Positions 1 through 64,000 are shown, counted from the stretch's first letter. The stretch: 64,000 bases of DNA from Candidatus Latescibacterota bacterium (GCA_965248265.1 CBDFJF010000001.1:1536001-1600000), one strand, 5' to 3'. Notes: generated by a model not told the origin, from the letters alone. A program made the numbers and translations.

Positions 1-323
1 TCATCATCGAATACGGCAGGCGGGGTGCAGATGTCGACGCTGATCATAGAGTAGTGCTCGCGGCGCCACATTGCAGTCCACCACCGAGACCTTGGCATGA
101 GCTGTATCACAGGTACTCCTTCGTCACCAGCTCCCTGGCCTACCTCGCACTCCCCGATTGTAGTGCCCTTTTGGCCACGATAGAGTGTGCCCTTCGGGCT
201 GAAGAGCCAGACGCCAAACTCGTCTTCCGTCACCTGGTAGGCTGCCCACCGAGCGATGCCGTCCGGACGCTTAATCTTCCGGATGACCGTGTCCTTAGGG
301 ACCGTCTTCACCACGTCACTCAT
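1..323 (-). CDS. DUF402-like protein, runs off the left edge (probable cassette gene)
   Basis: Hand translation from ATG at 323: MSDVVKTVPKDTVIRKIKRPDG...EDEFGVWLFSPKG...RWWTAMW...ISVDICTPP; the WW...VDIxTPP pattern resembles DUF402. Not in the ORF track (no stop in window). Confidence 0.55.
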   Translation of the reverse strand, partial: MSDVVKTVPKDTVIRKIKRPDGIARWAAYQVTEDEFGVWLFSPKGTLYRGQKGTTIGECEVGQGAGDEGVPVIQLMPRSRWWTAMWRREHYSMISVDICTPPAVFDD

Positions 324-346
324 CGCATCGCTCTTCTCGCCTCTCC

Positions 347-403
347 GCCATAACGCCAGCATTACCTGCACGCCTTGCGCATCTGGTGATGTTTTGTTGG
401 CGC
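347..403 (-). mobile_element. attC-like integron recombination site 1
   Basis: Minus strand GCGCCAAC-AAAACATCACCAGATGCGCAAGGCGTGCAGGTAATGCTGGC-GTTATGG: R''(AAC)...R'(GTT) ends with an internal imperfect palindrome; alignable to the site at 1548-1598; lies between two co-oriented genes. Confidence 0.6.
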
Positions 404-439
404 GTTTTGCAGTACTACTACATGTCGATGTAGCTCCGA

Positions 440-1510
440 CTACGGAGAGATATTGCCCGGTCGGAAACCAGCGTCGAGAAGATCAGCTTCGGGAATTGCT
501 GCCCCGGCTAGCAAGGCCTTTACTTCAACCGGACTTGCCCAGCTGAAGCGATCATCTCTCGCATGATGGTTCGTGACATTCCTCAGGTGTCTGCCGTCGG
601 CCGTGACGACGTAGATTTCGCGATTGCCGTCCCGTTCCGAACTGAACGCGATCTCGGTTCCATCCCAAGACCAGCAGAACGCATCGACACCACTTGAATC
701 GCGACTGACGTTGACGAGACCCACGCCGTCACGGTTGACAACATAGACGTCGGGAACGCCTCCTTGGACAGAACCCAGAAAAGCGAGACGTGAAACGCCC
801 TGCCCCGAGATCGCGCCGTGGCCGAAGGGCCAAGCCCAGACCGGTCGGTGACCTGTTAGCCCGGGGGCCAACCGGACTACATCGTCGCCGTTTCGATCCA
901 TAGCGAACACCTCCACGGGACCGTGCCGATCCGAGAGGAAAGCGATGCTCTCTGAATCCGGAGACCACACTGCGTGGAAACTATTGGATGCGTCACTAAC
1001 CATCGTTCGCTTGTCGGTTTCCCATTCCCGGACATAGATCTGGAAGCCCTCGCCTTCATCTTGATGGAAAGCTTCCAGCGCAGGTTGAGTATGCGATAGG
1101 CTTGGGGTAGTATCCGTTGCAGGTTGGTTCCGTCGATGCATCTCGGATATCATCTGTACCTGAAAGCCCCCAAGAGTGTACCTCGGTCCTTCGGAGTTGT
1201 TGGCCTGTGAAGGGGGGAAAAATACTCGGATGTCTGCACGCCCTCGGGATGCCCACCTCGGGCCAACCAGCGATCCTGTCCTCTCGTGGTTCGTCACCCT
1301 GCGGACATTGCTCCCTGCCCGGTCGGCAAGATAGACATCCAGCGGCTGGCCATCTCGCTCAGATGAGAACACGACCATGCCTGCTCCGTCTTGATCGGAA
1401 TCTGCATCAGCGAACTCCGGAGATAGCATCAAGAGGACAACCACTTTACCCCACGAAGCGAACACGCCCTGCTGGGCGCGACGTGCCCTATGGCTTGCCG
1501 GTATCACCAT
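440..1510 (-). CDS. TolB-like/PD40 beta-propeller protein
   Basis: Repeated WSPDxxxIAFxSxRDGxxEIYVMxxDG motifs; hydrophobic N-terminus. Confidence 0.8.
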   Translation of the reverse strand: MVIPASHRARRAQQGVFASWGKVVVLLMLSPEFADADSDQDGAGMVVFSSERDGQPLDVYLADRAGSNVRRVTNHERTGSLVGPRWASRGRADIRVFFPPSQANNSEGPRYTLGGFQVQMISEMHRRNQPATDTTPSLSHTQPALEAFHQDEGEGFQIYVREWETDKRTMVSDASNSFHAVWSPDSESIAFLSDRHGPVEVFAMDRNGDDVVRLAPGLTGHRPVWAWPFGHGAISGQGVSRLAFLGSVQGGVPDVYVVNRDGVGLVNVSRDSSGVDAFCWSWDGTEIAFSSERDGNREIYVVTADGRHLRNVTNHHARDDRFSWASPVEVKALLAGAAIPEADLLDAGFRPGNISP

Positions 1511-1547
1511 TGTCCGATCTCCGTCAGTGGGTCTAACCCATTTTCGG

Positions 1548-1598
1548 TGCTAACGCGAGCATCACCTGCGCGCGAAGCCGTCTGGTGAATTGTTAGCA
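1548..1598 (-). mobile_element. attC-like integron recombination site 2 (short, possibly eroded)
   Basis: TGCTAAC-GCGAGCATCACCTGCGCGCGAAGCCGTCTGGTGAATT-GTTAGCA: perfect 7-bp inverted core ends; homologous to 347-403. Confidence 0.65.
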
Positions 1599-1636
1599 AA
1601 CTCAATTTGCCACGGTCCCATTGGCAGCCTGCGATC

Positions 1637-1768
1637 TCACGCTGCCTTAGGCTTCAGATGGCTGCACACCAGATGTGCAACCTCCAGGGGAGTCTTGCCG
1701 TTGCGGTTCTTTCTACGAGTATTGGCACCCAGAACAATGAGCACCTCGACGGCTTCGATATGACCATA
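1637..1768 (-). pseudogene. ankyrin-repeat gene 3' remnant
   Basis: Frame reads YGHIEAVEVLIVLGANTRRKNRNGKTPLEVA...stop, matching the ankyrin consensus; no plausible start codon; followed by the attC-like site. Confidence 0.6.
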
Positions 1769-1787
1769 AACCCCTGGCCAAAGACCC

Positions 1788-2117
1788 TTAGCTACCTGAT
1801 TCGAGCATCTTCTGCAGGGCTTCGAGCCCGGTCATCCCTGGTGTGATACCCAGCGTGCTCGCCGCTGTGCTGCAGGCGACGATGCGTGCCTCGTAGAGGT
1901 CTTCTGGTTCGCGCAGAGGGTTGTCCGGTGTGCCCTTGGCAATCGCAAAGGCCATGTCGAATTCATTGGCACAGCCGATGTCGTAGATCCCGCAACCGAC
2001 CACTCCACGTGCTGTGTGGATGGCACAGTACTGGCCCCCATCCCATTCGTAAGCAGCGCCAATGGCAGTGCCGAACGGAGTCTCTAAATCGCGGTGTTCA
2101 ACTTTCGGTGATTGCAT
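1788..2117 (-). CDS. YunC/DUF1805 family protein
   Basis: GVVGCGIYD...EDLYEARIV...LGITPGMTGLEAL motif. Confidence 0.8.
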   Translation of the reverse strand: MQSPKVEHRDLETPFGTAIGAAYEWDGGQYCAIHTARGVVGCGIYDIGCANEFDMAFAIAKGTPDNPLREPEDLYEARIVACSTAASTLGITPGMTGLEALQKMLESGS

Positions 2118-2213
2118 AACACTCTTGGCTACTGATCCCGGTTTCCCAGCTGCGTTGGTGCGCCCAGGTGCTGAACCATGCCAGTTCCGTGTTGTGAGCT
2201 GTGCAGCCGTTTC

Positions 2214-2987
2214 TCACTTCAATGGAATCGTCTCCAGCAGGCTCGTCCACGCCTTGCCCAGGTCCATGACGTCTCCACCACACATGACCAGATCGCAACC
2301 CGCGTCCATGGCGGCACTCAACAGTGGGCCAGGCAGGGTGAAGATGCCACTGAGCTTGCCCGCCGCCGTGGCTTTCTCAATGCAGGAGACGACATTGTCA
2401 CGCAGCTCCGGGTCGGCCATCTGACCGGCACGCCCCATGCTCACGGCCAGATCACCCGGTCCCATGAAAATCCCTGCCAGACCCTCCACCGCGAGTATCT
2501 CGTCGATGTTGGCGACGGCCTCGGTGGTTTCGATTTGAGCGAACAAGTGGGTGCGATTGTTGGCACGCGTAAGCGCGTCTTGCAGGTTCAGCAAACCGAA
2601 TCCCATGCCGCGGGTGCGGGTGTTGAAGCCGCGGGCGCCAAGGGGGGGATACTTGCCGTTGTCGACGATCATCTTCGCCTGCGCAGCATCATTGACCATC
2701 GGCACGAGCAATATGCGGGCTCCCGATTCCAGCGCCCTCAACACATGATGGCGTTCGCCATCAGGCAGGCGCACGAGGGGAAAGATCCCACCCGCTTCTG
2801 CTGCCAGACACAGCGTCTCAATGCGCTCGAAGTCGGATGGACCATGCTCGACCTCGATCCAGATCGCTTCGAAACCGATCTGAGCCGCCAGACTCACCAA
2901 CAACGGTGAGGCGCTGTTGACGGTTACGCCGCGAATTCGCCGCGACTGCCCACTGGCATCTGTGAAAACATCATCTCTGGTATCGAT
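2214..2987 (-). CDS. HpcH/HpaI aldolase family protein (start uncertain: TTG 2903 or ATC 2987)
   Basis: WIEVEHG, KYPPLGARG, QIET and GPGDL motifs. Confidence 0.88.
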   Translation of the reverse strand: MDTRDDVFTDASGQSRRIRGVTVNSASPLLVSLAAQIGFEAIWIEVEHGPSDFERIETLCLAAEAGGIFPLVRLPDGERHHVLRALESGARILLVPMVNDAAQAKMIVDNGKYPPLGARGFNTRTRGMGFGLLNLQDALTRANNRTHLFAQIETTEAVANIDEILAVEGLAGIFMGPGDLAVSMGRAGQMADPELRDNVVSCIEKATAAGKLSGIFTLPGPLLSAAMDAGCDLVMCGGDVMDLGKAWTSLLETIPLK

Positions 2988-2991
2988 GGTG

Positions 2992-4716
2992 CTACCCTCC
3001 CTTTGTTTTACCGTCCTTCGTTTTACCGTACATCTTGGCCGCCTGCTCTGCTGAGATCAGTTCATCCTCCACGTCGCGGTCGACTTCGGCCTGGTCCCGC
3101 TCTGCAGGATCGCCCCATCCACCACCACCTGGAGTCTGCGTGTATAACTGCTCCCCCTGCTTCAGTACGTCGTGCACCTTGGTCGGCAGCTCACGCTTGC
3201 TGCCGTCCGGCGAGATGACCCAGGTGTGAGCGCCGACTGCGCTGGTCCCGTTCTCCAGGCCCCACGGCGTAAACTTGCGTCGATCCGCACCGATCGTGAT
3301 CGTCGTCCGTTCGCCGAGGCATTTGAGCTCTCGAACTAGACCGCATCCCCCACGCTGACGACCGTGACCGCAGGTATCGGGAACCAGCCCGTACTGCACC
3401 ACCTGCAACGGATAGGTACGTTCGATGATCTCGATGGGCGCGTTGCGAGTATTGGTCAAATGGGTGTGCAGCCCATCCGACCCGTCAAGATCGTGCATGG
3501 CTCCCTGACCGCCCGCGTAGGTCTCCACGTAGTTGTAGTACTCCCCGTTGCGCGGATCCATGCCACCGATGTTGAGTAGGTTCATCTCGCCGCTGCAGGC
3601 GGCACAGACACGATCCGGCGCAATCTGGTAGAAAGCCGCCAGCAGCACATCGATGACGCGCTGATCCGTGAGGATGTTGGCGTTGCCGATCGCGGCCGGA
3701 TAGGTCGCCTGCAGAATCGTACCTTCTGGCGAGAACACGTCGATGGGGCGATAGGCGCCGGCGTTCGTGGGCAGATCCGGATCGAGGACTGCCTTGGCGG
3801 CGAAATAGACACAGGCCCTGGCCGCCGAGAGCCGTGCGTTCAATGGTCCAAGCACCTGTTTGCTGGTGCCGGTGAAGTCGGCCCGCAGCTCGTCACCCTT
3901 GACGGTCAGTGTCGCCGCGATCCGCACCGGTTCGTCGACGACACCGTCGTCATCCAGAAAATCCTCGCCGCTGTAGCTGCCGTCCGGCAGCGTTGAGATG
4001 GCGGCCCGCATGCGGCGTTCGGCGTAGTCGAGGATCGCATCCATGTAAATGAAAACCTCGGCAGGATCCTCGCGCTGCAGCAGTTCGGAGACGCGGAACT
4101 GACCGATCTGGGCCGCCGCGAATTGGGCCATCAAATCACCGCGGACTTCGTGCCTCGTACGCACGTTTTGGTTGATAAATCTGTACAGCACTTCGTCGAG
4201 CTCGCCGCCAGTGAACAAACGCGTCGGCGGAATCTGCAGCCCTTCCTGATAAATCTCCGTCACCCCGAACGGCATACTGCCGGGGGCGAAGCCCCCCATG
4301 TCGACGTGGTGGGCGGTCGAGGCACTCAAGGCGACCGGTTTGCCTTCGTGAAACACCGCTGACACCAGCGACAGATCGGGTAGATGACCAGGCCCCTCGG
4401 GGTACGGCAGATTTGTCGCGTACACATCGCCCGGACGCATCTCTTCCACAGGAAACTCACGCAGAATGGAAGAAATCACCGCCGGCATGATCCCCAGATG
4501 CAGCGGCGTGCCGACCTCCGCCTGGGCCAGAACCTCACCAGTCGGCAACGCGATCGCGGCCGAGCAATCCCGGCGGTCCTTTATGTTTGTCGAGTAGCTC
4601 GTGCGCACCAGGGCCGCACACATCTCCTCGGCGATGCCCTTCCAGCGGTTGCGCATGATCTCGAGACTGATGGGGTCAATACTGATAGGGTCGATGCGGA
4701 TAGAATCCATGTTCAC
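2992..4716 (-). CDS. hydantoinase B/5-oxoprolinase family protein
   Basis: RTSYSTNIKDRRDCS, HLPD, HHVDMGG, EIYQEG and TPGGGGWG motifs; GTG overlaps the stop of subunit A. Confidence 0.92.
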   Translation of the reverse strand: MNMDSIRIDPISIDPISLEIMRNRWKGIAEEMCAALVRTSYSTNIKDRRDCSAAIALPTGEVLAQAEVGTPLHLGIMPAVISSILREFPVEEMRPGDVYATNLPYPEGPGHLPDLSLVSAVFHEGKPVALSASTAHHVDMGGFAPGSMPFGVTEIYQEGLQIPPTRLFTGGELDEVLYRFINQNVRTRHEVRGDLMAQFAAAQIGQFRVSELLQREDPAEVFIYMDAILDYAERRMRAAISTLPDGSYSGEDFLDDDGVVDEPVRIAATLTVKGDELRADFTGTSKQVLGPLNARLSAARACVYFAAKAVLDPDLPTNAGAYRPIDVFSPEGTILQATYPAAIGNANILTDQRVIDVLLAAFYQIAPDRVCAACSGEMNLLNIGGMDPRNGEYYNYVETYAGGQGAMHDLDGSDGLHTHLTNTRNAPIEIIERTYPLQVVQYGLVPDTCGHGRQRGGCGLVRELKCLGERTTITIGADRRKFTPWGLENGTSAVGAHTWVISPDGSKRELPTKVHDVLKQGEQLYTQTPGGGGWGDPAERDQAEVDRDVEDELISAEQAAKMYGKTKDGKTKGG

Positions 4717-6761
4717 GAGATGGCTCCAAGAAGTAGTTGCCCATGCTGGTCGACGGTGCCCGTTTGTCCCGGCCACACTACCGTGGTTGAGTCCAGCTGT
4801 TCGACGATGGCGGGTCCTTCGATTCTGCTGCCGGCACCCAGATCGGCGCGGCGAAACACCGGTGTCTCCATGTGCTGACCGTCATAGACGACGTCGCGAC
4901 GCGCGGCGGGCTCTGCCGTGGCTCCGGACGCAGCCACCTCAGGCAGGCTGGCCACACCGAGATCGACTTCCACCGAGACCCAAATGCTGACCAGTTCAAC
5001 CGGTTGATCCTCGCGTGAGAACCCGTACATGCGTTCATGGGCAGCGTGAAAAGCCGCGCCGACGGCGACCAGATCCGGCTTGCCGGCCGGCACCTCGACC
5101 GCGATATCGAATCCCTGTCCCAGGTAACGCATACCCAGCTGAATGGTTGTCCGCAATCCGTAGTCGGCGGCAGCGAAGGCCAGTCTCATCCGGGCGGCAT
5201 TCTCGAGCTCGTCAATTACGCTGAGAATCTGGTCCGGAGAGCTCTCGGACAACAGCTCGACCTGCGTGCGCACGTTGTCCTCGCGCAGCTGCGACATCAG
5301 CAACCCGACCGCGGAGGTGACACCCGGGGCCAGCGGCACCAGGACCTGGTTGACATTCATCTCGCGCGCGATTTCGGCCCCGTGCAGGGGGCCAGCCCCG
5401 CCGAAGGGGCACAGGGTGAAGGTGCGGGGATCGTAACCCCGTTCTACCGTCAGTTTACGAATTGCCGCCGTCATCGTCGCCACGACCACACGGATCATGC
5501 CCTCGGCGGCCGCTTCCACTGACAGTCCCAGGGGACTGGCCAGCTTGTCTGTGATGACTCTCTTCGAAACCTCGACATCAACTTCCATGCCGCCCCCCAG
5601 CAGGGTGCCGTGGGAGAGACGCCCCAACACCAGATTGGCATCCGTCACCGTCGGTTGATCGCCGCCGCGCCCATAGCAGGCAGGTCCCGGATCAGCACCG
5701 GCCGAAGCAGGCCCTACCCGCAACGCCCCACCCGGGTCCACCCAACCAATGCTACCGCCTCCGGCCCCCACGGTATGGATGTCCAACATCGGCACCTTGA
5801 TGGCCAGCCCGGCCATCTCCGTCGTGCGCGCGAATTCAATCTGCCCCTCATGGATGACGGCGACGTCAAAGCTCGTCCCCCCCATATCAGCGGTAATGAG
5901 GTTCGCCCCTGCCGCCATCGCGGCGCCTGCTACAACCCCTCCGGCCGGTCCTGATAAGATTGTATGGACGCTGTGTCTGGCCGCCGCCTGCGCCGACATG
6001 ACACCCCCGTTCGATTTCATCACGAACAGTGGCGCATCCAGTCCAGCCTCAGACAAACTCCCCTCCACGTGACCCAGGTACTGCGCCATGACCGGTTGCA
6101 CGAAGGCGTTCATGGCGCAGGTGCTGAAGCGCTCGTACTCCCCTTCCTCCTGCACCAGCTCGTGTGACATGCACACGGACGCCTCGGGCAGCGCCTTTAC
6201 CAGCGCTTCGCCGACCGCCTGCTCGTGTGCCGGCGCGGTGTGGCTGTGCAGTAGACCCACTGCCACTGCATCGACGTCGTGCTGCTTGAGTTCGGTGATA
6301 ATCTGCTGCAGATGCTTCTGATCGAGTGGAATCTCCACCGAGCCGTCATGGAGGATGCGCTCCTTAAGCTCGAAACGCCGCGAACGCGGAACCAGTGGTT
6401 CGGCACGTCGGCTGCGCAGGTCGTACATGTGCGGCCGGTCCTGCCGCTGGATGTGCAGGACGTCACGAAAACCCTGGGTCGTGATGAACGCGGCCTTGGC
6501 GCCGCGCCGCTGCAGAACCGCATTCGTTGCCACCGTCGTACCGTGAACGAGCAGTTCGATCTGGGCCACACCGTCGTCGCCGCTGGCTTGGGCCAGCTCA
6601 ACGATCTCGACGATCCCCTGCACCAGAGAACGGCCCGGATCATCGGGTGTGCTGGCAACCTTGTGGAAGATCATGCGGCCGCTGGTGGACTCCAGCAGGA
6701 CGATGTCGGTGAAGGTGCCCCCGGTGTCGATGGCGATGCGAATGGTCTTCGTCCCCGTCAT
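4713..6761 (-). CDS. hydantoinase A/5-oxoprolinase family protein
   Basis: DTGGTFTD, HGTTVATN, SGPAGG, DMGGTSFD and GAGGGSI motifs. Confidence 0.93.
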   Translation of the reverse strand: MTGTKTIRIAIDTGGTFTDIVLLESTSGRMIFHKVASTPDDPGRSLVQGIVEIVELAQASGDDGVAQIELLVHGTTVATNAVLQRRGAKAAFITTQGFRDVLHIQRQDRPHMYDLRSRRAEPLVPRSRRFELKERILHDGSVEIPLDQKHLQQIITELKQHDVDAVAVGLLHSHTAPAHEQAVGEALVKALPEASVCMSHELVQEEGEYERFSTCAMNAFVQPVMAQYLGHVEGSLSEAGLDAPLFVMKSNGGVMSAQAAARHSVHTILSGPAGGVVAGAAMAAGANLITADMGGTSFDVAVIHEGQIEFARTTEMAGLAIKVPMLDIHTVGAGGGSIGWVDPGGALRVGPASAGADPGPACYGRGGDQPTVTDANLVLGRLSHGTLLGGGMEVDVEVSKRVITDKLASPLGLSVEAAAEGMIRVVVATMTAAIRKLTVERGYDPRTFTLCPFGGAGPLHGAEIAREMNVNQVLVPLAPGVTSAVGLLMSQLREDNVRTQVELLSESSPDQILSVIDELENAARMRLAFAAADYGLRTTIQLGMRYLGQGFDIAVEVPAGKPDLVAVGAAFHAAHERMYGFSREDQPVELVSIWVSVEVDLGVASLPEVAASGATAEPAARRDVVYDGQHMETPVFRRADLGAGSRIEGPAIVEQLDSTTVVWPGQTGTVDQHGQLLLGAIS

Positions 6762-6764
6762 TTC

Positions 6765-7946
6765 CTACGCCCTGTTGGTACCATAAGCCGCGCCAATGAG
6801 TTTCCCCTCGGCAAACCGCCTGAGATTGAACCGCCCCATGTCGATGGATGACGCCCTGCCCTCCATGATCTCCTCTGCCATGAGTTCCCCGATCGCCGGA
6901 CCGATCTTGAAGCCGTGGCCACTGAAACCCGCGCACATCTGAAATCCTTCGATGCCATCAATGCGACCGAGAACCGGATGCCAGTCGGGAGTGACATCAT
7001 AGAGTCCGGTGTAGGAATTGATCGCCAGGATCGAACCGAACGACGGCCATCGTGCTTGTAGCCGCGTCGTCGTCTCCTCGATAAAGTCATTGTCGACTTC
7101 CTGATTGTACCCGTCCGGCTCCACGATCTGATAGTCCTTCGGGTAACCGCGGCCCACAAGCATTCGTGATGTCCCGTCGGGACGGTAGTAGATAGCCTTG
7201 GCCATGTCCGAGAAGCACAACCTCGGTGGCCCGCCGGTGTGGGCGACATCGTAAATGATCTCCTCTTCGCGGGTGACTTCGAGCGGCAGCTCCACTCCTG
7301 CCCAGGCCGCTACGCGATCAGCCCATGGCCCCGCGGCGTTGACGACAATGCCGGCCGAGACATCCCCCGCCTCCGTCTTCACGCCTTCGACCGTGTTGCC
7401 ACCGTGAGACAGGATCAGTCCGCTCGCCGAAGTCAGTTGTGTCAGCCGTCCACCGAGTTGGATGAAGCGCTGCACATAGGCGTGGGTGGTGGCGCGGGGA
7501 TCGGCATACCCGGAACCCGGCTCGTAGGCGCACCGGTGCACGTCCGACAAATCGACCCGTGGCTCGATCTCGTTGAGCTCGTTTGTGGACACTTCGCGCA
7601 CCTCCACACCAAGGCGCTGTCCTCGTTCGAGGTTTTCGCTGAAGCCATCGGATACGTAGTCGGGAACCAGGAATGCCCAGCCGGTATTGACGAAGCCGCA
7701 CTCCCCGCCGATCTCGTCATCGAAGCGTGTGAAGACATCGACACTGCGCCGCACCATGTGCACCAGCTCGTCGCTGGAATAGTGCTGACGGACAATGGCG
7801 GCCGAGCGCCCAGTGCCCCCGGAGGCGATCAGCTGCTTCTCCAGCAGGATGACATCCTTCATCCCCCGCTTGACCAGATTGTACGCGGTGGCGGCTCCGT
7901 TGATGCCGGCGCCGATGACGACCGCGTCAGCTGTTTGCAGACCCAT
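6765..7946 (-). CDS. FAD-dependent oxidoreductase (DAO/sarcosine oxidase beta-like)
   Basis: GAGING Rossmann motif, GLYDVTPD, GFSGHGFK. Confidence 0.9.
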   Translation of the reverse strand: MGLQTADAVVIGAGINGAATAYNLVKRGMKDVILLEKQLIASGGTGRSAAIVRQHYSSDELVHMVRRSVDVFTRFDDEIGGECGFVNTGWAFLVPDYVSDGFSENLERGQRLGVEVREVSTNELNEIEPRVDLSDVHRCAYEPGSGYADPRATTHAYVQRFIQLGGRLTQLTSASGLILSHGGNTVEGVKTEAGDVSAGIVVNAAGPWADRVAAWAGVELPLEVTREEEIIYDVAHTGGPPRLCFSDMAKAIYYRPDGTSRMLVGRGYPKDYQIVEPDGYNQEVDNDFIEETTTRLQARWPSFGSILAINSYTGLYDVTPDWHPVLGRIDGIEGFQMCAGFSGHGFKIGPAIGELMAEEIMEGRASSIDMGRFNLRRFAEGKLIGAAYGTNRA

Positions 7947-8102
7947 TCGCTATCCCCAATCCTGGCCGTGCGCACGCGTCATTGCCATCGCATCAGCACC
8001 TCCGACCACGGTACTATGCTCCTGCTCACACCCATGACTATGTTATCACTGACCTTCACTATAGTTAAACATCTCACTTTGTACGCAGACCGGATAATAC
8101 CA

Positions 8103-8465
8103 ATGCAGAAAGCCATTGTTCTTCAGGAATCCGCGAATGAGAAAATCACTGACAGCTGGGGGAGCCTGACCTGGTTCGCCAGCGGCAAGCTGGGCAACTC
8201 AGACGGCATGACCATCGGTCATGCTTTGATCAAACCCGGCTGCGAGAACCCGTTGCACAGTCACCCGAATTGCGCCGAGGTCCTCGTCGTCGTGCAAGGT
8301 AGGATAGCACACATGATCGAAAACGGCAACGAGGTCGAGATGACCGTCGGCGACACCATAACCCTACCCCAAGGGCTGCCCCACATGGCACGCAACATCG
8401 GCGAAGAGGACGCCATCCTGTCCATCTCTTTTGACTCGGCTGACAGACAGACCAAGCTGGAGTAA
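8103..8465 (+). CDS. cupin domain protein
   Basis: HSHPNCAE...PQGLPH cupin motifs; real start is probably MQKAIV within the 408-aa shadow ORF. Confidence 0.85.
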   Translation: MQKAIVLQESANEKITDSWGSLTWFASGKLGNSDGMTIGHALIKPGCENPLHSHPNCAEVLVVVQGRIAHMIENGNEVEMTVGDTITLPQGLPHMARNIGEEDAILSISFDSADRQTKLE

Positions 8466-8719
8466 TCAAGTGTGGGTGCACGTGTAAGCACAGCGCTCCA
8501 CAGCGGCCCGGCCGCTCCCACCAGCTACAGCAGCCGTGACTACGGGTCTGGCTGTCGAAACGTTGGTGTCCTGGTGGTGCCTGCGGCGGTGAAAGGATCG
8601 CCAGCGCCAGCGGAGCACTCGCCTTGACACGACGCTTGGTGGCCGGCAATGTTCAATGAGGTTGTCGCTTCGGCCGACCTTCACGCGAGCTGAATCGCAG
8701 TAACAAGGAGTTTTGGTTA

Positions 8720-9100
8720 GTGCAGGCCCTGGGTACCAACCTCATGGTTGAGTTGCACGAGTGTAGCTCTGAGATTCTCGACGACATCATCAAGGTGGAA
8801 CAAGCCATGGTCGCGGCCGCCGAGGCAGCAGGAGCGACCGTCGTGGAAGCGCATTTCCACGAGTTCAAACCAATCGGCGTCAGCGGTTTCGTCGTGATCA
8901 CTGAATCCCACCTGGCCATCCATACCTGGCCTGAGCATCGGTACGCGGCCGTCGACATCTTCACCTGTGGACAGGAGGTTCAACCGGAGCGCGCCGCACA
9001 GGAGCTTATAGAGAAGTTTCAGTGCGAAAACCCGACGATGTTCGAGGTCAAACGAGGATTCGCTTCCCCATCATCCGATAGTGAGGTTTCATCGAAATGA
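8720..9100 (+). CDS. speD: S-adenosylmethionine decarboxylase proenzyme family
   Basis: ESHLAIHTWPE autocleavage motif, VDIFTCG; SD AAGGAG upstream. Confidence 0.9.
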   Translation: MQALGTNLMVELHECSSEILDDIIKVEQAMVAAAEAAGATVVEAHFHEFKPIGVSGFVVITESHLAIHTWPEHRYAAVDIFTCGQEVQPERAAQELIEKFQCENPTMFEVKRGFASPSSDSEVSSK

Positions 9101-10503
9101 GCCGCGAGTGTACGTCACGCGCATACGAGTCAACCTCTGCAGCTTCACTCGCCTCGTTCTGCCGTGCCATCACCTGGTCGGATCTGCCGGTAACGACGCG
9201 CGAGCGCACTAAGGACCTGCTGCTCGACCATATCGGGGTCACGTTACGCGGCGGCACCGAGGCCTCGAGCGCACCGGCGACTGAATTCGTCCGTGGCATG
9301 CAGGCGCACGGACCGTCGTCCATCATCGGTGGTGGATTCTGCAGCGGTGCCGCTTGGGCAGCCCTCGTGAACGGTACGGCCGCCCACGCTATCGAGATGG
9401 ATGACGTCACCAGCGAGTCGTCCCTGCATCCGGCCGTCGCCGTCATGCCTGCTGCATTGGCTGTTGCCGAGCAACAACAGGCTTCTCCTGCCGCCCTCCT
9501 GGCCGCCATCGTCGCCGGTTACGAGGTCAATCTGCGGATCGGCAATGCGCTCAACCCGGCCTCGGCCTATCGCCGCGGCTTCCATCCAACCGGAATCGCT
9601 GGCGGCTTCGGTGCTACCACCGCAGCCGGTCACCTGCTCGGACTCAGCGCCGACGCGTTAACCGATGCCCTGGGTATCTGCGGCTCTATGACCTCCGGGT
9701 CCATGGAATATCTGACCGATGGCGCCTGGACCAAGCGCCTCAACGCGGGTTGGGCGGCCCATGCGGGAGTCGTCGCCGCCAGCCTGGCACAGTCCGGCTT
9801 CAACGGGCCCGGATCGATAATCGATGGATCACTCGGTGTTCTGAAAGGGTATACCGACGAGCCCAGGCCCGAGCGCCTGCTGGCTGATCTGGGGAATCCG
9901 TATCAACTGGAAACCGTGTCGATAAAGCCCTACGGATGCTGCCGTTACATTCACGGCGTGATCGATTGCGTCATGACTCTTCGGAGGGAACACGACATCA
10001 ATCCCGATGATGTAATAAAGATGAGGGTCTCGGTGTTGAGTGGAGGTGCCTCGTTGGTTGCCGAACCCGCGGAGCAGAAAAGGAATCCCAAGAATGTCGT
10101 CGACGCACAGTTCAGCACCCCATTTGGTGCCGCCATCGCCCTCGTCCACGGCGCCGCCGATCTCAATCAATTCACCCCGGCCAACATCACTGACACGACC
10201 GTTCGTGACTTGATGGCCCGCACCGAGTGTTACAGCGACCCCGCCTTCGACGCGGTTTATCCGCAGCAATGGCCGGCCGCCGTTCAGATCGAGTTGCGCG
10301 ACGGGCACACGGTGTCCACCCAGATCGAGCACGCCACTGGCGAGCCCCAGAACCCGGTTAAACGCGAGCAGCTGATAGGCAAGTTCGTCATGCTGACCGA
10401 ACCCGTACTCGGCGCGGCGGATGCTGGCACGCTGGCCTTACGCATCGTAGAGCTGGATGCTGAAGCGGATCTGCAGGAGGTGATGCGCCTGGTCAGGAAC
10501 TGA
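9097..10503 (+). CDS. MmgE/PrpD family protein
   Basis: NGTAAHAIEMDD...LHP, GFHPTG, KPYGCCRYIH, AQFS motifs. Confidence 0.92.
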   Translation: MSRECTSRAYESTSAASLASFCRAITWSDLPVTTRERTKDLLLDHIGVTLRGGTEASSAPATEFVRGMQAHGPSSIIGGGFCSGAAWAALVNGTAAHAIEMDDVTSESSLHPAVAVMPAALAVAEQQQASPAALLAAIVAGYEVNLRIGNALNPASAYRRGFHPTGIAGGFGATTAAGHLLGLSADALTDALGICGSMTSGSMEYLTDGAWTKRLNAGWAAHAGVVAASLAQSGFNGPGSIIDGSLGVLKGYTDEPRPERLLADLGNPYQLETVSIKPYGCCRYIHGVIDCVMTLRREHDINPDDVIKMRVSVLSGGASLVAEPAEQKRNPKNVVDAQFSTPFGAAIALVHGAADLNQFTPANITDTTVRDLMARTECYSDPAFDAVYPQQWPAAVQIELRDGHTVSTQIEHATGEPQNPVKREQLIGKFVMLTEPVLGAADAGTLALRIVELDAEADLQEVMRLVRN

Positions 10504-10614
10504 GGAACGCCGGTAGTCCGCGTCTTCCCCTCCGCGATCTCATCTCACAATGAAAATTCACCTGCCACCCCCTCACCCATTCGGCAACACCGGCGTCCCG
10601 GTCAGCGTCATTGC

Positions 10615-12060
10615 ATGACCGCCGCGCTCGCCTATACCTCAGCCTCCGACCTGTGTCACATGGTGCGCTCACGGCAGCTGTCTCCGGTGGAGCTCATCAG
10701 CAGCACGCTTGAGCGCATCCAGGCCTCCCAGGCCTCCCTCAACGCCTTCATTACCGTCTGCGGTGACGAGTCCATGGCCGCAGCTCGTCAGGCCGAACAA
10801 GCCATCGTCAACGGTGATGAACTCGGTCTACTCCACGGCATTCCGTTCACCGTAAAGGACCTGATCGATACCGAAGGTGTCCGGACCACGATGGGCTCGT
10901 TCATCTTCGAGAATAATGTACCGAAGAAGGATGCCATTCCCGTTGCCCGTCTGAAGGCTGCAGGCGGCATCCTCATCGGCAAGACCACGACCCCCGAGTT
11001 TGGTCACAAACCGTTCACCAGAGCACCCCTGTTCGGTGAGACACCCAATGCCTGGAACAGCGGCCGTATCGCCGGCGGCTCCAGCGGCGGAGCAGCGGTC
11101 TCCGCGGCCGCCGGACTCGCCGCGCTCAACCTCGGTACCGACGGTGGCGGTTCCATCCGTATCCCAGCAGCTGTCAATGGGATAGCAGGCATGAAACCGA
11201 CCATGGGCACGGTCCCTCAGCACACACCGGACAGCTTCGGCGCCAGCGTCTTCGTCGGGCCGATGACCCGCACAGTCGCCGACGCTGCGCTGATGCTGCA
11301 GGTGATGGCTGGACCACACGCTGATGATGTGCACTCGATCGGTCGCCAACCCCAGGATCTCATCGCCGCAGCGGCCGAGCCAGCCGATGTCAACGGTTTG
11401 AGAATCGCATGGCGTCCCCTGATGGGTAATCAGATTGTCGACTCCGGCGTGGCTGCCCTGGTTGAGAGCGCCGCACGGTCCTTCGAACAACACGGGGCTG
11501 AAGTGACTCTGGTCGATGCCACCTTCGAGACCCCTGAACCGTTCTGGCGCATACTCAACCAGGCCTCCTGGCGCACCCGGTTCGGCGGTTACGCAGCCGA
11601 ATGGGGCGATCGCATGACCCCGACCTTCCTGCGCACCATATCGGAGGCTGAGTCGTATCCGGCTGAAGAACTGCAGCGGGCGATCTACCAGCGCACAGTG
11701 CTGTTTCGCCAGGTTCAGTCCTGGTTTGAGAAATTCGATCTGGTACTTACACCGGTCATAACCCGTACCGCTCTCGAAACGGAGCGGGATCTCTACGATC
11801 CCGTCATCATCGAGGGCCGTGATGCCGGTATCATCAGGCAGAACTGGTACCCCTACACCCACCCTTTCAACTTGACCGGACATCCGGCGATCTCCCTGCC
11901 GGCGGGATTCGCCGATGATGGCCTGCCCGTCGCTTTGCAGATCATCGGTCCCTATACTGATGACGCTGCCGTCATCAGGGCAGCGGCACTTTTCGAGCAA
12001 TTGCAACCATGGGCGCAACACAGGCCCGATTTGCCTGAACTCGACTCGTGTTCAGGGTAA
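10615..12060 (+). CDS. amidase signature family protein
   Basis: VKD, GGSSGG, GTDGGGSIRIPA. Confidence 0.93.
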   Translation: MTAALAYTSASDLCHMVRSRQLSPVELISSTLERIQASQASLNAFITVCGDESMAAARQAEQAIVNGDELGLLHGIPFTVKDLIDTEGVRTTMGSFIFENNVPKKDAIPVARLKAAGGILIGKTTTPEFGHKPFTRAPLFGETPNAWNSGRIAGGSSGGAAVSAAAGLAALNLGTDGGGSIRIPAAVNGIAGMKPTMGTVPQHTPDSFGASVFVGPMTRTVADAALMLQVMAGPHADDVHSIGRQPQDLIAAAAEPADVNGLRIAWRPLMGNQIVDSGVAALVESAARSFEQHGAEVTLVDATFETPEPFWRILNQASWRTRFGGYAAEWGDRMTPTFLRTISEAESYPAEELQRAIYQRTVLFRQVQSWFEKFDLVLTPVITRTALETERDLYDPVIIEGRDAGIIRQNWYPYTHPFNLTGHPAISLPAGFADDGLPVALQIIGPYTDDAAVIRAAALFEQLQPWAQHRPDLPELDSCSG

Positions 12061-12147
12061 TCGCCGCCCGCATGGTGGGCACACCGCCCCAATCCTGATG
12101 GAGTGAGCGATGGACCGCTGGCCTTTATCATTTTCCGAGAGTTATCC

Positions 12148-13317
12148 ATGAAAGTCGATCGAGAACAACTGATGCAGGATGGTTTTCTGATCCTGCGCGA
12201 GGTCGTACCGCCTTCTGCACTGGAAAAGCTGCGCGAGAGTTACGAGACCCTGATAGAGCGCCAGGGTGGCCGCACATGGCTGAGTGAGGGCAAGCAACCG
12301 CGACTCAACATCGTCCCCCACCTGGACGAGACCACGGCTGATGCGGCAGAAATCTGGCTGCACGACAACACCCTCGGGGTCGCCCGTCAGCTGATCGACG
12401 TGGGCGACGCGGCCGCATCGACCTCGATGTGGTGTATGTGCAGCCCGCTGGAAGACCATGGTCCAGCCGCCTGGCATCGAGACATCCATCCCATCGACAT
12501 GGCACCGATGCGGTTGTTGCAGCTCGACATGCTCGAGAACGGCCCGCGGTATTTACAATGGAATGTCCCGCTATACGATGACGATGTACTGTGGGTCGTG
12601 CCGGGCAGTCACCGTCGCGTCAACACGGCACAGGAGAATGAAGAGCTCCTGAAGGACCGGTTTTCCCCTTTGACGGGTGGCATCCCGGTCGAGCTCAAAG
12701 CCGGCGACGGCGTCGTCTACATCAACTTCCTCCTGCACTGGGGCAGCAACTACAGCAGCAAGCTGCGGCGAACCCTGCACGGCGGTCACAGCATCTTCAC
12801 TGACAACCAGGGCAGCGGCTGTGCTCAGCACCTATCGCCATCCGCCCGAGAGCAGTTCGCACGTTGGGATTCACTTGCCGCAGGGGCACAGGACACAACG
12901 GAAGCGGCGCTGCGCGCGGTACTGAACGGAGATGACGCGGCCTATGATTCAGCCCTCGACACGTTGCAGCCAGGGATGGGCGCGGCCGGCAAACTGGTAT
13001 TGACGATTTACTTGTGCAAAGCGGTGCAGTTGATGCGAATTAAAACACACCAGGTCATGGACGAGGTACCAGAAAGACTTCAACGCGCGGCCACCCAAAA
13101 TCACCCAATCTCCCTGAACTGGGGACCCGGATTCGCGAACCGGTTTACCACACCTGAGTTGGAGAAATTGTGGCAGCGATTCGAGTTCGTCGACGCTCGG
13201 CTGCTACACACGGAGGAGTACTTTGTTCCCGGTTACCAGTCCGGGCCGATGCAGTACTTCTTCGAGGACGTGGCCGAGCCCTTCACGGCCAGCGACTTCG
13301 TCGCCAGTTGGAGGTGA
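12148..13317 (+). CDS. phytanoyl-CoA dioxygenase (PhyH) family protein
   Basis: DGFLILREVV, WHRD, LWVVPGSH and LLHWG Fe/2OG motifs. Confidence 0.85.
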   Translation: MKVDREQLMQDGFLILREVVPPSALEKLRESYETLIERQGGRTWLSEGKQPRLNIVPHLDETTADAAEIWLHDNTLGVARQLIDVGDAAASTSMWCMCSPLEDHGPAAWHRDIHPIDMAPMRLLQLDMLENGPRYLQWNVPLYDDDVLWVVPGSHRRVNTAQENEELLKDRFSPLTGGIPVELKAGDGVVYINFLLHWGSNYSSKLRRTLHGGHSIFTDNQGSGCAQHLSPSAREQFARWDSLAAGAQDTTEAALRAVLNGDDAAYDSALDTLQPGMGAAGKLVLTIYLCKAVQLMRIKTHQVMDEVPERLQRAATQNHPISLNWGPGFANRFTTPELEKLWQRFEFVDARLLHTEEYFVPGYQSGPMQYFFEDVAEPFTASDFVASWR

Positions 13318-13440
13318 CTCAAAATTCCTGTCCTCATGACTATCTCTGATCGTTGCATCGCCAATCCACTGTCTATTTTGCCTCGTCATCAACCTGCATT
13401 CCTGACATAGAAACCCTCAATCAAGATTCTGAGAGATACG

Positions 13441-15081
13441 ATGACTTCGACGAACACGGAACCTCTCCTTCTCACTGACGAGCAGGTGCGCGCCTACATT
13501 GCCAACGGCTACATCAAGATAGAGACGCCTTCCGTGGCACCCGAGGTGCATGCCTCTATCGCCGGCAGATTGAACTTGATGATCGAGCAGGGACCCAACC
13601 TCGGCAATAACGTGTTACCGCATGCACCGGAATTCCGCCATGTGCTGAATTGCCCCGAAGTCCGTGGTGCCCTGATCAGCCTGCTCGGCGAGGATTTCAT
13701 CGAGCACCCGCACCGTTACTGCCACGATTCCAAGCCGGCGGAGGAGAAGCCGGAGGATATGGTTGCCGCCGTGGGCAAACGCACCCATCAGGATTCCTAC
13801 ACCCCGATGGGACAGCCGCGTCAGCACTATCCCCGTTTCGCCCGAATCATCTACTACCCGCAGGACACGCCCATCGAGCTTGGGCCGACGCACGTCACTC
13901 CTGGGACCGCACTCCACAAGGCGGTCACCGAAGAAGACAAACTCAACGCCTCACCCATGTTGGGCCCTGCCGGTTCGTTGTGGATCACCCATTTTGACGT
14001 CATCCATTCAGGAGGCATCAACCTGACCGACTACGTGCGCCATATGATCAAGTTCATTTACGTGCAGCGCACGGAGCACAAGACGCCCTCTTGGAACTGC
14101 GTTGATGATCGGTGGCACAATCCAAAGGATCTGCAGTCTCCATGGGATCTGGAAGTGGCTTGGTCGCATACCTGGGATTGGATGTGTGGCAAACGCGACC
14201 GCTACGAGAGCTTCCGCCTAAATCATGGCACCGGCGCGGGTGACGTGGCCGCGTTGTCTCAGTCATTGAATTCTAAAGCCCCGATCGATGAACAATTGGC
14301 TTCCATTCGACAGCTGGCCACCCTCGGTCCCGCCGCTGCTGAAGCGACTCCCTCCCTGATCGGCCTGCTCAACAAGGATCATCAGGCTGCCCGCGCTGCC
14401 GCCACCTATGCTCTTGGTGCCATTGGCGAAGCTGCTGTCAGCCCGTTGATTGAGCTGATCAGAGAAGCTGGCGAGAATGGCTGGGAAGACGGCAAGGTGC
14501 CCTGCTGGGGTGAGAACTCCGTGTCCATGATGGACGAAGCCCATGCCCTTGCCGCCATCGGCGCGCCCGCGGTCGCCGGACTCATCGAGCTCATCGACAC
14601 GGCGGGTGAATGGGGCCGTATCAATGCCGCCTTCGCCCTCGCGGAGATGGACTCTCACGCCGCCAGTGCGGTCCCGGCCCTCATCCGCTGCCTGGACGAC
14701 CCTTCCCACCGCATCGTCCGCACCACCCTGGACGCCCTCGGTACCATCGGTGGTGAAGCCGCGTCCGCGGTTCCGCGGATGAGCCGTTTTCTCACTGAAA
14801 GCAACCCGGCATGGGAAGAGGAAATGACGGAAAGACGCCGGTGGATTGCCATGGACCAGGTGCGCGTGAACGCCGCCGAAGCGATGGGAAGGCTGGGGTC
14901 GAAGGCAGCCGCCGCCGAAGATGCCCTGGTGGCCGCCCTCGACGATCAATGCGGTTACGTCGGACTCTACGCCACGGATGCGTTACAGCAGCTGGGATCG
15001 CCTAGCGCACAAAAGGCGGTGATGGATCTGGTGATGGCGCAGCGTTGGGATTGCTCGCTGAGCGAGACTCGGCCCTGGTAG
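13441..15081 (+). CDS. PhyH-like dioxygenase fused to HEAT repeats
   Basis: HQD, YYPQD..GPT..PGT, FDVIH; C-terminal AAxALGxIG/AVPALI HEAT repeats. Confidence 0.8.
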   Translation: MTSTNTEPLLLTDEQVRAYIANGYIKIETPSVAPEVHASIAGRLNLMIEQGPNLGNNVLPHAPEFRHVLNCPEVRGALISLLGEDFIEHPHRYCHDSKPAEEKPEDMVAAVGKRTHQDSYTPMGQPRQHYPRFARIIYYPQDTPIELGPTHVTPGTALHKAVTEEDKLNASPMLGPAGSLWITHFDVIHSGGINLTDYVRHMIKFIYVQRTEHKTPSWNCVDDRWHNPKDLQSPWDLEVAWSHTWDWMCGKRDRYESFRLNHGTGAGDVAALSQSLNSKAPIDEQLASIRQLATLGPAAAEATPSLIGLLNKDHQAARAAATYALGAIGEAAVSPLIELIREAGENGWEDGKVPCWGENSVSMMDEAHALAAIGAPAVAGLIELIDTAGEWGRINAAFALAEMDSHAASAVPALIRCLDDPSHRIVRTTLDALGTIGGEAASAVPRMSRFLTESNPAWEEEMTERRRWIAMDQVRVNAAEAMGRLGSKAAAAEDALVAALDDQCGYVGLYATDALQQLGSPSAQKAVMDLVMAQRWDCSLSETRPW

Positions 15082-15117
15082 AGTCGCCACCTGCAGCAGG
15101 TGCTTTCACAGAAACGG

Positions 15118-17379
15118 TCAGTCGAGGTTCAGCTTCAATCCCCCGCTCACAACGAGCCCTGGTTGCGGGATTCCGAAGACGGACTGATAGCGCTCATCGG
15201 CGAAATTGGCCGCGTCGGCGTGCAGGCTGATTGCCGGCGTGACCTGCACCAGCGCGCTGGCACCGAGAATGAGGTAGCTCCAGTCAGCCCTTGGGGCGCC
15301 GATGGCGGACGCGGTGTCATCCACTTCTTCATCGGGCGTTGTTTTGTCGTCGACGAACAGATCCTCGTCGAAGAAACGCTCCTGCCAATCGGCTCGCACT
15401 GATAGCCGCACTGGCATGGCCTCTCCCAGGCCGAGGGAATAATCGCTCGTAAGTTTCTGACGCAGACGGCCGGGCAAATTCCGGCTCGTACCCAGGTCGT
15501 CTTCACCCGAGGCATCCTGAAAGGTGTAGCTGAGGCGCAGCTTGGATTTGCGGTGGAGGCGCAAGCTCTGTGACAGTTCAAGGCCGGCGATGTCCGCTCG
15601 CGCGAGGTTATCAAAGGTGAGGAATAGATCGTCACGCCCTGCTACTTCCATGCGTCTGGTAACGGGCCGGATCAGGTCGCGATAGCGGCTCCAATACAGG
15701 GTTGCTTCGCTCTGGGAGCGCCGGGTCAGCCACCGCAACCCCACATCTGCCGACCACACTCTTTCAGGTTTCAAGTTGCGATTTCCGGTCTCACCGACGA
15801 CATCGTCGATGGGCACGGAAAACACCTCCGTCGGTTTGAACAGATCGTCAAACGACGGTGCCACGAACGCACGTCCTATGGCGCTGTGAAAGACGAGGTT
15901 GTCACGCACCTGCAGGGCGGCGGAAATCCTGGGATTGAATTGTGTCCCGTAGAGGGAGTGATCATCCAGGCGCGCGCCCGCTTCGAGCACGTGGCGATCC
16001 AATTCGAACCGGTTTTGAACGTAAAGGGCGCCGACTCCTGCAGTCTCCGTACCGAACAGGCCATCACGCTGTCGTTCGAAGCGGTACTCGGCGCCGAGTG
16101 TGAGAGGTCGCAGGTGCCGCCTCGTCCAATGAAGCCTTGGCTCCAGGATCCACAGTTGATGCCTGGAGAGGAAATCGCCACTCAGTTCGCCGGCCTGGAC
16201 GATCGGGTTCAGCCGCTCGACACGCCGCCACTGACCCGATGCGTTGCTCTCGAAGCGCAGCCCTGTGCGCAACGGGCGCCTGTCGCTGACGCTGATGCGC
16301 ACGCGGTCGTCGTTCTGCCGATCGTCGATGTCAAATGCCCCGACCTGCCCGTGTCCTTCGGCACCCGGTGCTCCTCCTCGGCGTCGAGCCAGCTCAGTGC
16401 GGATGAGCGTTTGGCCATCGGTGTGGTGATGTACGAGCTTGCCGGCTGCATTCCAGACTCGAGTGTCCGTGTTCTCGAGATGTCCGCCACTGGAGCCCAT
16501 TGATCCATCGACCGTCCACTCCCAGTCCCCATGGCGTCGACCGTGCAGGAGATGGTAGCGTTGAGTAGCGTAAGCCCCGTCGTCGTCGACACGAGCCCCA
16601 GTTCCGGCAGTCATGGACACCCAAGTGCGATGGCCGCCGTCAATTCCCCGCGTGAAGAGTTGGATCACACCACCGCCGGCATCGGCCCCGTACAGCGCCG
16701 ATCCTGGACCTTTGACGACCTCGACGCGTTCAAGGCGGTCGACTCCAACTTCGCCCAGATCGACACCTCCGAGCGTCGACGTCTGTCCGGCAGTGTTCAA
16801 GCGCACGCCATCCAGCAGAACGAGCGTCTGCCCCGGTGATGCCCCACGCAGACTGACGCCGGCCACCAGGCCCGGCGCGCCACCCCCGGACAGGTCGACG
16901 CCCGGAAGACTGCGCAAGAGATCAGCCGCTGTCTGGAGACCGACCGATTGACCGACGTTGTCGACAACGTGAGTCGTGACAGACGAATGCAAGAGAGAGC
17001 TGGGCACGCGTGACGCTGTGACCACGACCGGATCCTCGAGGGCAAGACTCGGCACCAGGTCGAACCGCATCCCGGCCGTCTCCCCGGCTGTGACCAGGAT
17101 CTCTCGCTCGACCGAAGCGTACCCGACATGCGAGATGTATACCCGATAGCTGTCAGGGCTCAGGCCCCGAAACAGAAAGGAACCGCTGATGTCGGTGGCT
17201 GCATAGCGAGACGCTGACCCGAGGAGGACGTTTGCTCGAGGCAAGGGCTGCCCTGTGTCTGCGGCATAGACATGCCCTGAGATGCTCCCGGTATTGTCGG
17301 CGCTCAACTTCCCGGCTGCCAGCATGAGCAGCAAGAAAACGGAGGTACGGGGCTTCAAGATTCTCCCACGCGAGCACAT
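15118..17379 (-). CDS. TonB-dependent receptor with N-terminal carboxypeptidase-regulatory-like domain (BtuB-like)
   Basis: VVVTASR, plug motif LERVEVVKGPGSALYG, GNxNLKPE. Confidence 0.9.
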   Translation of the reverse strand: MCSRGRILKPRTSVFLLLMLAAGKLSADNTGSISGHVYAADTGQPLPRANVLLGSASRYAATDISGSFLFRGLSPDSYRVYISHVGYASVEREILVTAGETAGMRFDLVPSLALEDPVVVTASRVPSSLLHSSVTTHVVDNVGQSVGLQTAADLLRSLPGVDLSGGGAPGLVAGVSLRGASPGQTLVLLDGVRLNTAGQTSTLGGVDLGEVGVDRLERVEVVKGPGSALYGADAGGGVIQLFTRGIDGGHRTWVSMTAGTGARVDDDGAYATQRYHLLHGRRHGDWEWTVDGSMGSSGGHLENTDTRVWNAAGKLVHHHTDGQTLIRTELARRRGGAPGAEGHGQVGAFDIDDRQNDDRVRISVSDRRPLRTGLRFESNASGQWRRVERLNPIVQAGELSGDFLSRHQLWILEPRLHWTRRHLRPLTLGAEYRFERQRDGLFGTETAGVGALYVQNRFELDRHVLEAGARLDDHSLYGTQFNPRISAALQVRDNLVFHSAIGRAFVAPSFDDLFKPTEVFSVPIDDVVGETGNRNLKPERVWSADVGLRWLTRRSQSEATLYWSRYRDLIRPVTRRMEVAGRDDLFLTFDNLARADIAGLELSQSLRLHRKSKLRLSYTFQDASGEDDLGTSRNLPGRLRQKLTSDYSLGLGEAMPVRLSVRADWQERFFDEDLFVDDKTTPDEEVDDTASAIGAPRADWSYLILGASALVQVTPAISLHADAANFADERYQSVFGIPQPGLVVSGGLKLNLD

Positions 17380-17537
17380 TCCTCTATGATGCTGCGAGCG
17401 CTGTGGCGGCAGCGAACTGGCTCTGATAAGGTCGCGTGCCGAACTTGGCAAGATCCTTCTTCAGGTAGAATATACCTCCGCTGCACAGACGCTCACCAGC
17501 TTTGAGATGGTCCAGCAATGCCTTTGCGTCAGTGTGT

Positions 17538-17565
17538 AGTGGCTATAAAACGGGTTATCGCGAGT
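17538..17565. other. dif/Xer-like 28-bp site (host copy)
   Basis: AGTGGCTATAA-AACGGG-TTATCGCGAGT; right arm differs by 1 nt from the phage site arm TTATCGGGAGT. Confidence 0.55.
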
Positions 17566-18003
17566 TCCGGTCAAGCCCTGATGCGCGGCTTTGAGCCCTT
17601 GAACCGGGTAGAGGTGGTGTGTGCCAGTGGTCCCGGAGGCGATGGGGTGGGGTGAAGTTGGCGCGATGGCGTGGCCGCGGGTTGGTAGGACCCCGCGGTG
17701 GGTTGACCGAGCGCAGCGGTGGCGTGACGGGCCTGGTTCAGGCCGCGGACGCTGCGAGCAGCATTTCGAACTCGGGCTGGGGATGGGGGCGAGCGAGAAA
17801 AAATACCACGGCGGTGCTTGGAGAGCAATCCGTGTTTGTTCCCCTCCCGCCGTTTCAGGCTTACTGGATTCTCAAAGCAAATTAGTTCATATCTCTTAGC
17901 ATTCTAGATGTATTGCTCGATCCTTCACATACTTGGGATGGCAAAGCTAACCTACCTTTCTCTCGCTGGCCTTTAGCCAGGAAGGACAACCATAGCCCTG
18001 ATC

Positions 18004-19695
18004 ATGAGCCAAGACGACAGGCATCCTCTGTATATCCCCTATGCTGGCCCTTCCTTGTTGGAAACACCGCTGCTGAACAAGGGCTGTGCCTTTAGCGCCG
18101 AGGAGCGCACCAGTTTTAACTTGACCGGCTTATTGCCGCCCCGCTACGAGGGTATCGATGAACAGGTCAAGCGTGCCTACATGCAGTATTCTGCCTGCCA
18201 GAGTGCGTTGGAAAAACATGTCTACTTGCGTGGCATTCAGGACACCAATGAAACCTTGTTCTACCGTCTGGTGACGGATCACCTCGAAGAGATGATGCCG
18301 ATCATCTATACCCCGACGGTAGGTGATGCCTGTGAACAGTTTTCCGATATCTACCGCAGCAATCGGGGGTTGTTCATTTCGTACCCGGAACGGGATTATA
18401 TCGACGATATTCTGCGAAACGCCACCAAGCAGAAGGTGAAAGTGATCGTCGTGACCGATGGAGAGCGCATCCTTGGCCTTGGCGACCAGGGCATTGGTGG
18501 GATGGGGATTCCGATAGGCAAGTTGTCGCTGTATACCGCCTGCGGTGGCATCAGCCCTGCTTACACCCTGCCGGTGATGCTGGATGTGGGCACCAACAAT
18601 GAGAAATTGCTGAACAATCCGATGTACATGGGCTGGCGTCACAAGCGTATTGGCGAAGGAGAGTACCGTGAGTTTGTCGATACCTTCATCAAGGCAGTGC
18701 AGCGCCGTTGGCCGAAGGTGTTTCTGCAGTTTGAAGATTTCGCCCAGCCTAATGCGATGCCGTTGCTTACCCGCTATCGCAATGAGATCTGCTGCTTCAA
18801 CGACGATATTCAGGGCACGGCGGCCGTAACCGTAGGCACCCTGTTGGCGGCGTGCCGGGTGAAGGGTAGCCGACTCAGCGAGCAGCGCGTCGTATTCGTT
18901 GGTGCTGGCTCAGCCGGCTGCGGCATAGCCGAACAAGTGATCAACGAAATGCGCAACGAAGGCCTGTCGGATGCTGACGCACGCGCTCGCATTTTCATGG
19001 TCGACAGACACGGCCTGGTGACAGCAGGCATGGGGGGGCTTCGAGACTTCCAGGAGAAGTTGACTCAGCCTAAGGCCGCTATCGCGCAGTGGAGCTTCAG
19101 CGATGAATTTGCATCCCTGCTGGATGTGATGCACGGCGCAAAACCCACGGTGCTGATTGGAGTGTCCGGTGTGCCGGGGTTATTCACCGAGCCGGTGATT
19201 CAGGCAATGTGCACGGGATGTGAACAGCCGATCATCTTCCCACTCAGCAATCCGTCTCGCCAGGTAGAGGCAACGCCGGAGCAGGTACTGACCTGGACTG
19301 ACGGGCAGGCGATAGTTGCCACGGGCAGCCCGTTCAAACCAGTGGAGCTGAACGGCAAGCATCACCCAATAGTGCAGTGTAACAACAGCTACATCTTCCC
19401 CGGATTGGGTCTTGGGGTTATCGCCTGTGGAGCCAGTCGGATCGCTGATGAAATGCTGATGGCCGCCAGCGAAACACTCGCCGCCAGCTCCCCGTTGGCC
19501 AATACCGGGCAGGGCGAGTTGCTGCCGCCCATCACCGGCATCGCGGCGTTGAGCAAGCAAATCGCCTTTGCCGTGGGCAAGGTTGCGCAGTCGCAAGGGC
19601 TGGCGCTGGAGATCTCCGATGAGCGCCTACAGGAGTTGATCGAGCGAAACTACTGGCATCCTGAATATCGCAGTTATCGTCGCGTCAGCTTCTGA
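18004..19695 (+). CDS. maeA: NAD-dependent malic enzyme
   Basis: [62 protein letters not shown]. Confidence 0.95.
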
Positions 19696-19876
19696 CAGCA
19701 GAGCACGATGACCTGGCGCATGCTGCTTAGCGCCAATCCGAACGGGTGCCCTTTTACCAATCCTTCTCGAGACAAGTGTCCATCCCGGGTTCATGACCGA
19801 CTGGCAAGCGGCCGTCGCGGCTGAAGGCGGCTCCACGCTCATGGACGTCGACCAGATTGATCGAGGCAATGCTAGA

Positions 19877-20110
19877 ATGGACCCGGCAAATGCGTACTTG
19901 ATTTGCACGACCCCGCGCGCGGGCAGCACTTTGTTGGGTGGACTTCTTCAGTCCACAGAGGTTGCTGGAAACCCGGAGTCCTATTTTCGTCAACCCGACG
20001 AAAGCTCATTCGCTGAACGATGGGGCATTGATCGCTCGACTGATGGCGTATTCGACTACGCCGATTACCTGCGAGCGGCGTGCAACGCCGGTAGCACCGT
20101 AAACGGGTGG
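19877..20110 (+). pseudogene. Stf0-family sulfotransferase, 3'-truncated
   Basis: YLICTTPRAGSTLL...VAGNPESYF...DYLRAA...GSTVNG; similarity stops where the IS91 fragment begins. Confidence 0.7.
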
Positions 20111-20640
20111 TTTCTTCGGGCCCTCTCCGTTGTCGACATAGACACCGTCCAGCAAGAGAACATGCCAGTGCGGGTTGAGATTCAACGCCGAGCCAAATCG
20201 CTGCACGAAGGTCACTGAGCCGCAGCGACCGTCGGCGAACCCCTGTCTTTGTGCTTGGCGTCGGTACCAACCATAAACGACGCGGAGGAAGACGGCTAGC
20301 AAATCGCTGACGAGCACACCGTCCCAGGCCAGGCGATAGCGGATCTCGTAAGGCAGGCTCAGGACCCACTGACGCACCGGCACTTTCGGCAGGACCTCGT
20401 CAGTCAGGCGGGCGGCCGTATCGGCCATGCGCCGTCCCATACAACTGGGACAAAATGAGCGGCGCTGGCACGAGAACGCGACCACGCGATCCTTGCCGCA
20501 GTCCTCACACCGTACGCGCAGAAATCCGTTTGCGAGAATTCCACACTCAAGGTAACCGCGGAGCTCCTTCTCGACATGCACCGGCAGCTGTCGATCGGAT
20601 GAGCGCGTGCGCTCGATGAAGGTCTCCCCCCACGTGCTCG
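20110..20640 (-). mobile_element. IS91-family (HUH) transposase fragment
   Basis: CGILANGF..CEDC..VAFSCQRRSFCPSC zinc domain, RQWVLSLP, NPHWH HUH motif; the catalytic Tyr half is missing. Confidence 0.88.
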
Positions 20641-20775
20641 GCTAGCACGCGATAGAGAGGCTCTTTCTCTGGCGTGCGACGTCGCAACGGCCCACTGGTA
20701 TCCTCCTCGACAGCGTTTGGGCGCGGCGATACCTTCGACCGCTGGTCCCTTCACTGTCACCTGAGAGTAGTCACC

Positions 20776-22422
20776 ATGAACGGCATCGAAACCATCGCCC
20801 ACATCCTCAAGACCGAGGGCGTCGAATGGCTGGCCTGCTATCCCAACAACCCCCTCATCGAGGCCGTCGCAAAAGAAGGAATCAGGCCGATCGCCTTCCG
20901 CCACGAGCGCGGGGCCGTCATGGCCGCAGACGGTTACAGTCGCACCAGCGGCCGCAAGCGCTTCGGCGTCGTTGCGGTACAATGCCAGGCTGGTGCCGAA
21001 AATTCCTTGGGTGGACTCGCCCAGGCCCACGCGGACAACGTGCCGATTCTGATGCTGCCGGGCGGCAACAACCTCGACCTGCTCGGAGTGCGCCCTAACT
21101 TCTCGGTCGGGCACACCTACAAGGATGTAACCCGGCGGGTGGAGACCATCTACAAACCCGAGCAGATCGTCGGTGCCATGCGTCGAGCCTTCAACGCACT
21201 CCGCAATGGACCGGGTGGCCCCGTCGTCGTCGAGATGAGCGAAGACGTGTGTGCCTGTGAGGTACCGGCGGATGGGCCTGCGTACAAACCGCCCACTGCA
21301 GCGCGACAGCTCCCGGCCACCGATGACATCGACGCCGCGGCCGAAGCACTCCTCAATGCCAAACAGCCATTGATCTGGGCCGGAGCCGGCGTCCTGTTTG
21401 CATCGGCGACCGAGGAGCTGAAGAGGCTGGCTGAGCTGACCCAGATTCCCGTGTTCTGCACCATGCCGGGAAAATCGGCTTTCGACGAACGCCACCCGTT
21501 GGCGTTGGGCTCTGGAAGCCGTGCCACGACACTGGCCGCTCACAACTGGATCCAGGAGTGCGACGTGGTCTTGGCTCTGGGTTCCAGTCTGACCTGGTCA
21601 CTCTACGCCCAAGTCATTCCACCCGGCAAGTCCATCATCCACAACACCGACAACCCCGACGAACTCAACAAGGACGAAGACGTCGCAATCCCCTTGCTCG
21701 GCGACGCCCGCATGACCATCCAGGCGTTGATCGCGGCGATCGAGGAACGCAGCGGAGCCGGGGAAGAATCGCGCTGGCCGGACACGGCCGAACGCCTGGC
21801 GGGTCACCGCAAAGAATGGCTGTCCCAGTGGCAACCGTTGCTGGACTCCGACGAGGAGCCCCTCAACACCTACCGGGTGATCGGCGACATCGATCGTACC
21901 CTCGACCGCGAGAACAGCATCGTCACCCACGACGCCGGCGCACCGCGCGACTCCATCGTCCCCTTCTACACCGCGACCACTCCTCACAGCTACATCGGCT
22001 GGGGCAAGACCACGCATCTGGGCTTCGGCATTCCACTGATGATCGGCGCCAAGCTGGCGCATCCAGACAAATTCTGCCTCAACCTGATGGGAGATGGTGC
22101 CTTCGGCATGTCGGGGATGGACATCGAAACCTCCGTGCGAGCCGGGGTGCCCATCACCACAGTTGTACTCAACAACAGCGGCATGGCGACTTACCCTGGT
22201 TCCTGGTTTCCCACAGCCCGTGAGGACTTTGGAGTTTCGAACATGTGTGGGGACTATGCGCAGATTGCCTCGGGAATGGGCGCTGAAGGAATCGTGGTGA
22301 GGCGAGTTGCCGAAATGGTACCGGCGCTCGAACAAGCGCAACACCTCAATGACGAGGGCAAGACGGTGCTGATCGACGTCCACTCTAACCTCGAAGGACG
22401 GCGCTCTCGCTGGGATCGCTGA
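20776..22422 (+). CDS. thiamine-pyrophosphate-dependent enzyme (acetolactate synthase-like)
   Basis: RHERGAVMAADGYSR, GDGAFGM...VLNN. Confidence 0.92.
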   Translation: MNGIETIAHILKTEGVEWLACYPNNPLIEAVAKEGIRPIAFRHERGAVMAADGYSRTSGRKRFGVVAVQCQAGAENSLGGLAQAHADNVPILMLPGGNNLDLLGVRPNFSVGHTYKDVTRRVETIYKPEQIVGAMRRAFNALRNGPGGPVVVEMSEDVCACEVPADGPAYKPPTAARQLPATDDIDAAAEALLNAKQPLIWAGAGVLFASATEELKRLAELTQIPVFCTMPGKSAFDERHPLALGSGSRATTLAAHNWIQECDVVLALGSSLTWSLYAQVIPPGKSIIHNTDNPDELNKDEDVAIPLLGDARMTIQALIAAIEERSGAGEESRWPDTAERLAGHRKEWLSQWQPLLDSDEEPLNTYRVIGDIDRTLDRENSIVTHDAGAPRDSIVPFYTATTPHSYIGWGKTTHLGFGIPLMIGAKLAHPDKFCLNLMGDGAFGMSGMDIETSVRAGVPITTVVLNNSGMATYPGSWFPTAREDFGVSNMCGDYAQIASGMGAEGIVVRRVAEMVPALEQAQHLNDEGKTVLIDVHSNLEGRRSRWDR

Positions 22423-22424
22423 CG

Positions 22425-23903
22425 TTACAGGCCTGAGGGGTAGGGGCTATAGTCGACGATGATCTCGATCTCCTCCAGTTGAACGCTGCCGTACAGCCCC
22501 TCCGGTCGACTCTCCAGGTCAACCCGCAGGATGTTGTCCCCTTTGTGCGGCAGGATGGCCCGCAGGTGAAAATCCAGCCAGTGATTCCTGGCTCCGGAAT
22601 GATTGAAGGTATCGGGCTCACTCTTGCGCACCCGGTGCATGGTTTCCCCCGCCAGTGACTGCCCGTTCAACACCACGCTGAAGCGATCAGCCGAGACGTG
22701 ATTGCTGAAGAACAGGCGCAGTCGCACCTCCGTGGCGCGGTTGTCCGGGCCACCCAGATTGTCGGCGATGTAGAACTCGATTTCCACTCCACCGCTTCCC
22801 GCTTCCTCCGACTTGAACTCATGCGGAATGACATGGTCGTAGCCGATGGCGGCGGCGTCCGCTGAACGCCGGGCAAACACGTAATGCTTCCTGGCCTCCT
22901 TCGTCAGCTCAGCATCCCCCCACTCGGTCAGGATCGAGCGCTCCTCGATACCCAGCGGCCAGTGGAACATGTAGCTGTAGAGGCCGTCGACTCCCCAGTC
23001 CCAGTAGTTGGCGGCCGCGGCGCGAAAGTGTTCGGCCCCGGCGTACTCCTTGATGGCGGCACCGGTGACATCGCTGCGCACGTAGTGCTGCAGGAAGCCG
23101 TAGACGGATGCATCCGCTTCGTGTGCCGGCTCCACCACCCAGCGGAAGGGCATGTTCGGATCAAGATCGGTGTAGGCGTATTGAACCGGCACGACGAAAT
23201 CCAGCAACCCCTCGGCAAGCCACGCCCGCACGTCCAGGCCTTGAGCCAGATTCGCCCCCTCCGACGGGTAAATGCGAGCCCCGAAAACCCGTGATCCGTC
23301 GCCGCTCGATCGCACCAGCGCAGAAGCCTGCCGCACCCAATCGGTCATGATCGCGGTGCCGTCGGCAACTTCGTCCCGGGGGAAATAGAACGACCCGCTG
23401 GCATCGAAGGCCGCGGTGTAATCGAGCTCGAAGCCATCGATGGCGTAGTCGGTGATCAGTTCGTCAACTATAGCTATCTGATGGTCTCGTACTTCTTGGT
23501 GGCCCCAACCGCGACCACCCTTGTCGAGCTTGTGATCCTCCTGCATCCCGCCGTAGGTCGACAATCGCAGGTCGGCGAAAAAGTCCATTCCCCTGGCGTG
23601 GGCGCGATCGATGACGACCCCGAGAGGATCGAGCCCGGCATCCAGCAGGCTTTGCATGCACTCCCAGGCTCGCCACACGATCTGGCTCTTGAACGGCCGC
23701 ATATCACTGCCGAAACGCACCCCGACCTCCGTCGGCCAGAACGCCCCGTCACCCCGCTCGACACAGTAACTCAGCGTGTCGACGGCCGTTCCCGCGACCT
23801 CGTCCACGGGCACCCAGGCATCCTCCATCCTCATCGGTGGCTCGAACATCCACAGGTAGTTGTGGCGCGCGTCGTTGTGGTAGATGGTCCGTTTCTGTCT
23901 CAT
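22425..23903 (-). CDS. GHL10-like TIM-barrel protein
   Basis: IYHNDA, DPLGVVIDRAHARGM, YAIDGFELD, LDVRAWLAEGLLD, GVDGLY pattern. Confidence 0.6.
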   Translation of the reverse strand: MRQKRTIYHNDARHNYLWMFEPPMRMEDAWVPVDEVAGTAVDTLSYCVERGDGAFWPTEVGVRFGSDMRPFKSQIVWRAWECMQSLLDAGLDPLGVVIDRAHARGMDFFADLRLSTYGGMQEDHKLDKGGRGWGHQEVRDHQIAIVDELITDYAIDGFELDYTAAFDASGSFYFPRDEVADGTAIMTDWVRQASALVRSSGDGSRVFGARIYPSEGANLAQGLDVRAWLAEGLLDFVVPVQYAYTDLDPNMPFRWVVEPAHEADASVYGFLQHYVRSDVTGAAIKEYAGAEHFRAAAANYWDWGVDGLYSYMFHWPLGIEERSILTEWGDAELTKEARKHYVFARRSADAAAIGYDHVIPHEFKSEEAGSGGVEIEFYIADNLGGPDNRATEVRLRLFFSNHVSADRFSVVLNGQSLAGETMHRVRKSEPDTFNHSGARNHWLDFHLRAILPHKGDNILRVDLESRPEGLYGSVQLEEIEIIVDYSPYPSGL

Positions 23904-24004
23904 TGCCTTCCCAACCTGTTGTTATACAAAGTGTTATGGAATCGCAGGGCCCGCGTATCTAACCCACATCTAACATTGGGCACGGATTCATTATAATAGG
24001 GCGC

Positions 24005-24415
24005 CTATTGGTACTCGAACAACGCGCCCCTAATCTCCAGCGTGTCGAAGGCGAATTTGAACCACCAATCTCCCTGGCTCCTGCTTTGGGTGCTGTCTTG
24101 CTTGTCTTTCTCGAAGTCCCAGCGCCATTGCCCCCTGGCCACCAGGCGCACTTTCACGTCGCCGTCATCAATCTCTCTGATGATGTAATCCCCCCAGGCC
24201 TTGTACAGCTCTCGCCCTTCGACCAGCTTGGTGTGAAATGTCCAGTGGGGATCGTTCCGGAAGTCATACCACGACAGCGCCTCCAGGCGCCCGGATGGCG
24301 TGCCTACGCTGCGAGAGAGCTTGTACCGGTGTACTTCGGCGAGCGGATCTAATACGGGCGCAACGGGGCTGTCGCTGCAGGCTGTCAGAAGCAGCAATGC
24401 GATCAGCCATTTCAT
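24005..24415 (-). CDS. lipoprotein
   Basis: MKWLIALLLLTAC lipobox; TGATG overlap with the upstream gene. Confidence 0.7.
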   Translation of the reverse strand: MKWLIALLLLTACSDSPVAPVLDPLAEVHRYKLSRSVGTPSGRLEALSWYDFRNDPHWTFHTKLVEGRELYKAWGDYIIREIDDGDVKVRLVARGQWRWDFEKDKQDSTQSRSQGDWWFKFAFDTLEIRGALFEYQ

Positions 24416-24636
24416 CAGGATGACCCTCCGGCCGCCTTCAGCGCGTAGGCGACGAGCCCACCTCCTGCTGTCCCGGTCGCCAGGGACCACATGGCAATCT
24501 TTACCTTCACGGCCACCATGTCTCCGCGCAGGCTGGAGATATCTCCGCGCAGACCCTCTATCAGATCGTTGTGTCGCTCCAACTCATTAAGCACGAGCTT
24601 TTGGTATTCTCGCCAGCCATTCTCCATCTCAGCCAT
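24415..24636 (-). CDS. small coiled-coil plus C-terminal TM protein (holin-like)
   Basis: Heptad N-terminus then hydrophobic IAMWSLATGTAGGGLVAYAL; coupled to neighbours. Confidence 0.5.
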   Translation of the reverse strand: MAEMENGWREYQKLVLNELERHNDLIEGLRGDISSLRGDMVAVKVKIAMWSLATGTAGGGLVAYALKAAGGSS

Positions 24637-25057
24637 CCCCCGACTCCTCGAAAATCGCCATCACTGACTGCGGCCCAGTAGGACACACCCTGATCTTCCA
24701 CCGGCTCTGCGATGCTACGATGGACTGGTCTTGCGGCTCCATTTCCACCTCTTTGGTCTGCTGATCTCGTGCCGCCGCGATGTACACTCCACCAATTTCC
24801 TTGCAGACCTCACGGGTGTCTGGAGCTAATTCATCGAACCGAAGCCCCGTCAATTCCTCCAAAGGAGTTTTGAACTTTCCAATCCTGTGCCATCCGTCGT
24901 TCATTGCCAGAATCCGACACGACAACGGGTCTTCCATCTCTTCGATTGCAATAACAATCACACCCCACGGAAGCGCATCAATAGCAGCCTTGAGCGCGTC
25001 GACATGCTGTTCTGACTTCTCAAATAGCTGCCGAAGCCTCGCGATGTTGTCACTCAT
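24629..25057 (-). CDS. stand-alone PAS-fold protein
   Basis: LKAAIDALPWGVIVI...RILAMN...EELTGLRFDELAP...WKIRVCP...VMAIFEE follows the PAS consensus. Confidence 0.65.
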   Translation of the reverse strand: MSDNIARLRQLFEKSEQHVDALKAAIDALPWGVIVIAIEEMEDPLSCRILAMNDGWHRIGKFKTPLEELTGLRFDELAPDTREVCKEIGGVYIAAARDQQTKEVEMEPQDQSIVASQSRWKIRVCPTGPQSVMAIFEESGDG

Positions 25058-25238
25058 CCGAGTTCCGACTGGCCAAATCCGGACTCCAGCGATGCGCGAG
25101 AATGGTCATCAACGAGATCATGGCTGCCGTGACCTCCGGAGGTGGCTGCATCTGAAACACCCAAGTGATCAGCACGACAACGCTGCTGGCTACGACGGTG
25201 GCAACATCTCGCTGACCTTCTCTGATTCTGCGCGACAT
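25050..25238 (-). CDS. small two-TM protein (holin-like)
   Basis: Two hydrophobic segments separated by PPPEV. Confidence 0.55.
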   Translation of the reverse strand: MSRRIREGQRDVATVVASSVVVLITWVFQMQPPPEVTAAMISLMTILAHRWSPDLASRNSDE

Positions 25239-25363
25239 TACCTACTCCACAGATGAATCAGAGCCCCAATGGCGACCAGCGAGAAGGCGGCAAGGCCGAC
25301 CAACACCGGCCATTCGGCCCTGCCGACCTTCAATCCACGGACTCTGTCACGCCGCCGGCGCAT
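25238..25363 (-). CDS. 41-aa single-TM protein
   Basis: MRRRRDRVRGLKVGRAEWPVLVGLAAFSLVAIGALIHLWSR; fills the gap exactly with a TAATG overlap; below the ORF-track cutoff. Confidence 0.6.
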   Translation of the reverse strand: MRRRRDRVRGLKVGRAEWPVLVGLAAFSLVAIGALIHLWSR

Positions 25364-25365
25364 TA

Positions 25366-25563
25366 CTATGGAGCAGCCAGGGCTTCGATGAACTCAGCAG
25401 CGGCTTGCGCGACAGGTTCGGGAATTCCACCCCAAACCAGTAAGACCGTGATCAGGGCAACCCCTGACGCTACCAGGCGGGCTCGACGGCCAGATACAGC
25501 GGCGCCGTTATCTTGTCGCCCCAGGATGCCAGTAACACGCCCGATAGCCTTCAGTGGATTCAT
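25366..25563 (-). CDS. small membrane protein
   Basis: LVASGVALITVLLVWGG hydrophobic segment; ATGA overlap. Confidence 0.55.
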   Translation of the reverse strand: MNPLKAIGRVTGILGRQDNGAAVSGRRARLVASGVALITVLLVWGGIPEPVAQAAAEFIEALAAP

Positions 25564-25943
25564 TCGTCCTCGTCAGTGTGCCCCTTGATGGCCTCGAACA
25601 CCCGGGCATAGATCAACGGCGACGGAAACGCCTTCTCTACCATCTCCAGCACCATCTTCTCCTGCTTGTCTTTCAGGCGGATGGTGGGGAAATCGTCATC
25701 GTCAGATTTCCCTTTGATCTTCAAAGCCAGGTTGAAGCGCTTGAGGCGCTGCGTACCGTCAGCCGCCTTGTCGTTGGGCGGCGTGCTCATCAAGGCATCG
25801 CACACCAGTTTGCCGAGAGGCACATTGGGTTCCCCTTCCTTCGTGTCGTCCTTGAGGGGCTCGCCGTCCAAGCCCATTACCGGCTGATTGAAATCAATGC
25901 CCAACGGCAGTGTCTGCGTTTCTTGCTCTGTGACTTCACTCAA
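25560..25943 (-). CDS. phage hypothetical protein (possible tail-fibre chaperone)
   Basis: SD AGGAGG, GTG start; position after the fibre gene. Confidence 0.6.
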   Translation of the reverse strand: MSEVTEQETQTLPLGIDFNQPVMGLDGEPLKDDTKEGEPNVPLGKLVCDALMSTPPNDKAADGTQRLKRFNLALKIKGKSDDDDFPTIRLKDKQEKMVLEMVEKAFPSPLIYARVFEAIKGHTDEDE

Positions 25944-25955
25944 ATCGCACCTCCT

Positions 25956-26159
25956 TTATGAGTTGGCTGCCTTCAGTGCTTCCTTCTCGGCCAGCGTCTT
26001 ACTGTTCCACCAACTATTAACATCGTTGGCGGCAATGGCATCTGCTTCCTCTTCCGCCCTTGCCTGCGCGAGAACTTGAAAGGTCGTGCCATTGGCAGTG
26101 GCGTAAGCATCAAGCGCATCCTGCCTTGATTGCGAAAGAGAAATTGTAGTGTCTGGCAT
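25956..26159 (-). CDS. phage hypothetical protein
   Basis: MPDTTISL...; SD-like AGGGG upstream. Confidence 0.55.
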   Translation of the reverse strand: MPDTTISLSQSRQDALDAYATANGTTFQVLAQARAEEEADAIAANDVNSWWNSKTLAEKEALKAANS

Positions 26160-26170
26160 TGTGTGCCCCT

Positions 26171-27433
26171 TTAGGTTAATGCGGCATATGCCCACGCATT
26201 GCTTACGTGGTCATATAGATAAATCCGATTGTTGGTGGTGTCGTGAACGATAGCAGAGAGGTTGCTGTGATCTGTAGGTGTTCCGCTTGGGGCTCCTGCC
26301 ATTGATGAGATATATAGAAATCCGTCAGTAGCATTTGTTGCTAGCGCTGCAGTTCCAACATGAATACTGCCGCTTGCGTCAAAGACCGCTGTTACATTGG
26401 CATTCCCGCTATAAATTCTCGTGACAGCTGATCCCTGCACTGTCCCGACGTTCATTATGTTCGTGTTGTGATCGTAATTTACTACACCTGCCAAGTCGTC
26501 CCCGTCGTCTCCGAAATAGAGAGACCCTACAGATGTATTTCCTGACAGAATAGAGATGCCTGTGTGCCCGCTGTTTTCTACAACCAAATCATCGGCGTTT
26601 ACGTTTGCGGTTGTATTCCCAGCTGTCGCTGTGTGTACATGGAGGGTCCCGTCGGTGCCAAGGATTCCTACGCTGGCGTTGCCGAGCACAGCCATCCTTC
26701 CGGACCCGACTGCGTCTGGATTGACGTTCAGATCCGTCCCGTCGTACTGGATTGTGGCGTCTTTACCAGTTCCAAATGTGACACCTTCGGAATCATCAAA
26801 CTCCAGCGATGCCCCGGAAATGATAAAATCTCCACTGCCACAACTAAGCGTCGGGTCTCCTCCAGTAAAAACCAGGGCCACGTCCGTACCGTCATACGAC
26901 AGCCTCATGCGCTCAAGAGCAGTCTCGGATTCAGCTACAGCAAACACCAAATCAGCGTCATTGATTCCCGCCGCGAAGGTGTCATCTGCCTCTGCCCAGA
27001 TGCTGGCAGCTACGAGAATGGCGTCTGTGCCACTGGCTTCAAGCGGCGCCTGGAAATCGACGCGCCCAAGGATGTCGCCATCTACGACAGTCGTTTCGGC
27101 GGTCGAAAGAGTGAGAATCCCAGCCGCACCAGCATCGCCTCTTACCTCTGCTTCGTTGAGAATCTGAAAGACACCTGAACCAACTACCCTCGGATCAAGA
27201 ACAACGTTGGTGCCGTCATACGAGAGCTTGGCGTCTGAACCGGTGCCAAGAATCGGACCAATGTTGTCGTCAAATATCGGGCTGGCCGTGAACGTCTTAA
27301 CAGCCGTAACACTCTGAGCCGTCGATTTGCTGAGATGGTTGGTGTAGACGTTCGTAAACTCAGAGTTCAGATTCGTCGGGGTGAGGTCTTCGTTCCCCCA
27401 AGTCTTTGCATGTCCTATGTCAGTGTCAGCCAT
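26171..27433 (-). CDS. tail fibre/spike protein
   Basis: LNSEFTNVY N-terminal anchor, G/S/T-rich beta repeats (TLHVH, LVVENSG, GSLYFGD). Confidence 0.75.
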   Translation of the reverse strand: MADTDIGHAKTWGNEDLTPTNLNSEFTNVYTNHLSKSTAQSVTAVKTFTASPIFDDNIGPILGTGSDAKLSYDGTNVVLDPRVVGSGVFQILNEAEVRGDAGAAGILTLSTAETTVVDGDILGRVDFQAPLEASGTDAILVAASIWAEADDTFAAGINDADLVFAVAESETALERMRLSYDGTDVALVFTGGDPTLSCGSGDFIISGASLEFDDSEGVTFGTGKDATIQYDGTDLNVNPDAVGSGRMAVLGNASVGILGTDGTLHVHTATAGNTTANVNADDLVVENSGHTGISILSGNTSVGSLYFGDDGDDLAGVVNYDHNTNIMNVGTVQGSAVTRIYSGNANVTAVFDASGSIHVGTAALATNATDGFLYISSMAGAPSGTPTDHSNLSAIVHDTTNNRIYLYDHVSNAWAYAALT

Positions 27434-27436
27434 GAT

Positions 27437-28948
27437 TTAATCCGTTGATTTGCCCTTAGTAGATCGGCTCGGCCCGTCATACCACAACTGGCATCGCCGC
27501 ATGGTAAAGTCCTGTCCTGCCGCGTTCATGCTGTAGAGGATGCTGGTCTGCGGAGAGTAGTCGAGCAGCGGCAGGTCCTGTGGGTACTGGCCCGGATCGG
27601 AGATGTAGCCCGGAATCGCAGCAGGCAGCGTCAGCGTGTTCCCCGACAGATCCAGCTGCTGCACCTCACCCCGTATTTCAGCGCCTCTCTGCAGCACGTT
27701 CAACGTGTAATCACCTTTGCTGTCGTAGTAATGCCGCCCGTTGACCCACCCTACAGTCACGTCACCACCCAGCGGGGCCGGAGCTCCCGTCTCGAAGAAA
27801 CTGACGATGGAGCCGCCATTGTCCGATTTCGTGGCATCCTCATGATCCCACAGCGTCCCGGCGTCGTCACCCAGGTGCAGCTTGTTGTCGATTACCGCAC
27901 CACAGAATCGCTCGAAGTTCACGTCCGGCCCAAACCAGATACCGACGTCCTCACCGTTGATGACGGTACGGCGGCGGTAGTCGTAGAACATCAGGTGGTT
28001 CATGTTGGTCTGACTCGAGCCGTACGGCAGAGCAAAGACGACGTAATCTCTCTTCGGTACTCTCATGGCTAAGGCTTTGTGTAGCCTGTCAGGGTTCAGG
28101 TTCGCCCAGTACCCATCTTCCCCATCCAGCGCCAGAGAGACCTTGCGCAACACCGCACCGCCGCTCCACTCGTACACGCCGTCTTTGAGAATCATCAACT
28201 GCGAATCACCCGGCAGGGCCACGATCCCCCTACCGTCCAGGGCCGCTTCGTCCGTGCGTTTTTGGGGATGATACGGGTTGGTAGCCGAGCCGGTAGGAAT
28301 CAGCGTATAGATGCCGTCCGTGGTATGGACACACATGCTGTTCTGGGTGGGCATCAGACCCAGGCCTATGCCGCCGAAGTTGTAGAAGGAAGTAGCGCCG
28401 TAAGTCTCAATGTCTGCGGTGTCCGAGTACCATAATTGGCCTGTAGCCCCATCAACATTCAAAATCCACAATCGATTATCCCACCAGGCGATGTGCTTGC
28501 CTTTGGAGAAGCGGGCGTTGTCGTCCAGCGCCGAGGCGTTGCCAGTGCCGGTGTACTTGATAGCGTCCGTGTCCACACCGTTCGTCTGCACGAACGTGCC
28601 ATTGGCGTTGACGCGCTCGAAAGTGTTATCGTCGCCGGCTGTGATGGTGGTACCGCCGGTAATGGCCGACCAACCGGAGGAGTACTTGTACATCGCCGCA
28701 TCGGCAACCAGCACCACCTGAGTTGTGTCGGCGTCGACATCGTACTCAAAAACCATCGTCAACGTCGGACTGCTACCGATCGCCGCCTCGGACTTATAGG
28801 ACAAAATCCCCGGCCGCAGTGACGCCGAGCCGCCGCTATCGAGACGGATATTCTGGCCGTCAGAGAGCTCGTCCCGAGCACACTCCTCTGTGGGAATGTC
28901 GTACCTGGTTCCACCGTACCAGGGGCCTAATTGTATTGAGTCCAGCAT
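27437..28948 (-). CDS. tail tubular B / gp10-like stabilisation protein
   Basis: Beta-propeller-like sequence (WWDNRLW, LWYSD); size and position typical of podoviruses. Confidence 0.65.
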   Translation of the reverse strand: MLDSIQLGPWYGGTRYDIPTEECARDELSDGQNIRLDSGGSASLRPGILSYKSEAAIGSSPTLTMVFEYDVDADTTQVVLVADAAMYKYSSGWSAITGGTTITAGDDNTFERVNANGTFVQTNGVDTDAIKYTGTGNASALDDNARFSKGKHIAWWDNRLWILNVDGATGQLWYSDTADIETYGATSFYNFGGIGLGLMPTQNSMCVHTTDGIYTLIPTGSATNPYHPQKRTDEAALDGRGIVALPGDSQLMILKDGVYEWSGGAVLRKVSLALDGEDGYWANLNPDRLHKALAMRVPKRDYVVFALPYGSSQTNMNHLMFYDYRRRTVINGEDVGIWFGPDVNFERFCGAVIDNKLHLGDDAGTLWDHEDATKSDNGGSIVSFFETGAPAPLGGDVTVGWVNGRHYYDSKGDYTLNVLQRGAEIRGEVQQLDLSGNTLTLPAAIPGYISDPGQYPQDLPLLDYSPQTSILYSMNAAGQDFTMRRCQLWYDGPSRSTKGKSTD

Positions 28949-30864
28949 TAGCGTTTCAGTCCGAATGAACGTTCCCCAGTAGTACGCGCTTGCTGCACCG
29001 GAAGGCGGCCGAGAACGCTTAGAATGTTCTGCCCTCCTGGGCCCGTTGCGAGCCCTTGAGTAAGGAACTTGCGACCACCAGGGCTCAACACGGCTTTGCC
29101 CAGTCCATGCGTGGCTCCTATCTGACCAAGAGCTCCCAACAATCCCGTCATGCCCCGTTGTCCTGAAGAGGCCAATGTCTGAAACTCATTCGCCTTGCCA
29201 GTATTGCTGAAATTCTTAAACAGCCGCTCCGATACATTGGTGTCCTGTGCCAGCTTAGCGAAGTCCATGATCGTGTCTGTGGCGTCACGCCCGAAGAATT
29301 CCACCAGCACCTCAGGACCGCCGGCACGCTGGATGGCAGACAGCAGCCGGGTGCCGCTGAAATGCCCTGATGCTGGATCTGTGGCTTGTGCCCGCAACTT
29401 GACCATCAGGGCATCGCCGGCCATGTCCCACGCCTCACGCCCAAATCCTGTAGCGGTAAGGCCAGACTCAGAAGTGTTCGCGCCGACTTTGCGTTTGAAT
29501 TGTTGAATGACTCGCGCCTGGTTAGGACGGGCTAATTGATCGACAATATTTGCTGCCTTGTCGGGATCGCGTAGTAACCGTGCCGCGCTCGTTTTGTCGA
29601 GATTGATGAGATCTTTGGCGGCCGCAGATGCGGATCGAGCTGCGTCAGCGAATCCATGCCGGCGCCCGACCTCCATCCCGTCCTCCAAAAGTGCGCCGTA
29701 CAGATCGCGGATGTGTCCATCCAACCCGCTGTTCTTGAACTGTTCCAACCCTCCCTGCGAACTGAGGAGGCTGCCGATCTGCTTGCGATAGGCGTCAAGC
29801 TCGTCGAATGTGCGAATGTTGAAGATGTCCTTCTGCAAGTCAGCCAGTTGCTTCTTCTGTGCCCCTGCGATATTAAACCCGCTCAGAGCATCTGCCCCGG
29901 TGCGGTCTGCAATGCGCGCGATCGCCTCAGCAGCATTAATGGCTTCGGCGGGGGCCTCGCCTGGCAGTAGCTTACGTAGCTTCTTGTACAACGCCGCTAC
30001 TTCGCCCTCGCGAGCTTTGAGCGTCTCGACAGCCCCCTCCTGCAGTGCATCCCCGACATCTTGCGAGAGATGCTTCTTTTGAGCCCGTATCACGTCCAGG
30101 CCGCCTTGGAATTCCTTCTGCAGAGGCTCAGAAACCTGTTGTCTGAACTGATCTGCAGTTACAGCCGACTCAGACACCCGCTGTTCGGCTCCTGCCAATA
30201 GGTCCGAACGGGTTTGTGCGGCCAGTGGCAAATTTCCCTTAATGCTGGTACCCAGCTTCGCGTCGACATCACCAGCTTTCGTCATCAATTCTGTGTTGGC
30301 TTTGAACGGAGCCAGCCCCTTCTTCAGGCCAGCGCCGACCAGCCGACCGCCAATCTCGCCCAACGGGGCAGTAAATGCTTCTACCTTCAGGTTGTCCTCA
30401 TTAATAGGCTGCCCCGAGCCTAGTGCTTGCCCAATTTTCTGTCGCCCCATTTCGCCAAGCAGCCCACCTCCTGCAGCACCAACCATCCCTCCCGGTGCAG
30501 CTCCGATGCCGAAACCAGCGGCACCCAGCGAAGTCCCAGCAATACCGCCCAGCGTAGATGTCGCTGCAGGAATAAAATCACCAGCCAGATCGGCGATGTC
30601 ACCCACTTCGAAATTACCTGGGTCAACCGGGAAAATCTTGCCGTCCTTCACTACGCCCAGGTGGCCATCAGATGTCTGTCTGGGTTCGAACCCGAGATTG
30701 CGCAGGATGCCTTCTTTGCCTTCATGTGTTGGGGCCATCGAAAGAGCGGCACGCACCATGAAGTTCACACCGGACTCATCCAACACATTGGGCAACGGCA
30801 AGCCTTCAGGAGAACCCTGCCGAAGCTGATTCAGCAGTGCACTGACTCTGTCCTTTTGAGCCAT
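28948..30864 (-). CDS. putative DNA-ejection/internal virion protein
   Basis: Gly-rich hydrophobic hairpin (GGIAGTSLGAAGFGIGAAPGG) followed by a helical region. Confidence 0.6.
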   Translation of the reverse strand: MAQKDRVSALLNQLRQGSPEGLPLPNVLDESGVNFMVRAALSMAPTHEGKEGILRNLGFEPRQTSDGHLGVVKDGKIFPVDPGNFEVGDIADLAGDFIPAATSTLGGIAGTSLGAAGFGIGAAPGGMVGAAGGGLLGEMGRQKIGQALGSGQPINEDNLKVEAFTAPLGEIGGRLVGAGLKKGLAPFKANTELMTKAGDVDAKLGTSIKGNLPLAAQTRSDLLAGAEQRVSESAVTADQFRQQVSEPLQKEFQGGLDVIRAQKKHLSQDVGDALQEGAVETLKAREGEVAALYKKLRKLLPGEAPAEAINAAEAIARIADRTGADALSGFNIAGAQKKQLADLQKDIFNIRTFDELDAYRKQIGSLLSSQGGLEQFKNSGLDGHIRDLYGALLEDGMEVGRRHGFADAARSASAAAKDLINLDKTSAARLLRDPDKAANIVDQLARPNQARVIQQFKRKVGANTSESGLTATGFGREAWDMAGDALMVKLRAQATDPASGHFSGTRLLSAIQRAGGPEVLVEFFGRDATDTIMDFAKLAQDTNVSERLFKNFSNTGKANEFQTLASSGQRGMTGLLGALGQIGATHGLGKAVLSPGGRKFLTQGLATGPGGQNILSVLGRLPVQQARTTGERSFGLKR

Positions 30865-32405
30865 TACTGAAGTCCCCCTATGGTCTCAAGCAATCCAATG
30901 CGCGGCGCTTTATACGATCCACCTGGAGGAGCTCGTAACACACCTTGTCCCCCAAACTGCTTTTGCTGCTCCTCTATCATCTTCTCGAGCAACTCCATTG
31001 CTGACGGTCGCCGGTTGATCTCTGCCTCTGCGGCAGGGTCTCCTGCAGCGGCCTGTTGAATCAGTTTCAAATCATCCAGCGCCCCAATACCAGCATTAAC
31101 CGCAGTTGGATCTGCAGCTGTATTGATGATCTGCTGGCGCTGGGTGCGGAAGTCGGTCTCGATATTGTTCAGCCGCCCCAATAGAGCTTCTTTGCCTCCA
31201 ATCAAACCGCCGATGAAGTTGTTGCCGAATCGGTCGAACTCCTCTTGCGTGATTGCAGCACCTGAGAACACGCGCACGGCCATTTCAGAAGTCAGCCCGA
31301 TCATATTGAGCAACTCACGGGCCCCGGCCTCGCCCAGACGGCCTTGCAACCAATTTTCCGAATTGGTCTGCAGTGCAGCACTGAACAGTTCGAAGGTCTT
31401 ATCGTCTGCGTCCATCACCTTCTCTCGAATTCGCTGTACCGAATCCTCGATGGCTGCAAGTTTCGCGAATCTCGTTGCCTGCTCACCGGTCAACTTCAGC
31501 TCGGGCTTGGCCAGGTTGAGCGTTTCTGTGAAGTCCTTGAGGTCGCTTTCGGTCAACTCGAGATTGCCCTGACGCATCTGCAGCATGAACATGCGCCCTG
31601 CTGCTTCGGGGCCGATATCATCAACCTGCGATACTGCTCCACTTATGAGCGTCCTGACTGTTTCAATGCGTTTGTTCGTAGCGTCCTGAGTCGCTTTCTC
31701 TCCTGCCAACCTTATCTGCTCGGCTCTGTTTTCCGCTCCAAGTGTTTGAGCACCTACTTGCTGTTGTCTAAAATCTTCAGCAGTACGAGCAGCTTCCAAT
31801 TCCTGCTGACGTTGAAATGCCCCGCTCAGCACGCTCTGAGGTGCACCTGACTCCGACAGTAGCATCTTTCTGTTGACGCCTTCTCTGGCTGTCGAAGTTG
31901 GGTTAAATGTGTCAGTAACTGTCGCGTCTACGATTGGCGTCTTCATTCCTCGGGCATTGGCTGCATCGGTCAACCCTGCTCCGAATCGCTGTTGCATTTG
32001 ATTCTGCAAATTCCCTAACTGCAGTTCACTAATGCGATCCTGTGTATTCTCTCTGTCTTCTTGTCGCCCCAACTGACGGGCGTGCTGGGCAATGCCCACT
32101 CCCTGAGCCCCTACCCTGGCTATGTTTTCCAGAAATCCAGCCTTAGGCATAACAGGGGCTTGGCCCTGCGCACCTGTGCCAGGACTCAAAGCATTCATCA
32201 GGTTGGCTATCGATTGAGATCGACGAGCCTCTTCTATCGCCTGCCGTTGGCGCTCTTCTACTTCTCCTCCAGCCAACCCCCGTAGTCCTGCACCTGTCGC
32301 TGGTAGCAGTAATCGGGATAGAGCCGGACCCCCTGGTATAGCACTGGACGCCAATGTGATTCCAGCAGGGACGGCAAATGATGCGAGCTTATCGAAGAAT
32401 CCCAT
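30864..32405 (-). CDS. putative DNA-ejection/internal virion protein
   Basis: MGFFDKL start, helical; SGAAITQEEFDRF motif common in such proteins. Confidence 0.6.
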   Translation of the reverse strand: MGFFDKLASFAVPAGITLASSAIPGGPALSRLLLPATGAGLRGLAGGEVEERQRQAIEEARRSQSIANLMNALSPGTGAQGQAPVMPKAGFLENIARVGAQGVGIAQHARQLGRQEDRENTQDRISELQLGNLQNQMQQRFGAGLTDAANARGMKTPIVDATVTDTFNPTSTAREGVNRKMLLSESGAPQSVLSGAFQRQQELEAARTAEDFRQQQVGAQTLGAENRAEQIRLAGEKATQDATNKRIETVRTLISGAVSQVDDIGPEAAGRMFMLQMRQGNLELTESDLKDFTETLNLAKPELKLTGEQATRFAKLAAIEDSVQRIREKVMDADDKTFELFSAALQTNSENWLQGRLGEAGARELLNMIGLTSEMAVRVFSGAAITQEEFDRFGNNFIGGLIGGKEALLGRLNNIETDFRTQRQQIINTAADPTAVNAGIGALDDLKLIQQAAAGDPAAEAEINRRPSAMELLEKMIEEQQKQFGGQGVLRAPPGGSYKAPRIGLLETIGGLQ

Positions 32406-35400
32406 TATAGTAACCCCAGTGCTCTAAGTTCTTCGGAGGTTTCTGCCCCCTGTTGTTGAGCAAGAGCCAATGCTTCTCCTCTGGCCATGCCTGGATTCTG
32501 CGCCATGATTTTGTCTGCCCTGGCGTTAAGAATTGTCGTTTGCTTGTCAAGGCCGGTCTGTATGGTTTCCCCGACGGCTTCTGGATCATCTATTCCCAAG
32601 TCAAGAATTGGCCCTTGGTTTAATTCCGCCCCGCCCCCTCCGCTGTTAGTTGGGCCCGGAGCACCAGTGCCCTGATTAGCTAATGGTATTCCAAGTAAAG
32701 CACTGATACGATTGGCAATGTCGGTATTGTCAAAGTTGAACCCTGCCTCATTTGCCGCAATCGCCTGAGTAATCACATCGCGATCTTCAAACTGCCTGCG
32801 AGCTCTATCCTCCGCAGCAGCAGCCAGATCGCGATTGAACTGACTATTTCCTAACTGATCCTGCATCAGCAAGCTCTGCAGCGTGTCCTGTTGGGCGCCG
32901 CCGGTGAACTGACCGCTGATGACTCCGAGGGCTTGCTGGATTGCGAGGTTCTGAGCCGACGTAAACTGATTGCGCTGATCTTGCTGGGCTCTTTCCTGGA
33001 TGTCAGCAGACCTATCGAATTGCTTACCCTGCTGAGCCAACCTCTGCTGGTCCAGTCCGAATCCTCGATCAAACTGCGACCCCTGCTGTAGTAACTGAGC
33101 CAAGAATTGTTCGTCCTGCTGACTGAGCCTCCGCTCGTCCAGCCCAAAGCCGCGATCAAATTGGCTACCCTGCTGCAGTAGCTGAGCCAGAAATTGTTCG
33201 TCCTGCTGTGACAGGCGCTGTTCATCGAGACCAAACCCTCGATCAAACTGCGACCCCTGCTGTAGTAACTGAGCCAGAAATTGCTGATCTTGCTGGCTGA
33301 GTCTCTGTTGCTCGAGCCCCGATGACGTTTCAAATTGCTCGCCTTGCTGGACAAGCTGCTGTCCGAATTGGCCTGCCTGTTGTTCCCTTGAGACTTGTTG
33401 CTCTTCGAGAGATTGCCCAAATTGCGATCCTTGCTGTGTCAGCTGATCGATGAATTGCCGATCCTGCTGGCTCATCCGCGCGGTATCCAGCCCCAAACTC
33501 TGGGCGAATTGCTCCCCCTGCTGCGAGAGTTGCTGCTGCTGTAAGCCAAACTGCTGGCCGAATTGACCGGCCTGTTGCGCCAGCCTCGCTTCGTCCAACC
33601 CCAACCCTCTGGAAAACTGACTCTCCTGCTGGCCCAGCTGGGCGCGCGCCAATGCCTCAGTTGCCTCCCTACCCAACTGCTGCTCCAGCAGCGACCTGCC
33701 AAATTGCGATTCCTGCTGCCCAAGCTGCTGACCGAATTGTGATCCTTGTTGAAGCCTTCCTAACAGCTGCTCTTCCAGGCTTCTGCCAAATTGTGACTCC
33801 TGCTGTCCCATCCTTGACTCTTCCAGGCCCAGGCTTCTTGCGAATTGAGACTCTTGCTGGCCAAGACGCTGCGACTCAAGTCCCAGCTGCTGCCTGGCCA
33901 AACGGCTCTCCAATGTCTCCTGTGGGCCAAAGCGCCCCTCGACCACTCCCAAGGCCTGCTGGATTGCGAAGTCTCTATCGGCATCTCTGCCAGTTGTGCT
34001 GACGTCAAATTGCCTTCCCTGCTCACCCAGTGCCTGACGGAACTGAGATCCCTGGTCCAGCCTTCCAAGACGCTGCTCGTTCAGCGATCGTCCGAATTGC
34101 GTGTTCTGTTGCTCGAGAGCCTGTCCCTGCAGTCCTTCGCCGGTTAAGGCCCGTCTGATGTCTTCCTGGAACAACTCCCTACCAGTGGGCGTAGTCGCTG
34201 TCAGTCCTCTTGCCAGAGAACGATCTGCTACGTCCTGCTGCAGTCCGGCTCGTTGCAGGCCGAAGTTGGCGCCGAACTGAGCCGAATTGAGCGATCTGTT
34301 GGCTTGATCGCCAGACAATCCTAATGCCGCGGGTAAGACTCGCCCGAACGCGTCCTGTATCCCCTGCGCTCTGACTCCCGCGCGACCGCGCTCAATGCCG
34401 CTGTCGAATTGGCCAAGCACATCAGCTACCCTACCGCTCGATACTCCATCACCTCCCAGGACACCGAAGCGCTGCAAGTCCTCTATCTGCTGATCTCTGG
34501 CCTGTCCAGCGTTGAAGTCGAAGTCAGCCAGAGCCGCTTGGGTAATGGGGTCTTGCCCAGAAGCTGCTCCTGCCAACTGCCCGCTCAGTAACTGCTGTAT
34601 CTGCTGCTCAAACGGGCTCTGTTGCGGCTGCTGGAAACTCAGCGAATTTGCCGTCCTTTGCCCTGCTCTCTCTGCTCTGTCAACCAACGCTGCCGTCTGA
34701 AACTGGTGTGGCTGTGATGACGGCTGGGCAAATGGGTTATTGGCACCCACTCCGCTCTGTACTGCTGCAGGAGTCGCAGGGAGAGGGGGAGGGGCACTTG
34801 TCGCCCCTGGAGGGGGAATAGCTGGTATTGCAGGCGCAGGAGGCGGAGGAGCAGGCGGTGGAGGAGCCGTAGGAGGGGCTGCCGGTTTGGCCGCCGGCGT
34901 CTTTGATATAACCTCTCCTGAAGGGCCAGTTTTTATTACAAAATCTTTTGTCCCAATAGTCACATTGGGCCGATACTGGGATGGCGTGGGCTGGTAAGTA
35001 TCCCCATTTGATGGCGGAGGAACTACAGGCTTCTTTGTAGGCGTAGAAACTACTTCTGGAGCAATAGCCGGTGGCTTATCCGGACGCACTATTTCAGGAT
35101 TGGCAGGGCCGCTGGGAGGAGGTCTGTTTGGTGCAGTCGCATCAACCCGACCAAAGAAATCATCTAACCCCTCGGGCTTCCCTGCATCAATCTGCTTGAA
35201 AAAGTCATCAAACATACTCCCGCTGGAAGTAGGTTTGTCGGCTGGGCGCACCAATTCAGGGTTTGCTGGACCACTTGGGCGGGGAGAAGTTGGCCTAACT
35301 ATTTCGGGGTTTGCTGGGCCGCTTCGGGGGCGGTCAGGAGAGGGCGTAAGCCCTACCAGAAACATTACTTGTGCCTCTGAAATCCCCATCTGTTGGGCTA

Positions 35401-35425
35401 ATCTTGCTATCGCTTCAGGGTTCAT
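32405..35425 (-). CDS. 1006-aa Pro/Gln-rich putative ejection (pilot) protein
   Basis: Pro-rich N-terminus, long QQxxQF repeat region. Confidence 0.6.
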   Translation of the reverse strand: MNPEAIARLAQQMGISEAQVMFLVGLTPSPDRPRSGPANPEIVRPTSPRPSGPANPELVRPADKPTSSGSMFDDFFKQIDAGKPEGLDDFFGRVDATAPNRPPPSGPANPEIVRPDKPPAIAPEVVSTPTKKPVVPPPSNGDTYQPTPSQYRPNVTIGTKDFVIKTGPSGEVISKTPAAKPAAPPTAPPPPAPPPPAPAIPAIPPPGATSAPPPLPATPAAVQSGVGANNPFAQPSSQPHQFQTAALVDRAERAGQRTANSLSFQQPQQSPFEQQIQQLLSGQLAGAASGQDPITQAALADFDFNAGQARDQQIEDLQRFGVLGGDGVSSGRVADVLGQFDSGIERGRAGVRAQGIQDAFGRVLPAALGLSGDQANRSLNSAQFGANFGLQRAGLQQDVADRSLARGLTATTPTGRELFQEDIRRALTGEGLQGQALEQQNTQFGRSLNEQRLGRLDQGSQFRQALGEQGRQFDVSTTGRDADRDFAIQQALGVVEGRFGPQETLESRLARQQLGLESQRLGQQESQFARSLGLEESRMGQQESQFGRSLEEQLLGRLQQGSQFGQQLGQQESQFGRSLLEQQLGREATEALARAQLGQQESQFSRGLGLDEARLAQQAGQFGQQFGLQQQQLSQQGEQFAQSLGLDTARMSQQDRQFIDQLTQQGSQFGQSLEEQQVSREQQAGQFGQQLVQQGEQFETSSGLEQQRLSQQDQQFLAQLLQQGSQFDRGFGLDEQRLSQQDEQFLAQLLQQGSQFDRGFGLDERRLSQQDEQFLAQLLQQGSQFDRGFGLDQQRLAQQGKQFDRSADIQERAQQDQRNQFTSAQNLAIQQALGVISGQFTGGAQQDTLQSLLMQDQLGNSQFNRDLAAAAEDRARRQFEDRDVITQAIAANEAGFNFDNTDIANRISALLGIPLANQGTGAPGPTNSGGGGAELNQGPILDLGIDDPEAVGETIQTGLDKQTTILNARADKIMAQNPGMARGEALALAQQQGAETSEELRALGLL
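33040..33310 (-). repeat. about 3 x 87-bp coding repeat (approximate limits)
   Basis: QRLSQQD(E/Q)QFLAQLLQQGSQFDRGFGLD three times. Confidence 0.8.
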
Positions 35426-35426
35426 G

Positions 35427-36353
35427 CTATGCCGCCGTTACAGTGTCTGATCCTACGATGATTGTCACGCCGTCGTCGCCGTCGCCCGCGCCATACCGCT
35501 TCGCCGGATATCGGCGGTTGCCGTTCATTTTCTTGGCCTGCTCTGAATGTCCCGCCAGTGCCCGATTCATGTTTCTCTCCTGCTCACTGGCAGGTTCGTA
35601 CTGCCTGTTGTCGTCCAGGTACAGCTTGCGAGCTCCGTAGATAAGAGCTGATTCCAGAGACCTCGGAATGCCCAGCACTTGCATGGTGCTACTGTCGTCG
35701 CTGGACGTCCAAGCCGCGATGTCCATCCGGTACTTGACCCGGATCACGTCGCCAGACGGAGCCGCGGCGGGCCAGACATCAAGGGTTGGGTACCCGGTAC
35801 TGGCCTGCAGCCCACCGATCTGGATAGCCTCCGCGTTAGCACTCCAGTCTCGATCCGGGTCCGAGTCGTCGTACGCCTCCGATTCGATGATCGGTACGGG
35901 CCAGTTCTGAGTCTCGTTGTGGAACGAAGTCCAGTTCGTGACCGGCCCGGATATAGGCGTGTACACCCGCGTAACCGCCGACGAGCTGAACGTGGCCGTC
36001 GCCCCCGAGGTGCCGCCCGTGATGGTCTCCGTCGCCGTGAAGTCGCCTGATTCGGAGTAGACGTAGAGGTACCCGTTGGTCGAGTCGTACGAGTCCACGG
36101 TCGCCGTCTTGCCAGATGTGCCCCCGGTGATTGTTTCCCCGCTCGTAAAGGTGCCAGACGCCCCAGTGATCGTGAACGTCAGCGTCGTGCGGAACGTCGT
36201 CTCCCGATCGAGAAACCATCCCGGCACCAACGACAACAGCTCGGCGGACATCGTGGACAGATACGTCCGCGCCTCGTCCTTGTACTCTGTGACGGACGTA
36301 CTCAGGCGCACCCCTTTGAGGACACGGGTAATAGCTGTTGCGAGCGTCGCCAT
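35427..36353 (-). CDS. head-tail adaptor / tail tubular A-like protein with Thr-rich insertion
   Basis: MATL...VWP...IP..LESALIYGA pattern; two SGxFTxxETITGGTSGxTAT repeats. Confidence 0.65.
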   Translation of the reverse strand: MATLATAITRVLKGVRLSTSVTEYKDEARTYLSTMSAELLSLVPGWFLDRETTFRTTLTFTITGASGTFTSGETITGGTSGKTATVDSYDSTNGYLYVYSESGDFTATETITGGTSGATATFSSSAVTRVYTPISGPVTNWTSFHNETQNWPVPIIESEAYDDSDPDRDWSANAEAIQIGGLQASTGYPTLDVWPAAAPSGDVIRVKYRMDIAAWTSSDDSSTMQVLGIPRSLESALIYGARKLYLDDNRQYEPASEQERNMNRALAGHSEQAKKMNGNRRYPAKRYGAGDGDDGVTIIVGSDTVTAA

Positions 36354-37186
36354 CAGGCTTCAGCCAGCACCCCTTCAGGAATCTCGGACTCACCAGCAAC
36401 AACCGGAGCTCCGTCGCCACCGTAATGGACCTCCTGCCCGCCGCCGTCGATCTCACCGTATTTGCCAGCGGCGATCTTGGACTGAACTTCACTGCCCAGC
36501 CTGCCGCCGTCGCGCCGGGCCTCGATCCACATCTCGTACTCCGGCGACTTGATCGGCTTGCCGTCGGCTCCCTTGGCGGCGCCCTGGTCGACAACCACGT
36601 CGACGACTTCCTCGGTATATATCTGATTCCCCTCCTCGTTGACGATGATCTTTCCATTCTCGTCGCGCATGGGGATTGGCTTTCTACGCTGCTCGACGTG
36701 CGGCTCGGCGTAGATCGTGCGCCGGGGGTTGCCGTTACCGTCCATCTCAATGCCGCCATTACCGTCTGAGAGCAGATACATCTTGATCGCAGCCGGAGGC
36801 AGTGGCACGAAATCGTTCGGGTGGCGCACCTCAGTACCGCCATGCACCTTCAGCTCCTCGGCGTCGTAGTCGCGCCATGCGTAGGGTCGCAAGGGTTTGG
36901 CCGGAGTCGTATTGAGCAACGCCCGTCCTTCCTGCGTCTGCGCAGCCGCCCGTAGCAGTGCCGTGGCGATGTTCGGGTTGCCAGTCAGCACCTTGATGAT
37001 CTCGGCCTCCTGCGTAGCGTCCACAGCCTCTACCGGATCAGAAGTGCCATCTTCCGGCACCGGTTCGCTTTCGCCCAACACCTGTGCTCCTTCTGGGATT
37101 GCGTTGGCCTCCTCAACAGCAGCCTGTGCTGCCGGATCGGGCTCTCCCTGCGGTCCTGACTGTCCCATGTTCTGCCGCTTTGCCAA
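36353..37186 (-). CDS. acidic phage hypothetical protein
   Basis: TTG start after GGAGG; coupled to the downstream gene. Confidence 0.6.
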   Translation of the reverse strand: MAKRQNMGQSGPQGEPDPAAQAAVEEANAIPEGAQVLGESEPVPEDGTSDPVEAVDATQEAEIIKVLTGNPNIATALLRAAAQTQEGRALLNTTPAKPLRPYAWRDYDAEELKVHGGTEVRHPNDFVPLPPAAIKMYLLSDGNGGIEMDGNGNPRRTIYAEPHVEQRRKPIPMRDENGKIIVNEEGNQIYTEEVVDVVVDQGAAKGADGKPIKSPEYEMWIEARRDGGRLGSEVQSKIAAGKYGEIDGGGQEVHYGGDGAPVVAGESEIPEGVLAEA

Positions 37187-37188
37187 AA

Positions 37189-38103
37189 TCACACCTCCGT
37201 CATTTCGTATTCTGCTGTTGGGTCTGGATCGTGCACTGGTCTGTCCAGCGCCACCAAGCTCAGATACTGCCTGGCCTTGTTTCGAATGTCTGCATGCTTC
37301 ATGGCCCATTCGCGAGCCTCAGAAAAGCGAGCGGGGGAGCTCAGTTCCTTCTCCAGCTCCTCCTGCGTGTAGTTGATGTCCTCCGTGCGCCCGGAGAAGT
37401 TGCGCTTGGCGAAGTGGTCTGCCATTGTCTCGTTGCTCACCCACCCGTCGCCTCTCGGTGCATCTACGCCCCTGGCATCGAAGACGAACGCCTGCTTCCC
37501 GCAAGCCAGCGCCTCGAGGATGCCGCGGCCATACCCCACCATGACACGAGAACGGCGCATCAGAGACGCCACGTCTTCCTTGGGCGAGCTCTTGTAGTGA
37601 ACAGTCATACAACTCAACCCCAGGCGCTCACACGCCTTCGAAACCATCGCCGAGCCTCGGATGCCCTTACACAGGTTGAGCACATCGAACTCCGCCTCCT
37701 GCGGATAGAACCGCTCCAGATTGATGCCGTTGGTTATCACCGTGCTCTCGAAACCGCGCTCTGAAAGCACGCCCTGTACTTCCTGTGACACTGCCACCAC
37801 ATGATCAGCGCCTATCTGATACTGCTCTGCCTGATGCGTTGGTCCGTGCTGGGTGTAAATCACAGGACACGTCAGGAACGGCCTGAGAATGCGCATACAG
37901 GTGTTGTGGTTGACGATGGCCAGATCAATGTCTGTAGGCATCTGACGCACATGCACCTTGCAGGGCAGCTTGAACACGCCCTCAACGAACGTGAACACCT
38001 CCACCTCGTGGTCCTTCTCCATCAATGCAATCGCCATCTCGCGCACCCAGGTCTGGGTCCCGCCGTATTGGGCAAAGTCGTGGTTAGTCAGCAGGATCTT
38101 CAT
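37189..38103 (-). CDS. glycosyltransferase, GT-B fold (GT4-like)
   Basis: MKILLTN..YGGTQTW, HEVEV, TQHG, ADHVVAVS, ITNGINLERF, GRGILEALACG. Confidence 0.85.
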   Translation of the reverse strand: MKILLTNHDFAQYGGTQTWVREMAIALMEKDHEVEVFTFVEGVFKLPCKVHVRQMPTDIDLAIVNHNTCMRILRPFLTCPVIYTQHGPTHQAEQYQIGADHVVAVSQEVQGVLSERGFESTVITNGINLERFYPQEAEFDVLNLCKGIRGSAMVSKACERLGLSCMTVHYKSSPKEDVASLMRRSRVMVGYGRGILEALACGKQAFVFDARGVDAPRGDGWVSNETMADHFAKRNFSGRTEDINYTQEELEKELSSPARFSEAREWAMKHADIRNKARQYLSLVALDRPVHDPDPTAEYEMTEV

Positions 38104-38876
38104 GCCGCGTTGCGCTCCTTGAACTGCGCCAATTTGTCCACCATCTCGCCAAGAGACGGCTCGTATCTGGTGGGCTCAGCCAATTTCGCCGCCACCTGGT
38201 CGTTATTCTTGCCGCGACTCAACGCCAGCTCTATCTCTCTGATCCTCGGAAGGTCAGCCGGGTCGTGCATACCGTGGGCGATGCCGAAGCCGAAGTGAAC
38301 GTGCCGCTTGATGCCAATGTCCTCGCAGTACTGGTTGAAGAAAGAATCTGTCGGCACCGGTCCCTGCTGCTGAAACGGGTATTTCCCCACCTCGTACAGC
38401 CGATCAAAGACACTCGTCTTCACCAGCGTCATCGCCCAGGTGATCATGTCCGTTGACTGCACCTCATCCCCGTCGTCCTGTTCATGGGGTACCAATCGCA
38501 GGTTGTTTGCCAACAATTCCTCTCTGGTGCCGATCATATTGACCCAATCCCCGATCTGCTTCATGGCCAGGGACGAATACGGCCACACCTTTCGGAATGT
38601 CTGGAAACCGATCACGTCCTTATCGGCCTCCAGCAGCACATCGAGGCCGTTGATGGGGAACCCCCAGTGATCGTCTTCGACGAACAGCACATGGGACGCT
38701 CCCATTGACTGGGCCATCCCTACCGTCTCTTCCTGCACCTCGTAGAGCGGCCGGTATATCTGGAAGTGCTGTCTGAGCCCAAACTTTGCCTTGTTGTGGG
38801 CGTACCACTCCATCCAGTGCGGCAGAAACTTCTTGGCCGGATCGACCTTCACCCATGGCACACAGCAGCAGATCAT
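38100..38876 (-). CDS. glycosyltransferase, GT-A fold (GT2-like)
   Basis: SHVLFVEDDH (DxD-like), LLEADKDVIG, TLVKTSVF, TDSFF..CEDIG. Confidence 0.75.
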   Translation of the reverse strand: MICCCVPWVKVDPAKKFLPHWMEWYAHNKAKFGLRQHFQIYRPLYEVQEETVGMAQSMGASHVLFVEDDHWGFPINGLDVLLEADKDVIGFQTFRKVWPYSSLAMKQIGDWVNMIGTREELLANNLRLVPHEQDDGDEVQSTDMITWAMTLVKTSVFDRLYEVGKYPFQQQGPVPTDSFFNQYCEDIGIKRHVHFGFGIAHGMHDPADLPRIREIELALSRGKNNDQVAAKLAEPTRYEPSLGEMVDKLAQFKERNAA

Positions 38877-39604
38877 GCTTCCACCATGTGGATATCGTCC
38901 CAGTTCAACAGCGGCCGTCCTTCGTCTGATTTGTAATCCCGATGCACTGCTTGGCCCCTGCGGGCCAGCCATTTTTCGGCGTACTTGGGACCGAACACGT
39001 TCCCGTAGTACTCGCATTTTCGCTCCCACAGCTCGACCGAAAAGCCCTTACCGAAATGCTTGATGATGCCACTCTTGTGATTCTGGTTCTGCGGCCGGTG
39101 GTGCATGATGCGCTGGTCGTTGTAGGTAAACCCGCGCAGGAATTGGTCAACCCGATAGAAAAACGGGATGTTGCGCACCTCCGGTCCCACCCATCGACGC
39201 TGTGTATAGTCCTTGTCCTCGTCTTCGGGTGTGATGTACACATCGTACCATCTGCACTCGATGACATTGACTTCGGGGAGCTGCAGCATCCCCGAGTCAA
39301 AGTCATACAGGTGTTCATCTGCATCGAAGTAAGCCAGCCAATCCCCTTCCTCGAGGAATCGCATAGCCGATCCGAATACAGCGTGTCTGTTGAACCATTC
39401 TGCTCTTTCCCTATCGGGATCGAACAGATCGCTGGTGACTACTTCGACAACCCCCGGATGCGCACGGCATATTTCAGCCGTGTCATCCGTTGAGTTATCG
39501 TCGTAGATGTGAATCCCGTCAGGACAAACCCGCGCCCACCGATCCAGAGTGTCATGGATGATGTGCGCCTCGTTGCGCACCTTCGAGACTCCGCGTACCT
39601 GCAT
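38873..39604 (-). CDS. glycosyltransferase family 2 (Glyco_tranf_2_4-like)
   Basis: VRNEAHII, IYDDNSTDDT, WLAYFDADE, IKHFG. Confidence 0.85.
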   Translation of the reverse strand: MQVRGVSKVRNEAHIIHDTLDRWARVCPDGIHIYDDNSTDDTAEICRAHPGVVEVVTSDLFDPDRERAEWFNRHAVFGSAMRFLEEGDWLAYFDADEHLYDFDSGMLQLPEVNVIECRWYDVYITPEDEDKDYTQRRWVGPEVRNIPFFYRVDQFLRGFTYNDQRIMHHRPQNQNHKSGIIKHFGKGFSVELWERKCEYYGNVFGPKYAEKWLARRGQAVHRDYKSDEGRPLLNWDDIHMVEA

Positions 39605-39607
39605 GGT

Positions 39608-40453
39608 TCAGTTGATCTGGATGTCGATGAGCACGTACTCCGTGTCCACCGCTACCGTGAGGAACTTGCCGACGAGAGGTTCTGCGAAGTTCAACAGAGA
39701 GAAATCATCCTCCGAGTTGATGGCCGCAATCTGCAGCGGCTCCGCAGCGCCATTCACGCCGTCAGACAACACGGCGATCGTACCTCCCGCGATCGTACCC
39801 GCGCTCTCATCAGCCAGAACAACTCCGTGTCCCTTACGCTGAATCCAGGCGTACTCACCGGCCGCTACATCGACCAGCGTCACGCCCTTGATCACGTCGT
39901 CGGTGCCGTTGTTGGCGATCACCAGGTTGTTGTAGGGGTGCCCGATGATGGAGCAACTCCCTTCAGAAACCAGTGCGACCGCCAAGCCTGGATCGTGGAT
40001 GACGATACCCATCACATTGGCCGTTGTCTTCGATCCAGCCTCGTGCGACTGGATCTTGTACTTGTGGCCTTCGCCGCCAGCGTCGGTGATTATCAGATAA
40101 CCACCGGCCCACTCGTTGATCAGGTCGTCCGAAGTGATGTCGGTCGTCTTGACATAGATGAGCGTATCACCAACCGCGTACGTGTCCTTCGCCGCCCCCG
40201 CAGAGTCCACGAAAGCCGCGTCAAAGGAGGTCTGAATCGCTTCAGACGCGTCCATCGCAGCGATTTTCCCCGGGCCGCATGCGCCCGAGAAATAGCTGTA
40301 CACGTACTCTGAGCCGTCGCTGGGGTCGAAACGAACAGAGCCGATAGCGCCCTGTTCGTTTGTGCTTACATCATACAGGCCCTGCGTGACGCCGTCGGAC
40401 ACTCCTCCGTAGCCAGTAAGACCGTTTGCTCCAAAATTCGTTGGGACTGCCAT
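39608..40453 (-). CDS. capsid decoration/cement-like protein
   Basis: Directly after the capsid gene; acidic, A/G/T-rich; GEYAWIQRKG motif. Confidence 0.55.
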   Translation of the reverse strand: MAVPTNFGANGLTGYGGVSDGVTQGLYDVSTNEQGAIGSVRFDPSDGSEYVYSYFSGACGPGKIAAMDASEAIQTSFDAAFVDSAGAAKDTYAVGDTLIYVKTTDITSDDLINEWAGGYLIITDAGGEGHKYKIQSHEAGSKTTANVMGIVIHDPGLAVALVSEGSCSIIGHPYNNLVIANNGTDDVIKGVTLVDVAAGEYAWIQRKGHGVVLADESAGTIAGGTIAVLSDGVNGAAEPLQIAAINSEDDFSLLNFAEPLVGKFLTVAVDTEYVLIDIQIN

Positions 40454-40522
40454 TGTTCTTCTCCCTTTCTACCCCTATGGGTAGGGTTCAGGGGTGCATT
40501 GGTTTGCTCCCCGAAAGGTGGT

Positions 40523-41527
40523 TTATGCTCCGGTGAGTGCCGTAGCTACGCCGTTCTCACGCCGCCGGAATGTGGTTGTGGTTACACCCGCCACGACATA
40601 CGCGAGCTGGGCGAGTTGCCCGTTGGACTGCAGAGTCACAAACGGCGTCTTCCGGTAGTTGACCCGGCGCATGATGTTCATGACAACGCCGGCGTCTTCC
40701 TTCGACGACCCTGGTACCATGTAGCTGTGCAGTGCCGTGCAGTCGTTGTCCGCCAGCAGTTTGTAGCCGTAGAAGGGCGGATGGTAATCCCCCCCAATAC
40801 CGCGGGCATTCTCGACTGCCGTACGTGCGTAGCCCTGCGAGGACAGCGCGATGCGATACGCCTTGGCGATGCTCCAGGTGGTGAAAATGCGCCCCTTAGG
40901 TGAGGCTCCCTGGATCATGATCAGATCGAGTAGGTCGTTCCACACGTCGATCCCATCGAAGACGTTGGTTGCGGTCTGTGTCAAAAACGTCTTTGCGTCC
41001 GTGACGCGCTGGTTGTCCCAGACCGTGGTGTTGCCGGAATTGACGCCGCCGATAGTGGCGCCGGACGCATCCGCGATCAGGTCAGGAAAGCCCAGAATGT
41101 TCTTACCGGCTTGCGCTGTGTAAAAATCCTCGTTCTGGGCTTTGAGAAGACTCTGCATGGAGTTGTTCCCCAGCATCATCATCTCGTCGTACACCTTTTC
41201 AGGACCGGAGTTTTCCCACCCCTCGGTGTCTGAAAGGATGACCGGGCAGTAGTAATAGCGCTTGTTGTAAAAAACGCCCTCTGCCGGGTTGATCGGCGCC
41301 TTGTTCAGCGTGTCATACTCTGAAAACGACCCCGCTGTGTTGCCGCTGGTCTCGATGTGGCCCTGGATGCCACGCCCTCCGCTGTCAACCATCTTGAGAG
41401 CGGATTTCTTGAACTCATTTACCGTGGTGTACTTCTCGAAGAAGTTGTTCACCACGTCCGGCCTGACGGATCGACGCGTTGCCGTCCAGTGTGTATCCGC
41501 CACTTCGGAAAGTGTTTGTGCAGCCAT
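40523..41527 (-). CDS. major capsid protein
   Basis: 334 aa after the scaffold gene; GGRGI, YDTL, GFPDLI..TIGGVN pattern. Confidence 0.75.
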   Translation of the reverse strand: MAAQTLSEVADTHWTATRRSVRPDVVNNFFEKYTTVNEFKKSALKMVDSGGRGIQGHIETSGNTAGSFSEYDTLNKAPINPAEGVFYNKRYYYCPVILSDTEGWENSGPEKVYDEMMMLGNNSMQSLLKAQNEDFYTAQAGKNILGFPDLIADASGATIGGVNSGNTTVWDNQRVTDAKTFLTQTATNVFDGIDVWNDLLDLIMIQGASPKGRIFTTWSIAKAYRIALSSQGYARTAVENARGIGGDYHPPFYGYKLLADNDCTALHSYMVPGSSKEDAGVVMNIMRRVNYRKTPFVTLQSNGQLAQLAYVVAGVTTTTFRRRENGVATALTGA

Positions 41528-41575
41528 GTCTTGGACCTTCTATTGAAAGCCCGCGACCGTTCATCTACACGCTTG

Positions 41576-42556
41576 CTACCCCGGCATTGTCGAGCCGATT
41601 ACCGCTATCGCCTGCTCAGGTGACAGCGGCCCGGTATCGGCCGGAACTGTCGGACCCGCAGGAGCAGCGCCTGACGCCGCACTGACTTTCGCTTGCCTTG
41701 CGGCCTGGCGATTGCCGTTTTGCGCGGCTCTAACCTCCTCCAATGATCGACCTGAGAATTGCGCCACCAACTCGGGCACCGTCCACGGCTTCTCCGTCTG
41801 CGGATTAACCGCGCCGTCCCGAATCAATGGGTAAATACTCTGGCCGTATAGTTGAGTAGTTTCAACGCCGAACAGCTTGTGCGCCTCCTCTGTCTGCTTC
41901 TGCACTTCAGCGAAAAGGGCTTTTTGATCCCTCTCCTTGTTCTGCTGAAGCGACTCAGATGCGCTGCGAATCTGAGGCTCGTACTGGTCCAAGCGTTCCT
42001 TCGTCTGGGCCAACTCGCGTTGCAACTGATCGTTGGTTTCAGCGATCTGGGCCAGCACCTCAAGGCCAGCACGTTCAGCCGGCAGCATCTGCGGATCAGC
42101 GGCAATCACAGCACGCGCCTGTTGGGCAACCGTGCTTTGCTGCTGCTCTGGAACACCGGGCTTCTGAAGCTGTTGCATCGTCTCCAGAAACTGTTGACGC
42201 TCCTGTGCCATCTGCTGCTCACGAACCTCAAGCTGGCGCATACGTTCGGTATGCTCTGCGGCGTCCTGCTGCCGCTTGCGCGTGTAGTCTTCGTGTCGCA
42301 GGTAGCCGCGCTCTTGCTCCTCTTTGTCGGGCGCGGCTTCGGAATCAACGGAATCAGGCGAAGCGTCCTTCGCTTCGTCGTCTTTCGCCTCGTCCGATTG
42401 TCCTGTGGCGGGCTCAGGGGCTCCAGGCGCCTTGTCCATCTCTACCAGCTGCGGGCCGTCAGACGCAGAGGTCTGTTCCGGCTTGTCGCCTCCGGTATCT
42501 GCTGGGGGCTCCGATGCTTGTCCCAATGCTTCGCCCATCGGGTCGTACTCGGCCAT
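41576..42556 (-). CDS. capsid scaffolding protein
   Basis: Acidic disordered N-terminus, GYLRHEDYTRKRQ scaffold motif, coiled coil. Confidence 0.8.
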   Translation of the reverse strand: MAEYDPMGEALGQASEPPADTGGDKPEQTSASDGPQLVEMDKAPGAPEPATGQSDEAKDDEAKDASPDSVDSEAAPDKEEQERGYLRHEDYTRKRQQDAAEHTERMRQLEVREQQMAQERQQFLETMQQLQKPGVPEQQQSTVAQQARAVIAADPQMLPAERAGLEVLAQIAETNDQLQRELAQTKERLDQYEPQIRSASESLQQNKERDQKALFAEVQKQTEEAHKLFGVETTQLYGQSIYPLIRDGAVNPQTEKPWTVPELVAQFSGRSLEEVRAAQNGNRQAARQAKVSAASGAAPAGPTVPADTGPLSPEQAIAVIGSTMPG

Positions 42557-42582
42557 GCGTTACTGCCTCTCTGTTAAGGGCC

Positions 42583-43077
42583 TCACTCTTCGAACGAGAC
42601 CCAACTCTCCAACATCTGCTCTCGCGCCTGACCAGTGTTTTTCCGATCAATACGCGGATTGCTATGCAACTTCTCGGTCAATTCCTTGACCATTTCGTCT
42701 TCGTCCATCCCCTCCATCACGCCCACATCCGGGCTTCGAGCACTCATATCCTCGCCGCGCTCTTGTGGACCGTCGTTCATGATGTCGTCCAGCCTCTCAG
42801 GGCCGCCGACCTCAACCAGCCCTTTCTCCTTCAACAACTGCTGCTTGTGATCGTAGGACTTGACCACGCACCCGAACTGTGGGTCCACGCCGCGACCGTA
42901 GAGCGTCGAAACGGTGTTGTGAATGCCGTTGGTATGGGCCATTTCCCACGATGCGCGCCCCTTACAGCCTTCCTGACGACAGCCGATCGTCTTCGGGATC
43001 TTCGCTGACAGGATCGGCTCCGCGTCATAGAGGTGACCGCAGGAGTTGCAGCGAAATGTCCAGAGACGGAGGCCCAT
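42583..43077 (-). CDS. FmdB-like zinc-ribbon protein
   Basis: WTFRCNSCGH...CRQEGC. Confidence 0.65.
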   Translation of the reverse strand: MGLRLWTFRCNSCGHLYDAEPILSAKIPKTIGCRQEGCKGRASWEMAHTNGIHNTVSTLYGRGVDPQFGCVVKSYDHKQQLLKEKGLVEVGGPERLDDIMNDGPQERGEDMSARSPDVGVMEGMDEDEMVKELTEKLHSNPRIDRKNTGQAREQMLESWVSFEE

Positions 43078-43322
43078 TACTCGCCTCTCTCTCGCTGAAA
43101 AAGCGTTGTGCAGGGCAAAACGTGGAAATCCCGCGGCGGTTGCTCGGAGTCGGAAAATCCCCGGATAATGAGGATGTCCTGAGTGCCATGCGGAGGGGCA
43201 ACCTCCACAGCCGTGACAACGAAGTCTTCCGGCACGCTACTCTTGTCAAAGGTTTCCCATGACTCCTTGATCCAACCCTGAATTGCCACTCGCGGGATCG
43301 CGAAATGAATAGGACCAACCAT
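43077..43322 (-). CDS. phage hypothetical protein
   Basis: Packed into the late operon with an overlap. Confidence 0.55.
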   Translation of the reverse strand: MVGPIHFAIPRVAIQGWIKESWETFDKSSVPEDFVVTAVEVAPPHGTQDILIIRGFSDSEQPPRDFHVLPCTTLFQRERGE

Positions 43323-43324
43323 CG

Positions 43325-43549
43325 CTATGCCGTTTTAGCCAGCCTCGACAGAGCACGACGCTGAGCAGCAGAGAGCAGATATGCGGTGGTGTCCTGGAAG
43401 TTGGTTTCCTGAAAACCGTCTACGACCTCCTGGATTTGATCGCGTATCGTTTGGAGGTCAGCCTGCCCACTGGAAACCGCCTGCTCCAATTCCTGCACTC
43501 TTGAAGCCTGCTCGTCATGCTCTTCTACAGCTGCTTTGTTCTTTGCCAT
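43325..43549 (-). CDS. phage hypothetical protein
   Basis: Coiled-coil-like, in operon. Confidence 0.55.
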   Translation of the reverse strand: MAKNKAAVEEHDEQASRVQELEQAVSSGQADLQTIRDQIQEVVDGFQETNFQDTTAYLLSAAQRRALSRLAKTA

Positions 43550-43555
43550 CTGAAG

Positions 43556-43768
43556 TCAATCCTCTGTGAAGTCCCATTGCTGGGCGGTCTCAGTGAACCA
43601 CGTTTCAGCCTCTTCCAGGCTGTTCACGCGGGTGCTCTCTTCCTTATGCGGCATTTTGCCCTTGCGCCACGATAGCCAGACACGCCAACAGGGCTCCGGA
43701 CGGCTGTCGAGGTCCGACACCAGCTTGATGTACCAGCCTGAGTTGATCAGGGCGTCGAGGGCTGTCAT
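43556..43768 (-). CDS. phage hypothetical protein
   Basis: ATGA overlap with the portal stop. Confidence 0.55.
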   Translation of the reverse strand: MTALDALINSGWYIKLVSDLDSRPEPCWRVWLSWRKGKMPHKEESTRVNSLEEAETWFTETAQQWDFTED

Positions 43769-45972
43769 GTCTGCTGCTCCTGCCTGAACTCCGCTTCCGC
43801 GGCCTGTGCGGTTTCCTGCGCGTTGCTACGCACCTGGCCGATTATCCCTTGCGGAACGTCGCCGCCCCCAACAGAGGCCGGTCGACCCTGTGTCTGCGCC
43901 TGGCGCTCGGCCAAGGCCTGTTCATGTGCTTGTTGGTGCTGAAATGCCAGAGTGTCGATCTGCTGTAAGGCGAGAGCCGCATGCGGATCAGCGGGGCGCC
44001 CATCAAACGACATCTGCTGAGAGCGAATGGCAAGCTCCTGATACTGCTCGTGATTGCGATACTCCGGCAGTATCTGCAAATGGGCCTGATGGTCCTGTTC
44101 TGGCAGGACGCCAGGGTCCTGGAACTGAGTAACGATCAGCACGTTCTCCAGCTGCTGCGCCCTCTGCTCTGCCGGGTTGACGTCGTCGATCATCAGCTTT
44201 TCTACATCCGCCACATCAAACCCCTCGGCCATCTGCTTAGCGAGCTCGCGACGGTCAAAAACGTCTGTCAGCTGAATCGCCCTATCAAAAAAGGCCAGGA
44301 ATTTATCCTGCTGCAGCTGCTTGAACAGGGGCTGCATTGACCCAGCCTGCACGGAAATGCGGTACTTCCACAGGAAATCAGAGGTCCGCAGAGTACGCGT
44401 GAACCGTCGCTGGCCGTCAGGTGCAACATTTTGCTGGAAGGCTTCGGGCGTGTAGCGGTAGTCACCCATGATCGTGAACGCAGAACGGGCCATGCTGGTG
44501 TAGACCTCACTTACCGCTGCCTCGCCCCATTGCTCGTTGACCTCCGCCGCCGCGCCGATCAGCGCCGCCTGCGTAGCCGTCATGCCGCCGGTGTCTTGTA
44601 TCTGCCTGGTCCGAGCGAAGCGGTCGATGTGGAAGCGCAGCAGCTCTTCATGCTGCTGCTGCCCCTGACTCGGACCTCCCCAGTCGGCCTCCTTCCAATT
44701 GTCCTTGTTGGGCACGAACACGATCTCCCCGTCCTCTGCCCGACGCACGGCGTCTCCGACGCCCGCTTCCTGCGCCCCCTCTTTCTCGGACTCATTGGCA
44801 ATGATGAAACGAGAACCGCGCTTCAACTGCGACGACGACCTCGACAGCGATTCGATCACGCCGTCCTGCAGATCCTTGAGATACGACAGGTGCGCGTTCG
44901 GGTAGTAGGACATCGGATGCACGTCCAGCTTGGTGATGACGAAGGGAAAGCCATGCTGGACCAGCCAGCCACGAGCAGGAGTGCCGATCTCACCGTCGGC
45001 ATGCTTCGTCTCCAGGTCCACGATCGGGTCACCTGTCTCGTCGAACATTGGCTGCTCGCCCCATTCGCCGGTCTCAGGGTCCGCCCCCAGCTGCGTGCGT
45101 TGCGTATAAGCCCGACGCATGAACGGGTGCGGGACCTCCTTGATCGGCTCGTCGACGCCAGGCGAGAACATGATGAGCCGCCGCGGATCTTTCTTGCTCT
45201 CTGACCCTGGCACGTGCGTACGACAGTGAATTCGATCCACCAGCACGAACTCGCCGTTCTCGATCGCTTCCTGCAGCGCTTTCTGCTCGGCGGGCATGGT
45301 ACGGGCGTCGTCCATCGTCTCCCCGAAGCCCAGCTTGTCGTCACCGCCCTTGCCGGTAGCCTTGATCTTGTCGCGATGCTGGATGCTCTTGTCGTCTTTG
45401 AGGTACTTCAGCGGCACCCACATCTTCTCGCGCACGTAGCGACCGTGACCGAACTGATGCGGGGGCAGCGTTGGGTCCAAATGCACGAAGAAAGGAGGTC
45501 GGCGGTTGAAACTCACCAGATCCTCAGCGTCAGGATCGTTGGCCGACCACGGCGCGATGATGTCATCGCCGGGGGGATTGATGTCGATACCGATCTTGCC
45601 CAACCGGCAAAACAGCGCGTCAACGATGCTCTGCTGCACGTGCGCCTTGGTATCCGTGATCTCGAACAGGCTCTTTGATGCCCGCTCCAGCAAGCTTTCG
45701 ACGTCGATGCCCTCCACGTCCTGTACCTCGTCGTCGGTCACCTCGAAGAACAGCCGCGGATAGTTGAAAGCGACTGTGGCGACCACCTCCCTGACGACGG
45801 GTTGAAACTCAGAGACCTTCATCAGCTCGGTCTGCTTCAAGTCGCGCACCCGACGGCGGAACTCGAGGTCAAACATCTCGACCAGATCCTTGGCCTGCCG
45901 CTGGCGCTCCTCGTACAGCGTGTCCAAGCTGGCCATTTCGGCCCGCCAGAATTTGATTTCGGCCGCTTTCAA
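43765..45972 (-). CDS. portal protein
   Basis: About 735 aa between TerL and scaffold; TATQAA and YRISVQAGS motifs, Q-rich C-terminus; TTG start overlaps the upstream stop. Confidence 0.75.
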   Translation of the reverse strand: MKAAEIKFWRAEMASLDTLYEERQRQAKDLVEMFDLEFRRRVRDLKQTELMKVSEFQPVVREVVATVAFNYPRLFFEVTDDEVQDVEGIDVESLLERASKSLFEITDTKAHVQQSIVDALFCRLGKIGIDINPPGDDIIAPWSANDPDAEDLVSFNRRPPFFVHLDPTLPPHQFGHGRYVREKMWVPLKYLKDDKSIQHRDKIKATGKGGDDKLGFGETMDDARTMPAEQKALQEAIENGEFVLVDRIHCRTHVPGSESKKDPRRLIMFSPGVDEPIKEVPHPFMRRAYTQRTQLGADPETGEWGEQPMFDETGDPIVDLETKHADGEIGTPARGWLVQHGFPFVITKLDVHPMSYYPNAHLSYLKDLQDGVIESLSRSSSQLKRGSRFIIANESEKEGAQEAGVGDAVRRAEDGEIVFVPNKDNWKEADWGGPSQGQQQHEELLRFHIDRFARTRQIQDTGGMTATQAALIGAAAEVNEQWGEAAVSEVYTSMARSAFTIMGDYRYTPEAFQQNVAPDGQRRFTRTLRTSDFLWKYRISVQAGSMQPLFKQLQQDKFLAFFDRAIQLTDVFDRRELAKQMAEGFDVADVEKLMIDDVNPAEQRAQQLENVLIVTQFQDPGVLPEQDHQAHLQILPEYRNHEQYQELAIRSQQMSFDGRPADPHAALALQQIDTLAFQHQQAHEQALAERQAQTQGRPASVGGGDVPQGIIGQVRSNAQETAQAAEAEFRQEQQT

Positions 45973-46247
45973 TTCACACTCCCGTTGTCGGGCAAAGACA
46001 GACCGCCCGGTATGGACGTCGCCGGCATGATGCGCTGCATCTGGATCTTGATGCCCGCGTGATCGGCAAGGCGCTTGAGCGCCGCCATGACTTGGGGTGC
46101 GTGGCCAGGCGGCATCTGAGCCCCACCCAACACGACAAGACTGACGACGGTCATAACCAGCGTCATATCCGCCACCCACATATCTCCAGGATCAGCCTCT
46201 TCGTCGGGGGCATCCGGTTCTTGCGGGAATTCGAGCTCGTCCGTCAC
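45969..46247 (-). CDS. small phage protein with a hydrophobic segment
   Basis: GTGA overlap with the TerL stop. Confidence 0.55.
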   Translation of the reverse strand: MTDELEFPQEPDAPDEEADPGDMWVADMTLVMTVVSLVVLGGAQMPPGHAPQVMAALKRLADHAGIKIQMQRIMPATSIPGGLSLPDNGSVN

Positions 46248-47629
46248 GCTATCGCTCTCCCTTGTTCGTCCATCTGCATGAGTGCATCGAGGACTGCCTT
46301 GCCCGTGTTCGGCGCCGTCACCGTCTTCTTCTTTGCCGGACGAGGCTTGTAGACGTGGTTTATGCCGTATCGCAACCCGTCGTAGGGGTGATCGTTCCCG
46401 CCCTTCAACACGTCCTCAGGATCGTGTGGGTCTCGCATCACAGTGCCCAAGCTCTCAAGCACATGTTCCGTCTTACCGCGGAAAAACTTGAGGCGGCCGG
46501 CGTAGAGCAGATCCTTGACGTTGCGAGCTCCGTTGACCCGCTCCATGTTGGCGCGAGTAAGGTGGATGCCCTGCTTGACGAAGCTGTCTACTGGAGCTGC
46601 CGCCTGGGTAGCCTCTCCTGGCTTGCGCTTCGTCCACATATCGTGAGGAGCCAGATGGAGCCGGCAACGGTCTTTGCGCAGACGGAAGTAGTTGTCGAGC
46701 ATCGCCAGGACACCGCGCGCATGATCGGCACCACCTGCATCTTCTCTGTAGTACTCGTCCACGACATAGACATTCCAGTCGGAGTCAACAGCGAGTAGCC
46801 CGCACCACGTCGCCATACTCTCGCCGTAATCCATGCAAGTGAAATGAGCCCAGCCCTCGGGAATCTCGAACGAGTCTTCCTCGACTTCAGAGCGCCGGAA
46901 CATGGAGAAGTAGGCCCCGACGATGGCATCCCAGTCACCCTCCAACCAGCCCTTGATCAGCTCAGGATCACCGACTCCCCTGAGCCTGTCGATGTAGCCG
47001 GGGTCCGCCTGGAGCCCTATGCGGTTATCCTTGACCTTGGAGGGGATGAACATGCGAGTGGTCTTGGTAGCGTCGTCTCTGATCAGGTGGTATCCGTATT
47101 TGTGGGTATTGATCTGGAAATACTCTTTGATCTCGGCGTGACAGCGACCACCAGGGTTACCAGTAGCGCGAATGCGCTTGTTGCGCGCAGGGCCTCTGAG
47201 GCGTGACTTCATGCGGTGGTAAGGCTTCATGGTCTCATGCAGAGGGAGTTCGTCCCAGCCAATCCAGGAATAGGAAAACCCCATGTACTTGGTGAAGTCA
47301 TTGATCGAGTCGAGGCTTCTGAGCCTGAGCACAGCCCCGTCAGGCCAACGCCAAGTCTTAGTGCCGACCTGATACTCAGCACCCATCTGAGGGAAGATTT
47401 GCAGCGCACACTCGATGATCTCTTCGAGCTCGGGGAACGACTGGCGGAACAGGATGCCAACCCAGTCTGAACCTTGATCGACGTCTGAAGCGAAGTCACC
47501 GAGAAGGAACTGCGTCTTGCCCCCGAAGACGGCGCCGCCGTAGAAGAGTTCGTCACAGAAGCTGGCCGTGGCACAGGCATCTGACTGAGGACCGGGCTGC
47601 GGACTCCAGCAGTAGCGGTCACTTTCCAT
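46244..47629 (-). CDS. terL: terminase large subunit
   Basis: PQPGPQ, YGGAVFGGKT Walker A, IGWDE Walker B, ATGNPGG, MDYG, DHPYDGLRY. Confidence 0.93.
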   Translation of the reverse strand: MESDRYCWSPQPGPQSDACATASFCDELFYGGAVFGGKTQFLLGDFASDVDQGSDWVGILFRQSFPELEEIIECALQIFPQMGAEYQVGTKTWRWPDGAVLRLRSLDSINDFTKYMGFSYSWIGWDELPLHETMKPYHRMKSRLRGPARNKRIRATGNPGGRCHAEIKEYFQINTHKYGYHLIRDDATKTTRMFIPSKVKDNRIGLQADPGYIDRLRGVGDPELIKGWLEGDWDAIVGAYFSMFRRSEVEEDSFEIPEGWAHFTCMDYGESMATWCGLLAVDSDWNVYVVDEYYREDAGGADHARGVLAMLDNYFRLRKDRCRLHLAPHDMWTKRKPGEATQAAAPVDSFVKQGIHLTRANMERVNGARNVKDLLYAGRLKFFRGKTEHVLESLGTVMRDPHDPEDVLKGGNDHPYDGLRYGINHVYKPRPAKKKTVTAPNTGKAVLDALMQMDEQGRAIA

Positions 47630-48221
47630 TGCTCCCGACTGCCGCCATCTCGCCGTAGACGTGACCCATCCGCTGCTCTATCCAGTCCTCGTAGGACTCA
47701 GGCCGCGGCGGGCTATCAACCTGCCGATGCTCAATGCTTCCCGATATCTCCACCTTCTGCCGATCCACGAACATGTTCAGATGCTTCGCGAGACTATCCA
47801 GTGCTGATATCTTGCTGTGGAGCTTGAAACGTGTCTTCTTCACCAATGGCGCATTCTCGCCGGCGCCGTCCACATACTCCTCTTGCACTATCTCTGAGAT
47901 TGCTCGAGTGGCCCCTTCCGACATTGCACTCCAGTCGAAATACACCATCCCGTTGTCTTCGAGGCGCAGGTAGTTGCTGATGTCGGCGAAAGCGATGGCG
48001 GCATACTCCTCAAGCACGCGATCGACGGTGATCTGGGTGCGTTCGGAGACCACGGCCCTGGCTTCGGCGATCGCAGCCGCTATTACTGGTTTGTGGAGGT
48101 TCTCCGTCCCGATTTTATGTGCCGTCCTCGGACTGTATCCGGCCCGCTTCGCCGCCTGGGTCGCGTTCAAATCGACGAGGTACTCCTCGACGAAACGCTG
48201 CTGTTTGGGGGTGAGCTTCAT
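47619..48221 (-). CDS. terS: terminase small subunit
   Basis: LTPKQQRFVEEYLVDLNATQAAKRAGYS...KLHSKISALDSLAKHLNMF. Confidence 0.95.
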   Translation of the reverse strand: MKLTPKQQRFVEEYLVDLNATQAAKRAGYSPRTAHKIGTENLHKPVIAAAIAEARAVVSERTQITVDRVLEEYAAIAFADISNYLRLEDNGMVYFDWSAMSEGATRAISEIVQEEYVDGAGENAPLVKKTRFKLHSKISALDSLAKHLNMFVDRQKVEISGSIEHRQVDSPPRPESYEDWIEQRMGHVYGEMAAVGSNGK

Positions 48222-48225
48222 GGTT

Positions 48226-48300
48226 TGGTAGCAGGGACGGGATTCGAACCCGCGACCTTCTGGTTATGAGCCAGACGAGATACCGTTTCTCTACCCTGCA
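48226..48300 (-). tRNA. tRNA-Met(CAT), initiator-like
   Basis: TGCAGGG TA GAGA AACGGTA TCTC G TCTGG CTCATAA CCAGA AGGTC GCGGG TTCGAAT CCCGT CCCTGCT ACCA; 1:72 mismatch and A11:U24. Confidence 0.93.
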
Positions 48301-48606
48301 TCATAAATCGACCTCGAGATGTACGTGTGTTGGCTCCCGCACCACATCGAAATCAGGATTGAGCTCCTGCAGATCGATCACGATGTAGTCGATTTCCTCG
48401 TTGGTCAGATGCCAGATGCGACAGTCGATAGCCAGATTCACGTAGTGCTTGGAGTGATCGGAGTGCTTGCCGTCGCAACCGGCCGTGATGACAAACTCAA
48501 AATCAGGATGCGACGCATGCCAGTTGAAGATGGCCTCGATATTGGGCAGATATCGAACGATCTCCTGCCGGAGAAAGCGTATGTCGACGCCGTCTTTGAG
48601 CTTCAT
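48301..48606 (-). CDS. peptidase M15-type endolysin-like protein
   Basis: ITAG.DGKH...SKHY..LAID...HVHLE zinc motif (H-x6-D, HxH). Confidence 0.8.
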   Translation of the reverse strand: MKLKDGVDIRFLRQEIVRYLPNIEAIFNWHASHPDFEFVITAGCDGKHSDHSKHYVNLAIDCRIWHLTNEEIDYIVIDLQELNPDFDVVREPTHVHLEVDL

Positions 48607-48961
48607 AGGCTGTTGACCCGTAACTACCTGTGCCCGTTCTTCTTACACACAGGGCGCGTGATGTTGGAAGACCTCTCGCGCTACCCTGAGTGGTGGCGAT
48701 GCCGCTGGGGTTTGAGACCCCACCAGGCTTGTCACGCCGCCCCTGTCGCAAGTGACATAGCGGCGGATGGCGTTGCAGTAGAGGCACCTCGCAAAGGCAA
48801 CGACTGGACAAGCTTCCTCCGAAGCCCCAGACGACCTGCGCGAATCTCCACTACAACGTCCCCGCTCCGACCTGTCTCGAGCAGGAAGGAGCAGACCACA
48901 CACGTAAACGACATAGCTCGTTTTCGTGGCCGGTCACGAAGCGAGCATTGAGAGAAATCCA

Positions 48962-49045
48962 ATGTTCCGCTTCAAAATCCGGGTTTCTATCAAGCTGTCG
49001 AAAGCCTGGCGAGCTCTATTCGCCGTCGCTTTCGGCCTTGAATGA
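48962..49045 (+). CDS. 27-aa basic/hydrophobic peptide
   Basis: MFRFKIRVSIKLSKAWRALFAVAFGLE; GAGAG upstream; terminator 15 nt downstream. Confidence 0.4.
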   Translation: MFRFKIRVSIKLSKAWRALFAVAFGLE

Positions 49046-49060
49046 TTCCCGGCACTGTGT

Positions 49061-49095
49061 GGCGGTGAGGGCTTCGGCCTTCATCGCCTTTTTTT
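49061..49095 (+). terminator. intrinsic terminator
   Basis: GGCGGTGAGGGC-TTCG-GCCTTCATCGCC followed by T7. Confidence 0.85.
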
Positions 49096-49332
49096 GATGC
49101 GGCGGGAGCCGGGACCCCAAGGCCACCAGATTTCTCTGAAACGGCTCCCGCCACACTTTCATCCCGGCTCGACGCCTCTATACGCCTGGCCAGAACGAGA
49201 AAACGGGCGTCCCCTGTTTGGTGATAGAGGACACCCGTTATTTGATAGTGCTGCTGTCTGGGCGGTTCTGCAAACCGCCTTTCGAGGGAAATCTACAAAA
49301 TCAGAACGCTCCCAGTCAAGAGGTGCTGCACG

Positions 49333-50103
49333 TTACTTCGCCGCCCACTCGAGTATGGACGCCGCCATACCCCCCAGAATCACACCGGCCGCCATGGTTC
49401 CGAAGTGCGGCGGCAGCAACGTCTGCAGCTGAGACAGTCGCGTGAAGGCGATTGACGGCTGCCATTGGACGACCCCGCCGTTGTAGCTCCAGTTGAGCCG
49501 GGTCCACATCGCCGAATACATGATCAGCGCCGTCAGGATGGCCGCGATGGGCCAGATTGCCGGCCCCATGTCCGGACGCCCGGGCAGCAGGAGCAGGGCC
49601 GAGCCGGATTGGGTGGCCAGATTGGTGAGGAGGAACCATTGGCGCATGAGGACGCCGTAGACGACGAACCAGACCGCCGACGACGAAGTGAAGGCGAAGG
49701 ACCAGTCGACGACGGAGCGGTCGAGGAGAAGCCAAGTGGCGGTAACGAACCAGGAGGTGGCCACCGCGGCAATACAGGAAGCGGCAGCGGCGAGCTTGGC
49801 GGCCGTGTTCTTGCGCTTGGTGCGATCATCGACGATCTCGGCGATGACGAGATCGTCCACCTTGCAGCGCAGGGCCTGGGCGATGTAGAACAGCGAGCCG
49901 AAGTCCGCCTGTTCCAGCGACGACCCCTCGTAGTGCAGGACCCGCGACAGGTTTTGCCGAGTCATATCGCAGCGCTCAGCCAGCTGGGCGTCAGATGGAA
50001 TTCCCAACTCCTCACGCCGCTGACGGACGTACTCCTTGTTCACACGCACGAGCCGTGCGCCTTTTTTCAGGGGCGATGCGCTTTTCTTCTTGTGCTTGGC
50101 CAT
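49333..50103 (-). CDS. XRE-family HTH regulator fused to a multi-pass membrane domain
   Basis: AQLAERCDMTRQNLSRVL...LFYIAQALRCKVDDLV, then about 5 hydrophobic segments. Confidence 0.8.
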   Translation of the reverse strand: MAKHKKKSASPLKKGARLVRVNKEYVRQRREELGIPSDAQLAERCDMTRQNLSRVLHYEGSSLEQADFGSLFYIAQALRCKVDDLVIAEIVDDRTKRKNTAAKLAAAASCIAAVATSWFVTATWLLLDRSVVDWSFAFTSSSAVWFVVYGVLMRQWFLLTNLATQSGSALLLLPGRPDMGPAIWPIAAILTALIMYSAMWTRLNWSYNGGVVQWQPSIAFTRLSQLQTLLPPHFGTMAAGVILGGMAASILEWAAK

Positions 50104-50124
50104 CTCACCGCGTATCGTATTGAA

Positions 50125-50144
50125 TGTCCTCGTTAATGAGGACA
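50125..50144. promoter_or_regulatory. palindromic operator candidate
   Basis: TGTCCTC-GTTAAT-GAGGACA between a minus-strand TTGACA (50173-50168) and the XRE gene start. Confidence 0.55.
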
Positions 50145-50348
50145 AAGAAACAATGGGAGACGGGGGGTGTCAAGTACGAACAGCGGGGGGATTACCAACG
50201 ATTGTGACAGAGATCACATTGCCAGAGAAAGACGGCCAACAGCTACAGAGAACGGATAAGCCGCTCCGGCCAAAACCTGATTTCCTGTTGCCAGGGAGTC
50301 GATCGCGATGTTTATTGAGCCAACAGCCTGCCCCGGCTGAGCGAAACA

Positions 50349-50501
50349 ATGGAGAGAGTGATGTGGTGGGCTACTTTGGCGCTGGGATTAGTGCTCTGGT
50401 GGACTGGCGGATTGGGACAATGGTGGATCACTGCCGCATTCGTGGGGCTTTTAATAGTGCTTGCGGCAAAGCAGAACCAAAGGCGGAAAGAAGAGGAATA
50501 G
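50349..50501 (+). CDS. 50-aa Trp-rich membrane protein
   Basis: MERVMWWATLALGLVLWWTGGLGQWWITAAFVGLLIVLAAKQNQRRKEEE. Confidence 0.55.
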   Translation: MERVMWWATLALGLVLWWTGGLGQWWITAAFVGLLIVLAAKQNQRRKEEE

Positions 50502-50508
50502 GTCCCGA

Positions 50509-50877
50509 ATGAACCGCTACCTGAAACCACTGGCGATCGCCGCGGCGGCGGCTGGCCTAACCCTGCTTGCTGTGTCTGTGTGGGGAGACGATCAGCGGGA
50601 AATGAACGAAGGCAACCCTTGGAAAATGAGTGGGGGATGGCTTGTTTTTCCTGGAATCGTAGAATCTGAAATATCTTATAGATCCGAAACGAGCTTCGTG
50701 ACTGCCACAGGGCTATCATGGCCAGACGGCAGGCAGATGCTCGTCACCTATTACTCAGTCGACCCGCCGCCGGGACAGTTACACCCGGCAATGTTTTGGC
50801 GCTGTCATCAATACTTCGATTCTTCAATGCAGGCCACCGGAAACGAATGCTGGTACCTGGAGCGCCTTAAACGATGA
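50509..50877 (+). CDS. exported/periplasmic protein
   Basis: Signal peptide MNRYLKPLAIAAAAAGLTLLAVSVWG; Cys pair near the C-terminus. Confidence 0.65.
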   Translation: MNRYLKPLAIAAAAAGLTLLAVSVWGDDQREMNEGNPWKMSGGWLVFPGIVESEISYRSETSFVTATGLSWPDGRQMLVTYYSVDPPPGQLHPAMFWRCHQYFDSSMQATGNECWYLERLKR

Positions 50878-50883
50878 TTTGCC

Positions 50884-51054
50884 TCAATCCCCATCACCAT
50901 TCAAGTCCGGCTCGAACTCGGTTAGCTCGATGAGCTTCATTCGGACATACGCAGACAGATTGAGCCCCAGCTTCTTGGCTTCACGCTCAAGATGCTGCTT
51001 CAGCCCTTCGTCTATCCGCAACTGGACAAAGACGTTCTTTTCAGCCACTAACAT
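50884..51054 (-). CDS. ribbon-helix-helix (Arc/CopG-like) regulator, 56 aa
   Basis: MLVAEKNVFVQLRIDEGLKQHLEREAKKLGLNLSAYVRMKL..., the RHH pattern; below the ORF-track cutoff. Confidence 0.75.
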   Translation of the reverse strand: MLVAEKNVFVQLRIDEGLKQHLEREAKKLGLNLSAYVRMKLIELTEFEPDLNGDGD

Positions 51055-51061
51055 ACCCCAG

Positions 51062-51148
51062 AACGTAATACTTCACTGGCCATATTGTCAAGTCCGCCCG
51101 TGTGCTTGTGAAGTTTTACTTGACTTGCGTAGAGAAATGTCATACATT
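51062..51148. promoter_or_regulatory. back-to-back sigma70 promoters (genetic switch)
   Basis: Minus: TTGACA (51091-86), 18 nt, TACGTT; plus: TTGACT (51120-25), 17 nt, TACATT (51143-48). Confidence 0.65.
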
Positions 51149-51259
51149 TAGGTCAGGCATAAAAAGCGGCTGGCCGGGGAATCTTTTAGCGGAGAATCCC
51201 AGCCAGCCAGTCACAATCACCTCACAGAGGGCCTTGGGGTCCTTAGGAAGGCGTTTGTA

Positions 51260-51580
51260 ATGCTGGAATCTACCACACAAACCCACCCGCAGCAAGCTGT
51301 ATCTCCATACCCGCAGTCGCACCTACCCGCACCATCAGAACCCCGGCCCGCACCATCCCGCCGAGACATCCTCAACGCCCAAGCGGCGGGACAGCTTCCG
51401 CCAACCAATCTCACCAAACATCTCGTCCTGGCTGAACTGCCAGACGACGACCCAGAGGAGCAAGATGAGGCGGTAGTGTGCAACGAGTGCGGCGATCTGT
51501 TCCTGGGCGATCTGCGAGAGAGTGAGTGCGAGTCGTGCCAGAAGGAGTACCACCTGGAGAGGGACAGACGACTGATATGA
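51260..51580 (+). CDS. early hypothetical protein with a zinc ribbon
   Basis: CNECG...CESC. Confidence 0.55.
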   Translation: MLESTTQTHPQQAVSPYPQSHLPAPSEPRPAPSRRDILNAQAAGQLPPTNLTKHLVLAELPDDDPEEQDEAVVCNECGDLFLGDLRESECESCQKEYHLERDRRLI

Positions 51581-51608
51581 ACCGAAGACTCCCCAGAAGC
51601 GAGGACAA

Positions 51609-51767
51609 GTGAATGAAGAATTTGATGTCCCATATCCGCCTCAGAAGTCAAAGCACTCACTGCGCAAGCAGCGTGCTCTTCGGCGCCGGCACATGCGCCT
51701 CTACTGGCGGGTGAGAAAGAAGAGCCGAGAGTCCAAGCAGAAGCGAGAAGACGACGACCCCTACTGA
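51609..51767 (+). CDS. 52-aa Arg/Lys-rich protein
   Basis: GAGG SD then GTG; KQRALRRRHMRLYWRVRKKSR. Confidence 0.45.
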   Translation: MNEEFDVPYPPQKSKHSLRKQRALRRRHMRLYWRVRKKSRESKQKREDDDPY

Positions 51768-51780
51768 CAGGAGAAATGAA

Positions 51781-52047
51781 ATGCCAGACACAGAGATACT
51801 CGAACTCGTTAGAAACCGCACCCATGCGACGGGAGTCCCGCTCGCCATTCTGGAGGCACTCGACGCCCCGATAAAGAGGCGGACCGTCTACGACTATCGC
51901 GTCCATCTCGGACCGGACATCACTGAACTCGCCATAGAGAAACCCTTCGAGGTGAAAGCCCAAGCGGAAGAGTTTGCGGACCTGGTAGAAGAGTGCGGAT
52001 GGCGAACTCACATCGAGAGAGAAGAGTTGGAACGATGCACGGGCTGA
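51781..52047 (+). CDS. phage hypothetical protein
   Basis: SD AGGAG. Confidence 0.6.
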   Translation: MPDTEILELVRNRTHATGVPLAILEALDAPIKRRTVYDYRVHLGPDITELAIEKPFEVKAQAEEFADLVEECGWRTHIEREELERCTG

Positions 52048-52147
52048 GCCGAACTGGAAGAGTTGCCCTGGTTGTCGCAAGCAGCCTCAAAATGCTGGCG
52101 TTCGGGTACATCCTCGTCAGCGCATTCATCCCCTTCATCATGGAGAT

Positions 52148-53137
52148 ATGGCCATGAATTTCCAGAAAGCACAGAAGTACGGATCTCATGGGCGCATGGC
52201 GCTCGTGGGGCCGGCGGGAGCTGGAAAGACATACACCGGACTCCGCGTACTCTCGGCTATGTGCGAGAAGATCGCTGTTGTCGACACCGAGCACGGATCT
52301 GCGTCGAAGTACGCGGACATCTTCGATTTCGATGTGCTGGAGCTGGAAAGCTTCGACCCTGCGCTCTACATCGAGGCCATTCAGTCGGCGCAGAGAGCAG
52401 GCTACGACGGACTCCTGATTGACTCTCTGTCACATGCATGGATCGGGAAGGACGGCGCCCTGGAGATGAAGGATAAGGCGTCACAGCGATCCGGCGAGAA
52501 CAGCTTCACGGCTTGGCGTCACGTCACGCCGATTCACACCCGGCTCATCGACGAGATGCTCGGTTGCAAAATGCACCTGATCGTGTCAATGCGATCGAAG
52601 ACCGAGTACGTCATCGAGGAAAACGCCAAAGGGCAGAAGGTGCCGCGCAAGATCGGACTCCAGCCAATTCAACGCGAAGGCATGGAGTTCGAGTTCGACG
52701 TGGTCGGTGACATGGACCAGATGAACGTCCTCAGCATCACAAAGTCCCGTTGCCCCGCGATGTCCGGCCAGATGTATACCAGGCCAGGAGAGGACGTGGC
52801 AGAGGTATTCAGCGCGTGGCTGGACGGAGAAGAGGCGCCGGAGAAGCCGAAGGTGAAGCCGACTGGGGATATGGGGATAGCCGGCAAGAAGCGGTTCCTG
52901 GCCAAAGTCGAGGAATGGATGGATGCGCTCGGCGACCGGTTCAACGAGATCCTCGAAAAGGATTTCGAGCTGGTAGCCGGCGACATGGCCAAGATCACCG
53001 ACAAGGAGCTGGTTGCGGAGATCCATGAAGCCATGGAAGCCGCGATCGAGGCGAAGATCGCAGTAGAAAACAACGGCGAGTCAGGCGATGACGACTTCCA
53101 CAAGCAGCTCGACAAAGAAGAAGCCCGGGCGGCATAG
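52148..53137 (+). CDS. AAA_24/Sak4-like ATPase
   Basis: GPAGAGKT, VDTEHGS, IDSLSHAW, QREGMEFEFD. Confidence 0.85.
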   Translation: MAMNFQKAQKYGSHGRMALVGPAGAGKTYTGLRVLSAMCEKIAVVDTEHGSASKYADIFDFDVLELESFDPALYIEAIQSAQRAGYDGLLIDSLSHAWIGKDGALEMKDKASQRSGENSFTAWRHVTPIHTRLIDEMLGCKMHLIVSMRSKTEYVIEENAKGQKVPRKIGLQPIQREGMEFEFDVVGDMDQMNVLSITKSRCPAMSGQMYTRPGEDVAEVFSAWLDGEEAPEKPKVKPTGDMGIAGKKRFLAKVEEWMDALGDRFNEILEKDFELVAGDMAKITDKELVAEIHEAMEAAIEAKIAVENNGESGDDDFHKQLDKEEARAA

Positions 53138-54067
53138 ATGCCCGGACGTTGGATTCGCTTGGATGTGGATTGGGAAGACTCGGCCTGGCTGGATGCTCTG
53201 CCCGGAGTGGTCTCCGGATGCTGGCCACGGCTGCTTTGCCATGTGAAGCGCACTGGGGTTCGTGGTCGTTGCCGACGTCCGGATCACACCGTGATTGCGC
53301 GACGCTGGAATGTCACGCGTGACATCGTGACAGAGTTGGAGCAAGCAGCACTGGCCGACGATGCACTGCGAATTGAGAGCGGAGAATGGGTGGTCGCGAA
53401 CTGGGAAACATATCAGTTGTACGACGAAACAGGCGCTGAAAGACAGCGGAGAAGGCGCGCCAAACAGAAGAAAAACAGTAACCTACAGGAGTCACGCCGT
53501 GACGGCGTGACAGACCGTGACAGCCGTGATGTCCTGTCGCGTGACATAGACAGAGACAAAGACATAGACAGTACCCCTGTGTCTGGTAGTACTGAGGTAC
53601 CCGGTACAGAGGCGGAATCCGAAACAATCGATGGCGGCGACACACAAGTCATACACTCCCGCGATCCCACCGACGACTTCAAGCCCTCACCGAACTACAA
53701 GCCCAACGAACTGCGCGAGCTGTGGGAGGCCGAAAGGCTCCCCTTCCCTCACTCCGTCCACTGGGCGATACACGAACAAGCCTTGCACCGACTGCACTCA
53801 GAACCTCCGCACTGGTCTCGCAAGGATGTTGAGAGGGCGATCATGCGCCTCGCCGACGACAAGCGCTCGGCCCAGGACTTGGAGTGGGTTTGGCAGAAGG
53901 GGCCGCAGTATCTGGAGCAGCGGGCGAAGGGGTTGCAGGTAATCGAGCACGTCCTGAACTGGAAGTCGCATTCGCAAAAGAGCGAGCCCGGCCGCGAAAC
54001 GACGGAGGAGCGGATAGCGCGTCGTAAAAAAGAGCGCCGAGAGAAGCGCGGGAGAGACGCTGCGTGA
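53138..54067 (+). CDS. phage replication initiator (O-like)
   Basis: WIRLD N-terminus, NWETYQ, AERQRRRR, DIDRDKDID linker; internal iterons. Confidence 0.75.
   Translation: MPGRWIRLDVDWEDSAWLDALPGVVSGCWPRLLCHVKRTGVRGRCRRPDHTVIARRWNVTRDIVTELEQAALADDALRIESGEWVVANWETYQLYDETGAERQRRRRAKQKKNSNLQESRRDGVTDRDSRDVLSRDIDRDKDIDSTPVSGSTEVPGTEAESETIDGGDTQVIHSRDPTDDFKPSPNYKPNELRELWEAERLPFPHSVHWAIHEQALHRLHSEPPHWSRKDVERAIMRLADDKRSAQDLEWVWQKGPQYLEQRAKGLQVIEHVLNWKSHSQKSEPGRETTEERIARRKKERREKRGRDAA
53491..53571. repeat. iteron cluster / putative phage origin
   Basis: Multiple CGTGAC/GTCACG hexamers followed by AGACA repeats inside the initiator gene; also at 53310-53332. Confidence 0.55.
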
Positions 54068-54783
54068 CAATCCTGCGCGACGACGAGCAAGCCCAGGATC
54101 GCATCGAGCAGGCGCTGCTGCTGCACTATGGCCGGATGCTTGAAGACGGCTACGTCGACGATCTGCTCAAGCGTCTTGGCGGAATCGATCCAGGCGTAGT
54201 TGAGCAGGCACTCGACGAACACATCGGTGACACGTCGCCTGGCCACGGCAACCAGCCGATAGGGCATCATCCTCCTTCCGCCGCAAGACTACTGGCGCTG
54301 GTTGAGCGTCTGCAGCCAAAGCAATCCACCGACAAGGACTACCACCACGCTCAGCCGTCGGGGGAGAAGCGTCTTGTGGAGATCCCCGAGAACATGCGGC
54401 AGTACTTCCCCATCCGCGATGCGAAGAGGTTGCCAACCGGCCAATACAAGACGCACATCGAAGTCTACTCGTCGTACTGCCGGGACTGCTCCGACACCGG
54501 CATCGCTCGCTTCTTCCACTCCCGAGACCGCCGCCGCGTGTGGACCACCGAGGAGTTCTGGGAGTTGCCTGAGGCGATGAAGGATCAGCTGAACTCTGCC
54601 TCTGCTGTGTGTGATTGCAGTCGTGGCAGAAATGCTCCTGAAAGGGGGCGTTCGGTAGAGGTGTGGCACGAAGGCCGCCAGAGGCGCGTATCCACGTTCC
54701 CGCGCATGGAGCACATCCGTGAGATGGCCAAGCAGCGCATTGACGAAGACCTCGAGGTGGTGGGCAATGCAGACGCTTTCTGA
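54064..54783 (+). CDS. replication-associated protein (P-like position) with Cys motifs
   Basis: Coupled to the initiator; PPSAA, CRDCSDTG..CDC. Confidence 0.55.
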   Translation: MTILRDDEQAQDRIEQALLLHYGRMLEDGYVDDLLKRLGGIDPGVVEQALDEHIGDTSPGHGNQPIGHHPPSAARLLALVERLQPKQSTDKDYHHAQPSGEKRLVEIPENMRQYFPIRDAKRLPTGQYKTHIEVYSSYCRDCSDTGIARFFHSRDRRRVWTTEEFWELPEAMKDQLNSASAVCDCSRGRNAPERGRSVEVWHEGRQRRVSTFPRMEHIREMAKQRIDEDLEVVGNADAF

Positions 54784-54964
54784 GGGCCAACCTGTGTACT
54801 CACGCTCGCGGCCGTGGTTAAGAAACCTCGTCCTGGTTTACGGGCCGTACAGCGGCAACAGGTGGGCAGTGCAGGTAAACGGCGGCCTGTCGTGGGAGTT
54901 CGAGGGCAAAGACTTGATGCTGAAGCCAGTGAGGAAAATCAATTCCACCCAGAGGGGAACATGA
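54767..54964 (+). CDS. phage hypothetical protein
   Basis: MQTLSEGQ...; overlaps both neighbours. Confidence 0.45.
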   Translation: MQTLSEGQPVYSRSRPWLRNLVLVYGPYSGNRWAVQVNGGLSWEFEGKDLMLKPVRKINSTQRGT

Positions 54965-55563
54965 CGATAGCGAGGTCGAGCATAGGCAGGAACGCATCAG
55001 CGCGTGTAATCCGGAAACCTGGTAAGGGGAGACAAGCAGAAGGACGTGCGGGCGAAGGGGCACCTGCCAAAAGGGGGAGGACACTTAGAACTCCTTTCGC
55101 TCGGCCTCGCATCGTGTCGGCGAGAAAGAAGCGCCGCTTTGAGGAGATGTCTCCGGAAGAGGCCAAGCAGTCGCGAGAAGGGTACATCGCCCTGTGTCTG
55201 GACATCATGCATAACGCCTTCAGCCTCGTTGAGCTGAAGTGGGAGACTCCGGAAAACCAGGAATACCAGGAGACCGTCACGTTCCTGCTCAATGACCAGT
55301 CGCCGGTTCATCAGATCCTGTTTGTCGAGCGGGAGTGTATCGAGCTCGCATTGGGGCGGATCTACAACGGCGAAGAAGTTGCCAACGGCCATGCCGGCCG
55401 CAAACGAAAGAAGGTTTCGGCAGAGCACCTCGATCGGATACTGCGAATGACGCACGGCGATCTGCAGGAAGCGGCCCAGATCCTTGGAGTGAGACCTTCT
55501 TCGATCAGGCGAATGGCTACCAGGCGCGGATTGAACCTCGATGCCTACAGAGGAGCCGCCTGA
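54961..55563 (+). CDS. protein with a C-terminal Fis-like HTH
   Basis: THGDLQEAAQILGVRPSSIRR. Confidence 0.7.
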   Translation: MTIARSSIGRNASARVIRKPGKGRQAEGRAGEGAPAKRGRTLRTPFARPRIVSARKKRRFEEMSPEEAKQSREGYIALCLDIMHNAFSLVELKWETPENQEYQETVTFLLNDQSPVHQILFVERECIELALGRIYNGEEVANGHAGRKRKKVSAEHLDRILRMTHGDLQEAAQILGVRPSSIRRMATRRGLNLDAYRGAA

Positions 55564-55564
55564 G

Positions 55565-55792
55565 ATGGACCAGGGCACTCTCATTCTCAAGGCCCTACAG
55601 CAAGGCCGGAAGCTGACACCGATGGATGCGCTGCAGGAGTTCGGGTGTTATCGCCTGGCGGCGCGCATCAACGAGCTACGGCGCGACCACGACATCAGCT
55701 CAACCATGCACACGAACCACAACGGCAAGCGGTACGCCATCTACGAGCTTGAGTTGGCCACCGATGAGAAGGGGCAAAGGGCGCTTCTATGA
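55565..55792 (+). CDS. small winged-HTH protein
   Basis: LTPMDALQEFGCYRLAARINELR. Confidence 0.75.
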   Translation: MDQGTLILKALQQGRKLTPMDALQEFGCYRLAARINELRRDHDISSTMHTNHNGKRYAIYELELATDEKGQRALL

Positions 55793-56172
55793 CAACAGGC
55801 ACTTACGAGATTCCAGGCATCGGCAATCCAAAGAGGCCAAAGCATGAGGGCGCCTACGCCAGACGCTGCGCTACCAAGCAGTGCAAAGGGCTTCCGTTCA
55901 AGGCGGGGTACTGTGTCAACTGCGGGCCGACTGCGGCGATTATGAAGCTGCTCAAGGCGCTTGAGGCCGGTGCTGTGCTTCGAGCGCGGAAGGAGAAGAT
56001 CCGGACCTACGTAGTGCTGGAACCCCCTGATGGCGAGCCCCCGCAGTGCGTGAAGGAGGTCACACTGAAGGCCGCGGTGAAACGCAAGCTGCTGGTGAGC
56101 ATGGAGGGTTCGCCCGGACGCTATGGGTTCAGGTTGTCCAACAAGGCCACACAAATACTGGAGGCGAGGTGA
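55789..56172 (+). CDS. phage hypothetical protein
   Basis: Cys pairs; ATGA overlap. Confidence 0.55.
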   Translation: MTTGTYEIPGIGNPKRPKHEGAYARRCATKQCKGLPFKAGYCVNCGPTAAIMKLLKALEAGAVLRARKEKIRTYVVLEPPDGEPPQCVKEVTLKAAVKRKLLVSMEGSPGRYGFRLSNKATQILEAR

Positions 56173-56173
56173 C

Positions 56174-56380
56174 ATGAAGAACTGGAGACGCGTCACGGCA
56201 AACAGCCTGCCGAAGTCTGGACGAGTAGTGCTCGCCTATCGCGCAGGACAGTACTTCCTGGCTTCAGTGCAGCGCAACGCCAAGGAGCAACTGAAGTGGT
56301 ACCCAGGCGGGTACGATCTCAAGAAGTTCGATTTCTGGATGCCACTACCACCAGAGCCAACGAAAGGAGCAAAGGAATGA
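56174..56380 (+). CDS. DUF551-like small protein
   Basis: W....LP....VL....WMPLPPEP. Confidence 0.6.
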   Translation: MKNWRRVTANSLPKSGRVVLAYRAGQYFLASVQRNAKEQLKWYPGGYDLKKFDFWMPLPPEPTKGAKE

Positions 56381-56922
56381 CTGCGCTACTGCAACTACCG
56401 ATCACCGAGGAACAGGAAGACGAGCTGTACTCCGAAGCTTTCGGAGACGCACTTTTTCACGGCGAAGGCGACGAGCTGCCGGAGCTGCCAACGTTCGAAG
56501 ATGAGGAGCAGGCGCAGCGATACCTGCGAGCCTACGCGCACTACCGGGAACAGTTCGACCAGGTGTCCGCACTCTTCGACGCCGAGATCGAGCGGATTGC
56601 AGCCCGACAGCAGAAGGAGCTGTCGAAGATCGAATGCCGGGTGGACTTCCTCTCGGCCTCGCTCAAGCGCTTCTACGAGGCGTCAGGAGCCAAGAGGGTT
56701 GTGCTGCCCCACGGCACTCTCTCCCAGCGCAAGCAGCCAGAGCGAGTCGTCATCGAGGACGAGACGACGTTCCTGGAGACGGCGCCGGCTGAGCTGATAA
56801 AGACGATGGCCGCCCCCGACAAAACGGCAATCAAGGAGCACATCAAAACCACCGGAGAGATTCCAACCGGTGTCGACCTGGTGCGCAACGATCCCAAGTT
56901 CACAATCACGCTGGCCGAATGA
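56377..56922 (+). CDS. Gam/Gp157-like host-nuclease inhibitor
   Basis: LPHGTLSQRK, PDKTAIKEHIK.TGEIP.GV. Confidence 0.75.
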   Translation: MTALLQLPITEEQEDELYSEAFGDALFHGEGDELPELPTFEDEEQAQRYLRAYAHYREQFDQVSALFDAEIERIAARQQKELSKIECRVDFLSASLKRFYEASGAKRVVLPHGTLSQRKQPERVVIEDETTFLETAPAELIKTMAAPDKTAIKEHIKTTGEIPTGVDLVRNDPKFTITLAE

Positions 56923-57203
56923 GAAGAGCAACCCGCAGAGAGAAGATCCGGATGTCGAAGATCGTTGACGACGGCTGCATCGTGTGTCGACGTGAGTTCG
57001 AGATCTACACCCCGGCGGGTGTGCACCATTGCACCCGTAGGCAGAAGCGGTCCCATGCGCGCACCATCGCGCTCTGCGACCGGCACCATCAGCACGGCGG
57101 AGAAGGCGTGGCGATTCACCCGTACTGGAAGCTGTTCGAAGAGAAGTTTGGGACAGAGGAGGAGTTGCTCGAGGCGACGAACCAGATGGTGGACTCACTA
57201 TAA
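56919..57203 (+). CDS. Ref-like/DUF968 HNH-type nuclease
   Basis: GCIVC..HH...IALCDRHH...IH...FEEKFGTEEELL. Confidence 0.8.
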   Translation: MRRATRREKIRMSKIVDDGCIVCRREFEIYTPAGVHHCTRRQKRSHARTIALCDRHHQHGGEGVAIHPYWKLFEEKFGTEEELLEATNQMVDSL

Positions 57204-57220
57204 GAACCATTAAAACGCAT
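57193..57220. other. dif-like 28-bp site
   Basis: ACTCACTATAA-GAACCA-TTAAAACGCAT; contains the stop of the Ref-like gene. Confidence 0.5.
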
Positions 57221-57248
57221 TTACGCTGACGTAAACGAAGGAGGAGAA

Positions 57249-58175
57249 ATGGTACGAGAGTGCAAGACCCAAGAAGAACTCAGCGCGGCAATCGCGGAAA
57301 AGAAAAAGCACCCCGATATCGAAATCTGGCTTGTGGGCAATGCCCGATTTGAACTGGGCGGCTCCTCCCAGGTGAGAGCCTACGGCTCCTCCCAGGTGAC
57401 AGCCTACGGCTCCTCCCAGGTGACAGCCTACGACTCCTCCCAGGTGACAGCCTACGGCTCCTCCCAGGTGACAGCCTACGGCTCCTCCCAGGTGACAGCC
57501 TGCGGCTCCTCCCAGGTGACAGCCTGCGGCTCCTCCCAGGTGACAGCCTACGGCTCCTCCCAGGTGACAGCCTACGGCTCCTCCCAGGTGACAGCCTACG
57601 ACTCCTCCCAGGTGACAGCCTACGGCTCCTCCCAGGTGACAGCCTACGGCTCCTCCCAGGTGACAGCCTACGACTCCTCCCAGGTGACAGCCACTGATTG
57701 GGTCGGCGTCACCGTGCACCCCGGAGCCAAGGTCGAAGGCGGGAAGCAGATCGAGATACCGCGGCTGGATACACCGGCTCTATGGTGTGAGTTTTACGGG
57801 ATTCCTGTCGATGACGGGGTTGCAGTGATGTACAAAGCCGTCAACGACGATTTCGACAGCCCCTACGGGATGTCATACAAGCCTGGAACCGTCCCTGTGG
57901 CTCCGGATTGGGACGAAGGCAAAGCGGAATGTGGTGGCGGTATTCATGTGTCGCCGCGGCCCTTCATGGCGCTCGCATTCCACGGTGAGGCTACAAAGTT
58001 CGTCGGCTGCCCTGTGAAGCTGGAAGAGGTGGCGGTTCATCCCGATGGGCATTACCCGGAAAAGGTGAAAGCCAAGGGATGCTGCGCACCGGTGTTTGAA
58101 GTAGACATCGACGGGGAGCCGTTGCTGGGCATTCCCGATAACGGCAAAGCGTTGACTCACTACAACGCCGGTTAA
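57249..58175 (+). CDS. octapeptide-repeat (GSSQVTAY) beta-helix-like protein
   Basis: 14 repeats plus a C-terminal YKAV...ECGGGIH...KVKAK domain; SD AAGGAGG. Confidence 0.8.
   Translation: MVRECKTQEELSAAIAEKKKHPDIEIWLVGNARFELGGSSQVRAYGSSQVTAYGSSQVTAYDSSQVTAYGSSQVTAYGSSQVTACGSSQVTACGSSQVTAYGSSQVTAYGSSQVTAYDSSQVTAYGSSQVTAYGSSQVTAYDSSQVTATDWVGVTVHPGAKVEGGKQIEIPRLDTPALWCEFYGIPVDDGVAVMYKAVNDDFDSPYGMSYKPGTVPVAPDWDEGKAECGGGIHVSPRPFMALAFHGEATKFVGCPVKLEEVAVHPDGHYPEKVKAKGCCAPVFEVDIDGEPLLGIPDNGKALTHYNAG
57360..57695 (+). repeat. 14 x 24-bp coding tandem repeat
   Basis: Unit GGCTCCTCCCAGGTGACAGCCTAC, contiguous with no spacers. Confidence 0.97.
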
Positions 58176-58182
58176 AATGAAT
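58155..58182. other. dif-like 28-bp site
   Basis: (GTTG)ACTCACTACAA-CGCCGG-TTAAAATGAAT. Confidence 0.55.
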
Positions 58183-58472
58183 CAGCCGTGTGTTCCGCCA
58201 AGAAGCCCGTACAACCAGACTAAGACTCCTAATGCGAGCATGGCTGCCGGCCAGAGCAGGTTCGATCTCTCGCTTGCGAGCTCTCGGAATGTGGCATTCG
58301 TAAAGAAGAGGAAGCCGCTTATCGCGATCACAAATCCAGGGATGACGAAAAGAGACATGGCCCAGATGCTAAGGAGCAGCTCTCCAATCCCAACTGGCTC
58401 GTATCTCAAGAAATGACCTACACCGAGTACGAGAAGGACCGAGGCGATGCATGCAATCGCTGCAAGTTTCAT
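58182..58472 (-). CDS. three-TM membrane protein (inverted moron)
   Basis: Hydrophobic; opposite strand; bracketed by two dif-like sites. Confidence 0.65.
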   Translation of the reverse strand: MKLAAIACIASVLLVLGVGHFLRYEPVGIGELLLSIWAMSLFVIPGFVIAISGFLFFTNATFRELASERSNLLWPAAMLALGVLVWLYGLLGGTHG

Positions 58473-58521
58473 GGATTACCTTAGCGCAGAGCTTAGATCG
58501 ATTGTGGATTGGACACCATAG

Positions 58522-58549
58522 ACCAACGATAATGCCATTTAAAGGGAGT
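58522..58549. other. dif-like 28-bp site
   Basis: ACCAACGATAA-TGCCAT-TTAAAGGGAGT(CAACGGATG). Confidence 0.6.
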
Positions 58550-58555
58550 CAACGG

Positions 58556-58813
58556 ATGTACCTCGAAAGCACGGAAATCAGCGGAGAATTGTCGGTTGAG
58601 GAGTACCGCAACCAGATGGTGACAGCGCTTGAGCGTGATGTGCGGAGCATTGCCTACGCCATCACGGAAATACGCGACCTGTTCAAGTGCCCCGAATGCG
58701 ACGGCGCCGGAGGAGCGCGTATCACAGAAGAGCCGTCTGAGGACAACGACTTCGAGGGCTGGAGGTTCAAGGGTTGCGCCCGCTGTGACCGCAAGGGGAT
58801 TGTCCGCCCATGA
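58556..58813 (+). CDS. DnaJ-type zinc-finger small protein
   Basis: CPECDGAG...CARCDRKG. Confidence 0.6.
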   Translation: MYLESTEISGELSVEEYRNQMVTALERDVRSIAYAITEIRDLFKCPECDGAGGARITEEPSEDNDFEGWRFKGCARCDRKGIVRP

Positions 58814-59277
58814 ACCGACAGAATGTGACCTGTGGCCCGCTTTACCGGCGTGTCCGCGAACTCTTCACCGGTGACGCCCCCGAACTCAATCGCGCCTTCG
58901 CGCAGGGATTCACGGCCGGCGAGGCTGAGAAAGTCTATCTCGGCGCCTGCAAGGCTGCCATGTTCCGCCCGACATCGTCGATTGGCCGCGAGCTGCTACG
59001 CTCCTGGGTATCAGACATTTGCGGCGTGTACGGGCTTTGCTGGACCACACTGGAGTATGTGGACCCGAGTCGTGATGGCGAGGCGGTATACGAGTTGTGG
59101 ATCTGTCGGGACAACGATGCCGTCGATGCCGTCGAGTCAACAACCGCCATCGAAGTCAACAGTCTCTCCTGGCATCACTGGCGGGGGCTGCTGACAGGTG
59201 TGGCTGATGGCGAAATCGACCTCCACTTCCACGAGCGCCAGAGCGCTGGAGACATCGACGGAACATTGGCGGACTAA
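58810..59277 (+). CDS. phage hypothetical protein
   Basis: ATGA overlap; stop lies inside a dif-like site. Confidence 0.6.
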   Translation: MNRQNVTCGPLYRRVRELFTGDAPELNRAFAQGFTAGEAEKVYLGACKAAMFRPTSSIGRELLRSWVSDICGVYGLCWTTLEYVDPSRDGEAVYELWICRDNDAVDAVESTTAIEVNSLSWHHWRGLLTGVADGEIDLHFHERQSAGDIDGTLAD

Positions 59278-59300
59278 CGATAAGAAACCTACTGAGGAGT
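59273..59300. other. dif-like 28-bp site
   Basis: ACTAACGATAA-GAAACC-TACTGAGGAGT(CAACGGATG). Confidence 0.55.
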
Positions 59301-59306
59301 CAACGG

Positions 59307-59693
59307 ATGGGCGACGAATGGGAGAGAGCGAAGCCAACCGGGTGCCCTTTTCTGCGGTATCTCGACGCATACCCGATAGGCAACTGGGTTTCAAGGGGTG
59401 AGCCTCCATGCAGACAGAAGATTTGCGGGAAGGATAGTTGCTACCAGTACGGGCGCTCCTACAGAGACCGAGAGCGACTTCTGGTTCTCCCAGTTGGGAC
59501 GCTGATGTTCAAGCTCTCTCCAGAGCTGGGTGACGGACAAAGCAGCTCGATTGTGAAGAACATCGATCACGCCATCGAGGCGGTACGTGCGTGGATGGAG
59601 GACAGGAAGCACGGCGATGACATCGGCGAAGAATGCCAAATCGAGTGCGTGGAGATGACGGAAGCCGAGATTGCGGCTCTGCCTGAGCTATGA
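59307..59693 (+). CDS. phage hypothetical protein
   Basis: C-terminal [13 protein letters not shown]. Confidence 0.55.
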
Positions 59694-59971
59694 GAATCCG
59701 CCCGCTCTTTGCCTGGTACGACATCTGGATCGGAGCGTTCTGGGACAGGTCCAACCAGCGGCTCTACCTGTTCCCGTTGCCCATGATTGGGCTGAGGATT
59801 GATTTCAGAGGGGAGTCAACGATCATGGAGGACAACTGGGAAACGACGTGCCCAAACCGCGATGACGGTCAGCACTGCAACTGCTGGTATGATGGCGAGC
59901 CGTGCTGTGCCTGTGGCGATGACTGCGAAGAAGACAGGCAAGACGAAAATTGCTTTGCGGACGCACGATAA
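59690..59971 (+). CDS. hypothetical protein, probable fusion of two small genes
   Basis: FAWYDIWIG half plus a Cys-rich half with its own SD and ATG at 59825. Confidence 0.5.
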
Positions 59972-59988
59972 TTCCGATTACTGGGAGT
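59961..59988. other. dif-like 28-bp site
   Basis: ACGCACGATAA-TTCCGA-TTACTGGGAGT(CAA). Confidence 0.65.
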
Positions 59989-60005
59989 CAATCGAACGAG
60001 AGGAC

Positions 60006-60212
60006 ATGAAATCTTGCTACCTCCATTTCAGGGGGACGGCACAGCCCCCACTTGAGATCAGCGCGACGGACGCTGCCACGATCATCAGATGCAACTATGC
60101 CTCGGTGGAAGCCGTTGAGCTGATGGAGGAGCGGCTTCGCGAAGGCAAGCGAGTGTATGTCGAGAGCGGGCACATCCGCCTGCATAGCTTCACACTCATT
60201 CACAGCAATTGA
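60006..60212 (+). CDS. hypothetical protein, paralogue of 63168-63356
   Basis: YLHFRG..QP....ATDAA.IIR.N.AS......MEERL..GKRVYV. Confidence 0.7.
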   Translation: MKSCYLHFRGTAQPPLEISATDAATIIRCNYASVEAVELMEERLREGKRVYVESGHIRLHSFTLIHSN

Positions 60213-60221
60213 GGAGATCCT

Positions 60222-60419
60222 ATGAGCGGGAATAGCAAGGAGCGGCGCAGGCTCAATCGCCTGACGAACGGGCTTCTTCCGAGACTCAATGAGTTGGAGG
60301 AGGAGGTGGAGTATCTACGGGAGGACACAGCGTATCTCGAAAGGGGTATTCACCAGTTCTCAGCTGGGGGTTGGTCTGTATTTTGGCGATGGCTCTGGAG
60401 TGGCTTCTCCTGGAAGTGA
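60222..60419 (+). CDS. phage hypothetical protein
   Basis: SD GAGGAG; coiled coil. Confidence 0.6.
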   Translation: MSGNSKERRRLNRLTNGLLPRLNELEEEVEYLREDTAYLERGIHQFSAGGWSVFWRWLWSGFSWK

Positions 60420-61201
60420 GCTGCGCGAGTTGTGGCGATCGAGGTTTCGTGTATGTCCAGGCTGATGAGCGAGTGGGACAAGGCCACGGCCAATTGGAGA
60501 TCTGCCGGTGTGTTCGTCCTTTGTGCCGTTGCGGAGACCAGTCTCCCTACCTCTACTGGGATGAGGAGTCCGTGCGCCGCGACTGCCCCTGTAGAGCGCC
60601 TCGGCACCGGATACAGGTAGTGAACCACCTGGTCAAGATCTCGGGAGTGCCCGACCGCTATCGCTGGAAGTTCCGCACGGACTTCCTCGACGCCGAGCAG
60701 CCAGGACTGGCCGGCAAGATCCGGGCCTCGATCGCGAAGCTTGTGGACTCCCAGGAGCCGCCGAAGCAGGGCCTGTTCCTGCATGGCACACCAGGCACCG
60801 GCAAGACGCTGTTGGCCAGCATCGTGCTCAATGAGCTGATGTACTGGAGGATGAAGCGGGGTCGGTTCGTGAACCTGGCTCGATCGCTGTTTCCTCGACT
60901 TCGGCAGACAATGTCAGAGGGGTCTCAGGAGAGCGGGAAGCTCTTCCAGATCCAGGAGCGGTTGGCCACAGTCCCCTACCTGGTGATCGACGATCTGGGG
61001 GTGCAGCGCGGGACCGAGTGGGAGGAGGAGATCCTGTACGACCTGGTCGATGCGCGGTATGCGGAGCAGCAATTCACGGTAGTTACGACGAACACGCCTC
61101 TCGATGAGATCGAAGGGATCTCGCGAGGGCGGATCTACTCACGGCTCAAGGAGATGTGCCGATGGTTGAAATTGGAAGGGACGGACTGGAGATGCGAATA
61201 G
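60416..61201 (+). CDS. DnaC/IstB-like AAA+ ATPase (helicase loader)
   Basis: GTPGTGKT, LVIDDLG, VTTN, RIYSRL; N-terminal Cys cluster. Confidence 0.88.
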   Translation: MSCASCGDRGFVYVQADERVGQGHGQLEICRCVRPLCRCGDQSPYLYWDEESVRRDCPCRAPRHRIQVVNHLVKISGVPDRYRWKFRTDFLDAEQPGLAGKIRASIAKLVDSQEPPKQGLFLHGTPGTGKTLLASIVLNELMYWRMKRGRFVNLARSLFPRLRQTMSEGSQESGKLFQIQERLATVPYLVIDDLGVQRGTEWEEEILYDLVDARYAEQQFTVVTTNTPLDEIEGISRGRIYSRLKEMCRWLKLEGTDWRCE

Positions 61202-61434
61202 CAGAACCGTCCGATCGGGGCCGTGTGGTAGCGGTCGTAATCCCCCGCTACCTCGAAGCATGGGCACTTTTGAATCCGTTGTCGAGCATGAAGACATGGA
61301 CGATAACATGCGGTAGGTGTTCCCACTCTTGGCGAGAAAAAGTCCCGCTTGTCAGGGTCTGTTCGGCTGTGTGCCCGTGCTGCAGGACGCAGAACCGATG
61401 GGAACTTATCCTTGAGGAAGACTCGGAGGCTTGA
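61192..61434 (+). CDS. zinc-ribbon protein
   Basis: CGRCSH...CPCC. Confidence 0.55.
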   Translation: MRIAEPSDRGRVVAVVIPRYLEAWALLNPLSSMKTWTITCGRCSHSWREKVPLVRVCSAVCPCCRTQNRWELILEEDSEA

Positions 61435-62266
61435 TCTCTTGCTGAGTGAGTCCTTCGAAGTACTCTGCACTGTTATCAGACTCGTCTACTATCATCACGT
61501 TCACCTCGGCCCTATCTGGCGAGACGATCAGGTAAGCCTGTCCGTGAGTTACTGGATCTGCCGCCCCGGTCTGTTTGGTACAGACACACTCCTGAGCGCG
61601 CCTCTTATTGCTGAGTGGGGCCAGGATGCGGTAGCAAACTGCTGGCGTCGGCCATGTGGGGAAAAGATTCCAAGCTGCAAATTCATCCGCGTGCAGATTC
61701 GCAGACAGACTCGCCCAAGTCCCAAAAGGTTCGGGGTGATTAGTGTCGCTGTCCAAGAAACCATCCACATATTTCATGAAAAAACGGTGTCTGCGCGCGG
61801 CTTCAGCATCAACTTTCTCGCTAAGCTCCTTCTGGGATCTCCGCTTTGCGCGAAGGTCTACCATCGTTCCCGCGACATTTTCATGGACGTCTTCTGCGCG
61901 CCTGGCTTTGTCCAACCACCCCTGTGCTTGGTCAAGAAGATCTGCACTGATGAGTGTCTTCGCCAGGTTAGACATTGCCAGCGTATTTCCAGCGTTGGCC
62001 GCCTTTTCGTAGTGCCCTATGGCGAGAGATTCCAGTCCGATCTTGTCGCAGCAGACACCCAAATTATTGATCGCCAGGTCGTAGTCGGGCCGAAAACTCA
62101 AACATTTCGTGTAGTGAAGCCGGCTGACCTCCGATTGGCCCGCGCGATAATAGGCAAAGGCTGAGGCAAAGCGAATGTCTACATCGTTCGGTGTAATCTC
62201 TAGGATCTTCTCAAGAATAAGCGCCAGAGCGCCGGAGATCTGGACGGTAACCTTGAAACCGTTGAG
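61406..62266 (-). pseudogene. TPR/Sel1-like protein, 5'-truncated
   Basis: AINNLGVC, AMSNLA; the TPR-like frame continues 55 codons upstream of the first canonical start codon (62101) to an in-frame TGA at 62267-62269. Confidence 0.6.
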
Positions 62267-62292
62267 TCACTGTAATGCCTCAAAACGATAGT
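62265..62292. other. dif-like 28-bp site (degenerate)
   Basis: (GTTG)AGTCACTGTAA-TGCCTC-AAAACGATAGT(CAA). Confidence 0.5.
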
Positions 62293-62307
62293 CAAAAGGT
62301 GCCAACC

Positions 62308-62550
62308 ATGGATAAAAAAAAGATGCCGTATCAGGCCCTCGTCTTTCCTGAGTTTGGGGACGGAGAATTTGCAATCCAAACAGGGCGGCGACTCGGGATG
62401 GTCAAATCGGATTACACCGACGACTGGTATATCTCATGGTCGCCTCGCAATTCAAATAACAACGCCGAGGGGGTGTGGTCAGAGTGGGTTGAGTTGGCGA
62501 ATGCAATCATTGCTGAGGATGAACGCCGCAAGGCGGATACTACCAAATAA
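62308..62550 (+). CDS. hypothetical protein (single-gene cassette)
   Basis: Between two dif-like sites that share the spacer TGCCTC. Confidence 0.6.
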   Translation: MDKKKMPYQALVFPEFGDGEFAIQTGRRLGMVKSDYTDDWYISWSPRNSNNNAEGVWSEWVELANAIIAEDERRKADTTK

Positions 62551-62567
62551 TGCCTCTTATCGGGAGT
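62540..62567. other. dif-like 28-bp site
   Basis: CTACCAAATAA-TGCCTC-TTATCGGGAGT. Confidence 0.6.
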
Positions 62568-62572
62568 AAGAA

Positions 62573-62725
62573 ATGTATTTCAGTTTAGAGTTTATTCAGT
62601 GCGACGGCTGCGGAGAAAGAGTAGAGGAAATGGGGGAATTGAAGTTCGGAGAAGTGCCGGATGATTGGCTCAAGGTAAGCGAACGAGAACATCACTGCCC
62701 CGAGTGTAAAACAGAGACTGACTAA
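62573..62725 (+). CDS. 50-aa zinc-finger protein
   Basis: MYFSLEFIQCDGCG...HHCPECKTETD; between two dif-like sites. Confidence 0.65.
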   Translation: MYFSLEFIQCDGCGERVEEMGELKFGEVPDDWLKVSEREHHCPECKTETD

Positions 62726-62748
62726 CGATAATCCTCGTACTACGGAGT
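62721..62748. other. dif-like 28-bp site
   Basis: ACTAACGATAA-TCCTCG-TACTACGGAGT. Confidence 0.55.
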
Positions 62749-62754
62749 AGATGA

Positions 62755-63171
62755 ATGAGTGAACTGCCCTACGCTGAGGACGTGAACTACTGGAAGACAG
62801 GATCGTCGTCCCCGGACTCATGGATCGCGAAGGCGATAAAGCAGATCGAGGACGTGGGCGGCGAGATCACGGCAGAGGGCTTTGGTCGCGCGGCTGGACA
62901 CTCGGCCTACATGCTGGGCTTTGTGTTCGACCAGGAGGCGTTCAAGATCACCTGGCCTGTACTGGAGTCGCACAAGGGCGAGGAAATGGCCGCGCGCCGG
63001 CAGGCGGCGACGTTTCTCTATCACGACGTGAAGGCACGGTGCATGGTGGTGAAGATCAAAACGCCGAGGGTGGCGTTTTTCGAGTACCTGCAGCTGCCAG
63101 ACGGCCGGTCCGCTGGGCAGCTGGCAAACCCCGAGCTGTTGGCCAATGTGCCGAAGATGCTGACAACATGA
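62755..63171 (+). CDS. phage hypothetical protein
   Basis: 138 aa; coupled to the next gene. Confidence 0.7.
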   Translation: MSELPYAEDVNYWKTGSSSPDSWIAKAIKQIEDVGGEITAEGFGRAAGHSAYMLGFVFDQEAFKITWPVLESHKGEEMAARRQAATFLYHDVKARCMVVKIKTPRVAFFEYLQLPDGRSAGQLANPELLANVPKMLTT

Positions 63172-63356
63172 ACTACATCCTCCACTTCAAGGGGCCACCG
63201 CAGCCGGCAGAGCAGGTCAACGCCACTGACGCGGCCAAGATCATCCGCAGCAACTTCGCCTCCAGGGAGGAGATCAAGGTGATGGAGGAGCGACTACAGG
63301 CAGGAAAACGAGTCTACGTCCGCAACGGGTATTTGCGGCGTGGGGATCTGAACTGA
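63168..63356 (+). CDS. hypothetical protein, paralogue of 60006-60212
   Basis: MNYILHFKGPPQP...ATDAAKIIRSNFAS...MEERLQAGKRVYV. Confidence 0.7.
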   Translation: MNYILHFKGPPQPAEQVNATDAAKIIRSNFASREEIKVMEERLQAGKRVYVRNGYLRRGDLN

Positions 63357-63368
63357 AAGGAGGAGCAC

Positions 63369-63539
63369 ATGCCCAAGTATCACACCACAAAGCAAGTTGC
63401 CGACATGCTCGAGGTGACCGATCGGTACGTTCGGAAGATGGTGATCGAGAAGAAGCTGACTGCGTTCAGGCTCGGCCACCGGGTGCGCATACCTACCGAA
63501 GCAGTTGAGAAATTCATGCGAGAGCGCAAGATCGCATGA
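63369..63539 (+). CDS. xis: excisionase (HTH_17-like)
   Basis: TTKQVADMLEV...LTAFRLGHRVRIPTEAVEKFM; SD AGGAGG; ATGA overlap with int. Confidence 0.85.
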   Translation: MPKYHTTKQVADMLEVTDRYVRKMVIEKKLTAFRLGHRVRIPTEAVEKFMRERKIA

Positions 63540-64000
63540 AAGGGAGCATAACCCGGCGCCAACTCAAGGGCGGCCTGCAGTACTACATCGTCTACGACGC
63601 TGGCCGGAAGTGGTCGTCGAAAAAGCAGAAAACCGTTCGTAATCAGCAATGGGAGCGTGTCGAGCCAAACACTCGGACGGCTGCACAGAAGCTGCTCAAC
63701 ATCCGCCTGGCGGAAGTCCAACGGGGCGAATGGCAGGGTAAGCAGAGCATCGGTTTCACCGAGCTCACCCAGTCATGGATGGAGAAGGACGCACGGCCGC
63801 GACTCAAGCCACAATCGCTGGACCGCTACCAACAATTCCTCCGGCTGCACATCCTGCCCGTCCTCGGCCAGTACCAGGCGCACGAGATTGACCTTGAGAT
63901 TCTACAGGGGTTTACTGCGGTGTTGCTACAGGAGCTCTCGGTGTCTCACGTCAAATCAATCGTGGCTGTCACGAGAGCCATCCTGCGCAAGGGGTACGAA
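63536..64000 (+). CDS. int: tyrosine integrase, N-terminal part (runs off the window)
   Basis: MKGSITRR...arm-binding region, LKPQSLDRY..LRLHILPVLG SAM-like domain. Confidence 0.85.
   Translation, partial: MKGSITRRQLKGGLQYYIVYDAGRKWSSKKQKTVRNQQWERVEPNTRTAAQKLLNIRLAEVQRGEWQGKQSIGFTELTQSWMEKDARPRLKPQSLDRYQQFLRLHILPVLGQYQAHEIDLEILQGFTAVLLQELSVSHVKSIVAVTRAILRKGYE

What the first reader, a model, noticed from the sequence alone, without database searches (positions are those of the whole stretch)
57193..62748. Array of Xer/dif-like 28-bp sites dividing the prophage accessory arm into gene cassettes
Seen: eight 11-6-11 quasi-palindromic sites, all at gene junctions. They are 57193 ACTCACTATAA-GAACCA-TTAAAACGCAT; 58155 ACTCACTACAA-CGCCGG-TTAAAATGAAT; 58522 ACCAACGATAA-TGCCAT-TTAAAGGGAGT; 59273 ACTAACGATAA-GAAACC-TACTGAGGAGT; 59961 ACGCACGATAA-TTCCGA-TTACTGGGAGT; 62265 AGTCACTGTAA-TGCCTC-AAAACGATAGT; 62540 CTACCAAATAA-TGCCTC-TTATCGGGAGT; 62721 ACTAACGATAA-TCCTCG-TACTACGGAGT, plus a half-site ATTCCCGATAA at 58131. 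Outer flanks GTTG/CAAC recur. I saw none in the structural operon. Known: TAA-N6-TTA with 11-bp arms is the architecture of XerC/D dif and plasmid pdif sites, which delimit mobile dif modules. Inference: this phage uses Xer-type recombination to acquire or shuffle 1-2-gene cassettes, an integron-like system without a dedicated integrase. I do not know of this being described inside a tailed prophage.
Basis: partly seen in the sequence, partly recalled or inferred. Interest (0 to 1): 0.88.

Follow-up and report, generated by a model that had tools for sequence, protein, structure and literature searches.

The report
Host-dif mimic sites bounding prophage cassettes
A tailed prophage in an uncultured Latescibacterota genome carries, at its gene junctions, short sites that copy the host chromosome's own dimer-resolution (dif) site, and swapped gene blocks begin and end at them, which suggests that a host Xer recombinase shuffles phage genes.

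Summary
Seven of the eight are significantly dif-like.

Scanning the genome with the left arm turned up a perfect palindrome, ACTAACGATAA-caagaa-TTATCGTTAGT. It lies at the cumulative GC-skew maximum, the replication terminus, next to a 345-aa Xer-like recombinase gene. This gene-plus-site pairing recurs in 49 of 54 related Latescibacterota loci, so the palindrome is very probably the host dif.

A matrix built only from the dif sites of 16 relatives scores seven window sites at 8 bits or more. None of 147 ordinary stop+SD junctions reaches that score.

Homology between co-resident elements breaks inside the sites. One 367-bp single-gene cassette (J2 to J3) occurs in three genomic contexts. Sites with unrelated flanks share identical 6-bp spacers: 10 pairs against about 1 expected.

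Best reading (about 0.55): these are dif-mimicking Xer-type recombination sites that bound exchangeable cassettes. Recombination itself is inferred, not shown. The right arms are weak, and several mosaic breakpoints lie outside any site. The same arm also ends ISCR/IS91-like elements, which I cannot explain.

Classification: new variant of a known kind (pdif modules, IMEX).

The parts
57193..57220 (+). J1: ACTCACTATAA-gaacca-TTAAAACGCAT. The TAA in the left arm is the stop of the Ref-like nuclease gene.
   Evidence: Left arm matches dif 9/11, right arm 4/11. dif matrix 3.0 bits (not significant). Resembles J2 (left 10/11, right 9/11).
58131..58141 (+). Orphan left-arm half-site ATTCCCGATAA, inside the 3' end of the 308-aa gene.
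   Evidence: Identical to the left arm that precedes the same spacer and right arm at C1:28225.
58155..58182 (+). J2: ACTCACTACAA-cgccgg-TTAAAATGAAT. Left border of the 4,062-bp exact duplicate and of the 367-bp cassette.
   Evidence: Three genomic contexts share the spacer, right arm and downstream DNA but differ in left arm and upstream DNA. A fourth left context appears in contigs. dif matrix 9.7 bits.
58522..58549 (+). J3: ACCAACGATAA-tgccat-TTAAAGGGAGT. The right arm supplies the SD of the 85-aa gene (ATG at 58556).
   Evidence: dif matrix 21.8 bits. Homology with C1:676187 runs through the left arm and spacer and is lost in the right arm and beyond.
59273..59300 (+). J4: ACTAACGATAA-gaaacc-TACTGAGGAGT, between the 155-aa and 128-aa genes.
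   Evidence: Left arm 11/11 to host dif. 14.5 bits. A contig variant diverges after 59289, the spacer/right-arm border.
59961..59988 (+). J5: ACGCACGATAA-ttccga-TTACTGGGAGT. Member of the ttccga spacer class.
   Evidence: 10.4 bits. The same spacer occurs in 3 other independent sites with unrelated flanks.
62265..62292 (+). J6: AGTCACTGTAA-tgcctc-AAAACGATAGT (weak member).
   Evidence: 11.4 bits on the dif matrix, 4.6 on the phage-site matrix. Its spacer equals J7's and fits the family dif spacer consensus T-N-C-C-Y-S.
62540..62567 (+). J7: CTACCAAATAA-tgcctc-TTATCGGGAGT (weak left arm, good right arm).
   Evidence: Right arm 9/11 to dif; 8.5 bits.
62721..62748 (+). J8: ACTAACGATAA-tcctcg-TACTACGGAGT, between the 50-aa and 138-aa genes.
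   Evidence: Left arm 11/11 to dif; 18.2 bits.
57249..58175 (+). Cassette J1-J2: 308-aa protein with about 14 tandem 24-bp repeats and a weak DUF7666 match.
58182..58472 (-). Cassette J2-J3: 96-aa predicted membrane protein on the opposite strand. The cassette is found in three contexts.
   Evidence: At least 98.5% identical at C1:28.2 kb and C1:675.8 kb.
58556..59277 (+). Cassette J3-J4: two overlapping small genes (85 and 155 aa), no family match.
59307..59971 (+). Cassette J4-J5: 128-aa and 93-aa ORFs. The second holds an internal orphan GGAGTCAACG motif at 59812.
60006..62101 (.). Cassette J5-J6: 68-aa and 65-aa genes, a DnaC/IstB-like ATPase (60389-61201), and a 5'-truncated TPR gene on the minus strand (61406-62101).
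   Evidence: The TPR gene is full length (545 aa) at the duplicate locus.
62275..63356 (+). Cassettes J6-J7 (91 aa), J7-J8 (50-aa zinc-ribbon-like) and J8 onward (138 aa and 62 aa).
63369..64000 (+). Excisionase (HTH_17) and tyrosine integrase. The integrase runs off the window.
23886..23903 (+). attL core, an 18-bp direct repeat of window-equivalent 64813-64830. Not dif-like.

Best explanation
The sites are mimics of the host chromosome's dif site. Each has a near-consensus left arm, a 6-bp central region and a degenerate right arm, all in one orientation at gene junctions in the early/accessory arm of a tailed prophage. I propose that a host Xer-type tyrosine recombinase binds them. The most likely enzyme is the 345-aa recombinase encoded beside dif. 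It would exchange strands within the central region between sites that share a spacer. These sites may lie on different phages, prophages or islands, and more rarely in the same array. Everything to one side of the spacer is thereby swapped, which moves or replaces cassettes of 1 to about 5 genes.

The arms do double duty. TAA in the left arm often serves as the upstream stop codon, and GGAG in the right arm often serves as the downstream ribosome-binding site.

Shown here: the sites, their likeness to dif, the identity of dif, breakpoints inside the sites, and spacer classes.

Inferred: binding, catalysis, the enzyme, and the direction of transfer.
For: (1) Host dif. ACTAACGATAA-caagaa-TTATCGTTAGT at C2:3484647-3484674 is a perfect 11-6-11 palindrome in an intergenic gap between mutL and a Xer-like gene. 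It sits in the 5-kb bin where cumulative GC skew peaks.

The gene has an orthologue in 18 of 24 same-family genomes. A dif-like 28-mer with at least 16 of 22 arm matches lies beside it in 16 of those 18 loci and in 49 of 54 MAG loci. Reversed-sequence controls give 0 of 54.

A matrix from 16 relatives, with G000 left out, ranks this site first genome-wide at 42.6 bits; the next is 28.6.

(2) Window sites. Left arms match dif at 7-11 of 11 positions in seven of the eight sites (J7 matches at 4). Seven of eight score at least 8 bits, against 0 of 147 control junctions. Spacers fit the family dif spacer consensus T-N-C-C-Y-S. Arms ending GGGAGT occur in natural dif sites of relatives, L180 and L188.

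(3) Breakpoints. Window 58164-62225 is 100% identical to C1:28234-32295, and identity starts at the J2 left-arm/spacer border. Window 58155-58558 is 98.5% identical to C1:675820-676223 and is bounded by J2 and J3. Sites 677932 and 787566 share only downstream DNA. Contigs from four runs of one sample show a fourth left context at 58164 and a variant that diverges at 59289, the J4 spacer/right-arm border.

(4) Spacer classes. Among 267 site pairs with unrelated flanks, 10 have identical spacers against 0.97 expected. Their variable arm positions are no more alike than in other pairs, 0.61 against 0.57.

(5) No recombinase is shared among the elements that carry arrays. The prophage att core is unrelated to dif.
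Against: No recombination product was observed directly. Only assembled contigs were available, with no excision or circle junction in register with two sites.

Right arms match dif at only 4-9 of 11 positions and usually lack the near-invariant T at position 21.

Seven different spacers among eight sites leave only J6 x J7 able to recombine within this array.

Other mosaic breakpoints are off-site: 62225, 60132, 61022, 59490 and 62251. Homologous or illegitimate recombination therefore also acts here.

Flanks differ from chromosomal dif: G and C next to the arms, against A/T-rich flanks.

The pattern is nearly confined to this genome. It occurs 16 times here, against 2 hits in 60 other same-family genomes. 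Scans of IMG/VR and metagenomes found no second array.

The same arm motif ends ISCR/IS91-like elements. A different enzyme could therefore read it.

Pairs within a spacer class are not independent counts.
Confidence: 0.55

Rival explanations
1. The sites are conserved junction sequences (stop, spacer, ribosome-binding site). They serve as short patches of homology for ordinary homologous recombination between phages, and may bind Xer or another protein without being cut. Mosaic borders fall there simply because these are the only shared letters.
For: Four of eight right arms supply the SD of the next gene, and five left arms supply the stop. Breakpoints can only be placed to within the conserved 28 bp. 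Other breakpoints lie inside genes.
Against: This does not explain why the motif equals the host dif arm, including the family spacer consensus. None of 147 ordinary stop+SD junctions has it. The motif also occurs where no upstream gene ends (J3) and where no downstream gene starts (P676k sites followed by minus-strand genes). It does not explain why spacers form identity classes while the arms vary.
Confidence: 0.2
2. The sites relate to the origin-type ends (oriIS) of the ISCR/IS91-like rolling-circle elements in this genome. A Y2 HUH transposase reads them, and cassettes were laid down by one-ended transposition.
For: Ends of repeated elements carry A[CG]T[AC][AC]CGATAA-N6-TTATCCTCACT. For 5 of 16 Y2_Tnp matches, this lies 475-649 bp downstream of the domain match. 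The IS91 oriIS is known to hold subterminal imperfect palindromes (PMC13181058, passages read). Some of these ends score highly on the dif matrix, up to 27.3 bits.
Against: Phage-type sites lack the IS-specific flanks (TTGAC-N2-3 before the site, AWGCRC after it). Their right arms end in AGT as dif does, not in CACT. No Y2 transposase gene lies in or next to the prophage array; the nearest fragment is at window 20.1 kb, outside the prophage.
Confidence: 0.1
3. The sites are operators for a phage or host DNA-binding regulator, comparable to mycobacteriophage stoperators or start-associated sequences (comparison recalled, not from a call). They would silence or time the accessory genes.
For: One orientation, intergenic position, overlap with translation signals.
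Against: The sites are confined to 5.6 kb next to xis-int and are absent from the rest of the prophage. They also occur in a non-phage island and match dif. The spacer classes are not expected for operators.
Confidence: 0.07
4. The resemblance is chance: ordinary stop plus SD letters that happen to look like dif.
For: TAA and GGAG are common junction letters. A metagenome scan with the core pattern returned 38 single hits, mostly in AT-rich contigs.
Against: Seven hits of at least 8 bits in 5.6 kb, where I expect about 0.03-0.06. Control junctions give 0 of 147. Two left arms match dif at 11 of 11.
Confidence: 0.02

Closest known systems
pdif (dif) modules of Acinetobacter plasmids and chromosomes
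   Same: Several 28-bp dif-like sites bound small accessory gene modules that turn up in different contexts, and the host Xer system is the presumed engine. Sources: PMC6449649 and PMC12907356 (search listings and abstract starts only); PMC7399989 (abstract start).
   Different: Those lie on plasmids or the chromosome of a XerC/XerD host. As I recall (not from a call), their sites alternate in orientation. Here all sites point one way, lie inside a tailed prophage, double as stop and SD signals, and the host appears to use a single-recombinase type of dif.
IMEX: phages and elements that exploit Xer (CTXphi, TLCphi, VGJphi and relatives)
   Same: Phage DNA carries a dif-like site with one good and one degenerate arm, which the host Xer acts on. 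Sources: PMC5357621 (passages) and abstract starts.
   Different: An IMEX integrates the whole element at the chromosomal dif, and the known cases are filamentous or double-jelly-roll phages. This prophage integrates with its own integrase at an unrelated 18-bp core and carries eight internal sites.
Integron cassette arrays
   Same: A row of directly oriented recombination sites at gene junctions, with cassettes of one or a few genes.
   Different: There is no adjacent integron integrase, attI or Pc. The sites are 28-bp dif-like cores, not long folded attC sites. The IntI/XerA-like gene in this genome is 154 kb away and patchily distributed: 13 of 61 genomes.
XerS/difSL and XerH/difH single-recombinase modules
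   Same: The host module resembles them. The recombinase gene lies next to its dif, and the protein (345 aa) is larger than XerC/D. [quoted passage not shown]
   Different: The sequence is distant: below the NCBIfam cut-offs for XerC, XerD, XerA and XerS, and 46 bits to XerD in the PDB. The dif here is a 28-bp 11-6-11 site. A separate XerD-like gene also exists.
PeSL cassettes of T4-type phages and boundary sequences of lambdoid phages (recalled, not from a call)
   Same: Short repeated sequences at gene borders in hyperplastic phage regions, where mosaic joints fall.
   Different: Those are promoter/stem-loop or plain homology patches used by homologous recombination. Here no promoter, terminator or stable RNA fold coincides with the sites, and the motif copies the host dif.

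Membership tests
Xer/dif-type core site | Two 11-bp arms in inverted orientation around a 6-bp central region | tested here: inconclusive
   The 11-6-11 register fits. Arm-to-arm complementarity is only 4-7 of 11, against a background mean of 2.8.
Xer/dif-type core site | Sequence likeness to the host's own chromosomal dif | tested here: met
   Left arms match at 7-11 of 11 in seven of the eight sites (J7 at 4). Seven of eight sites score at least 8 bits on a matrix from 16 relatives' dif sites. Controls give 0 of 147.
Xer/dif-type core site | Bound and recombined by a Xer recombinase, with strand exchange in the central region | not testable with these tools
   Indirect evidence only: breakpoints inside J2, J3 and J4, and spacer identity classes.
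Chromosomal dif (for the site at C2:3484647) | Single best site at the replication terminus | tested here: met
   Top genome hit at 42.6 bits. It lies in the 5-kb bin of maximal cumulative GC skew.
Chromosomal dif (for the site at C2:3484647) | Conserved across related genomes together with a Xer gene | tested here: met
   Present in 49 of 54 loci, against 0 of 54 in reversed controls.
pdif modules | Sites of alternating orientation flanking each module (recalled definition) | tested here: not met
   All eight sites are on the + strand in the same orientation.
IMEX | The element is integrated at the chromosomal dif by Xer | tested here: not met
   The prophage lies on contig C1 and dif on contig C2. 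The prophage is flanked by an 18-bp repeat unrelated to dif, beside its own integrase.
Integron | intI gene with attI next to the array, and attC sites | tested here: not met
   The only recombinase at the array is the phage integrase. The sites are 28-bp cores with no significant fold.
IS91/ISCR oriIS end | Lies a fixed distance downstream of a Y2 transposase gene at the end of a repeated element | tested here: not met
   Met for the IS-type sites (475-649 bp in 5 of 16). Not met for the eight prophage sites, which have no Y2 gene in the prophage.
PeSL-type regulatory cassette border | Promoter plus stem-loop at the repeat | tested here: not met
   One promoter-like hit in 6.7 kb, not at a site (2.4 expected). 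Eight terminator-like hits (5.5 expected), none on the sites' strand at a site. RNA fold z-scores range from -1.7 to +1.2.

The most novel reading that the evidence does not exclude
In this Latescibacterota lineage the host's single Xer recombinase would act as a general cassette-exchange engine. Tailed prophages, a chromosomal island and ISCR-like elements all carry dif mimics sorted into spacer compatibility classes. Genes would then move between phages, IS elements and the chromosome with no element-encoded integrase. That would be an integron-like system built on the chromosome-segregation machinery, and a site-specific route to phage mosaicism.
Probability: 0.3. Interest if true: 0.9.

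Novelty: new variant of a known kind. Interest (0 to 1): 0.75.

Why it matters
Phage genome mosaicism is usually put down to homologous or illegitimate recombination. If this reading holds, a host housekeeping recombinase cuts and pastes phage accessory genes at defined sites. The sites sort into compatibility classes by their 6-bp spacers. This can be tested directly with one cloned enzyme and a few 28-bp sites.

The work also gives the first candidate dif/Xer module for Latescibacterota, a phylum known only from metagenomes. The module has the gene-beside-site layout typical of single-recombinase systems. The same motif also sits at the ends of rolling-circle IS elements. That would link three kinds of mobile DNA to one host site.

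Tried and rejected
Searches for relatives and further arrays:
- blastn of 56900-63600 against 50,697 phage records gave one 69-bp hit, in a DnaC-like gene.
- The DnaC-like and Gam-like proteins have no relatives in IMG/VR.
- The core pattern in IMG/VR gave 119+ stretches; every contig listed had a single match, so these count as chance.
- In metagenome contigs it gave 38 single hits, mostly at 27-47% GC. Only L244 had a second weak hit, and L217 (54% GC, 1.2 kb) might be related. No second array was found.
- In 60 other same-family genomes the phage-type pattern occurs twice. I could therefore not test whether prophage sites co-vary with host dif.

Reads and contigs:
- Only Logan contigs of four runs from one sample were available.
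- No joint linking two sites in register and no back-joined (circle) form was listed.
- The one joint (58183 to 58526, runs X1 and X2, shorter side 20 letters) places J2's right arm directly before the inner part of J3's left arm. I read it as another upstream context of J3, not as J2 x J3 excision.
- I make no use of contig depth as copy number.

Alternative readings tested:
- GGAGTCAAC alone is not enriched in the window: 22 matches against 16.4, and 10 of 100 shuffles do as well.
- I first read the TTGAC...TTATCC form as a promoter for leaderless mRNAs. I dropped this once the copies proved to be ends of repeated ISCR-like elements.
- I first guessed the host was a planctomycete, from its sulfatases. 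Record titles of relatives say Candidatus Latescibacterota.
- The IntI/XerA-like recombinase occurs in 13 of 61 genomes and does not track the arrays. It is neither excluded nor supported as the enzyme.
- Promoter, terminator and RNA-fold scans were negative at the sites.

Not available: the earlier-findings tool was not open.

Full report
OBSERVATION. The eight 28-mers and the half-site at 58131 are in the window exactly as quoted. I call them J1 to J8. Each lies at a gene junction in a run of small, mostly + strand genes. That run ends in an excisionase (63369-63539) and a tyrosine integrase (63536 onward).

The region belongs to a tailed prophage:
- Large terminase and major head protein lie on the minus strand.
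- An 18-bp direct repeat at 23886-23903 and 64813-64830 marks the ends.

The two arms of a site are only weakly complementary: 4-7 of 11, against a background mean of 2.8. What is conserved is the left arm, ACT[AC]ACGATAA, plus TTA and AGT in the right arm. The left-arm 11-mer with up to 2 mismatches gives 13 window matches against 4.3 +/- 1.9 in shuffles. Six of the 13 lie in the array.

THE MOTIF IS THE HOST'S DIF. A genome-wide scan with the left arm (71 hits at up to 1 mismatch) turned up a perfect palindrome, ACTAACGATAA-caagaa-TTATCGTTAGT, at C2:3484647-3484674. Four lines of evidence identify it as dif.
- Position. It lies in an AT-rich gap between mutL and a 345-aa tyrosine recombinase. 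The recombinase has a Phage_integrase domain and a SAM-like N-domain. Its best NCBIfam models are XerC, XerD and XerA, all below cut-off. Its best solved relative is XerD, at 46 bits.
- Replication terminus. Cumulative GC skew on C2 peaks in the 5-kb bin ending at 3,485,000, and the minimum on C1 is at 2.965 Mb. If the two contigs join end to end, the replichores are about 3.70 and 3.62 Mb. This is my arithmetic.
- Conservation. The recombinase has orthologues (60-73% identity) in 18 of 24 same-family genomes and in none of 16 genomes from other families of the class. A dif-like 28-mer with at least 16 of 22 arm matches lies beside the gene in 16 of those 18 loci. The same holds in 49 of 54 loci from MAG records, most of them titled Candidatus Latescibacterota. 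Reversed controls give 0 of 54.
- Site structure. Across 38 distinct sites, positions 1, 10-11, 18-19 and 28 are invariant and positions 8-9 and 20-21 nearly so. Positions 5-7 and 22-24 vary. The spacer consensus is T-N-C-C-Y-S.

A review notes that a recombinase gene lying next to dif, and a protein of about 350 aa, are hallmarks of the single-recombinase XerS and XerH systems (PMC5357621, passages read). An older survey of 16 phyla could not predict dif in Planctomycetes or Cyanobacteria, and its table does not list Latescibacterota (PMC3025954, passages read). The eight papers listed by a search for Latescibacter plus Xer or dif site do not contain the word Latescibacter.

THE WINDOW SITES ARE DIF-LIKE BY AN INDEPENDENT MEASURE. 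I built a matrix from 16 relatives' chromosomal dif sites, spacer included and G000 left out.
- It ranks the palindrome first in G000, at 42.6 bits.
- It scores J3 at 21.8, J8 18.2, J4 14.5, J6 11.4, J5 10.4, J2 9.7, J7 8.5 and J1 3.0 bits.
- The reversed genome gives 84 hits of at least 8 bits in 14.6 million positions.
- None of 147 ordinary same-strand stop+SD junctions in 1 Mb of chromosome reaches 8 bits, and none of the 21 with a TAA stop.

A second matrix, from 13 phage-type sites outside the window with the spacer ignored, gives 67 genome hits of at least 20 bits against 1 in the reversed genome. It scores J1-J5 and J8 at 20-36 bits, and J6 and J7 below 10.

Arms ending GGGAGT, which double as ribosome-binding sites here, occur in the natural dif sites of two relatives, L180 and L188.

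WHERE ELSE THE MOTIF OCCURS.
(a) Arrays like the window's:
- C1:27.4-30.0 kb, in a second prophage-like element.
- C1:675.8-677.9 kb: five sites with small minus-strand genes between them, flanked by ECF-sigma/TPR genes, so not obviously phage.
- C1:786.8-787.6 kb.
- C2:3430.6-3431.5 kb, next to an excisionase-like gene.
- Single sites elsewhere.

(b) The ends of repeated ISCR/IS91-like elements. For 5 of 16 Y2_Tnp matches, the site lies 475-649 bp downstream of the domain match. There it is preceded by TTGAC and followed by AWGCRC.

(c) dif itself.

The phage-type pattern occurs 16 times in G000 and twice in 60 other genomes of the family. The bare half-site pattern is also frequent in a few other genomes: 21, 14 and 10 copies. 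Where I looked, in G008 and G021, those copies are IS-type ends.

BREAKPOINTS AND SPACER CLASSES.
- Window 58164-62225 (4,062 bp) is 100% identical to C1:28234-32295. Identity begins at the left-arm/spacer border of J2, and the two left arms and upstream flanks are unrelated.
- Window 58155-58558 is 98.5% identical to C1:675820-676223. This 367-bp unit carries one membrane-protein gene on the opposite strand and is bounded by J2 and J3. At J3 the shared sequence runs through the left arm and spacer and is lost in the right arm and beyond.
- Sites C1:677932 and C1:787566 share only downstream DNA.
- Contigs from four runs of one sample add a fourth upstream context at 58164, with a left arm ending ...ACCAATGAT. 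That context is not among the genome's three cgccgg sites.
- The same contigs show a variant that leaves the reference after 59289, the spacer/right-arm border of J4.
- Four independent sites share the spacer ttccga, and four share ccctcg, with unrelated flanks on both sides.
- Over 267 pairs with unrelated flanks, 10 have identical spacers against 0.97 expected from column frequencies. The variable arm positions of those pairs are no more alike than in other pairs, 0.61 against 0.57. The pairs are not independent, because they fall into two classes.

A spacer conserved more strongly than the arms, in discrete classes, is what tyrosine-recombinase partners need. It is not what half-site operators or translation signals predict.

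AGAINST THE RECOMBINATION READING.
- Some breakpoints are off-site. The right end of the 4-kb duplicate (62225) lies in a TPR gene that is truncated in the window. Contig variants also break at 60132, 61022, 59490 and 62251.
- The single contig joint (58183 to 58526) is not a J2 x J3 product.
- Right arms match dif at only 4-9 of 11.
- Site flanks are G and C, where chromosomal dif has A/T-rich flanks.
- Seven spacers among eight sites leave only J6 and J7 compatible within this array.
- No recombination event was seen directly.

ALTERNATIVES TESTED.
- No promoter-like or terminator-like hit coincides with a site on its strand. The eight junction RNAs fold no better than shuffles, with z from -1.7 to +1.2.
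- The prophage att core, GGTCCGTTTCTGTCTCAT, is unlike the sites.
- No recombinase is shared by the elements that carry arrays.
- The genome also has a XerD-like gene (268 bits, cut-off 330) and an IntI/XerA-like gene (240 bits, cut-off 265). The latter occurs in 13 of 61 family genomes, at up to 86% identity. Either could take part.
- The IS91 oriIS is known to contain subterminal imperfect palindromes (PMC13181058, passages).
- A tyrosine integrase has been shown to mobilise an ISCR-related unit (PMC9376610, abstract).
- The IS-end likeness may therefore be meaningful, but I cannot explain it.

MECHANISM PROPOSED. A host Xer-type recombinase binds the strong left arm and, cooperatively, the weak right arm. 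It exchanges strands in the 6-bp centre between sites of one spacer class carried by different elements. Everything downstream or upstream of the spacer is swapped.
- Shown: the sites, their likeness to dif, the identity of dif, breakpoints inside sites, and spacer classes.
- Inferred: binding, catalysis, the enzyme, and frequency.

COMPARISON AND NOVELTY. The nearest known systems are Acinetobacter pdif modules and IMEX phages. Searches with 'dif modules/XerC/XerD/prophage' and 'IMEX/Xer/dif/tailed phage' listed no paper on dif-like arrays inside tailed prophages. I saw listings and abstract starts only. Supplementary files, such as the lists of predicted dif sites, were not open to me. I classify the finding as a new variant of a known kind.

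Noticed in passing
G000 C2:3483353-3484674 (outside the window; locus L003:5353-6674): Candidate dif/Xer module of Latescibacterota. A perfect 28-bp palindrome lies at the GC-skew terminus beside a 345-aa Xer-like gene. The pairing is conserved in 49 of 54 related loci. As far as my searches show, it has not been described.
   Followed up: yes
window 17538-17565 (-), Y2_Tnp fragment at window 20123-20221 (-); many loci on C2, e.g. 1134270-1156705: Repeated ISCR/IS91-like elements end in a dif-like 11-6-11 site (A[CG]T[AC][AC]CGATAA-N6-TTATCCTCACT) 475-649 bp downstream of the Y2 transposase domain match. In genomes G008 and G021 the good arm matches one of the host dif arms (ACTATCGATAA), and in G008 two of four copies also carry the host dif spacer. 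Why a rolling-circle IS end should copy dif is unexplained.
   Followed up: partly
window 58164-62225 = G000 C1:28234-32295: A 4,062-bp block of 7-8 genes is 100% identical in two different prophage-like elements of one genome. The TPR gene at its right end is full length (545 aa) at the other locus and truncated to 231 aa in the window.
   Followed up: yes
G000 C1:675820-677960: Five dif-like sites in a row, 370-600 bp apart, with small signal-peptide or lipoprotein-like genes mostly on the opposite strand. They sit between ECF-sigma/TPR fusion genes, so this is a cassette array outside any recognisable prophage.
   Followed up: partly
window 57358-57692: About 14 tandem copies of a 24-bp unit (peptide GSSQVTAY) inside the 308-aa gene between J1 and J2.
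   Followed up: no
window 48226-48300 (-): A tRNA-Met gene inside the prophage, just upstream of the small-terminase-like gene.
   Followed up: no
window 59690-59971, motif at 59812-59821: The 93-aa ORF looks like two small genes fused in frame. An orphan GGAGTCAACG motif followed by ATG sits in its middle, with no left arm before it.
   Followed up: no
window 23886-23903 and window-equivalent 64813-64830: 18-bp att core. The prophage sits at the 5' end of a 492-aa host gene, and the repeat overlaps that gene's start codon.
   Followed up: partly
G000 C1:1754213-1755118 (-): A 301-aa integron-integrase/XerA-like recombinase, 240 bits on TIGR02249 (cut-off 265). It is present in 13 of 61 family genomes at up to 86% identity across genera, so it is probably itself mobile.
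   Followed up: partly
G000 C1:3173914, C2:4818, C2:4137012: The same sequence occurs near the end of C1 and near both ends of C2, so the assembly probably breaks at a repeat. This fits a single circular chromosome.
   Followed up: no
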